Source: a virus (taxonomy: Duplodnaviria > Caudoviricetes). From it: a DNA stretch of 37,672 bases. Of the stretch, positions 1 through 37,672 are shown one piece after another. The stretch lies in IMG/VR virus record IMGVR_UViG_3300045580_000209, positions 1 through 37,672 of that record. One strand, 5' to 3'. How positions within the stretch are numbered: position 1 is the first letter of the stretch; each line of letters opens with the position of its first letter. The translations under genes were made by a program, and so were the position numbers. The notes under the pieces are model-generated. The model saw only the letters and a program-made list of their open reading frames with translations, was not told the DNA's origin and did no database searches.

Positions 1-212
1 ACTACTTCTGGAACCGTGTCTTCGTTAATCGATACCGAGTACTCTCCATTAGCAGTCCTGGATAAGCCCTCAGCATCCATTTTCTTTAAGAGCGCCAGGT
101 CAATTTCGTCCTGGGCTGTTTTCAAATCTTTAAGGCGAGTATTGAGGAGCTCGGTTTCGCGCTTGATTTCGGCGCGCTTCTCAATTAGCTCGTTGATGTT
201 GGCGTCAGTCAC
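1..212 (-). CDS. Hypothetical coiled-coil phage protein (runs off the window edge)
   Basis: Read by hand: GTG start overlapping the helicase TGA (GTGA); open frame MTDANINELIEKRAEIKRETELLNTRLKDLK...EDTVPEV to position 1. Confidence 0.7.
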   Translation of the reverse strand, partial: MTDANINELIEKRAEIKRETELLNTRLKDLKTAQDEIDLALLKKMDAEGLSRTANGEYSVSINEDTVPEV

Positions 213-1558
213 TTAGTTTCCCTCATAGGTGTGAGTTTGTTTAGGATGGAAAGTAATTCGTCCATACGCTCGAGTTTGCCTTCGAGCTTGGTATACACGT
301 CTGGCTCCCATGTATCTTGGGCAGCGATGTGTATGATTTCTGTTTTTTGCTTTTGGCCGGCGCGGTAGATGCGCCGGTTAAACTGCTGGTAGTGCTCTGC
401 GTTATACGTCGGCGAAGCCCAGATTACAGTGGTGGCCGTAGTCAAAGTCAGTCCGTGGCCTGCTGATTGTGGATGAGCAAATACAACTTGCAATTGCCCG
501 GCCTGCATACGGTCAACGACATCTTTACGCTTGTTAGCGGGTGTGTCGCCGTCGATTACGCCGTACTCTATCTTCATCTCGTCTGCTAGCTTAGTAAGGT
601 GTTCGCGTTCATGTTTCCAGTTGAACGCTACTAGCGAGTGTTTACGCTCGCTTACCAGCTGCATGACAAGCTCATATCGCTCTTCGTGGATACCTGCTGC
701 TTTGCCGTCTTCCGTGTAAACGGTTCCGGTGCAAAGTTGCAAGAGTTTCTTTACCCTGGCGCCTGCATTGATGGCGTTGATTGTGGTTTCGCCGGTATAG
801 AGAACTGAATCTTGAGCAAGTAGTTGGTACTGGTCCATGATTGCTGGGGTCAGTTGTACACACATTGTATGTACAGACTGTTCTGGCATATCGATACAGT
901 CTTCAAGTCGGAAACGGATGTTGATGTCTTTGATCGAAGCAGCCACCATCATCTGCGCTTCGGGCTTGTCTACCCATTCGTTAGCAAAGCCATTGAAGCG
1001 TGAGGTGCATACCGCTGATCGGAATCCATAAAAGCGTTTGCCTAATCGTTCACCGTCATCAATGAGCAAAGTCGGGTGCCAAATGTCCAGGATAGTATTG
1101 CTGTTTGGCGTACCAGACATTGCGATACGGTACTTGAACTTGGTGATCAGCTTTGCAATCGCTTTGCTTCGCTGGCTGTCTTTGTTTTTGAACGCTGTAA
1201 ACTCGTCAATGCAAATGGTTGAAAACCTATGCAACAAGCGTTCGTTTTTAAGCAACCACTTTACTGCGTCGTGGTTTGTAATAACAACATCTGCGTCGCT
1301 CAGGAAAGCTTGCTGTCTGTTGCGAGAGTAAGCAACAACGTGTTTCAGTTTGGGCTGAAACTTTTTGATGTCGTCTGCCCATGAAGCGGACAAGATAGAC
1401 AGCGGAGCTAAAACAAGCATCCTTCCTTCTTTGCGCTTGGCAAAAGCGTCGATGACGCTTCGGGTTTTACCCGTGCCAGGATCTGACGTTACAAGCGCTC
1501 GAGGAGTAGAAAGTAGGAAGTTTGTTGTTTTTACTTGATGATCAAAAGGTTTAAGCAT
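209..1558 (-). CDS. SNF2-family (SF2) helicase/ATPase
   Basis: Walker A DPGTGKT, Walker B CIDEF, motif III MSGTP, C-terminal SAGHGLTL and QFNRRIYRAGQ. Confidence 0.93.
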   Translation of the reverse strand: MLKPFDHQVKTTNFLLSTPRALVTSDPGTGKTRSVIDAFAKRKEGRMLVLAPLSILSASWADDIKKFQPKLKHVVAYSRNRQQAFLSDADVVITNHDAVKWLLKNERLLHRFSTICIDEFTAFKNKDSQRSKAIAKLITKFKYRIAMSGTPNSNTILDIWHPTLLIDDGERLGKRFYGFRSAVCTSRFNGFANEWVDKPEAQMMVAASIKDINIRFRLEDCIDMPEQSVHTMCVQLTPAIMDQYQLLAQDSVLYTGETTINAINAGARVKKLLQLCTGTVYTEDGKAAGIHEERYELVMQLVSERKHSLVAFNWKHEREHLTKLADEMKIEYGVIDGDTPANKRKDVVDRMQAGQLQVVFAHPQSAGHGLTLTTATTVIWASPTYNAEHYQQFNRRIYRAGQKQKTEIIHIAAQDTWEPDVYTKLEGKLERMDELLSILNKLTPMRETK

Positions 1559-1600
1559 TAGGCATATCTCAGTTGGTAGTAGATAGTAGCCGGAACTATT

Positions 1601-2257
1601 TCAATGTTCAAGGAAGTAGATAGGTTTTTCGCTATGCCAACAGTAAGCGCATTCTGCGCAAGAGTTGGCTTTACCTTGTTGTTCTGGACATACAATCCCC
1701 TTGGCTTGTTGCATGGAAGCAACAACTTCTGCTCTGAATTCTGTGGTTGGATCGTCCGAAAAACGTACTCTCCACCTGGTTGGAAACGCTATGTTTAGGT
1801 TTTGTATGCGTCTGCCAATTGGATCTGTGTGCCGATGGTGTGTGTACCCAAACACGTTAAGTTGTGGGAAGTGGACTAAGCAATCAAACCAAAACTTAAC
1901 GTATTCTTCGGAGTAAAAATCTCCAAGTACGTGCAATCTAACAACGAACCCTTGTTCGTGTTCCATTGACAGTTGTGCAAGTTCACTTGCCAGTTCGGTT
2001 TCGAACCAAATACTGTTGTGGTTAAAGCGATGAGCGAACGGCATGTTGTTGCCATAGCAGTTGTCCCACTGCTCACAATGCGCTGGGCAAGTGGCGCGTT
2101 CTTCTAGGGTTAAGCTAAAAATTGGGAACCCGCGCCACATTCCTTTGCGAACGCGGGCCCCAAGTTTCTTATTACTGCTTCCTGGTTTTAGCATTCTTTT
2201 GTTTGGTGGTCGAACGCTTTTTGGGAACTTTGTATTGGTTAGCAGTGTTTGCTTCAT
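1601..2257 (-). CDS. GP88-like cysteine-rich protein
   Basis: TCPAHCEQWDNCYG, VRLHVLGDF and C-terminal CPEQ...CAECAYCW resemble the gene product 88 family. Start moved to ATG 2257 (MKQTLL). Confidence 0.7.
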   Translation of the reverse strand: MKQTLLTNTKFPKSVRPPNKRMLKPGSSNKKLGARVRKGMWRGFPIFSLTLEERATCPAHCEQWDNCYGNNMPFAHRFNHNSIWFETELASELAQLSMEHEQGFVVRLHVLGDFYSEEYVKFWFDCLVHFPQLNVFGYTHHRHTDPIGRRIQNLNIAFPTRWRVRFSDDPTTEFRAEVVASMQQAKGIVCPEQQGKANSCAECAYCWHSEKPIYFLEH

Positions 2258-2327
2258 TTTCTTCTCGTAACTTTTTGAGAAATAAAAGTAATTCAAGGGC
2301 TGCAAGCAGCCTCATGAAAACTGTCAT
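2172..2327 (-). CDS. Small hypothetical protein (51 aa)
   Basis: Strong SD AAGGAG before ATG 2327; hydrophobic N-terminus and basic tail; overlaps the 5' end of the GP88-like gene. Confidence 0.5.
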   Translation of the reverse strand: MTVFMRLLAALELLLFLKKLREENEANTANQYKVPKKRSTTKQKNAKTRKQ

Positions 2328-2340
2328 AAGTTCTCCTTGG

Positions 2341-2393
2341 CTACGTGGGCTAGACATGCCCACGTAAAAAACCCCTCACTGAGGAGGGGTTTT
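2341..2393 (-). terminator. Rho-independent terminator followed by a second hairpin
   Basis: Minus strand AAAACCCCTC-CTCAGT-GAGGGGTTTTTT just after the nuclease stop, then TACGTGGGC-ATGTCTA-GCCCACGTA. Confidence 0.75.
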
Positions 2394-2398
2394 AGTGT

Positions 2399-3148
2399 TT
2401 ACTTCACGCCCCAACGGCATTCTGGGTGTTCGCCCTTGCCGTATGGGCACCACTTACATGAGTCTTTGCTAGGAGTGGGAGCAAAGTCTTCACACGTAGT
2501 CATACGTACTCCGCGTGTGTGGTAGCCAGGGGCAAATTGCATTGCTTCTGATCTGGTGAATGTACGTACAGTACGTTCGCCTTTGTCTATATACCAGAGT
2601 TCAGTTTGTGCAAGCTGTAAGTTTGGGTACCTAAAAAAGGTACCTATCGCATACAGCAAGCACTGTTGGGCGTGAGGTATCTCGTTACCGAATTTCTTGC
2701 CAGTTTTGTAGTCAATAACTCTGGCGCTTGTTTCATCTTCGTGGACAATTGCGTCTAGTTTGATGCGTGCCCAGGTTTGCGGCACCATCCAACCGACGGG
2801 TTCCCAGTCAATGCTGAACCCCCACTCACCTTCTACTTCGACTTTGGCTTCGTTGAAAAGGTGCTTTAACTGGTGAAAGTCGTCTTCAAACTTTTCCAGT
2901 TCTTTCGGGAAGGTTGCTAGTGTACCTTTTACAAAGTCTTCGGCTAGCTTGTGGATTGCTGTTCCACGATCCGCAGCCGGGCTAGGCGGCTCTGGGATCT
3001 TTTTGACTCGTTGGATGTATATCCTATATGGACATTCTTCAAACGTTTTTAGGGCCGAATAGGACCAAGTAGATACGGGGCCGAGCTTTGTGGGCTTGTG
3101 AAAAGCGTCATCAGAATCCGGCCTGGACGTCTGCGTAAGTTGTTTCAA
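2399..3148 (-). CDS. PD-(D/E)XK nuclease, Cas4/RecB-like
   Basis: WSYSALKTFEECP, RGTAIH, KLDAI...VIDYKTGK, QCLLYA, CKWCPY...C (split four-Cys cluster). Confidence 0.88.
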   Translation of the reverse strand: MKQLTQTSRPDSDDAFHKPTKLGPVSTWSYSALKTFEECPYRIYIQRVKKIPEPPSPAADRGTAIHKLAEDFVKGTLATFPKELEKFEDDFHQLKHLFNEAKVEVEGEWGFSIDWEPVGWMVPQTWARIKLDAIVHEDETSARVIDYKTGKKFGNEIPHAQQCLLYAIGTFFRYPNLQLAQTELWYIDKGERTVRTFTRSEAMQFAPGYHTRGVRMTTCEDFAPTPSKDSCKWCPYGKGEHPECRWGVK

Positions 3149-3157
3149 GCGGCATAC

Positions 3158-5710
3158 TCAGTTAGAACTAGTCTTGGAAGTATAGCCTACGTTTGTATTT
3201 TGCAACAACTGTCGCTCATCCGTTGCGTCGAAGTACGAATTGATTAAGCGCTGCAGCTCGAGCTCGTCGTTCTTTTGCTTCCAGGTTACTACTACCCCAA
3301 GTATGGCATTGGTATCTCGGCCAGCCCCTGCCATACGTTTACGTACCGGAGCGATGCCAAACTTGCTCATTTGCTTGGTGAATTCTCGCTGGGAATACCG
3401 CGGGTTTTGCTCTGTTTGTACGTGGAAAACAGTCCGTAGATGCTCCAGGGGAATGACTGTGTAATCGAGTTTTGCCGAGGCGATCCAGCTTTTTACAATC
3501 CGCTGTGCCGTGGATACCTCGTTGATGTTTTGCGCATTAGCTGTATTGATATCCAGTATGTCGCTAAAAAACAACAAGTCCCCACGCTTAAGCGCTTCAG
3601 CAAACTCTTCGAGGATTGTCATTGATACGTGCCGCATTTGGTCCTTGGCGGTGTTATCAATGCAGGTCTGTACCATCCGCAGATCTACCTTAAAGGTGTG
3701 CAGGTAGCCAGCAAACAGATCAAGCTCATCTGTTAGTTCGTCGAGTTCTTTAAGCAGCTCAGGATGCGCGTGCTCAAGTCTGCGTTCCTGTCTTGGAGGA
3801 ATGTTGTATCGACGATCGCCGTCTTCGATCTTTACAGCGTCGTTACGGTTTGTAAGGAATATGAAGTTTGTGTAGTTAGGAATTTCCAACTGGTTGGTCC
3901 GCATAGCGCGGATGGTTACAGTCTCTTCGGTGATTTGATTCTTAAGCTTATCGGCAATCTTCATAGCCCCAATTGAAGACGAAGCCATGTGGAATTCGTC
4001 GACAATTAGGAAGATAGCGTTGCGCATGTAAAGGTTGAAATGCTCTTCGATGTTCTGTAGGGCTCGCATTGGTACGTGCTCTGGTCCGAACAACGGGCGA
4101 AGCACTTTGCTATAGAGCAGGCCTTTACCGGTGCCTGGTACACCGCCAAACACCCAAGCAGTCTTAGCTTTTTGTCTGGTCTGGAAGATGTAAGCCAGCC
4201 AGTTGATGAAGTGTTCGAACTCAGGGTCGCCGTTGCCTAATACATGGTGAATGAGGGTATAGATTCGTGGGCAAGTATTGGCGATCAGTTTTGCGTGGCC
4301 ATAGTCCAACGGCCTAGCTGGGATCTTCGGCTGCATCATGTACTTTGTTTTGCGGTACATGTTTACAAAGTACGGAACGTTCTCGAGGTCGATAGCTTCA
4401 CTGTCGAGCGTAGGGTTGAATACAACTCTAGCATCTCGAACAAAGTCAGGCGCTGGGCGACCGTGGCTGAGCATGAAGCTTTCGATACTGTTCTTGCTAG
4501 TGGGTACTAGTGGAAACTCTTCCGTAAACTGGTTGAGGTTAGGGTCATATACTCCGTTGTAGTAGATGTCCGTGTAGTAGTCACGGAGTACGATTGGGTA
4601 CGTTGTCTTGCCTACCTTTTCTAGGTGGGACTTGAAGGTTTCAAAGATGCTCTTGTAGAACTCTTTGTCGGCTTTTTCGATTTCAAAGATGGGTTCGTCT
4701 TTGAAATTAAACATGTACGTAGGACGTTCGATGTTGAAGTAGTAGCCGCCACTATCTCCGCCGTTTATGTTGCAGCGAATCCAGGGCATAGCTGTAGTGT
4801 CGGCAATACTGATCGACATCTTGTCTGGGTTAAGAAGTACTTCTTGTGCCTGGTAGTCGATCGTAAGGGTTTGCAGCTTAGCTGCTTTTTTCTTGATTCC
4901 GCCGTTCTGGCGCAATTCATCCTTTAGACCTTGTCCCAGCTGGAAAGTAATTTCTGGGTTCAAAGCGCCCATCATAGCAGCCAGGTCAAACGACGCGTTT
5001 GCACGGTCTACTCGTACAATTCGGTCTTGATCCGAAACAAACGGGTTTTGAGTCGGATCTTCGAACGAAGGTGGCGAGATGAAAATCAGTTTGCTGTTGT
5101 CTGCTACTGACACATCAAGCGGGTACTTTAAGGACTGACCGTTTGCACTAAGCGTAAGCTGCGTTTTAAAAAGGTCAGTTGTGTAATTCAAGTTTTGCAG
5201 CCAAAGCTTGATTGACTTTGGCGGCATGGGGACAGTCAAAAACATGAAGATGTGAAGCGAAATGCGTTCACCCTTCATGCCAAGACTGGCTGATGCTTGT
5301 GCAATGTAGCTGACGTCGTGCAGTTGCGATGGCAAATCAGCAATGATCTGTTCAGCAATTAGCTGTACATCGTTGCCCGTGAGTTTATTCGACCGGACAA
5401 TGCGCCGTGGTAGTACCAGGGCGTCAAAGTCCAATACAAGCAGTCCGCTTAGTGCTAGCCTGTCGCTCTTCTGGGCACGGCTTTCGTTTACTAAAGGCCG
5501 TTTTACTGGGCCTTTAAGCATGCAGTGTCCTTGCGATGAGTGCTGCCGGATCAGGGCTTCAAGTTGCACTATTCCCGGTTGGGAAGCATTGATTGAGTAT
5601 TCATGTGAAGTTACGTCTTTTACGTACGGGTACGGCTGTGTTTCGCCGTTTGAAAAGTAATGCTTACTGAGCGAGAGGCCGTTCGTGGCCTCAAGAAAGG
5701 TAACCTTCAT
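3158..5710 (-). CDS. Primase-helicase (AEP/PrimPol-like N-terminus, SF3/DUF5906-type helicase C-terminus)
   Basis: N-terminal LVLDFD and SLHIF motifs; C-terminal GVPGTGKG, LIVDEF, FIFLTN, GDRRY. SD GGAG before ATG 5710. Confidence 0.82.
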   Translation of the reverse strand: MKVTFLEATNGLSLSKHYFSNGETQPYPYVKDVTSHEYSINASQPGIVQLEALIRQHSSQGHCMLKGPVKRPLVNESRAQKSDRLALSGLLVLDFDALVLPRRIVRSNKLTGNDVQLIAEQIIADLPSQLHDVSYIAQASASLGMKGERISLHIFMFLTVPMPPKSIKLWLQNLNYTTDLFKTQLTLSANGQSLKYPLDVSVADNSKLIFISPPSFEDPTQNPFVSDQDRIVRVDRANASFDLAAMMGALNPEITFQLGQGLKDELRQNGGIKKKAAKLQTLTIDYQAQEVLLNPDKMSISIADTTAMPWIRCNINGGDSGGYYFNIERPTYMFNFKDEPIFEIEKADKEFYKSIFETFKSHLEKVGKTTYPIVLRDYYTDIYYNGVYDPNLNQFTEEFPLVPTSKNSIESFMLSHGRPAPDFVRDARVVFNPTLDSEAIDLENVPYFVNMYRKTKYMMQPKIPARPLDYGHAKLIANTCPRIYTLIHHVLGNGDPEFEHFINWLAYIFQTRQKAKTAWVFGGVPGTGKGLLYSKVLRPLFGPEHVPMRALQNIEEHFNLYMRNAIFLIVDEFHMASSSIGAMKIADKLKNQITEETVTIRAMRTNQLEIPNYTNFIFLTNRNDAVKIEDGDRRYNIPPRQERRLEHAHPELLKELDELTDELDLFAGYLHTFKVDLRMVQTCIDNTAKDQMRHVSMTILEEFAEALKRGDLLFFSDILDINTANAQNINEVSTAQRIVKSWIASAKLDYTVIPLEHLRTVFHVQTEQNPRYSQREFTKQMSKFGIAPVRKRMAGAGRDTNAILGVVVTWKQKNDELELQRLINSYFDATDERQLLQNTNVGYTSKTSSN

Positions 5711-5727
5711 AGCTACTCCGAAAGAAA

Positions 5728-5934
5728 TCAATCCTGGCTTGTAGAAGATTCCAAGCCAGGGTTGTCTTTGTCAAATACTTCTTGTCTGTCGATGTTGACC
5801 TGTGGGTCAGCGACAAACGTTAGACGTACGCTGTTACGGTCTAAGCGTGATAGTTTTATGGTAGCAATGATTTCGTTGTCGCGATGGATTACGACTGACT
5901 GACCTAACCGTCTTGTCAACACCAAGCGCGACAT
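5728..5934 (-). CDS. csrA: CsrA/RsmA-family RNA-binding protein
   Basis: LVLTRRLGQSVVI...NSVRLTFVADPQVNIDRQEV aligns by eye with CsrA MLILTRRVGETLMI...[20 protein letters not shown]. ATG lies just after the polymerase stop. Confidence 0.85.
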   Translation of the reverse strand: MSRLVLTRRLGQSVVIHRDNEIIATIKLSRLDRNSVRLTFVADPQVNIDRQEVFDKDNPGLESSTSQD

Positions 5935-5935
5935 T

Positions 5936-7747
5936 TTATTTGCTGTACTTCCTATCGTACCCACCTTCGGCTGCCAGCGGTAGATCTGGTGCCCAAGGCG
6001 GGGGTGTGCATAGATCCTCGATGATCAACTTCATTGTAGCATCGGGATCTTGGTCAGATGCAACTATTACGATTTCGTCGTGAACGGTCAGTGCAATACG
6101 CCCGTTGTCCAGCTTGTCGTTCAGCCTCAGTAGGCTGTTTGTAATAATAATTCTTGACAAAGCCTGTACTACGTTTTCTGTAATACGCCCTCCGTACGTC
6201 ATCTCTTGGACGTATCCTCGGGTTTGGTACGTTAAACCTTCGAGAGACGGCTCAAGGTTGTGGTACTTGAGCGACATGTTGTTGGGTAAAACAAGGGCTC
6301 TTTCAGCTACGGTCAGTACTCCTTTGTACTGTGCGCCGTAGTTCTCTCTGTAAAGTGTCTGCTTTAGCAGGTTCTCTAGCCGGGTCCAGAGAAGTGGGAT
6401 CTGTGAGTAGGTAGACCTGTATGTTTGTACAACTGTTAAAGCTTCCTTTTCGGAGATCTGCATAGTAGGACCGGCTGCTCCAGACTCAAGCGTAAGCTTG
6501 AATTTGTTGTGCCCCATTCCGTATCCGAGGCCAAGAATTGCGGTTTTGCCTACAAAGCGTTCAGTCGGATAGTTTTTCTTGTCGATCGGTTTGTTGTAGA
6601 TTTTCGAGGCGAAGTTACTGTATATATCATCACCCCTTCTAAACTGTTCTAGAAGATCTGTTTGTTCTGCAAGCCACGCGAGCATGCGGGCTTCGATGTT
6701 TGACAAATCTGCTACGTAGATCAGGTATCCTTCGGGTGCAACTAAACATTGCCGGAGCTCACTGCCACGAGGCAGGTTCTGGAGGTTAATTTTTTCGGTG
6801 CCCCCAAAGCGGCCTGTGTGAGCTGCGTAGTACTTGAGCGGTACGCTAATGGTGTCGTCATCGTGCGCAGCGTCAAGAAACCGACGCGAGCGTGTTTCGC
6901 TGATTCTTGATTTGGCAGCCGTTCGTGCTTCCCAAAGGTGGTTGTAGTTAGGATAAGCAGCGCAGAGTTGGCGCCATCCGGCGTCATTTTTACCAAATGC
7001 CGGGATCATCTTTCCAGTTGCTAAGCTGCGCTTTGTGGGCGCTACGATGCCTAACGAATCCAAATAAGCAGTGAACTTGGAGGAGCTAGCAAGTACTTCT
7101 CGTGTGGTGCCACTAGCCTCAATCAGTTCTTGAGCACGCTTGACCTCATGTTCGTGGTACTTGGTCAGTCGTTCACGGTCAATTTTAAGCGTGGGTTGAC
7201 AGAACATACGTACTGTAAGGTCAATGAGATCCAGTTCTTTAGCTGGATACTGTTCTGCCATTTTCTGATATACGGCGTATGTAAGTTCTACGTCTTGGAT
7301 ACAGTACTTAGAAATGTCTGCTTCGATGTCCGGGGGCAGATCTACGTGGCCTTTAGCTTTTACTAGATCTTCACCTTTACGCATAGACGCGTCGTTTGGA
7401 AACAGTCTAATACTGGTTTCTTTCAAAGACGCAGGCATACCAGGGAACATACCTCGCGCCATTGCGGCGGTGTCTAGGTAGTACTTAGGCTTGAGTTTGT
7501 AGTACTGGGCTAAGATGTAACCGTCAAATAACGTGTTGTGGCACAGGAGTGTCACGTTGTCCCAGTCGATAGCGTTGAGCGCTTCTTCGGTTTCGTCAGC
7601 GCTAAACCACTCGGCGGGTTCGTCGTTTACCTTTAGGCCTACGCCCCACACTTTAAACTGTGGGTGCTTTACGTATTCCATTGTGGTCAGCTTTGTAAGC
7701 GTGACATTGGTGTCGTAATACGTTTCGAAGTCCAGGGTGAGAAGCAT
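5936..7747 (-). CDS. polA: Family A DNA polymerase with 3'-5' exonuclease
   Basis: ExoI LDFET, ExoII HNTLFD, ExoIII YCIQD; motif A ADLSNIEAR, motif B RFVGKTAILGLGYG, motif C TVHDEI. Confidence 0.95.
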   Translation of the reverse strand: MLLTLDFETYYDTNVTLTKLTTMEYVKHPQFKVWGVGLKVNDEPAEWFSADETEEALNAIDWDNVTLLCHNTLFDGYILAQYYKLKPKYYLDTAAMARGMFPGMPASLKETSIRLFPNDASMRKGEDLVKAKGHVDLPPDIEADISKYCIQDVELTYAVYQKMAEQYPAKELDLIDLTVRMFCQPTLKIDRERLTKYHEHEVKRAQELIEASGTTREVLASSSKFTAYLDSLGIVAPTKRSLATGKMIPAFGKNDAGWRQLCAAYPNYNHLWEARTAAKSRISETRSRRFLDAAHDDDTISVPLKYYAAHTGRFGGTEKINLQNLPRGSELRQCLVAPEGYLIYVADLSNIEARMLAWLAEQTDLLEQFRRGDDIYSNFASKIYNKPIDKKNYPTERFVGKTAILGLGYGMGHNKFKLTLESGAAGPTMQISEKEALTVVQTYRSTYSQIPLLWTRLENLLKQTLYRENYGAQYKGVLTVAERALVLPNNMSLKYHNLEPSLEGLTYQTRGYVQEMTYGGRITENVVQALSRIIITNSLLRLNDKLDNGRIALTVHDEIVIVASDQDPDATMKLIIEDLCTPPPWAPDLPLAAEGGYDRKYSK

Positions 7748-7763
7748 TGAATTACTCGCAAGG

Positions 7764-8888
7764 CTAGATGGTCATGTAAGCCGTAGTACCGAACGGAGCA
7801 GTGTTGCGCGGTACAATCGAGACCCACAGAACAGGAGCGGTGGCTGCTTTTTCTGCTTGGTCGAAATCTTCCGGGCTACTTTCAAGGTCTGTCAAATACA
7901 CGATGGCTTGCACGTCGTTGTGCTTTTCACGGATCAGTTCAAATGCTGGAGTAAACGCGGTTCCTCCGCGGCCTTTGAATACCTTTTCCGTGTTTGCTAG
8001 TTTAGTGTTGTGGTCGAGCTCTTGTTCTGAACGAACAGCCGCATCGGCCTGGATGAAGACTACCGAAGACGGACGGGTTTGGTCAATGACTGCGTCTACT
8101 TCGGCGAAAAACTGTTCGCCTGCTTCGTCGGGTACGGAGCCGCTAGTATCGAAAACGACAGCTATCTTGCCGCAGCCTTCGTCATGCATTGAAGGCAAGT
8201 ATTCGTCTTCTGAGATATATGCGCGGTTAGGCTTCCGCCAGCTGTAGTCGTCTTTAGTCAGTTCGGTGAACCACGGCCAGAGGATAGACCGCCAGTCTAC
8301 CTTTGGTGCAAGGATGTTCTCGACGAATTGTTCCATTCCGCCTGGTAGCTTGCCTCGCGCTTTTGCGACAGCGATGGCTTCGCCTACGGCGATCTGCCAT
8401 TGCGCTTCGCTTTCAGCTGGTGACTGTGCGTTAATGCCCGAGGATTTGGAGTCAAGGACCATGCCCCAAGGGCAGGGCTTTGGCTTTTTGGGCATGCTTT
8501 GAAGCTTTGAATAGATCTGCTCTGCTGACATACCGTCGTAGGCAGGATCTACCAAAGCATTTTTAGGCAGGATGAAATCACACTTAATAAGGTAGTTGTT
8601 GATTGCATAATCACAGGCAATGTTCCAGAGCTCTGGGTCTCGTTCCTGTCTGCGGGTGTGATGGTTAAATACACAGTGTTGAACTTCGTGAGCAATAAGC
8701 CCACGCAACTGCATTGCATCTTGCTTTAGAATAAATTCCGGGTTGTAGATCAAACTGGTACCGTCGGTAGCAGCCGTCTTTATGTCTTCGGAGACAAGCA
8801 GCCGAAGGCGCAAAGACAAAGTACCGTAAAACGGTTGATCCATGATTAACTGAGAACGGGCCTTTATCAGTGCGCTTTCGGCTGACAT
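7764..8888 (-). CDS. Metallopeptidase-vWA protein (DUF2201-like)
   Basis: TAATDG and HEVQH (HExxH) in the N-terminus; MIDAS DTSGS, GRGGT and YLTD in the C-terminus. Confidence 0.9.
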   Translation of the reverse strand: MSAESALIKARSQLIMDQPFYGTLSLRLRLLVSEDIKTAATDGTSLIYNPEFILKQDAMQLRGLIAHEVQHCVFNHHTRRQERDPELWNIACDYAINNYLIKCDFILPKNALVDPAYDGMSAEQIYSKLQSMPKKPKPCPWGMVLDSKSSGINAQSPAESEAQWQIAVGEAIAVAKARGKLPGGMEQFVENILAPKVDWRSILWPWFTELTKDDYSWRKPNRAYISEDEYLPSMHDEGCGKIAVVFDTSGSVPDEAGEQFFAEVDAVIDQTRPSSVVFIQADAAVRSEQELDHNTKLANTEKVFKGRGGTAFTPAFELIREKHNDVQAIVYLTDLESSPEDFDQAEKAATAPVLWVSIVPRNTAPFGTTAYMTI

Positions 8889-8889
8889 G

Positions 8890-9570
8890 TTAAGCTCCTA
8901 CAAGTTTTGCAGTGAGAACGACTTCGTTTACAAACACGTCGTCAAACTGCACGGTTTCTACAATCTGTTTGGCTTTTTCTGCACGAGACACCCGTGTGTA
9001 CATGCGAGATTTTGCATGATGAGGGACGAATGACTCTCCTCCTGGCCAGGCTAAGAGGAACTGCTTTATTGTTGTGCAGTTAACAAGCAGCCCTTGAATT
9101 TTTTCTACATAAGTTTTGTGCTGTGTAGCATACTCTTGGACTTCAGCAGCAAAAGCTAAAAGTGGCTGCATGAGGTCTACTTTAGACTGGGGTGCAAGTT
9201 CTGAAAAATACATAACTGGCACGCCCCAGTAACTCTGCGAATAGATAGTCATGTGAGGTACAAACTCAAAGTCTATCTGCTTAACGTCGTTAGGAGAGAG
9301 CTCGTTTGAGCGGAAAACAAGTCTGATTTCGGAGACTTGCTTTCGATCTGCGTTTTCTTTTAGCCCACCGAAAGAGTCAAACTGGTTGGTATTTTTAAGC
9401 TCAGCAGATCGTTTTAGCGTCAAGTAAGGCGGTGAATTTTCAATTGCGTCTTTGACGCGATCGGTAAGCCAAGCTGTCGGCTTTGGCTTGGGCTTGGCTG
9501 CGTTGAACGCTGCCATTGCATTGTTGAAGATGTTGTCTCGCAAGTCTTGAGTCATTCTGACGGAAGCCAT
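8890..9570 (-). CDS. Nmad5-like protein (nucleotide modification-associated domain 5)
   Basis: N-terminal RMTQDLRDNI and C-terminal CTTIKQFLLAWPG...VP match the Nmad5 pattern as recalled; SD AAGGAG. Confidence 0.6.
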   Translation of the reverse strand: MASVRMTQDLRDNIFNNAMAAFNAAKPKPKPTAWLTDRVKDAIENSPPYLTLKRSAELKNTNQFDSFGGLKENADRKQVSEIRLVFRSNELSPNDVKQIDFEFVPHMTIYSQSYWGVPVMYFSELAPQSKVDLMQPLLAFAAEVQEYATQHKTYVEKIQGLLVNCTTIKQFLLAWPGGESFVPHHAKSRMYTRVSRAEKAKQIVETVQFDDVFVNEVVLTAKLVGA

Positions 9571-9580
9571 GTGATACTCC

Positions 9581-10588
9581 TTAGACGACTACGTCGATGT
9601 TGTTAGTGGTCCATTCCTTGAATGCTTTATGGCCAGTCAAGGTACGGTCTTTAGCCAGACAGTCACGGATAAGTACAACCTGAAATTCCTTCGGCATGCG
9701 CCGTGCGTACTTCATGATGTTCTCAAAGGTGTTTGAGTCTGACCGAGTGGCCAAGGCACCAGTGATGGCATACAAGGTAGACGGATCGTTCGGGACCTTA
9801 GTCACCGACGGATTCTTAAGCAGGTCGTCAATGTCGGGCAGGTCTTTACGGATGGCACGATGCGCCAAGTATTCTCCTGCCGGACCATCACCGATCAACG
9901 AAGAGACGCCATAGAAAAAGTCATCCATGTGTGGCAGTTTGCGGTTGACCATCTCCCAGGTACGAGGCGTCGGAAACGAGTAATCGTTCGGGTCCATGTT
10001 GTGAAGCAAGGCTGGGCGGTAACGCAGGAACGAAATGATGCTGTCGTCGATGTTGTGCGTCAGAGCCCAGGCAGCCCAGTCGTCGATGTTTGCCTCGAGC
10101 AGGTAGTGCGCAAAGCGGTTCTTGACCGGGGTTGGCATCTCGTAAACAGCGGCTCGGTCTTGCGACCGGTTGCCTGCGGCTACGATGATGGTGTTTTCTG
10201 GCAGTGAATAAGTGCCGATCTTACGGTCAAGCGTCAGCTGCAGAAGAGCGTTCTGCGTTGCTTTCGGTGCGTTGGGCAGTTCGTCAATGAGCAGGACAAC
10301 TGTGCCGCTGTAGTTAGTATCGGGGTAGTCTTCTGGCACGCCGTAACGAGTGCGGTAAGTACCGTCGGCCTGCTCAACAACTTTCAGACCGCCACGGATG
10401 TCGACTGGGTCGAACAAGTTGGCACGGAGTTCGAACACCTTTGCGTTCAAACCCTCAGCAAACTGGTAAACAATTTGGGACTTACCGAGACCAGGCGGTC
10501 CCCAGATCATTGTCGGGATACTAGCGAAAGCGTTGGCACGAAGTTCGGTTTTGAGTTGGGTCGGACGAATAGAACGGGCAGTTCCCAT
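9581..10588 (-). CDS. MoxR-like AAA+ ATPase
   Basis: GPPGLGKS, LLIDELPNA, AAGNR, PVKNRF, PTPRTWE; adjacent to a vWA gene. Confidence 0.92.
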   Translation of the reverse strand: MGTARSIRPTQLKTELRANAFASIPTMIWGPPGLGKSQIVYQFAEGLNAKVFELRANLFDPVDIRGGLKVVEQADGTYRTRYGVPEDYPDTNYSGTVVLLIDELPNAPKATQNALLQLTLDRKIGTYSLPENTIIVAAGNRSQDRAAVYEMPTPVKNRFAHYLLEANIDDWAAWALTHNIDDSIISFLRYRPALLHNMDPNDYSFPTPRTWEMVNRKLPHMDDFFYGVSSLIGDGPAGEYLAHRAIRKDLPDIDDLLKNPSVTKVPNDPSTLYAITGALATRSDSNTFENIMKYARRMPKEFQVVLIRDCLAKDRTLTGHKAFKEWTTNNIDVVV

Positions 10589-10622
10589 TGGGTTAGTTCC
10601 TTGTGTTAGTGAATAGATAAGC

Positions 10623-10689
10623 GTGGTCCCTGAGTGCTCCTACGCTTTTGCGATGGAGTGGGGGTACGTAGGCCGCACCCAGAGACCAC
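10623..10689 (-). ncRNA. Candidate structured RNA in the MoxR gene leader
   Basis: 15-bp stem GTGGTCTCTGGGTGC/GCACTCAGGGACCAC whose two non-Watson-Crick positions are G-U only on the minus (coding) strand; inner CCTACG/CGTAGG stem. Confidence 0.55.
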
Positions 10690-10693
10690 ACGT

Positions 10694-10996
10694 TCAGTTT
10701 TTTGTTTTAATGACTTGTACCCAAGCTAGTTTCCGGTAAGGGAAACGCTTGGTTTTAACCCACCGCAGTTCTTCTTGTGGGATGTTACGTTTAGCCCACC
10801 ACAAGAAAATGGATATAAGTGCGCCGGCCCAGAGTCCGGCCATCATGCCAGCAAATGTGCCGGCAAAGATCCAAATGAAAAAGAATGTGAGCACAACGTC
10901 TAGGAAAATGTCGTATTTTGCGATGCGTTTAAGGTTTAGTTTAAGTAATAAAAAGATCATTGCTAAAGCAGCAAGTAGTCCGGATAAGAAAAACAT
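10694..10996 (-). CDS. Small membrane protein (about 3 TM)
   Basis: Three hydrophobic stretches and a basic C-terminus; in line with the operon. Confidence 0.8.
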   Translation of the reverse strand: MFFLSGLLAALAMIFLLLKLNLKRIAKYDIFLDVVLTFFFIWIFAGTFAGMMAGLWAGALISIFLWWAKRNIPQEELRWVKTKRFPYRKLAWVQVIKTKN

Positions 10997-11002
10997 GTTT
11001 TG

Positions 11003-11224
11003 TTACCAGTAGTGGATACCGTTTCGTTTTGAACGCCAGTTTGGTGCTGGCACATGGCGCCAGTCGTAGTCTCGTACTACAGAGAATGGTTTGAGTATTC
11101 GCTGTAACCAGGATCTATTTGTGTTTTTTGTGGTTGAGATCAGTCCCGTCAAGCCAGATCTCGCAAGAGTTTCCGGTGACGGCGTCACTACCTCGTTGGT
11201 GTGAAAACGTTTCCAGTTTTGCAT
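11003..11224 (-). CDS. Possible small hypothetical protein; true start probably downstream of 11224
   Basis: The 3' half fills the 11003-11115 gap and ends just before the next ATG; the 5' half overlaps another ORF. Confidence 0.35.
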   Translation of the reverse strand: MQNWKRFHTNEVVTPSPETLARSGLTGLISTTKNTNRSWLQRILKPFSVVRDYDWRHVPAPNWRSKRNGIHYW

Positions 11225-11312
11225 ATTGATGCCACTCCTTACCGGTCATTCTAAGTTCACGGTTTCGTTTGTAATCCCAACCGTAGTACTTAGTCCTCTT
11301 CCCAAGAACCAT
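11115..11312 (-). CDS. Hypothetical protein
   Basis: MVLGKRTKYYGWDY...; short overlap with the upstream gene, consistent with operon packing. Confidence 0.6.
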   Translation of the reverse strand: MVLGKRTKYYGWDYKRNRELRMTGKEWHQYAKLETFSHQRGSDAVTGNSCEIWLDGTDLNHKKHK

Positions 11313-11562
11313 GCGTCCATTCGTCATCATCGTTCTCGTATACAAAATCTGATTCACATAGCAGTGGTCGCTTTATGGCGTACTGCAGATTTTCAATAAG
11401 CTTCTGAGCTTCTTCGGGGTTATTACACTGGGTGTGAAGGCGGCTATGACCAGTCGGCGTGCCGTCGTCGTCATAGAATACTTCACGAAATTCATAATAA
11501 GAGTCTTCACCATCAAGGTATGTATCAAGTACATGGACAAGTCGAATGTTCCAGGAGCTCAT
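11290..11562 (-). CDS. Hypothetical acidic phage protein
   Basis: MSSWNIRLV...YEFREVFYDDDG pattern typical of small phage proteins; ATGA overlap with the upstream gene. Confidence 0.8.
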   Translation of the reverse strand: MSSWNIRLVHVLDTYLDGEDSYYEFREVFYDDDGTPTGHSRLHTQCNNPEEAQKLIENLQYAIKRPLLCESDFVYENDDDEWTHGSWEED

Positions 11563-11768
11563 CGTATTAGCCCACCTTTGTTGTTAAAGCCAATTATTTC
11601 CTGCCGGTTGGCAGGCACCATATAGTTGCTTTTATGCAACGGAAGTACAGGGTGCTTTATTTGTTTTGCTAGCGCTTCACCGCAGTCAAGGCACACTGTA
11701 TATCCAATAGCCACACGTTTTGCAGGCACGTGGTTTGTGTTGCATTCGGTGCAAGTTATGTCGTTCAC
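11559..11768 (-). CDS. C4 zinc-finger protein, DksA/TraR-like finger
   Basis: CTEC-x16-CLDC with an internal P..R. Confidence 0.7.
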   Translation of the reverse strand: MNDITCTECNTNHVPAKRVAIGYTVCLDCGEALAKQIKHPVLPLHKSNYMVPANRQEIIGFNNKGGLIR

Positions 11769-11770
11769 GG

Positions 11771-12046
11771 TTAGTGCTTTTTGATTTCTTCTAACCCGCT
11801 GACTAATTCAGCTGTGTTCTTACTTGCTTCCTGCATGAGGGTCAACATCGTCTTGAGGACGTTGTCTACTTCCTCCTGCGTGATTGAGTTTTCACTGGCG
11901 GCACGTGCTGTTCCAAGTGCGAACGCGATAGCAAGAGCAAATGTGCGCAGGAACATATCCAGGTTCTTGGCGAATCCTGCATCCATCAAGTCATGAATGG
12001 CTTTGGTCGCATGTTCTTGAAACGGGTTTACTTCTTCGTTACTCAT
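11771..12046 (-). CDS. Hypothetical helical protein
   Basis: Start MSNEEV at 12046 with SD GAAGGT; tightly packed. Confidence 0.7.
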   Translation of the reverse strand: MSNEEVNPFQEHATKAIHDLMDAGFAKNLDMFLRTFALAIAFALGTARAASENSITQEEVDNVLKTMLTLMQEASKNTAELVSGLEEIKKH

Positions 12047-12362
12047 GTTTAGTACCTTCGGTTCGTTGTTTAGTATTACCAATATTTCTGCCTAACAGTT
12101 TCCGTCGTCCGGATCTAGTGAACGTCATTAGTCGTACACGTTCAGTGTCCAGTTCTAAGCTTTCACATATCCAGTTAAATGACCCGGGGGTCAGTTCACT
12201 GTCAGACACGTAAGCGATTGCTGGCTGGCGCTCAGTATCTTCTTTACTGTCTAAATCTCGTACCGCTTGCAACAGCACACTGGCCCATAAGCCACGGTAG
12301 TTAGCGTTTGCTCTGGCGAGTTTATCCTCGTCTTCGTCAAACGCTGTCTGATAGGTGGTCAT
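12039..12362 (-). CDS. Hypothetical phage protein
   Basis: Start MTTYQT with SD GAGGTG; LWASVLLQAVRD...SFNWICESLELD pattern is common in small phage proteins. Confidence 0.78.
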   Translation of the reverse strand: MTTYQTAFDEDEDKLARANANYRGLWASVLLQAVRDLDSKEDTERQPAIAYVSDSELTPGSFNWICESLELDTERVRLMTFTRSGRRKLLGRNIGNTKQRTEGTKHE

Positions 12363-12498
12363 TGGGCACCTCGTTTGCAGCCTGTTCCCAAGCTGCTTCA
12401 CGTTCGGTTTGTTTGGGTGGAGTCTCGGGCTTCTTAAGCACGCGCGCTCCACGGATGTATACGTACTCGGGCTTGTTGTCTTTGTTTGTTACAGTCAT
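12337..12498 (-). CDS. Small hypothetical protein (53 aa, not in the ORF track)
   Basis: MTVTNKDNKPEYVYIRGARVLKKPETPP...DSV*, preceded by AGGTAAC. Confidence 0.65.
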   Translation of the reverse strand: MTVTNKDNKPEYVYIRGARVLKKPETPPKQTEREAAWEQAANEVPNDHLSDSV

Positions 12499-12523
12499 TA
12501 GTGGTTACCTATTAGTGGTCAGA

Positions 12524-12553
12524 TCCCCCTTCGACCGGGTGGCCGAAGGGGGA
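12524..12553 (-). other. Strong intergenic hairpin without U-tract
   Basis: TCCCCCTTCGGCC-ACCC-GGTCGAAGGGGGA just 3' of the 214-aa gene; possibly an mRNA stabiliser or processing site. Confidence 0.65.
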
Positions 12554-12568
12554 GTGACTTTGTGGTTG

Positions 12569-13213
12569 TTACGCTGCGCGGAGCTGCTTCATGAAGTCCT
12601 GGACTTCAGTGGCTTCCTGCTGCTCCTGGAGGCGAGTGACAATCTCTTCCATGAGTGGCAGTGCTTCGTGGAATGAGCTGCAGGTCTTGTCAACGTACCA
12701 GTTACCCTCTTCGTCGCGACTGCGCTGCTCGAACACCCACAACGGGGCGATGTCGGTCAGGTAGATCATCTTGGTAGCCAGCAAGCTGTGCAGGTGGCTA
12801 AGGGCCAAGAAGTCAATGTCAACGATCTCGGGGATCTTGTCGTTGTTGGCATACACACCGACGTAGTCGCCGACATCCTGGGAGAAGTCGAGACCGTTGT
12901 TCATGTCGGGCTTGTCATTAGCGATGTACAGGCGGCGAGCCGCCCAACAGACGCCGTTCATGACCGACTGGACGAAACTGAGCAGACGCTCAGGCTTGAA
13001 CGCGGGGCCCGGCTGCGGGACACCCTGTTCCAGTTCCGCTCGGACGGCGGCCTGGCGCTGACGCTGCAGAGCAAAGAAGGCGTAAGCGATACGCTCAAGC
13101 GGGTCGTCCGAAGGCTGGCTCTCGACGAACTTGGCGATGCCACCAAGGGTGGTGTTCTTCTCGGACATGTAACCGATGACGTTGGGGATGAAAGACTGGT
13201 TCTTGATAGTCAT
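12569..13213 (-). CDS. Hypothetical early protein (214 aa)
   Basis: Long ORF with SD AGGT and strongly C/G-ending codons. Confidence 0.85.
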   Translation of the reverse strand: MTIKNQSFIPNVIGYMSEKNTTLGGIAKFVESQPSDDPLERIAYAFFALQRQRQAAVRAELEQGVPQPGPAFKPERLLSFVQSVMNGVCWAARRLYIANDKPDMNNGLDFSQDVGDYVGVYANNDKIPEIVDIDFLALSHLHSLLATKMIYLTDIAPLWVFEQRSRDEEGNWYVDKTCSSFHEALPLMEEIVTRLQEQQEATEVQDFMKQLRAA

Positions 13214-13250
13214 GATTTGATACCTGTAAGTAGATGTTTAAGTGTTGCGG

Positions 13251-13424
13251 TTAGTACAGTTCGCGAATCTGCTTGGCCAACTCGTTGGCTTCGCTGATTG
13301 CATCCAGTGTTGACTCGAGGTCAACGTCCTGAGATTCGTGCCCAGAGAGCATCTGCTCCTGGTCCTGGAACAGGTTCCAGTTGAAGTTGTTGAAATTGAG
13401 GGAAACGTTGTACGGATTAGACAT
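13251..13424 (-). CDS. Small acidic protein (57 aa, not in the ORF track)
   Basis: MSNPYNVSLNFNNFNWNLFQDQEQ...QIRELY*, SD GGAG. Confidence 0.7.
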   Translation of the reverse strand: MSNPYNVSLNFNNFNWNLFQDQEQMLSGHESQDVDLESTLDAISEANELAKQIRELY

Positions 13425-13427
13425 GGT

Positions 13428-13595
13428 TTATTTCTCCAAGTGGTCCAGATCGTCTTCGATATCGAGCAACATAATTGTCATTACAGCTAACATGATCTCG
13501 TCGGGGTGCGCTTTGGCATATTCCAATGCACTCCTGGCTTTGTTAATTGCTAACTGTAGGGTTGAGGTTTTAATGGGCAATTTGAGTTGTTCCAT
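13428..13595 (-). CDS. Small protein (55 aa, not in the ORF track)
   Basis: MEQLKLPIK...ALEYAKAHPDEIMLAVMTIMLLDIEDDLDHLEK*, preceded by AAGGTAAC. Confidence 0.7.
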   Translation of the reverse strand: MEQLKLPIKTSTLQLAINKARSALEYAKAHPDEIMLAVMTIMLLDIEDDLDHLEK

Positions 13596-13625
13596 GGTCA
13601 GTTACCTTGGTGGTTTGAAATAGCT

Positions 13626-13735
13626 GCGGTGTAAGTAACCACCGCTCCTGCATGAAAGTTCGTTATCATGCTACGCGCTCGCTTTTTAGGTCGCGAGGAA
13701 CCTATGCATTTTGAGTTAAGCTGTTGGTGACTTAA
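13626..13735 (-). ncRNA. Candidate structured intergenic RNA (pseudoknot plus three hairpins)
   Basis: TTAAG/CTTAA hairpin; TAGGT/ACCTA stem whose loop CTCGC pairs with downstream GCGAG; GCATGA/TCATGC; GCGGTG/CACCGC. Confidence 0.5.
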
Positions 13736-13741
13736 TACATT

Positions 13742-14059
13742 TTAGTCCCTGACCGCGAGTACCGAAGGTACGAGCGCGTTTACGCTTTGGCTCCATCGGT
13801 AATACGACAGAGCGTCGCGTGCGTCGTCTTCGCTTTTGTAGTAACCGGATATCCGGTCGTATGGTTCATAGAGCCAGCTGCCGGTGATGTTGTTATAGGT
13901 GAACGAACAGCGTCCGATGTACCAGCCGGCACCAGAGAGCAAGACAAGTGGTGGCGAGACTGCGCAGGTGTCATGTGCTGGGTTTGGGATGGACTCGGTT
14001 ACATGTTTAAAGAACTCGGTTGAGCTGTTGAATGACAGTTCATCGTAATAGGTGTACAT
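13742..14059 (-). CDS. Hypothetical phage early protein
   Basis: SGAGWYIGR...EPYDRISGYY; SD AAGGA. Confidence 0.8.
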   Translation of the reverse strand: MYTYYDELSFNSSTEFFKHVTESIPNPAHDTCAVSPPLVLLSGAGWYIGRCSFTYNNITGSWLYEPYDRISGYYKSEDDARDALSYYRWSQSVNALVPSVLAVRD

Positions 14060-14061
14060 GG

Positions 14062-14289
14062 TCAGTTGTCCTTTGTTAGTGGTACACGGTCACTGATCAG
14101 GATCAGTAGTCGGTGCCAACCGCGGGGTTGGTTGGCTGCGAGAGACCACAATGCTTCGTAGGGTTTGTTGAGCACTGGGAGTTCTTCGTGCTCAACGTTA
14201 GCTATTTGAGCTAATCGGGCGATGGAGATCCGGAGCGAGATCAGATCGCGACGGGTTTGAGTCTCTTTGGTAGTGAACAGTGATTTCAT
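14062..14289 (-). CDS. Hypothetical protein
   Basis: SD AAGGA; first gene downstream of the leftward LexA-box element. Confidence 0.75.
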   Translation of the reverse strand: MKSLFTTKETQTRRDLISLRISIARLAQIANVEHEELPVLNKPYEALWSLAANQPRGWHRLLILISDRVPLTKDN

Positions 14290-14419
14290 GTTAGTGGTCC
14301 TTTGTTATATGGAATCCATGCGACAACGTCACATGAATATAGGAGATAGGGATTGGTCGTCATGCATAAAATGTTAGATGTGCGTTTTTGGTGCAAAGTG
14401 TTGTTTCTAAGCAACAAAG

Positions 14420-14444
14420 CTGTATGGACATACAGCATTGTCAA
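14420..14444 (-). promoter_or_regulatory. LexA (SOS) box with adjacent TTGACA, leftward
   Basis: Minus strand TTGACA-ATG-CTGTATGTCCATACAG; exact CTGT-N8-ACAG. The -10 element is not canonical. Confidence 0.7.
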
Positions 14445-14464
14445 CTGTTAGGGGTCGTTGTTAG

Positions 14465-14492
14465 TTGACAATTACTGGTTGTATATACAGTA
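14465..14492 (+). promoter_or_regulatory. LexA (SOS) box with adjacent TTGACA, rightward
   Basis: TTGACA-AT-TACTGGTTGTATATACAGTA; close to the consensus TACTG(TA)5CAGTA; TACAGT lies 15 nt after the -35. Confidence 0.7.
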
Positions 14493-14774
14493 GTGTGTGT
14501 CGGAAACAGCAAATGTGTGTAGGGTGTGTGTCGACTTTTAGGGGGGTGTGTGTCGAGTTTTTTCCTTATAAATCAATTGTGTGTTATGTGTGTCGTCTTT
14601 TTTGGCGTCACGAAAAAAAGAGACCTTGATTTTTTAAAACAAAACAGGTTTTTAGTCATGTTGGAGACCCCCCCTTTTCGTGACACACATTTGTCTTTTC
14701 GTTATAAATCAATAACTTGAAAAAACAAAGTTGACACACACGTTTTCGACACACATGACACACATGACACACAC
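14493..14774. repeat. Convergent TGTGTGTC repeat array, probable replication origin
   Basis: Four RTGTGTGTCG copies (14493, 14524, 14546, 14586) and five inverted YGACACACAY copies (14681, 14732, 14747, 14756, 14765) flank an A/T-tract centre; TTATAAATCAAT occurs twice. Confidence 0.75.
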
Positions 14775-14782
14775 TGTGCATA

Positions 14783-14898
14783 AAACGGACCGTTTATGCA
14801 TAAACCCGCACAACGGACCACTGGCAACTGTCCCATGAGCATACTACTGGTCACTGACCACTAGCCGATAGCACATGGCAGATTGCAACGGTCCGTTG
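14783..14898. repeat. Palindromic AACGGWCCGTT sites
   Basis: AAACGGACCGTTT 14783-14795, partial CAACGGACCA at 14811, CAACGGTCCGTTG 14886-14898. Confidence 0.6.
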
Positions 14899-14948
14899 AT
14901 AATAACGGGGAGCAGTTTTGCGTCGTGCTCAGGACGTTGGAGGATGCC

Positions 14949-15209
14949 TTAGGCAGCTGGCCGTTGATCGATGTCCTCTGGCAGTTGCAACTGCTCGAGG
15001 TCAAGGCTCGCTTGCACCGGTACGTAGTCCCTGAAGCGCACCGTTAGGTACGGCTTGTTGAACTTGTTGACGTTGATCCATACCGAAGCACGCACCAACT
15101 TGCCGCCGACCCTGGCAAGCCCAGTGAACTCTGGGTCTTGCTTACCGGGTCGCTTGGCGTTTGCAAAGAACGTGCCAGTCATGTCGATTGGAAGATTGAT
15201 AGTGGTCAT
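14949..15209 (-). CDS. Small DUF736-like protein, possibly ssDNA-binding
   Basis: GTFFAN.KRPGKQDPEFTG...ASVW...KPYLTVRF pattern; preceded by AAGGTAAC. Confidence 0.7.
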   Translation of the reverse strand: MTTINLPIDMTGTFFANAKRPGKQDPEFTGLARVGGKLVRASVWINVNKFNKPYLTVRFRDYVPVQASLDLEQLQLPEDIDQRPAA

Positions 15210-15238
15210 TTGTAGTTACCTTTGGTTGGTAGTAATTG

Positions 15239-15436
15239 TTAGTGGGTATTGCATTTGATAAAGCGGTTGGCGATCAGATAGTCGATTGCCCATTGGGGCA
15301 GATCGTTGATGAGCCCTTCGAATAGCGGCTCACCTGCACTACTCGTCGTCAACGTACAACGGTCACCTCGTAGGGTTACGAGGGTTTGGTTGGGCAGCTC
15401 AACGGTCGCTGCCATTAGTCCTGATTGAATGGTCAT
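15239..15436 (-). CDS. Hypothetical early protein
   Basis: Start MTIQSG just after the upstream stop; SD GGGAG. Confidence 0.65.
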   Translation of the reverse strand: MTIQSGLMAATVELPNQTLVTLRGDRCTLTTSSAGEPLFEGLINDLPQWAIDYLIANRFIKCNTH

Positions 15437-15438
15437 GG

Positions 15439-15651
15439 TCACTCCCACCGGCACTCGGCCTGTTGTTCGTTGACACGGTTCCAGTAAGCACGCAGCTCGA
15501 GCTTTGCTTCCTCGAGGTCGTTCTTGCAGTCGTCCAGGACCTGCACGTAGTCCTCCTCCGACCAACACTCGGCGACCCAATGGCCGCCGAGGTCGTAGTT
15601 GTCGTATGCGTACTTCTCGAGCAGTTGAACGTTGTTAGTTGTCATGGGCAT
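15439..15651 (-). CDS. Hypothetical acidic early protein
   Basis: TAATG coupling to the upstream gene; YAYDNYDLGGHWVAECW. Confidence 0.78.
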   Translation of the reverse strand: MPMTTNNVQLLEKYAYDNYDLGGHWVAECWSEEDYVQVLDDCKNDLEEAKLELRAYWNRVNEQQAECRWE

Positions 15652-15833
15652 TAGTCCTTGGTAACTGTACGGAAGTAGATGGCAATGGCGCCTGTGAGCA
15701 GGGACCAGCCGATGAATGCCTTCTGCATTTCCTCGGCAGTGAAGTCAAGGAAGCCAGCAGGAGGGGAGAAGGACGCGATGAATATGATTGCTGAGCCGAT
15801 GAGGATGATCGTTGATGTACGGTAGTTGTCCAT
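15651..15833 (-). CDS. Small 2-TM membrane protein
   Basis: Two hydrophobic segments; preceded by AGGTAAC. Confidence 0.75.
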   Translation of the reverse strand: MDNYRTSTIILIGSAIIFIASFSPPAGFLDFTAEEMQKAFIGWSLLTGAIAIYFRTVTKD

Positions 15834-15888
15834 GGTTAGTTACCTGTGGTTAGAGGTGGGGAGGTTGGAGGTCCCTCCCCGTTGGGGG

Positions 15889-16056
15889 TTAGCTGAAGAG
15901 GTTGAGAACGCCGAGGACGAAGAGAGCTGCCATGTCGGGCTTCTCTTTGGCGTAGGCGATGACGTTGTTGGATGCTTCCTTAGCCTTTTGGGCTGCGAGG
16001 TATCCAGCGTCGGGGGTCTGATCCTGGGTGGTGGTGTTGGTGTTGTTGTCGTTCAT
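15889..16056 (-). CDS. First early gene: small tail-anchored protein (55 aa)
   Basis: SD CAGGAG before ATG 16056; MNDNNT...YAKEKPDMAALFVLGVLNLFS. Confidence 0.75.
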   Translation of the reverse strand: MNDNNTNTTTQDQTPDAGYLAAQKAKEASNNVIAYAKEKPDMAALFVLGVLNLFS

Positions 16057-16100
16057 GAGATGTACTCCTGTAGAAGTGATAGATACATAATGGATACTGA

Positions 16101-16335
16101 CCGCGAATCGCGAAGCGATGAGCGTGATCCGTGGGGGGTTACTGGGGGACAAGGTTCCATAGATGAGGATGAAAACAAGGTTCCAGCGGCTAAATTCCGG
16201 GAAAGGGCGTGGGCTTGAGTCCGAGGGGGGAGATAATGTGTACGTGGTGTAGTAGAAAAAATTCGACCCCCTACCCCTTCTCTTAAAATGCAAACCTGAA
16301 AAAATTTTTATAAAATTTTTTACGGGTATACTTCC
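16101..16335. other. Strand-switch region; candidate genome terminus/packaging and divergent promoter region
   Basis: Non-coding. ATCGC-GAA-GCGAT hairpin, ACAAGGTTCCA direct repeat (16149, 16175), G- and C-runs, A/T palindrome 16299-16321, TATACT at 16327. Confidence 0.5.
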
Positions 16336-16394
16336 CAGGTTCTCGACCGGCGCAGGAGGCCGGTACTCGGTCTTCCGGCGAGAACGAACCACTG

Positions 16395-16868
16395 ATGACG
16401 GACATTAAAAACTGTTCACGGTGCAAGAAGGACTTACCACTGGACACGTTCGAGCTGCTTAAAAGCGGATCCCTACGTTCGGTTTGTCGTCCATGTCGAA
16501 GGGCCAATGCCCGTCAACTAAGGTCCCTTAGCTATAAACCGTACTTGGCCACCCTCTTATCCAGTAACAAAACATCCAGTAAACGCAGAGGGTTTGCGGA
16601 GTACGAACTAACCCTGGATCAGCTTGTCTCCCTATGGGAGTCACAAAACGGCAGATGCGCTGTATCGGGGGTAGTGCTTACCCACCACAACGACGGCACG
16701 GGGGTAAAAGACTTCAACGCCAGTATCGACCGGATAGACTCTACTCTCGGTTACATACCCGGTAATATCCAGCTGGTAGCTTTGCGGGTAAACATAATAA
16801 AACAGGCCCTTAGTACCGACATGTTGTACTGGTGGGTTAAGACTATTTATCAGCACTCTTGTGACTGA
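16395..16868 (+). CDS. HNH-like endonuclease with N-terminal zinc finger
   Basis: CSRC...CRPC; QNGRCAVSG; SIDRIDSTLGYIPGNIQLV..RVN. Confidence 0.8.
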   Translation: MTDIKNCSRCKKDLPLDTFELLKSGSLRSVCRPCRRANARQLRSLSYKPYLATLLSSNKTSSKRRGFAEYELTLDQLVSLWESQNGRCAVSGVVLTHHNDGTGVKDFNASIDRIDSTLGYIPGNIQLVALRVNIIKQALSTDMLYWWVKTIYQHSCD

Positions 16869-16889
16869 TGCTTTAAGGGGCTATCATCT

Positions 16890-17168
16890 ATGGTGCAAGA
16901 AGTCCAGGTCTTTGCTATTAAGGGGTTCGATATGGCCTTGATTGGTACCGCCTACCGCGGGACCAACGAGGTCTTGGTGTATGACGGGTACATAGCCGAG
17001 TCGCTAGTACCGAACCTAGAACCTAAGGCAACGGATCTGCTGGACTACTTGGACAAGATCAAGATAAACAAGCTCGGAGACCGAGCCCCAGTTTTTGTGT
17101 TCTTGAACGAGATGCACATTGGAGACACAGCCGACGCCATCGCAGGTCCAGGAACTCCAATCCACTGA
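16890..17168 (+). CDS. Hypothetical phage protein
   Basis: GFDMALIG...VLVYD pattern; packed between the HNH-like gene and terS. Confidence 0.7.
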   Translation: MVQEVQVFAIKGFDMALIGTAYRGTNEVLVYDGYIAESLVPNLEPKATDLLDYLDKIKINKLGDRAPVFVFLNEMHIGDTADAIAGPGTPIH

Positions 17169-17631
17169 TCACTTGGAACTCCAGTCAATGGTCCCTTACA
17201 TGGGACTAACGCTGGGGGATCTGACTGTTCAGCAGGAGCGACTGGTACTTTACATCACCCGTGGGATGACTATAGCGGCAGCTGGCCGAGCAGCAGGGTA
17301 CGCCTCTCACCAAGCAGCGTGGGAAGCGGCTAAACGCCCGGCTGTGGCTAAAGCCATTGAGTACCTACGGGAGCAGTTTCGAGAAGAAGTGAGGTTCACG
17401 AAGGCGCACGCGCACGCCATGTATTTGGACGCATACAACGCAGCGGCTACATCTACCGAGATGAAGAACACCGTAGACTCGCTGGTTAAGCTCCATGGCT
17501 TGGGCGCGCCGGATAACGCTACGCAGATAAATATCAACGTCAACACCGCACAGCTGGAGCGCATGTCTGATGAAGACCTGCTGAAGCTGGTCGGTAAGGA
17601 CGATAAGTACTTGGAGCCCGAGGCCACTTGA
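17119..17631 (+). CDS. terS: Terminase small subunit
   Basis: LTVQQER...AAAGRAAGYAS HTH, ...KLHGL; overlaps the terL start. Start codon uncertain. Confidence 0.78.
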   Translation: METQPTPSQVQELQSTDHLELQSMVPYMGLTLGDLTVQQERLVLYITRGMTIAAAGRAAGYASHQAAWEAAKRPAVAKAIEYLREQFREEVRFTKAHAHAMYLDAYNAAATSTEMKNTVDSLVKLHGLGAPDNATQININVNTAQLERMSDEDLLKLVGKDDKYLEPEAT

Positions 17632-19280
17632 CAGAGGCAGTCCCAACTAGGCGCTGTAAACGGTGCAAGAACACGCACCCAGTTACTCTGTATTCGAGTG
17701 ACGTGGACGGGTTGTGTGTCTATTGCAAGGCCGACGACGCGGATGCCCTGCCAGCACCTAACCAGCTGGAAAAGGACGCGCTGGCTGAGCAGCTGTCGGT
17801 GGAACAGAAAGCCAAGCGGGAGCTGGCCTTCAGACTTCTTGCAAGGAAGCGGTTGTTACCTTTTGTGGAGAAGTTCAATCCAGACTATTTGGCAGGGTGG
17901 GTACACAAAGATGTTTGCAAACGACTTGAACAGTTTTCTAGGGACGTTGTGGCGCAAAAGTCGCCTCGGCTTATGCTCTTTATGCCGCCGCGTCACGGAA
18001 AGTCGACGCTTGCGTCTGTGGCGTTCCCGGCTTGGCATCTGGGGCGTAACCCTGAGCACGAGTTTATTAGTTGCTCGTATTCGGGTTCGCTTGCGATGGG
18101 CTTTAGTCGCAAGGTACGCCAAGTACTGCGTGAACCGACATATAAAGCGGTCTTCAAGACGCGCCTGGACCCGGATAGTCAAAGCGCTGAAGCGTGGTTG
18201 ACCACGGCTGGCGGTGGCTTCGTGGCTGCCGGTGTAGGCGGTGGTATCACCGGTAAGGGCGCGCACGTCCTCGTTATCGACGACCCAGTTAAGAACCGTG
18301 AGGACGCCGAGAGCCAGAACAACCGCGACGCTAACTGGGACTGGTATACGTCAACGGCGTACACCCGCTTAGCCCCCGGTGGTGGGGTGCTGGTGATCCT
18401 TACCCGCTGGCATGACGACGATCTCGCGGGGCGGCTGCTTAAGGCCGGTGCCGAAGGTGGTGATGAGTGGGAAGTTGTTAGGTATCCGGCTATAGCGGAA
18501 GAAGACGAAGAGTTCCGCAAAGCCGGCGAGCCGTTGCACGCAGAGCGGTACAGTGTTGATGCCCTACGCCGTATCGAACGCGCTGTCGGCCCCCGAGACT
18601 GGTCCGCGCTGTATCAGCAGAACCCTGTCGCCGACGACGGTCAGTATTTCACCAGAAGCATGGTGCAGTACTATGACCCGGAGGCGGTAGATCAGGAGAA
18701 GCTCCGGTACTACTGCGCGTGGGACCTGGCCATCGGTAAGAACGACCGAAACGACTACAGCGTAGGGCTCGTTGTCGGTATTGATGAACGCGACCAGATG
18801 TACGTAATGGACTGTGTTCGCGGCAGATGGGACGGTTTTGAGCTGGTTGAGCGTATACTTGACCTGTACGAGCAGTGGAAACCCTCCATCATTGGCATCG
18901 AAAAGGGACACATAGAAATGGCGCTTGGCCCGTTTCTCGAAAAACGCGTGCGTGAGCGCGGGCTCTATGAGGCTTACTTCAAAGACCTCAAGACCGGGCG
19001 TCGCGATAAGGAGGCCCGAGCTCGAGCCATCCAAGGTCGTATGCAGCAGGGGATGGTTTACTTCCCCCGGGACGCCGCGTTTTCTGGACCATTGATTGCC
19101 GAATTACTTCGTTTCCCTAACGGTACACATGACGACCAAGTAGACGCTCTGGCGTGGATTGGTCTGATGATGTCTGAATTCTCTACCTTTATTACCAAGG
19201 TTGAACACGTGCCCTCCTGGCGGGACAGGCTCTTAGCTATTGCTCGCGGACCCCGCCAACGATCCGCGATGAGTGCGTAA
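17628..19280 (+). CDS. terL: Terminase large subunit
   Basis: MPPRHGKS, GITGKGA, VIDDP, TRWHDDDL, YQQNP, AWDLA, HDDQVDA. Confidence 0.95.
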   Translation: MTEAVPTRRCKRCKNTHPVTLYSSDVDGLCVYCKADDADALPAPNQLEKDALAEQLSVEQKAKRELAFRLLARKRLLPFVEKFNPDYLAGWVHKDVCKRLEQFSRDVVAQKSPRLMLFMPPRHGKSTLASVAFPAWHLGRNPEHEFISCSYSGSLAMGFSRKVRQVLREPTYKAVFKTRLDPDSQSAEAWLTTAGGGFVAAGVGGGITGKGAHVLVIDDPVKNREDAESQNNRDANWDWYTSTAYTRLAPGGGVLVILTRWHDDDLAGRLLKAGAEGGDEWEVVRYPAIAEEDEEFRKAGEPLHAERYSVDALRRIERAVGPRDWSALYQQNPVADDGQYFTRSMVQYYDPEAVDQEKLRYYCAWDLAIGKNDRNDYSVGLVVGIDERDQMYVMDCVRGRWDGFELVERILDLYEQWKPSIIGIEKGHIEMALGPFLEKRVRERGLYEAYFKDLKTGRRDKEARARAIQGRMQQGMVYFPRDAAFSGPLIAELLRFPNGTHDDQVDALAWIGLMMSEFSTFITKVEHVPSWRDRLLAIARGPRQRSAMSA

Positions 19281-19281
19281 C

Positions 19282-21432
19282 ATGGCTAAAATGAAACCCC
19301 AGTCTATCGAAGAACAGCAGATTGCCCACCAGCAGTGGAACCGGTATGTCCGGGCCCGTGACAACGGGCATCTGCAGTATGTAGAGATGGCTAAGAAATG
19401 CGACGCGTACTATCGCGGCGATCAGTGGGATACCGCTGACTTGGCTAAGCTTGAGGCTGAAGGCCGTCCGGCGCTGACCATTAACACTATCCTCCCGACC
19501 GTGAACACCGTTCTCGGAGAACAGTCCACGCGCCGTGCTGATATTCAGTTCAAGCCACGCCGTGGCGGGGATCAGGATGTAGCTACCGTCCTAACTAAGT
19601 TGTACATGCAGATCGCGGACAACAATAAGCTCGACTGGGTCGAGCAGCAGGTGTTCAGCGACGGCCTCATCATGGACGGGCGCGGATACTTTGACGTTCG
19701 CATGGACTTCACCGATCACGTAGAGGGTGAGGTACGAATTGTCGCCAAGGACCCGATCGACATCCTTATCGATCCAGATGCTAAGGAGTATGATCCAGCT
19801 ACGTGGAACGAGGTGTTTGAGACCAAATGGATGACCCTCGACGAGATCGAGGAACTATACGGTGCCGACAAGGCCGAAGCGCTACGCTTCGTCGCCGAGA
19901 ACGGGAACGGCTTCGGTCGAGACTCGATCGAATACGAAGAGACGCGTTACGGCAAAACTGACAGCGCACAGGATTACCTTGGCGCCGCGATTCCGGGCAA
20001 CGACGACTACCGGAACGTAAAAGCCCTACGTGTAATTGAGCGGCAGCACCGCCGGATGGGCCGGGCTGATTTCTTCGTTGACCCTAACACCGGTGATCAG
20101 CGAGAGGTTCCTGAGGACTGGGCTGAGCAGAAGGCGAAGAAGTTCGCGAAGCAGTACGGTCTTGGGATTGTAAGTAAGGTAGTGCGTAAAATCCGTTGGA
20201 CGGTGACGTGCGACAAGGTCGTGCTTCACGACGACTGGTCGCCGTATCAAGGATTCACTATTGTCCCGTATTTCGCCTATTTCCGCCGCGGACGTCCGTT
20301 CGGTATGGTGCGCAATCTGCTCTCTCCGCAGGAGCAGCTCAACAAGATTGCGAGCCAGGAGCTGCATATTGTCAACACCACGGCCAACAGCGGCTGGATG
20401 GTCGAGAGCGGATCACTCGTCGGTATGACGGCTGATGACCTAGAGGAACACGGCGCCGAAACCGGGTTGGTGCTTGAATATAACCGTGGCTCGCAGCCAC
20501 CGCTTAAGATTCAGCCTAACCAGATTCCGACTGGGCTCGACCGAATCAGCCAGAAGGCTGCCCTTAACATTAAGACGATCAGCGGTGTGAACGACTCGAT
20601 GCTTGGGTCCGACAGTGCCGAGGTCTCTGGTATCGCTATTCAGGCGAAGCAGAACCGTGGTGCGATCATGATTCAGGTGCCGCTGGATAACTTGCGTAAG
20701 ACCCGTCAGTATCTGGCTGAGAAGATCCTTAACTTGGTGCAGCGCTTCTATACGGAGCAGCGGGTCATCCAGATTACTAACGAAGACGACCCGTTGAAGC
20801 CGCGAGAGCCGCTGGTTGTAAACGAGATGACTCCAGAGGGGCGGGTTATCAACGATCTTACGCTTGGTGAGTACGATGTGGTGGTCGGCACCGCACCGGC
20901 TCGTGACTCGTTCGACGAGATGCAGTTCGCTGAGGCGATTAACCTGCGACAGGTCGGCGTTGCCATACCGGATGACGCTATCATCGAGTATAGTCACCTT
21001 GCCCGTAAGCAGGAGCTTGCTAAGCGCATCCGCATGATGACAGGTGTCGAACAGACTCCGGAGCAGATGGAAGCTAATGACATGCAGGCGGAGCTTGCGA
21101 TGCAGCAGGTTCAGCTCACGCTGGCTAAGATGCAAGCGGAAGTTCAGAAACTGCAGAGTGAAGCGGCCGTCAACGTGGCCAAGGTTCAGGATGTCGCCGA
21201 CGTCCAGCCGCAGCTTAAGATGGCGGAGCTTCAGACGCAGATCTCCCTCAAAGAGCGTGAGCTTGAGCTTAGACGCGAGCTTGCCTCTCTCACCAATCAG
21301 ACTCGTCGTTCGCAGCAGGAGACAGCTGCGGCGACGCGTATCGCAGCCACTGTCATGCAGACAGCAGCGAAGACGCAGAACCAGGGTACGCCGCGACCCA
21401 TCCCGAATATGCGGCCGATGACCCCACAATAG
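19282..21432 (+). CDS. Portal protein (P22-like, with long C-terminal coiled coil)
   Basis: YYRGDQW, GRPALTIN, SGIAIQAKQ; Q/E/A-rich helical tail; follows terL. Confidence 0.92.
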   Translation: MAKMKPQSIEEQQIAHQQWNRYVRARDNGHLQYVEMAKKCDAYYRGDQWDTADLAKLEAEGRPALTINTILPTVNTVLGEQSTRRADIQFKPRRGGDQDVATVLTKLYMQIADNNKLDWVEQQVFSDGLIMDGRGYFDVRMDFTDHVEGEVRIVAKDPIDILIDPDAKEYDPATWNEVFETKWMTLDEIEELYGADKAEALRFVAENGNGFGRDSIEYEETRYGKTDSAQDYLGAAIPGNDDYRNVKALRVIERQHRRMGRADFFVDPNTGDQREVPEDWAEQKAKKFAKQYGLGIVSKVVRKIRWTVTCDKVVLHDDWSPYQGFTIVPYFAYFRRGRPFGMVRNLLSPQEQLNKIASQELHIVNTTANSGWMVESGSLVGMTADDLEEHGAETGLVLEYNRGSQPPLKIQPNQIPTGLDRISQKAALNIKTISGVNDSMLGSDSAEVSGIAIQAKQNRGAIMIQVPLDNLRKTRQYLAEKILNLVQRFYTEQRVIQITNEDDPLKPREPLVVNEMTPEGRVINDLTLGEYDVVVGTAPARDSFDEMQFAEAINLRQVGVAIPDDAIIEYSHLARKQELAKRIRMMTGVEQTPEQMEANDMQAELAMQQVQLTLAKMQAEVQKLQSEAAVNVAKVQDVADVQPQLKMAELQTQISLKERELELRRELASLTNQTRRSQQETAAATRIAATVMQTAAKTQNQGTPRPIPNMRPMTPQ

Positions 21433-21442
21433 GAGATTGGGT

Positions 21443-22447
21443 ATGACGGAAGAGAAGAAGGAAGTATCGTTTGATGTGATGCCCGGAGCGGACCCCATCG
21501 AGCCAGCCCCGGAAAAGGCGTTTGATTTTAACTTTGGGCTGGGTGAGAACACTGAGCCACAGGCTGTCGCTGCAGAACCGGCCACGGAACCGGCCATTGA
21601 AGCACCGGAACCTGTTGCAGCGCCGGAGCCGCAGGCTGAGGTTGAACCGGTTGTTGAACCGGTCGCTCAAGAGGCGCCTCCGCCCGAGGTGAAGAAGGCT
21701 CCGGAACCGGAGACCAAGCAGAAGATGGTGCCTAAGTCGCGCCTAGACGAGGTGTTGGCTAAACAGAAGGCGCTCCAGAAGCAGCTCGATGACCTAATGG
21801 CAGCGAAAACCGCCATTGAAACTGCTCCGGACACCTATGATTTCGCCTCAAAAGAGGTGGAGTATCAGAACATGGTGCTCGACGGGCAGCATGATAAGGC
21901 TGCGGCGCTCCGAGCGGAGATCCGTAAGGCAGAACGAGCTCAGCTTGAGTTTGAGCTGACCCAAAAAGTTGAGCAAAAGGTCACTCAGAGCCAGCAGATG
22001 TCGGCTTTGCAGCAGGCTGCGGCGGAGTTGGAGACGAACTTTCCGGTTTTCGACCGCAACAGCCCCGACTTTAATGAGAAATATACGCAGGAAGTGATTG
22101 ATCTGCGTGACGCATTTATAGTCAAGGGCGAAAATCCTGTCGCTGCACTCTCAAAGGCGGCCAAGTTCGTACTCCGTGAGTACGATTTGGTCGACATGGG
22201 CACCCCTGAAGCCCCGTCTCTTGCGGCTACACCCGCCGCTAAGCCGGCGGTGGTCGATGAGGTCGCTAAGAAGCGAGCGGACGTCGCTAAAAAGCTTAAA
22301 GTGGCTGAATCACAGCCGCCTCAGCTCGTCGGTGAAAGTTCTGCGTCCCGCGGTGAGAAGGCGTTTGACATCTCTACCCTCACTGAGGACGAGTTTAATG
22401 CCCTCCCAGCGGCTACGCTGAAGCGGCTGCGTGGAGATGTCGTCTGA
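21443..22447 (+). CDS. Scaffolding-like protein
   Basis: Acidic Pro/Glu-rich N-terminus, VPKSRLDEV, coiled coil; SD AGGAG; lies between portal and capsid. Confidence 0.8.
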   Translation: MTEEKKEVSFDVMPGADPIEPAPEKAFDFNFGLGENTEPQAVAAEPATEPAIEAPEPVAAPEPQAEVEPVVEPVAQEAPPPEVKKAPEPETKQKMVPKSRLDEVLAKQKALQKQLDDLMAAKTAIETAPDTYDFASKEVEYQNMVLDGQHDKAAALRAEIRKAERAQLEFELTQKVEQKVTQSQQMSALQQAAAELETNFPVFDRNSPDFNEKYTQEVIDLRDAFIVKGENPVAALSKAAKFVLREYDLVDMGTPEAPSLAATPAAKPAVVDEVAKKRADVAKKLKVAESQPPQLVGESSASRGEKAFDISTLTEDEFNALPAATLKRLRGDVV

Positions 22448-22731
22448 TGGCTACGCGTGACCCGCGTTTAGCCCGAGCTGGTGTCTCTGGCTACAACAAA
22501 CCTAAGCGTACACCTAGCCACCCGACAAAAAGCCACGTAGTTGTGGCTAAGTCTGGTGACCAAGTTAAGACGATTCGCTTCGGACAGCAGGGCGTCAGCG
22601 GCTCCCCCCGTAAAAAGGGGGAGTCGGAAGCCTATCGCAACCGGCGAGAGTCGTTCAAAGCCAGACACGCGTCGAATATTGCTAGGGGCAAGATGTCTGC
22701 TGCGTACTGGGCGGATAAAGTTAAATGGTAA
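22447..22731 (+). CDS. Small basic phage protein
   Basis: GYNKPKRTPSHPTKSHVV...IRFGQQG...SFKARH...SAAYWADKVKW; TGATG coupling. Confidence 0.85.
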   Translation: MATRDPRLARAGVSGYNKPKRTPSHPTKSHVVVAKSGDQVKTIRFGQQGVSGSPRKKGESEAYRNRRESFKARHASNIARGKMSAAYWADKVKW

Positions 22732-22741
22732 GGGGGAAGTA

Positions 22742-22921
22742 ATGGCTAAGAACTGGATCAAGGACGCGATTAAGAAGCCCGGTGCCCTGCGTAAGAGCAT
22801 GGGCGTTAAGAAGGACGAAAAGATCCCGGCTAAAGAGCTGCGTGCAGCGGCTAAGAAGCCGGGTAAGACTGGCCAGCGCGCTCGTTTGGCTATGACCCTC
22901 CGCAAGATGAACCGAGGTTGA
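22742..22921 (+). CDS. Small very basic protein (59 aa)
   Basis: MAKNWIKDAIKKPGALRKSMG...RARLAMTLRKM; SD GGGGAAG. Confidence 0.8.
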   Translation: MAKNWIKDAIKKPGALRKSMGVKKDEKIPAKELRAAAKKPGKTGQRARLAMTLRKMNRG

Positions 22922-22923
22922 GT

Positions 22924-23025
22924 ATGAAACCCTGTCCTAACTGCCCAACGCCCTCTCGCTGCGCTAAGGCGGGAAAATGCCTGAAGAAAACTGCTAGTGG
23001 GCCGCGTAAAAAAAGCAAATACTAG
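22924..23025 (+). CDS. Tiny basic Cys-rich protein (33 aa, not in the ORF track)
   Basis: MKPCPNCPTPSRCAKAGKCLKKTASGPRKKSKY*, SD GAGGT. Confidence 0.6.
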   Translation: MKPCPNCPTPSRCAKAGKCLKKTASGPRKKSKY

Positions 23026-23054
23026 TTGCGAACTTTATAATCTGTTGTTAATCT
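23026..23054 (+). promoter_or_regulatory. Putative sigma70 promoter for the capsid transcript
   Basis: TTGCGA-17nt-TAATCT (also TATAAT at 23036) in an AT-rich patch; start would fall near 23061. Confidence 0.5.
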
Positions 23055-23064
23055 ACAACTGAAC

Positions 23065-23256
23065 TCGTCCGTTGGAACGATATCCAGCCGTGTCGCACAC
23101 GTAAAAAACGTGTTTGAACCCCGCCTGCGTAGGCGTTAAACCCGCCGAGATCGCGTCTCGTGAACACGCGCTAAGTCGTTACCCCACGATACGGGAGAAC
23201 GGGTTAGCCGCACCAAAGAAGTCGGCAATAGCCTGGTAATGCAGGTGCATTACTGG
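23065..23256 (+). ncRNA. Structured capsid leader: tandem H-type pseudoknot-like units plus a hairpin
   Basis: Six successive stem-loops whose loops pair with sequence just downstream; details in findings. Confidence 0.65.
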
Positions 23257-23289
23257 ATTTTGTAACGCAATTTATACAGGAGAAGCCAA

Positions 23290-24432
23290 ATGGCTCTTAC
23301 TAATTTTGCGGCGCTGACTAGTGAACAACTCACGGCGTGGAGCCGTGATTTCTGGCGCGTCGCTCGCAATATGTCGTTTGTGAACCAGTTCGCTGGTTCG
23401 GGTTCCAACGCGATGATCACGCGTGTCACTGAGCTGACCAAGTCGGACAAGGGCACGAAGGCCGTTATCACGCTGCTCGCCGACATGACCGGTGACGGTG
23501 TGACGGGTGACAACACCCTCGAGGGCAATGAAGAGGCGCTCCGCGCTTACGACATCACCATCGAGCTCGACCAGCTCCGTTTTGCGAACCGCATTGCCGG
23601 TCGCCTTGCGGATCAGAAGAGCGTGGTGAACTTCCGTGAGACGAGCCGCGACGCGCTTGCGTATGCGATGGCTGATCGTATTGACCAGCTCTCGTTCCTT
23701 ACGCTTGCCGGTGTGGCGTACACGCACAAGACGAACGGTGCGCTTCGCAGCGTTTTGGCCTCGGGCCAGAACCTGTCGAACCTCGAGTTTGCCGCTGACG
23801 TGTCGGCCCCGACGGCATCGCGCCACCGCCGAGTTTCGGGCGACAACATTGTCGCGGGTGACACGACGGCCGTGACGGCGACGGATAAGCTGAAGTATCG
23901 GCACATCGTCGACCTCAAGGCTTACGCCAAGGATCAGTATATCCGTGGCGTGCGTAGCGCTGGCAACGACGAGATGTTCCATCTCTTCGTTACCCCGCAG
24001 CAGATGGCCGCGCTCAAGCTTGATTCGGACTTCCTTGCCAACGTGCGTAACGCTGGCATCCGCGGTCCGAGCAACCAGCTGTTCGCGGGTTCGAGCTCGC
24101 TGATGGTTGACGGCGTGATGGTCCACGAGTTCCGCCATGTGTTTAACACCTCTGGTGCGACGACTGGTACCTCGGCTAACGCCGGTGCGGCTGGCTACAA
24201 GTGGGGTGCGAACGCCAACATCGTTGGTGCGCGTGCTCTGTTCTGCGGCGCCCAGGCTCTTGCCATGGCGGACATCGGTCTGCCGGATATCGTCGAAGAC
24301 ACCTTCGACTACCAGAACCAGTCTGGTATCTCGATCGGCAAGATCTTCGGTCTCCGTAAGCCGAAGTACAACAGCGATGTCACTGCCAGCGTCCAGGACT
24401 TTGGCGTGATCGCTCTCGATACGGCTCAGTAA
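23290..24432 (+). CDS. Major capsid protein (N4-gp56/DUF4043-like)
   Basis: ELTKSDKG, GVTGDNTLEGNEEAL, IELDQLR, LFCGAQALA, DFGVI; strong codon bias; SD CAGGAG; terminator follows. Confidence 0.93.
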   Translation: MALTNFAALTSEQLTAWSRDFWRVARNMSFVNQFAGSGSNAMITRVTELTKSDKGTKAVITLLADMTGDGVTGDNTLEGNEEALRAYDITIELDQLRFANRIAGRLADQKSVVNFRETSRDALAYAMADRIDQLSFLTLAGVAYTHKTNGALRSVLASGQNLSNLEFAADVSAPTASRHRRVSGDNIVAGDTTAVTATDKLKYRHIVDLKAYAKDQYIRGVRSAGNDEMFHLFVTPQQMAALKLDSDFLANVRNAGIRGPSNQLFAGSSSLMVDGVMVHEFRHVFNTSGATTGTSANAGAAGYKWGANANIVGARALFCGAQALAMADIGLPDIVEDTFDYQNQSGISIGKIFGLRKPKYNSDVTASVQDFGVIALDTAQ

Positions 24433-24440
24433 GCCGCCTA

Positions 24441-24475
24441 GGGGGCCCCCTCAACACGAGGGGGCCCTCGTTTTT
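24441..24475 (+). terminator. Rho-independent terminator after the capsid gene
   Basis: GGGCCCCCTC-AACAC-GAGGGGGCCC followed by TCGTTTTT. Confidence 0.85.
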
Positions 24476-24489
24476 AACGAGGAGTACTC

Positions 24490-24873
24490 GTGAAGGTATT
24501 CTCTGATCACGAGATTCGAGTAGCCACCCTTAGCGGTGCAGTCGTACTGTTGTCTCCCGGTGAAGAACGGGAACTGTCCGATGAAATCGGACTTCAATTG
24601 CTTCAGCTTGGAGCTAAGCAAGTAGGCACTGGGAAAGCATCACCGGCTCCTGCGCCGGCTCCTGCGAAAGAAGACCCGCTGATCGATCAGGTCGAAGTAG
24701 TCAAAGTTCTTGACGACGTCGTTACCGCAATCGAAAAGCTGGTCGAACAGGCGGACCCAGAAGACTTTAAGGCAGACGGGACACCCAAGGCGTCTGCCGT
24801 AAATCGGGTTGCTGGCCGGAACGTCAGCACCGAGGACCGAGAGGCTGCTTGGGATTTGTTTATCAAATCGTGA
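24490..24873 (+). CDS. Hypothetical virion-region protein
   Basis: GTG start with SD GAGGAG; C-terminal DFKADGTPK...DREAAW module. Confidence 0.8.
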   Translation: MKVFSDHEIRVATLSGAVVLLSPGEERELSDEIGLQLLQLGAKQVGTGKASPAPAPAPAKEDPLIDQVEVVKVLDDVVTAIEKLVEQADPEDFKADGTPKASAVNRVAGRNVSTEDREAAWDLFIKS

Positions 24874-24881
24874 GGTAGGCC

Positions 24882-25604
24882 ATGGCCGTTACCGTACAAA
24901 GCGTAGTCGACCGCGTTCAGAAGACCCTTCAGGACACCACTGGTGTTCGCTGGCCGGTTGTCGATGAATTGGTTCTTTGGGTTAACGATGCGCAGCGTGA
25001 GATTGCGCTCCTTAAGCCCGACTCTTCGGCGAAAAATACGACGGTGACTCTAACACCGGGCACCAAGCAGGAGATCCCGAACGACGGTAATCGGCTTTTG
25101 CGCGTGGTGCGCAACATGTCGGCCGCCACTAACGGACTCGGTAAGCGTGCTGTACGTATTGTGTCGCGAGAGGTGCTCGACGCTCAGACCCCCGATTGGC
25201 ACGACCCCACTGTTTCTGGGGACGCAGCACATGCGTTGACTGTTAAGCACTACGTCTATGACGAGCAGAACCCCCGTAACTTCTACGTTTACCCTGGGGT
25301 TGCCTCGACTGGCGGGTCTGCCTTCGTAGAGATTATCTACTCGGCGAATCCGTCGACAGTGGCGCAGAACGGGAACCTGGATATCCCGGATATTTTCGCT
25401 AACGCTGTCATGAACTACGTTCTGTACATGGCGTACATGAAGGACGCGGAGTATGCGGGTAACAACCAGCGTGCGGCTTCGCACTTCCAGCTGTTTATGT
25501 CGTCAATCACTGGCAAGGGTCAGGTTGATGCTCTTACTTCGCCTAACTACGGTAGCAACAACGTTCCGCGAGTCCCGCAGATTTCTGCGCCGCCCGTAGG
25601 GTAA
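24882..25604 (+). CDS. Head-tail adaptor-like protein (DUF6682-like)
   Basis: LQDTTGVRW...ELVLWVNDAQREI, FYVYPG, YVLYMAYMKDAE; position after the capsid. Confidence 0.8.
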   Translation: MAVTVQSVVDRVQKTLQDTTGVRWPVVDELVLWVNDAQREIALLKPDSSAKNTTVTLTPGTKQEIPNDGNRLLRVVRNMSAATNGLGKRAVRIVSREVLDAQTPDWHDPTVSGDAAHALTVKHYVYDEQNPRNFYVYPGVASTGGSAFVEIIYSANPSTVAQNGNLDIPDIFANAVMNYVLYMAYMKDAEYAGNNQRAASHFQLFMSSITGKGQVDALTSPNYGSNNVPRVPQISAPPVG

Positions 25605-25610
25605 TAAAAC

Positions 25611-26297
25611 ATGGCAACGCTCTACGAGTCGTTGTTGCCGGAAATCATCCCGATGGTACCCGGGTGCCCGGACACGTTGATTGAAAACAACATCCGGGCG
25701 GCTACCATCGAGCTCTGTGAGAAGGCAGCAGTCCTTCAATCTGAGCTTGATGCTGTTACAACTCGGGTTGGAACCTTTGAGTACGACCTAGAGCCGCCTA
25801 CGGGTACCGTTGTCCACAGAATTATGTGGATGATCTACGACGGTAAGGACCTCGACCCGATTAGTACCTCTTTGCTCGAACAGCGTAAGCCGAGCTGGCG
25901 GGATGCGGCTAACCGTGGAACACCTGAATATTACATCAAGGTAAGCCAGTCGCTGTTCTGGATCGTACCCGTACCGAACGTTACCAAGGTCGGCGGGGTG
26001 ATCCTGCGCGCCCAGTTAAAGCCGACGCAGGCGTCACTTTCCGCCGACGATGAGTTGATGTCGGACTATCGGGACACGATTGTTAACGGAGCACTGTACC
26101 GCCTGCTTCGCCTTCCTAGTAAGGAATGGACCGATTTTGCAGGGGCGCAGGTGTATGGTGCCCTCTTCAATGAGGGTATCATTGCTGCGGATAAGCGAGC
26201 CAGGCAGGCCGATGTTGGTATTGCTAGGAAGGTGTCTTATGGCGGAATCCATTCACCCTACTCGCGCCGAAGGAACCGGTACGGTAACGGCGGCTGA
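25611..26297 (+). CDS. Second adaptor/tail tubular-like protein
   Basis: VPGCPD...AATIELCEK, GTPEYY, IVNGALYRLLRLP.KEW; position. Confidence 0.75.
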   Translation: MATLYESLLPEIIPMVPGCPDTLIENNIRAATIELCEKAAVLQSELDAVTTRVGTFEYDLEPPTGTVVHRIMWMIYDGKDLDPISTSLLEQRKPSWRDAANRGTPEYYIKVSQSLFWIVPVPNVTKVGGVILRAQLKPTQASLSADDELMSDYRDTIVNGALYRLLRLPSKEWTDFAGAQVYGALFNEGIIAADKRARQADVGIARKVSYGGIHSPYSRRRNRYGNGG

Positions 26298-26694
26298 ACC
26301 AGTAGTCGCTGATATACGTAAAGAGTGGGACTGGGTTAGAGGTGGGGTCGAAGAGATCCTACGCAACGCTAGGACACTTACCTACAGACCTGAAGATGTA
26401 TACGCGCTGTGTATACAAAGGTCTGCTGTGTTGTGGGTTACGAACGAAGGTTTTGTTGTTTCGACTACTGAGGTAGACCCGTTTACTGACAAGAAGACCA
26501 TGTTTCTATGGTTGGCTTGGGCTAAGGAGAGAGGTAATAGTCTAGTAGCTAAGTATCAGTCGTTTTTTGAGCGTGTAGCTCGTGAAGCGGGGTATAGTTA
26601 CTTAGAGACTAGGTCTCCATTTCTTGGGCTGATGCATCATTTAGAATCGAATGGTTGGGTGGTCGACACTGTTGTGTATACGAGGGAACTATAG
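26239..26694 (+). CDS. GNAT-like protein preceding the ejection genes
   Basis: MFLWLAW...FERVAREAGYSYLETRS.FLG pattern; syntenic with the T7 gp13 / P22 gp14 position. Confidence 0.65.
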   Translation: MAESIHPTRAEGTGTVTAAEPVVADIRKEWDWVRGGVEEILRNARTLTYRPEDVYALCIQRSAVLWVTNEGFVVSTTEVDPFTDKKTMFLWLAWAKERGNSLVAKYQSFFERVAREAGYSYLETRSPFLGLMHHLESNGWVVDTVVYTREL

Positions 26695-27470
26695 TGTCTA
26701 GCAAACCGAAAGCTGCTGACTACAAGCCAAGTGAGGCGGAGAAAGCATCCGCTTCGGTAGCTATGGCTGAGTACGAATACTTCAAGCAGAAGTATGACCC
26801 GCTGCTCCAACAGATGCGCGATAAGTCGATGACTGAAGACGTGCAGTCCACACTGCGCGGGCGTGCAAACGCTGACGTCATGCAATCGCTCTCTACCCCC
26901 AGTTACCAACGAGCGGCTGCTGCAGATTCGGCTGGCGACATGACTCAGGCGCTTACGGGTCAGCTTGGGGAAGCGAACGTTGCTGCAAAGCAGGTTCAAA
27001 ATACCATGCAGTCAGGTGTCTTAGGGACTGCTCGTGGGCAAGCGGCTGATGCGCAGACCGGTATGGCGCAGGCCAGTAGGCTCGCGACGTCTAGTGCGCT
27101 TGAGAAGGCCCGTGCTAACCAACAGGTGGCTCAAGCTAAGCAGGCCGCTGTAGCTCAGGTTGCTAGTACTGCGGTGGCTCAAGGTATTGAGAACCGTGCT
27201 AGCGGCGGCACGTTCTTTACACCTAAGGACCCGAAAACCGGGCTTTCTGTGTCTAGCGTAAAAGACCGCTTTGCATACAGCACCTATGGTACTGCTGCTG
27301 GCAACATGCCTGTCGATCGCGGCTCTTTGAGCATAGCTGCCCCTCTCTTTACTCAGCCGGCTATGCCGGTTATGTCTACCCCGATGGTGCGGCCTGATGG
27401 GACTATTGGATACTTCTCCAACACACCTAGCCTCGATCAGTTCCGACGAACCATTGTTCAGGGGAGGTAA
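26694..27470 (+). CDS. Putative internal virion (ejection) protein
   Basis: GTG start, MSSKPKAADY; Ala/Gln-rich helical composition. Confidence 0.72.
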   Translation: MSSKPKAADYKPSEAEKASASVAMAEYEYFKQKYDPLLQQMRDKSMTEDVQSTLRGRANADVMQSLSTPSYQRAAAADSAGDMTQALTGQLGEANVAAKQVQNTMQSGVLGTARGQAADAQTGMAQASRLATSSALEKARANQQVAQAKQAAVAQVASTAVAQGIENRASGGTFFTPKDPKTGLSVSSVKDRFAYSTYGTAAGNMPVDRGSLSIAAPLFTQPAMPVMSTPMVRPDGTIGYFSNTPSLDQFRRTIVQGR

Positions 27471-27473
27471 ATA

Positions 27474-28079
27474 ATGGCCACCTCTTCATTGTCTTCTTTG
27501 AGCGTTGAAGAACTCTTGCGGATGCAGCAGCAGGCGCAAGTCGGAGCGTTTAGCTCCGGTTTGCGAGAAGTCTCTGATCCAGAAAAAGCGTATGCTGATC
27601 TGACTCGACAAGAGTACCTAGACTACGTTGCTAACTACCGTAAGTTTGAAGAGCAGCTTATCCAGAAAGCACAGACGGATAAGACGCTTATCGACCAGGC
27701 CCGGGCCGACGTCGGCACTGCTTCTGCTCTAACACAGGGGATCGCAACTCGTAATGCCGAGCGGTACGGGGTTGCCCTAACGCCGGATCAGATACAGCAG
27801 CAACGACTGTCTATGCAACGAGCGTCTACGCTTGGTGGTATACAAGCGGTCAACGATGCGAAAATTGCCCAGCGCGAAGCAAACACAGCGCTGCTTTCTG
27901 ACCTGATTAACATTGGCCAGGGCGTAAACCGCGCTTCGCAGCAGCAACTTGGGTCTGCTGCTGGTGACGCAACAGCGCGTCGCAACGCGTACACTCAAGC
28001 AAAAGCACAGTCAAAAGCAAACACTTATTCCACGATCGGTTCGCTGGCTTCAGCGGCTATCCTGGCGTTTGCGTTCTAG
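27474..28079 (+). CDS. Putative internal virion (ejection) protein
   Basis: Ala/Gln-rich with a hydrophobic C-terminus IGSLASAAILAFAF; SD GGAGGT. Confidence 0.72.
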   Translation: MATSSLSSLSVEELLRMQQQAQVGAFSSGLREVSDPEKAYADLTRQEYLDYVANYRKFEEQLIQKAQTDKTLIDQARADVGTASALTQGIATRNAERYGVALTPDQIQQQRLSMQRASTLGGIQAVNDAKIAQREANTALLSDLINIGQGVNRASQQQLGSAAGDATARRNAYTQAKAQSKANTYSTIGSLASAAILAFAF

Positions 28080-28088
28080 AGGTAAGTC

Positions 28089-30392
28089 ATGGCACAAGAT
28101 CTTGGTAGCGCAATACTTGCTGGAATCCAAGGAGTACAGGCTGGAGCTCGCCAGCGCCAGCAGTTGCTTATGCAGCAGCAGGAGCTGGATCTTGCTCGTG
28201 AACGGGCTGCGCGTGAGCAAGAGCAGCTCCAACTAAACAAAAATGTTGATGCCCGTGCTGAAGCGCAGGCCAATGAAGAACGCAGTAAGTTTGCTAAAGG
28301 CAAACTGTTCCAGGATGCGGACCGAGTGTTTGGTCGTGGCCAAGCTCTGGGCGTTATCCGTAAAGATGGCACTATTGACCGTGACGCCTTAGCAAAAGGT
28401 GTTAAGGCCGGAGACGAGCAGTACACTCGTTTTCTCGCTGACGTCATGAACGTCAACAAACTCGAAGAAGCAATCGGACGTAATAACTACGCCCCGACTG
28501 ATTTTGCTTTTACGGGGGTCGACAAAGAAGCCCTTAAGCAGGGCAGGCTCGTAATAACTGGTTCCTACAGAGATGGCCGACCAGGGGTTTTGACCGCTCA
28601 GGGTGGGTCCGGTCCTGACGAGAACGTCGTTACTAGCACTATCGACGAGGGGGTTGATCTTGCTATTACAGGCTTGCAGACTCGTGTTATTCCAAACTCT
28701 AACTTTGGCGCTACTAGCGCCGAAAGTCGTTTTCGCACTGGTCTTGCTGTAGGCAATACTATTGCTGAAGCTAATAAGAACAAGCCGCCATTTTACGCAG
28801 AGTCTGGCGGTGCTGGAGCGCGCACTGTCCTCAATGCTATTGATGCTAGCGGTCTTCCTGTAGAAGCCAGCCGCACGTTTATTTCTCAGCTTTCGTCTAT
28901 TAAAGACCCGCGTCAGAAGCAAGAATTTATTTGGCAGGTAGCCAAAGATCTCGGCGTTGAAGCCGAAGTAAATATGCGTGGTGGAGCTTCGTCTACGGTA
29001 CTTGGGGCTGATAGGCCTTTTGATACCGCAACAGATTCTTCTGACAGGCTCGACGGCATTGCGCGGCAACCTACTTCGCCCAGCCTCGGCGTAAAAACAT
29101 TTGATAGACAACTTAAAACTCTGCGAGAAAGAGCTAATGCTCTTCCTGCCGGATCTCCCGCTAGAGAGAATATAGAGAACAAAATAACCGAGGTAAACAC
29201 TCGTCGCGGGGACTTTATACGTAGCGAGAACCAAGCTACGTGGGATTCCTACACGGCAGACTCAAAGAAAGCCGAAGAAGCTCTTGCTAAGCCTAACGTG
29301 ACTGCTGAGTCACGCGCGTATTGGAACGCACGTAAGCAAGACGTCGATAAGAAGAAGCAAGCTTTCATCAAGGCTGGTGGCTACACGCCGATCCAGCGTA
29401 CGACTGACTATCAGGTTCTGGAGCAGAACGTAATCTCTCGCATTCGCGAGCTCCCCCCCACCGATGTTGCGCGGGCCATTCAGAGCGGGGCGTTGAAGTT
29501 TTCCGAGCCAGAAGTTCGCGCATTGCGCGCTCGTCTGACCGAGGCTGGCGTGTCTGGTACAGCTGGTAACGCTATCCGCACCGCTTCAAAGTCCCTTCCG
29601 CGAGAAGAACTTATTGCAACTATGGCGGTAGCCTACGCTCAATCAACTGATCCTGGCCAACAGCAGCAACTTATGACGATGATCGCCAACACTGGCGAGA
29701 CCGGAAGCCCATTCTTGAGCGCCGTTAAGCGCCGAGATCAGGAGCTGGAGGCTGAGTCTTTGGCCATGAGAGGGCGAGAAGTACAGGCCAGTAGGGAAGC
29801 AACCGCGGCTAAAGTAGCAGGAGACGCCACCGCAGTTAAACTCGCTAACATACAAGCGCTACAGAAAACGCTTGATGAAGGCGCGTCCATGCTCAATCCA
29901 ACTGTAGATGGACGCCCGACTAAGGGAGACATCGACGCGGTCTCCAACTGGACCAGAATGTCACTTCCGAAAAACGAGGCGTTTATCCGTCAAATGGCTC
30001 GAATTGATCCAGTTGCAGCGCGTGAATACTACGGCGTTCATATGGGGCAGGCGTCACAAGCAGCAGCCGTTATATTTGACGAGTTGCCGAGCGCAGGGCT
30101 TTTAGGTGGTGCCAAAGACGTGCTCTACGATTGGTTTGGTACCAAGCCTACAGTGGACACTATGGCTCAGCGGCTTCAGAATGTACGGGCCGTAACTGAT
30201 GCGGATGGAACTGTCACGTCGTTCTATCTAGTAAATCGTGGAACTGGTAGAAAGCAGGGTAAAGAAATAACCGCTACCCAGATGCAGAGCATCGATGGGG
30301 GCCCCGAGATGTTCCAGATTTTTGCACGTCAAGCTCTTATCAACGAAGAAATAGCCTCTGGCCGTGCTGCCCAAAACGCTAGGCAGCAATAA
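28089..30392 (+). CDS. Putative internal virion (ejection) protein, 767 aa
   Basis: MAQDLGSAILAGIQG followed by a Q/E/R coiled coil; position. Confidence 0.72.
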   Translation: MAQDLGSAILAGIQGVQAGARQRQQLLMQQQELDLARERAAREQEQLQLNKNVDARAEAQANEERSKFAKGKLFQDADRVFGRGQALGVIRKDGTIDRDALAKGVKAGDEQYTRFLADVMNVNKLEEAIGRNNYAPTDFAFTGVDKEALKQGRLVITGSYRDGRPGVLTAQGGSGPDENVVTSTIDEGVDLAITGLQTRVIPNSNFGATSAESRFRTGLAVGNTIAEANKNKPPFYAESGGAGARTVLNAIDASGLPVEASRTFISQLSSIKDPRQKQEFIWQVAKDLGVEAEVNMRGGASSTVLGADRPFDTATDSSDRLDGIARQPTSPSLGVKTFDRQLKTLRERANALPAGSPARENIENKITEVNTRRGDFIRSENQATWDSYTADSKKAEEALAKPNVTAESRAYWNARKQDVDKKKQAFIKAGGYTPIQRTTDYQVLEQNVISRIRELPPTDVARAIQSGALKFSEPEVRALRARLTEAGVSGTAGNAIRTASKSLPREELIATMAVAYAQSTDPGQQQQLMTMIANTGETGSPFLSAVKRRDQELEAESLAMRGREVQASREATAAKVAGDATAVKLANIQALQKTLDEGASMLNPTVDGRPTKGDIDAVSNWTRMSLPKNEAFIRQMARIDPVAAREYYGVHMGQASQAAAVIFDELPSAGLLGGAKDVLYDWFGTKPTVDTMAQRLQNVRAVTDADGTVTSFYLVNRGTGRKQGKEITATQMQSIDGGPEMFQIFARQALINEEIASGRAAQNARQQ

Positions 30393-30397
30393 CCCGC

Positions 30398-33300
30398 ATG
30401 GCCACTGAGCAGTACGACCCGTTTGCTGAGTTCCTTCGCGCTGGGAATGAGACTAGCCCTGAAGAGGATCTGCAGTTTCAGCAGTTCCTTGGCAACGCTC
30501 CTAAAACCGAGTTCAAGGGACGAGCGGCTACGCTAGGTGAAGAGTTTAGCGCGGCCGTTGAATCTGGCGCTCAAGGACTGGCTGCTGACCTCGAATACTT
30601 CAAAGCCCTTGGGAACACCTTAATCGGTGACACTAAAGCTGCCGAAACTAATATTCGAGAAGCGAGGCTTCGCGAAGAGTTTGCTGCTGCTCCGCTTGAT
30701 GGGCTTGAGACCTTTGAGCAGTTCTTGGACCAACCTACGTTTAGTGGGTTTATCAGCCAAGCAACACGTGGTTTTGGCCAGGTCCTACCCTCCGCTGCTT
30801 TGTCTATTGCTAGCGCTGGTACTGGCGCACTGACCGCGGTTGTCGGCCGCGGTGTATTAAACCAGGTAAACCGCCAGGCGGCCAAGCGCATCATCAAGGA
30901 TTCGGTCGACCGCACCGTCCAAGGCGTTGCCGACCCTGCTGAACAGCAGATTGCTGAGCTGGCTTACGGGTCTCTCCGACAGGCTGCTACACGAGGTGCA
31001 ATTGGCGGCGGTTTTGCTGCCGAGTTCGCACCGCTGTCTGGTAGTAATCTGTCGGAGGCGCTTGAAGCTGGAAAACCACTCGATGAAGGTACTGCGCTAC
31101 GTGCGGCGGCTGTCGCTGTCCCGCAGGCCGCCATCGGTGTCGGTAGCGAATATGCGTTGCTTAAACTAATAGGCGAGCAGGCTACAAAACGTGCGGCTGT
31201 AGAAGGCGGAGTCTTTGCCAACTTTGCCAAGCGCATGGGTACCGGAGCACTGCAAGGTGGTGCGATTGAAGGCACAACCGAACTCATTCAAGAAGGTATA
31301 GCGGTCGCTAACCGCGCCGATCTTGATCCGCTATTTACTGCCGAAGACGCCAAGTTACGCTTGGCCGAATCTGCTTTTGCTGGTTTCTTCGGCGGCGCTG
31401 CTCCCGGTGCAGCCGGTGGTGCGATTGGCGCCGCTGGCGACGCAATGTCCAGAGTTCCGCAAGGTGCTCGCGACGCAGCCGGCGGCGTTGTAGATAAAGC
31501 CGCCAACATCTTTGATAAAGCCAGACGCATGCTGGACACCGCCCGTGAGCAACGGGTCAATGACCAGATCAACCGAGAACAGTTCGGTGACATCTTCTCT
31601 GGTGGTACTACCCCCGAGCCGGAGCGTGATATTGACGCACAGCTTCGGGCGATGCTTGACCCTACTAGCGGCAAACAAGCCGTTTGGATTGCTGGCGAGG
31701 CTACGAAGATCAAAGCCCGCCCTAATAAGATCTCGGAGATAGTTATAGACGGCACCGAAGCTTTTGCTTCGTTTGTTCCTGGACGCGGCACCATAGTCTC
31801 TACTGACCGTAATCTGGTCAATGAAGTCATTGCTGCCGGAGCATCGGATAAGGCGCTACAGGTTGCTCTTGGATACAGCTCCGTAAAAGACGCGGCCAAC
31901 CCTGGCGACTTAGTCGTTCAGGTATTTGACCGAGACGGACGAGTCATTTCCGAAGAGGCAACTAGCCAAGACAACTTACCCGCCGCTTTTCAAGCGGCTA
32001 GCAAGTTGATGCCGCAAGGCGGTCGTATTGAACAGACCACCGTCGAGAAAGCACTCGAAGATCGCAAGCGCCGTTTTGAGGCCGAGCAGCGCGTCGAAAT
32101 ACGCGAGATGAATGTCGAAGACGATCAGGACGGCACTGAAGACCAGACTGACATAGACCTTTTTGCTCAAGGATCTCAAACGATCCAGGGACAACGTAAC
32201 GAGATCGGCGTTTATAAGAAAAAAGATCCCGCGGCTACGTTTGCTAATACGGCTGAGGCCAGAGCAAACTACGAGCGCGTGTTTGGCTACACGGACTGGA
32301 CGTCTCCTCGGTTTGCGAGTATGAGCGAGCAGATGCTTAATGCTGCAGCTAGCCGACAGAGCAATAACCCTAACGTCGCTGTCATGATTGAGGACACACC
32401 AGACGGTAAATTCCGTTTGGTTGAAGAAGAGTATGGTCAGGAGGACAAGTTTAGGTTTACTAAGCTAGTCAAGGACAAAGAAACTGGGCGGGAGTCCACT
32501 CAGACTTTGCTCCTCAACTTAAGTGACTATTTAGTTGAATCTGTCCGAAGAGCCTACCGAGTTGCTGGAGACTTAGCGTTTAGCCAGAAAAAGGGCGACA
32601 ACCGTTCAGCTCGTCTCTCTCCAGAGTTTTCAAGGCTTCGGCGTGACTCGCAGAGAGTGACCGTAGTATCCCCGAACGGTAGGTCAGTAAACGTTGCCTT
32701 GTGGGACTTAGTTAACTCTGGGCGAGGGCTTTTGTTTGGTCGCGGGCAAAGCATGCTTGGCGTTACAGACGCTAGGGGCAGAACTATTTCGGATCCTAAA
32801 GCAGCAGCTAGAGACGCTTTTTCCACGCTACTCGCTGACATGCTTATTCAAGGATACGACGTTCAGGTGGATGGTAAATCCATCAGTAACGCTATACCGG
32901 ATTCAGCTCTAGACGTGACAGCTTGGATAGACGGAAAGCGTCCGGTAAGTCTCGGGGAACTGCTCCAGCGAGATGACAGGCTTCCGTCTGGCAAGCGGCT
33001 GCTTGTGTTTAGATCTGAAGAAGAAGCCGCGGTGTACGAAGGTCGGTTGCCGCTTGGGCGTGGTGAAAAGAGACCGGCCCCATTTAACCGACTCACCGGG
33101 CTTACAGCCTCGCAGCTTGCCACGCAGCAACGCAGTTATGCGGAGCGTGGTTATGCCACCATTGTAGAGAACGAAGAAGACTTTGATCCTACCGCGGTAG
33201 AAGATAACGCCGCGCCTACTGAACCAACTGAGGATCTACCCGACACTTCAATTGATGCGCGTACAACACCATCTACGGTTCGTACTGTTGAAGAAGCTCC

Positions 33301-35992
33301 GCTGTCTCCGCGAGAGCAGCTGGTCGTGTCTACCTCGGTTAACAACATGGTGCAAGGCGTCATTAATGACCTGCTGACGGCGCTTAATTTTAAGAACCCC
33401 CCGAAGATCTATACATTTGCACAACTTGATGGGATGACTCCGGAACAGCTTGCAGCTGAGTTCCAGGGTATGGCGGAGGCTGTAACTACCAGCCTAAACA
33501 AGATGCGCGAGAACCGGAGTAACTTCGGTAGGCACGTATCTGGACCTTCTGGCAAGGTGATTATTTACCGTGAGACTAGCAACCCTTTGCAAGACGCAAT
33601 TGTGGTTGCTCACGAGATCGGCCACAGCCTTTACAAAGAAGAACGGGATAAGGCCCTTTCAAACAAAGCGCTTCGCGACCGCCTCATTAAAGCCTACAAA
33701 GCATCGCCGTCGTTCAAGGGTCTTTCTGATCAGTACGGTTTTGATCGTGGATTTGAAGAGTGGTTCTCTGACCAGGTAGCACTGTGGGCTAGTAAACGGT
33801 ACAAGAACAAGCAGCCACAAAAGCTTGGGGATCGCTTCTTCCGGGATTTCGTAAATCGGCTTCGTAACTTGTGGCGCGCTACTAGCGAAAGTTTCCGCAA
33901 GCGTTTTGGGCAGAAGCCAAACGAAGACTTTGAGTCTTTTATGGACTCTGTTATCGAGTCACGTCGTACCCAGGTTAACGAAAACGGGCTTAGTTTTACG
34001 GAAAAAGCGTTTGTATACGAACTGGATGAGATGTCTATCCAGTCCGGTGGACCAGCTTTGTCTGCGCACTGGGAAGCTAAGATTGCTTCGATAAAGCGCA
34101 ACAAGTACGTACAACCAATCCTCAAGTTCGTTATGACCGCCGACGGCATACTTCGTATGTACGGTGGGGACGAGCTTGCGGATATGTTTTATGTAAGGTC
34201 TCAGGACCCTACTGGGAAAGGCCGACTTGGCTTTGTGCCACAGGCCGCACGCACATTTGATGAGTATAAGAATCGTATTGAGAAAGAGATCGGGTCTATG
34301 GACGATCCGGCAGTGGTCGCAGCCATGGAAGAGGCGGCAAGCTCAACGCCGACCGCCCAGCTCACCGGTAAAGCGCGGCAGATCCGCGAATTCCTCGACC
34401 AGCTGTACGACGACTACATTCTGCCGTCGAACACGGACATCAACCGACAGCAGGACTACTTCCCAGTCGCTTTGAATCTCATGGAGATCCTGGGTCGACC
34501 GGACGAGTTCATCGACCTCATCGTTGCGAACAGCCCCAGCATCTCTCGCGATGTTGCCCGCGCTTCGGTTGATAAACTCATGCGGGTTCAGCAGGCGATC
34601 CTTGATGACCGTCCGATAACGATCGATCCAACGAATCCTGCGTCTGACGTTGCCAAGGCGATTCTGCTGACCAGAGGCGTACCCCGTGAGATCCTGCAGC
34701 AGGCGGGGTTCCTGCAGCCGCCAACCTATGCGTTCAGCAACTATATCCGTCATGTGGTGAAGCGCGTTGAATTTGACCGCGCTACAAAGGACAACGAGGG
34801 TAACGATCGCCTTAAGCCGCTTCTCGACTCGCTGAACTCAGAGGATCGCGAGGCCGCTATGGCGGTGCTAAATACTTACCTCGGCTACCGCGCACCGCTT
34901 AGCCCGTTTTGGCGCAAGCTTAATAGCTGGGGGCAGTTCCTTCAGTTTGTCACTATCCTTCCATTTGCCGCACTGTCTTCGGTTACGGACTTGGCTGGAC
35001 CTGTTATTGCTTCAAAAGAATTCGGTGCGCTAACCACGGGCATGAAGGAAGTTATCGCGACAATTAAGAACCGCGATGAGGCTATGCAGTTGGCTCGTGA
35101 CATAGGTGTAGTTACGCCAGAAGCGGTAGCCAACTCCTGGATTACCGAAGCAGATGCGGATTACATGGACCCGATGGCGCGTAAGGCGTCTGATTGGTGG
35201 TTCAACATCACTGGCCTTAACTGGTTTACCCGGTTTACCCGTGAGTTTGCGGCTGGCATGGGCGTGCAGTTCATCACCAAACATGCCCGTAACGAGTTCA
35301 ATAACCCGCGAGCGGATCGTTACCTCAGCGAGCTTGGCCTGACACGCCAGGAAGTGCTGGACTGGATCGCTGGAGGTCGCAAGCTGACCACGCCAGAAGG
35401 CAAGAAGGTAGCCCAAGGTCTGCAACGGTTTGTGGAGTCATCGACTCTGCGTCCGAACGCAGCAGAGCGTCCTGTTTGGGCGTCTGACCCACACTACGCT
35501 TTGATTTGGCAGCTAAAGGGGTACTTCTACTCATACGGTAAGGTCATCCTTGGCGGCATGTTTACCGAAGCAGAAACGCGACTTAAAGACCAGAACATCG
35601 GAACTCCGTGGGGTCGAGTCGGTTCGGCCGTTGGCCTGATGGCCCTTACTGCTGTGGCCACTATGCCGCTTGCCATGATGGGTATGGAGCTTCGTGAGTA
35701 CGCGAAGTTTGGCCTAGCCGCGCTGTTCCCATTCGTTGAAGCAGACCAGAAGTACTTCAAGACAGACCGTATGGACTGGCCGGAGTACCTTGGCACCGCT
35801 TTTGAGAAGTCGAATTTTGGCGGTCCGTTTGCCCTTGTAACTGGTGCGTCACAGGCTACTAATTTCGGCGACAGCCCATTGTTTACGCTTCTTGGGCCTA
35901 CGGCTGAAACCATAGACACGGCGTTCCAGAACGGATGGCGCGTAGACAAGACGTTGAAAGACCGGTTGTTGCCGATCTACAACCAACTTTAA
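30398..35992 (+). CDS. Large internal virion / polyvalent protein with a zincin-like motif (1864 aa)
   Basis: Gly/Ala-rich hydrophobic N-terminal region, VVAHEIGHSL...FEEWFSD, C-terminal WQLKGYFYSY and hydrophobic helices. Confidence 0.8.
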   Translation: MATEQYDPFAEFLRAGNETSPEEDLQFQQFLGNAPKTEFKGRAATLGEEFSAAVESGAQGLAADLEYFKALGNTLIGDTKAAETNIREARLREEFAAAPLDGLETFEQFLDQPTFSGFISQATRGFGQVLPSAALSIASAGTGALTAVVGRGVLNQVNRQAAKRIIKDSVDRTVQGVADPAEQQIAELAYGSLRQAATRGAIGGGFAAEFAPLSGSNLSEALEAGKPLDEGTALRAAAVAVPQAAIGVGSEYALLKLIGEQATKRAAVEGGVFANFAKRMGTGALQGGAIEGTTELIQEGIAVANRADLDPLFTAEDAKLRLAESAFAGFFGGAAPGAAGGAIGAAGDAMSRVPQGARDAAGGVVDKAANIFDKARRMLDTAREQRVNDQINREQFGDIFSGGTTPEPERDIDAQLRAMLDPTSGKQAVWIAGEATKIKARPNKISEIVIDGTEAFASFVPGRGTIVSTDRNLVNEVIAAGASDKALQVALGYSSVKDAANPGDLVVQVFDRDGRVISEEATSQDNLPAAFQAASKLMPQGGRIEQTTVEKALEDRKRRFEAEQRVEIREMNVEDDQDGTEDQTDIDLFAQGSQTIQGQRNEIGVYKKKDPAATFANTAEARANYERVFGYTDWTSPRFASMSEQMLNAAASRQSNNPNVAVMIEDTPDGKFRLVEEEYGQEDKFRFTKLVKDKETGRESTQTLLLNLSDYLVESVRRAYRVAGDLAFSQKKGDNRSARLSPEFSRLRRDSQRVTVVSPNGRSVNVALWDLVNSGRGLLFGRGQSMLGVTDARGRTISDPKAAARDAFSTLLADMLIQGYDVQVDGKSISNAIPDSALDVTAWIDGKRPVSLGELLQRDDRLPSGKRLLVFRSEEEAAVYEGRLPLGRGEKRPAPFNRLTGLTASQLATQQRSYAERGYATIVENEEDFDPTAVEDNAAPTEPTEDLPDTSIDARTTPSTVRTVEEAPLSPREQLVVSTSVNNMVQGVINDLLTALNFKNPPKIYTFAQLDGMTPEQLAAEFQGMAEAVTTSLNKMRENRSNFGRHVSGPSGKVIIYRETSNPLQDAIVVAHEIGHSLYKEERDKALSNKALRDRLIKAYKASPSFKGLSDQYGFDRGFEEWFSDQVALWASKRYKNKQPQKLGDRFFRDFVNRLRNLWRATSESFRKRFGQKPNEDFESFMDSVIESRRTQVNENGLSFTEKAFVYELDEMSIQSGGPALSAHWEAKIASIKRNKYVQPILKFVMTADGILRMYGGDELADMFYVRSQDPTGKGRLGFVPQAARTFDEYKNRIEKEIGSMDDPAVVAAMEEAASSTPTAQLTGKARQIREFLDQLYDDYILPSNTDINRQQDYFPVALNLMEILGRPDEFIDLIVANSPSISRDVARASVDKLMRVQQAILDDRPITIDPTNPASDVAKAILLTRGVPREILQQAGFLQPPTYAFSNYIRHVVKRVEFDRATKDNEGNDRLKPLLDSLNSEDREAAMAVLNTYLGYRAPLSPFWRKLNSWGQFLQFVTILPFAALSSVTDLAGPVIASKEFGALTTGMKEVIATIKNRDEAMQLARDIGVVTPEAVANSWITEADADYMDPMARKASDWWFNITGLNWFTRFTREFAAGMGVQFITKHARNEFNNPRADRYLSELGLTRQEVLDWIAGGRKLTTPEGKKVAQGLQRFVESSTLRPNAAERPVWASDPHYALIWQLKGYFYSYGKVILGGMFTEAETRLKDQNIGTPWGRVGSAVGLMALTAVATMPLAMMGMELREYAKFGLAALFPFVEADQKYFKTDRMDWPEYLGTAFEKSNFGGPFALVTGASQATNFGDSPLFTLLGPTAETIDTAFQNGWRVDKTLKDRLLPIYNQL

Positions 35993-36005
35993 CTAGGAGT
36001 AACTA

Positions 36006-36539
36006 ATGCCTATACCAGCAGTACTAGCACCACTTTTGGCCGGCGGCCTCAATTTAGTGGCTAACGCGGTTCAAGCCAAGGGTAAACAATGGGTCGAAAA
36101 GAAGCTCGGGGTAGAGCTCAAGCCAGAGATGTCAGATGAGGATCTGGCTAAGGTGCAGATGGCTGCGATGGAGCATGAGGAAGAACTGCTTCGTCTGAAA
36201 CTTGAAGAGAACAAGTTGGACTTGCAGGAACTTGAGATGTACCTCAAGGACACGGACTCGGCTCGGGATCGTGAGATTCAGATTGCCACCTCTGACAAGG
36301 CTCCGCTTCTCAACAAGATCATCACACCGATCCTTGCCCTTTCGATCCTGCTGCTGACCTTCGCCCTCTTTGGCGTGGTGATGTTCGACAACAACCCTGT
36401 TGACTCGACCCGCAAGGACATCCTGATCTACATCTTGGGCGTTCTCTCGGCCATCAGCACTCAGATCGTGTCGTACTACTTTGGCTCCTCGCAAGGCTCC
36501 AAGGACAAGGCTGACCAACTGAAGCAGGTGCTAAAATGA
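36006..36539 (+). CDS. Putative holin
   Basis: DTDSARDRE, two C-terminal TM helices, YYFGSS; overlaps the endolysin start. Confidence 0.75.
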   Translation: MPIPAVLAPLLAGGLNLVANAVQAKGKQWVEKKLGVELKPEMSDEDLAKVQMAAMEHEEELLRLKLEENKLDLQELEMYLKDTDSARDREIQIATSDKAPLLNKIITPILALSILLLTFALFGVVMFDNNPVDSTRKDILIYILGVLSAISTQIVSYYFGSSQGSKDKADQLKQVLK

Positions 36540-36874
36540 GTCTCGTTAGCGAACAGGCGGCGTTCCTTTTAGACGTATGTAAACTCGTCCAAAAAGCCAC
36601 AGAGCTAGGTTTTGTGGTCACTGGGGGAGAACTGGCTAGAACTACTGAGCAGCAGGAGATCTACGTCAAGACTGGCCGGTCTAAGACAATGAATAGCATC
36701 CACCTAAAGCGGTGTGCTATTGACCTCAACTTCTTCAAGGGCGGTAAGCTAACATACGACCGGGGGGCGCTTCAGCCCCTAGGCGATTACTGGGAGTCGC
36801 TGAACCCTAAAAACCAGTGGGGCGGGAACTGGCGGACGTTTAAAGACGTCCCACACTTCCAACGCACAGTTTAA
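36536..36874 (+). CDS. Endolysin, peptidase M15 family
   Basis: RTTEQQ, NSIHLKRCAIDL (HxxxxxxD), WGGNW, DVPHFQ. Confidence 0.88.
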   Translation: MSLVSEQAAFLLDVCKLVQKATELGFVVTGGELARTTEQQEIYVKTGRSKTMNSIHLKRCAIDLNFFKGGKLTYDRGALQPLGDYWESLNPKNQWGGNWRTFKDVPHFQRTV

Positions 36875-36939
36875 CGTGCATTTGCAACCCGCCCCTGTTA
36901 CTATTTTCAGGGGCACCTCTACCTCTAGAAGGGTTAAGG

Positions 36940-37278
36940 ATGGCTGAAAAAATCAAATTGGTCCAGGGCGACACGTATCCGCAGATACAGGTAACCCTTA
37001 CAGACGAGAACTCTGGGGCCGCTATCGACCTAACTGGTGGGACGATTACCTTGCACTTTCGTGAGGTAGGCTCCACCACTGTCCTTTTTTCGCGGGCTGG
37101 GTTCGTTAACCCCGGTACCGCTAATCAAGGTAAAGGCATCTTTATCTTTCAGCCGACAGACTTAAACCTCCCGGCTGGTGAGTACGAGGGTGAAGTCGAG
37201 GTTTATTGGGCTGGGATCGGGGCTAGGCAGACTGTCTACGACATGCTCAAGTTCCGGATTCGCGAAGACATTGCTTAA
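36940..37278 (+). CDS. BppU N-terminal-like Ig-fold virion protein
   Basis: LVQGDT.P, IDLTGGTI, GEYEGEVEV. Confidence 0.75.
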   Translation: MAEKIKLVQGDTYPQIQVTLTDENSGAAIDLTGGTITLHFREVGSTTVLFSRAGFVNPGTANQGKGIFIFQPTDLNLPAGEYEGEVEVYWAGIGARQTVYDMLKFRIREDIA

Positions 37279-37298
37279 CCAGTACGAGGTTTTCTATC

Positions 37299-37672
37299 AT
37301 GGCTGTAACGTATTCAACCGCTGTAAAAAATGCCCGCCTTCTCGCGGTACGGGACCAGATTGATGCCGGTTCGGGCCCTGGTGTCCTGCAGATCGGCACC
37401 GCTGGTATGGCGACTGTGCTTGCCGACATCACCCTTAGCGACCCGTCGGCTACTGCTGCAAGCGGCATCCTGACGTTCTCGGGCTTCCCAAAGAGCGACT
37501 CCGCTGCCAACGCAACTGGTGTCGCAGCAGCAGCCCGTATTCGGGATAGCGCTGGGACGGACGTAATTACCGGACTTACGGTCGGTACGTCTGGGACCGA
37601 CATTATCCTCGACAACACGTCGATTAACGCTGGCCAGACGATCACAATCAACTCGGCCACCATCACCCACGC
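37299..37672 (+). CDS. Tail-associated structural protein (truncated by the window end, not in the ORF track)
   Basis: SD GAGGT; MAVTYSTAVKNARLLAVRDQIDAGSGPGVLQIGTAG...INAGQTITINSATITH, open to the end. Confidence 0.8.
   Translation, partial: MAVTYSTAVKNARLLAVRDQIDAGSGPGVLQIGTAGMATVLADITLSDPSATAASGILTFSGFPKSDSAANATGVAAAARIRDSAGTDVITGLTVGTSGTDIILDNTSINAGQTITINSATITH

Follow-up and report, generated by a model that had tools for sequence, protein, structure and literature searches.

The capsid locus and its leader

The window, meaning the whole stretch of DNA analyzed here, is a linear phage record of 37,672 nucleotides (37.7 kb; IMGVR_UViG_3300045580_000209) in which genes for terminase, portal, and major head protein are annotated. 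Upstream of the major capsid gene lies a gene that has no PHROG match and that is probably the scaffold gene, judging from its position and from the usual makeup of such operons. It is followed by three small basic open reading frames (ORFs) and then by a noncoding leader that runs to the capsid start. This leader holds a predicted promoter, six H-type pseudoknot units (in each, the loop of a first stem, S1, pairs with a downstream strand to form a crossing stem, S2), an optional hairpin, an A/U-rich stretch, and a predicted hairpin at the start codon, as follows.

22447-22731, 22745-22921, and 22924-23025: three small basic ORFs from the scaffold-like gene to the promoter, matching phrog_7595, phrog_20603 (weakly), and no family, respectively
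23026..23054, + strand: predicted sigma-70-type promoter (-35 TTGCGA, 23026-31; 17-nt spacer; -10 TAATCT, 23049-54)
23066..23088, + strand: unit 1, class I; S1 23066-68:23077-79, S2 23071-75:23084-88
23089..23110, + strand: unit 2, class II; S1 23089-92:23098-101, S2 only 23094-95:23109-10; A-rich linker
23122..23145, + strand: unit 3, class II; S1 23122-25:23132-35, S2 23127-29:23143-45
23146..23170, + strand: unit 4, class II; S1 23146-50:23156-60, S2 23152-55:23167-70
23177..23195, + strand: unit 5, class I; S1 23177-79:23186-88, S2 23183-85:23193-95
23201..23226, + strand: unit 6, class III (GG/CC base, UU loop 1); S2 23207-10:23223-26
23233..23256, + strand: optional hairpin, terminator-like in the window
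23257..23279, + strand: A/U-rich stretch before the Shine-Dalgarno sequence (SD), predicted single stranded
23280..23298, + strand: predicted hairpin of -7.3 kcal/mol that takes in the SD (AGGAG, 23278-82), the spacer, AUG, and codon 2
23290..24432, + strand: major capsid protein gene (phrog_334/PF13252; N4-gp56 family by source names)

The leader array is present in a single copy per genome record, and chains of up to six predicted units precede the capsid gene across a large group of aquatic phages. A strong terminator-like hairpin sits directly 3' of the capsid gene, at 24441-24469. By capsid identity, the closest cultured phages are Pseudomonas KPP25/phiR18 (54%), Aeromonas phiA008 (47%), and Acidovorax AP1 (45%). 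At least half of the sampled sequence words are present in seven public runs, six of which are freshwater RNA libraries. The named hosts of relatives are proteobacterial, and we infer a proteobacterial host for the window phage. Five phage contigs (L167, L169, L170, L172, and L173) are binned in metagenome-assembled genomes labeled as archaea or unrelated phyla, which is probably binning contamination, and these placements were excluded as host evidence. In another relative, L084 (MW202615), intron-like insertions apparently interrupt the capsid gene (646-2888), and one of them contains an endonuclease-like ORF.

Six small predicted pseudoknots in one leader

The array spans 161 nt. Its units are 20 to 26 nt each, differ in sequence, and hold 6 to 9 base pairs apiece. 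Unit 2 adjoins unit 1 and unit 4 adjoins unit 3 with 0-nt junctions, and coaxial stacking of each couple is predicted, giving 14 and 16 bp. A preliminary description of this one sequence had proposed the six units, and all of them were found at the positions it gave. It had also cautioned that the individual stems are short, and the single-sequence support is indeed modest. A generic H-type descriptor that is blind to sequence (stems of at least 3 bp, at least 7 bp in total, nonoverlapping units) returns exactly these 6 units on 23065-23228, against a mean of 1.5 and a maximum of 4 in 500 dinucleotide shuffles. The excess over shuffles that the description anticipated thus appears at this setting, but not at a stricter one: with an 8-bp cut only 2 units pass, a number that 13% of shuffles reach and that is not significant. 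The nested minimum free energy (MFE) fold of the leader is unremarkable (z, -1.72; 13 of 200 shuffles equally good). The decisive support for the array is covariation across homologues.

Covariation across relatives

Relatives were collected in two ways. (i) By capsid protein, the best 80 of 595 candidates were taken, plus 19 genome loci. (ii) A sequence pattern of units 5 and 6 brought in 120 loci. Single-protein scans with P0121 and P0135 gave 2 and 1 loci only. From 193 leaders, 15 fell outside the parsing anchors and 3 were too short, the remainder amounting to 95 distinct rows; exclusion of L170, which has a long insertion, left 94 nonredundant rows, 49 of them chosen on fixed unit 5-6 letters.

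Over these 94 rows, 93.3% of the 4399 cells of the named structure pair and double changes occur in 25 of its 47 pairs, whereas pairing in the same rows falls to 28 to 46% in slid registers. In a blind G-test with a tree-based null, predicted pairs make up 15 of the top 17 entries, with E values of <0.05 for five pairs; the two nonpredicted entries are cross terms of unit 2. A capsid-gene tree of 77 of the 94 rows requires at least 108 independent Watson-Crick pair swaps. Of these, 85 are in the crossing stems (44, 0, 9, 2, 30, and 0 in units 1 to 6) and 23 are in the S1 helices, which are 94.7 to 100% paired. G-U cells exceed A-C cells by 114 to 40, which fits RNA from the plus strand. Palindromic binding sites at the DNA level are disfavored by this excess and by the crossing-stem covariation.

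How do the individual units fare? Covariation of each loop with its downstream partner, proposed at the outset as the check on the array, is strong in units 1, 3, and 5, weak in unit 4, and absent in units 2 and 6, where S2 is invariant. Double changes affect all five core pairs of S2 in unit 1, three of three in unit 3 (91% paired), and four of four in unit 5, where S2 is 4 bp long in most relatives. With their many swaps, these three units are well supported as pseudoknots. Unit 4 has an S1 that is 99.8% paired, with 7 swaps, and an S2 consisting of a 3-bp core, the fourth pair being missing in 63 of 94 rows. Because the crossing stems of units 2 and 6 do not vary within the clade, covariation is no evidence for or against them. 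Unit 2 is present (its S1 is 100% paired, with 9 swaps), but the crossing register originally drawn for it, CGC:GTG, is wrong, its first pair occurring in 6 of 94 rows; the stem is instead CG:CG, kept in 94 of 94. Unit 6 is likewise present, but its homologues pair as G-G-N:N-C-C, one base off the original register. The third of these pairs has 3 swaps among relatives and is a mismatch in the window; S2 is invariant here partly by construction, because 49 of 94 rows were retrieved with a search pattern that fixes the unit 6 letters. The unit is missing from L023-L027, and in L170 (about 2930-2964) a hairpin is inserted in its linker, a similar hairpin elsewhere coming after the unit. An outer U-A pair of S1 had also been drawn in units 1 and 5; it is kept in just 59 and 73 of 94 rows, respectively, and S1 in these units is therefore 3 bp with a 3- to 4-nt A-Y-A linker. 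Judged by sequence comparison, the array is a conserved chain of six minimal predicted H-type pseudoknots, real and strongly covarying.

Module classes and their spread

The units fall into three classes. Class I (units 1 and 5) has a CGN stem, a long crossing stem, and an A-Y-A linker; class II (units 2 to 4) has a 4- to 5-bp CG stem, a short crossing stem, and a UWAAA linker; class III (unit 6) has the GG/CC base. Certain invariant letters are common to every module, and capsid leaders differ in the number, order, and crossing-stem sequence of their modules. In the AP1 clade the order is II-III-I (37 leaders parsed), and the cultured Acidovorax phage AP1 itself has a three-unit version. Unit B of this clade, which is like unit 6, has a pair that is A-U in 21 and G-C in 15 of 36 cases, and the third pair of unit A is U-A in 19 and C-G in 16 of 35. 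Automatic parsing of the crossing stems of units A and C gave inconsistent stems and was dropped as evidence. In L083 and L087-L166, a larger hairpin lies directly after the stop of the upstream gene. By a loose pattern, 53 of 63 leaders have a GGUG-like tract just upstream of unit A with which the loop of this hairpin can pair, possibly making a fourth, bigger pseudoknot.

At more distant loci (42 to 57% capsid identity), 74 of 81 leaders have 1 to 4 detected units with freely changing crossing stems. The third S1 pair, which the descriptor does not require, is Watson-Crick in 56 of 69 of these units against 37% expected, 12 ambiguous units having been dropped. The density of class I modules is 7.23 per kb in clade-1 capsid leaders, 0.58 in AP1 leaders, and 3.95 in distant ones; outside the leaders of these loci, and on the reverse strand, it is 0.02 to 0.04 per kb. 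This enrichment is partly circular because the descriptors were written after the sequences had been seen. The descriptor finds no unit in the leaders of KPP25 and Bcep22, in 13 of 62 AP1-clade leaders, or in 5 of 75 distant ones.

A covariance model run over 100 sources gives 13 matches, all 13 in capsid leaders, and recovers six held-out divergent clade-1 leaders at 74 to 167 bits; it missed all AP1-clade loci and cultured phages in the set. Class I units, with weak scores, are present in prophage-like loci of Motiliproteus and Vreelandella, and three Negativicutes loci with about 30% identity are almost without a leader. The unit 5-6 pattern is followed by a capsid gene 52 to 82 nt downstream in 107 of 120 matches, the others being 5 arrays truncated where the contig stops and 8 matches with no other units by eye. 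A second pattern, made from a distant class I unit, was rejected as unspecific: a capsid gene follows 23 of its 120 matches, each of them with a complete crossing stem; of the others, 36 pass a lax, G-U-rich test but have no capsid gene, and 61 fail. One of its matches, L440, is antisense within an ORF.

Leader or separate RNA?

The preliminary description had placed a putative promoter just before the array. It is absent from a consensus promoter scan, but it is conserved: a TAnnnT box (loose pattern) lies 7 to 13 nt upstream of unit 1 in 93 of 93 clade-1 leaders, 91 have a -35 element beginning with TTG, and the spacer is 17 nt in 79. Transcription is predicted to start at about 23061-62, and the array begins within about 5 nt. 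Among distant leaders, 25 of 65 have a promoter-like site ahead of their first detected unit (control, 2%); among AP1-clade leaders, 0 of 24 do. As for the hairpin after unit 6, it reaches -6 kcal/mol or lower in 83 of 93 leaders, with at least 5 U in 13, and 6 have no hairpin. It is thus not a conserved terminator, which makes a 5' UTR the likely identity of the region. In two RNA libraries, individual contigs reach from the array to the capsid gene, one covering 23071 to past 25000 and another 23046-23777; this denotes presence in RNA libraries and is not proof of one transcript. Two RNA-library contigs stop at 23071 and 23075, where their loose ends look like adapter, and the depth upstream of these points is lower, though contigs cannot show start, strand, or level.

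Might the array instead be a separate RNA of about 195 nt, or a source of monomers acting in trans, for instance as a pseudo-ToxI-like decoy for the nucleases of type III toxin-antitoxin systems that cause abortive infection? The promoter, tandem pseudoknots, and hairpin of the window resemble a toxIN-type layout. The contig over 23075-23283 is also the deepest in one RNA library, although contig depth cannot rank parts. Phage pseudo-ToxI repeats are a precedent, being small tandem pseudoknots as well, but ToxI consists of near-identical 36-nt repeats that are cut to monomers, whereas the units here are heterogeneous, partly abutting, and placed before a capsid gene (PMC3475682). They are not sequence repeats, their length is 20 to 26 nt rather than 36, and at two junctions (1/2 and 3/4) they abut without tails. 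The features of a ToxI-type antitoxin, namely nearly identical tailed repeats of about 36 nt and a conserved terminator ahead of a toxin gene, are absent, and no ToxI match appears at E values up to 10. In addition, the array has a fixed position before the capsid start, and single RNA-library contigs continue from it into the capsid gene. Trans action of this kind is very improbable, and the standalone noncoding RNA that had been suggested at the outset is unlikely, given the U-tract in 13 of 93 leaders, the hairpin missing from 6, and the AP1-clade promoter count. The simplest reading is that the array is likely the front of the capsid mRNA 5' UTR.

Two further roles would begin with the nascent transcript or with a small molecule. 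HK022 put is a nascent-RNA antiterminator, and an array about 5 nt from the predicted start, with the strong terminator at 24441-69 after the capsid gene, could suit such a function. A metabolite-sensing tandem aptamer is suggested by the outline of unit 2, that of a small, preQ1-like riboswitch pseudoknot with an A-rich loop 3 (PMC7038950). Both ideas have to contend with AP1-clade arrays that lack a promoter and with the variable module order, and the aptamer, in addition, with loops of 5 to 8 nt that leave little space for a pocket and with no riboswitch match in Rfam. Together they are the kind of explanation to which we give hardly any weight.

The A/U-rich stretch and the start codon

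The 20 nt upstream of the SD are at least 70% A/U in 83 of 93 leaders. In 34 of 93 clade-1 leaders, the last 25 nt ahead of the SD include a CGCA tetramer (23266-23269 in the window). The SD itself was assumed to be open, an assumption contradicted by a median unpaired probability of 0.22 (0.5 or more in 3 of 93). The MFE around the start is -7.2 in clade 1, -6.8 at distant loci, and -4.7 in the AP1 clade; across 339 control starts it is -4.3. The pairing partner of AUG and codon 2 is the spacer, whose sequence changes along with the codon: it is GCC in 100 of 133 G-GC starts, in 2 of 18 G-CU starts (AGC in 10), and in 2 of 17 G-UC starts (GAC in 7), counts that ignore kinship. A reverse complement is found in the spacer of 43 to 69% of capsid starts versus 5 to 9% of control starts. 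When native spacer/start pairs are set against swapped ones, the outcome is 0/200 at distant loci and, weakly, 9/200 in the AP1 clade; the full clade-1 set shows no effect (101/200), but nearly all its starts are AUG-GC, so the test has no power there. No such tracking is seen in control genes of these loci. The start-codon hairpin is thus predicted to be weak, capsid specific, and covarying across clades, and it is new here. The loop strand of unit 6 (23206-23210) is also complementary to the start-codon region (23291-23295), which offers the same GGC as its own partner; judging from the letters, this pairing would allow an alternative fold that frees the SD. Unit B of the AP1 clade has, by eye, a similar but inconsistent complementarity to the start region.

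What could such an arrangement serve? One answer is an S1-dependent standby site, in which the pseudoknots and the A/U strand would load the 30S subunit via protein S1, which would melt the start hairpin; efficient translation would then likely be confined to messages with an intact leader. The tisB standby site has a 5' H-type pseudoknot and a single-stranded region before a sequestered ribosome-binding site (RBS), and S1 binds pseudoknots (PMC7708055, PMC6690012). All three elements (pseudoknot, single-stranded A/U region, and structured RBS) are predicted here. However, tisB needs just one pseudoknot, its RBS is strongly sequestered, and it is under IstR-1 antisense control, of which none is seen here (PMC7708055, PMC6690012). 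S1 binding drops as pseudoknot stability rises (PMC7038950), the start hairpin of the capsid leader is weak, in AP1-clade leaders hardly stronger than at control starts, and the swap test is without power in the larger clade-1 set. We regard a standby site as doubtful.

Another possibility is an autogenous operator: capsid or scaffold protein would bind the repeated CG/CG and A-linker epitope cooperatively and so tune capsid synthesis in the way that gp32 tunes T4 gene 32, the bound head protein likely spreading over the A/U stretch or locking the start-codon hairpin. The leader is laid out like that of T4 gene 32, where a pseudoknot 67 nt upstream of the start is followed by an A+U-rich stretch (PMC3014915). 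The last unit ends 62 nt before the AUG in the window and lies 34 to 62 nt before the start in 57 of 74 distant leaders. The invariant letters of every module, the single array per genome record, and the capsid-specific, covarying start hairpin with its spacer complement also speak for an operator. Three module classes in 1 to 6 detected copies are, however, a poor fit to a symmetric oligomer, and vertical inheritance alone accounts for the linkage to the capsid gene. The basic proteins encoded next door had been offered as partners as well, but they are limited to clade 1 and not codistributed with the array: the first of the three ORFs (22447-22731) is present in 56 of 64 clade-1, 0 of 70 AP1-clade, and 0 of 56 distant loci. 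The operator is a possible reading that we would not put forward as the likely one. In a bolder form, rather unlikely in our judgment, the modular minimal pseudoknots with their shared CG/CG and A-linker surface would be a multivalent head-protein sensor that switches the start hairpin; if so, it would couple capsid synthesis to procapsid assembly across the whole phage family.

A possible barrier to RNase E scanning

Whatever the mechanism, control of capsid output in cis is very likely. The reading we prefer, tentatively and by analogy, is that the array would act in cis as a barrier that keeps host RNase E from scanning in from the 5' end, which would raise capsid output. Protection of the capsid mRNA was also among the roles that the preliminary description had suggested. 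The leader would run from promoter through pseudoknot chain, optional hairpin, and A/U-rich strand to a weakly paired start. The stacked pseudoknots, with A-rich linkers predicted to pack on the invariant CG/CG stem base, would block this scanning; they would thereby shelter the A/U-rich stretch where ribosomes load, along with the capsid message downstream, and more capsid would be made. That the enzyme opposed is RNase E, and that mRNA half-life changes, are steps that we infer.

The precedent comes from 5' UTRs in Escherichia coli, where H-type pseudoknots hinder scanning by RNase E to a degree proportional to their number of coaxial base pairs; 8 bp is the least obstacle, 15 bp is at the plateau, composition matters little, and protection levels off above about 50 Å (PMC9943677). 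T4 gene 32 mRNA, with its leader pseudoknot, has been reported as the most stable T4 mRNA (PMC3014915). The array sits where a scanning obstacle would have to be, between the predicted 5' end and the A/U-rich stretch, although its stacking is a prediction. Obstacles of this sort are expected to be additive, so the variable number, order, and crossing-stem sequence of the modules would fit a barrier. Given the plateau above about 50 Å, six units seem more than needed, and in the AP1 clade, where no promoter precedes the array, a barrier would act only after upstream cleavage.

What of the features that a barrier does not call for? The conserved start-codon hairpin is left unexplained by it. The invariant CG/CG step and the AYA and UWAAA linkers exceed what pairing needs, and on their letters they could be a protein epitope. 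A barrier would leave them unexplained unless minor-groove triples form, as they do in the BWYV pseudoknot. Invariant letters and start hairpin together favor a protein operator of the gene 32 type or a tisB-type S1 standby; the RNase E barrier and the S1 standby are compatible with each other.

Relation to known systems

The array had not been recognized as a named family, and searches agree: at the gathering threshold, Rfam 15 gives 0 matches in the window and 8 related loci, and relaxing the cutoff to E values up to 10 brings in just freshwater-2, which scores 18 of 49.9 bits across the hairpin and SD, and the S15 leader. In 50,697 phage records, blastn of the leader finds 4 chance 29-nt matches only. 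No published description of this capsid leader was found in literature searches, and the passages of Weinberg 2017 consulted make no mention of capsid (PMC5737381). Fremin et al. 2023 list DNAVirus_3698, an unnamed, automatically derived 85-nt candidate with 180 sequences from freshwater and marine sources, which lies within 25 bp of a capsid_maj_N4 gene 37 times and has Haliea as the predicted host for 4; DNAVirus_865 likewise precedes capsid_maj_N4 genes (PMC10690425). Compared by description only, DNAVirus_3698 may cover part of the leader, its habitats fitting the clade, though it has 85 nt and 2 covarying bases against the 161-nt array here.

Among characterized leaders, the T4/T2 gene 32 operator is alike in having a phage leader H-type pseudoknot some 60 to 70 nt before the start and then an A/U-rich stretch. 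It differs in having one pseudoknot rather than a modular chain and in its product, a single-stranded-DNA-binding repressor rather than a major head protein; leader binding is demonstrated there, while for the capsid leader it is a candidate only. The tobamovirus upstream pseudoknot domain also strings together consecutive small UTR pseudoknots in a stacked three-unit geometry, with the host factor eEF1A binding PK2/PK3, but it belongs to the 3' UTR of a plant RNA virus. The work of Richards and Belasco 2023 shares 5' UTR H-type pseudoknots with 8 to 15 coaxial bp; the passages cited here concern engineered reporters with single viral or telomerase pseudoknots and describe no constitutive natural chain (PMC9943677). 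Going by its sequence, the modular pseudoknot chain is newly described among pseudoknot-bearing mRNA leaders, with a putative function.

Overall, why should a phage place such a chain before its capsid gene? Lytic double-stranded DNA phages make capsid protein in large excess over other late proteins, and this has mostly been credited to promoters and strong RBSs. A family-wide, evolvable pseudoknot chain at the capsid leader would add a layer of RNA structure to capsid control. If the chain is a barrier to RNase E, it would be a natural, constitutive use of a mechanism demonstrated mostly in reporters and riboswitches; it would also offer a compact element with which to stabilize bacterial mRNAs. 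If the head protein binds the array, it would be a new autoregulation circuit.
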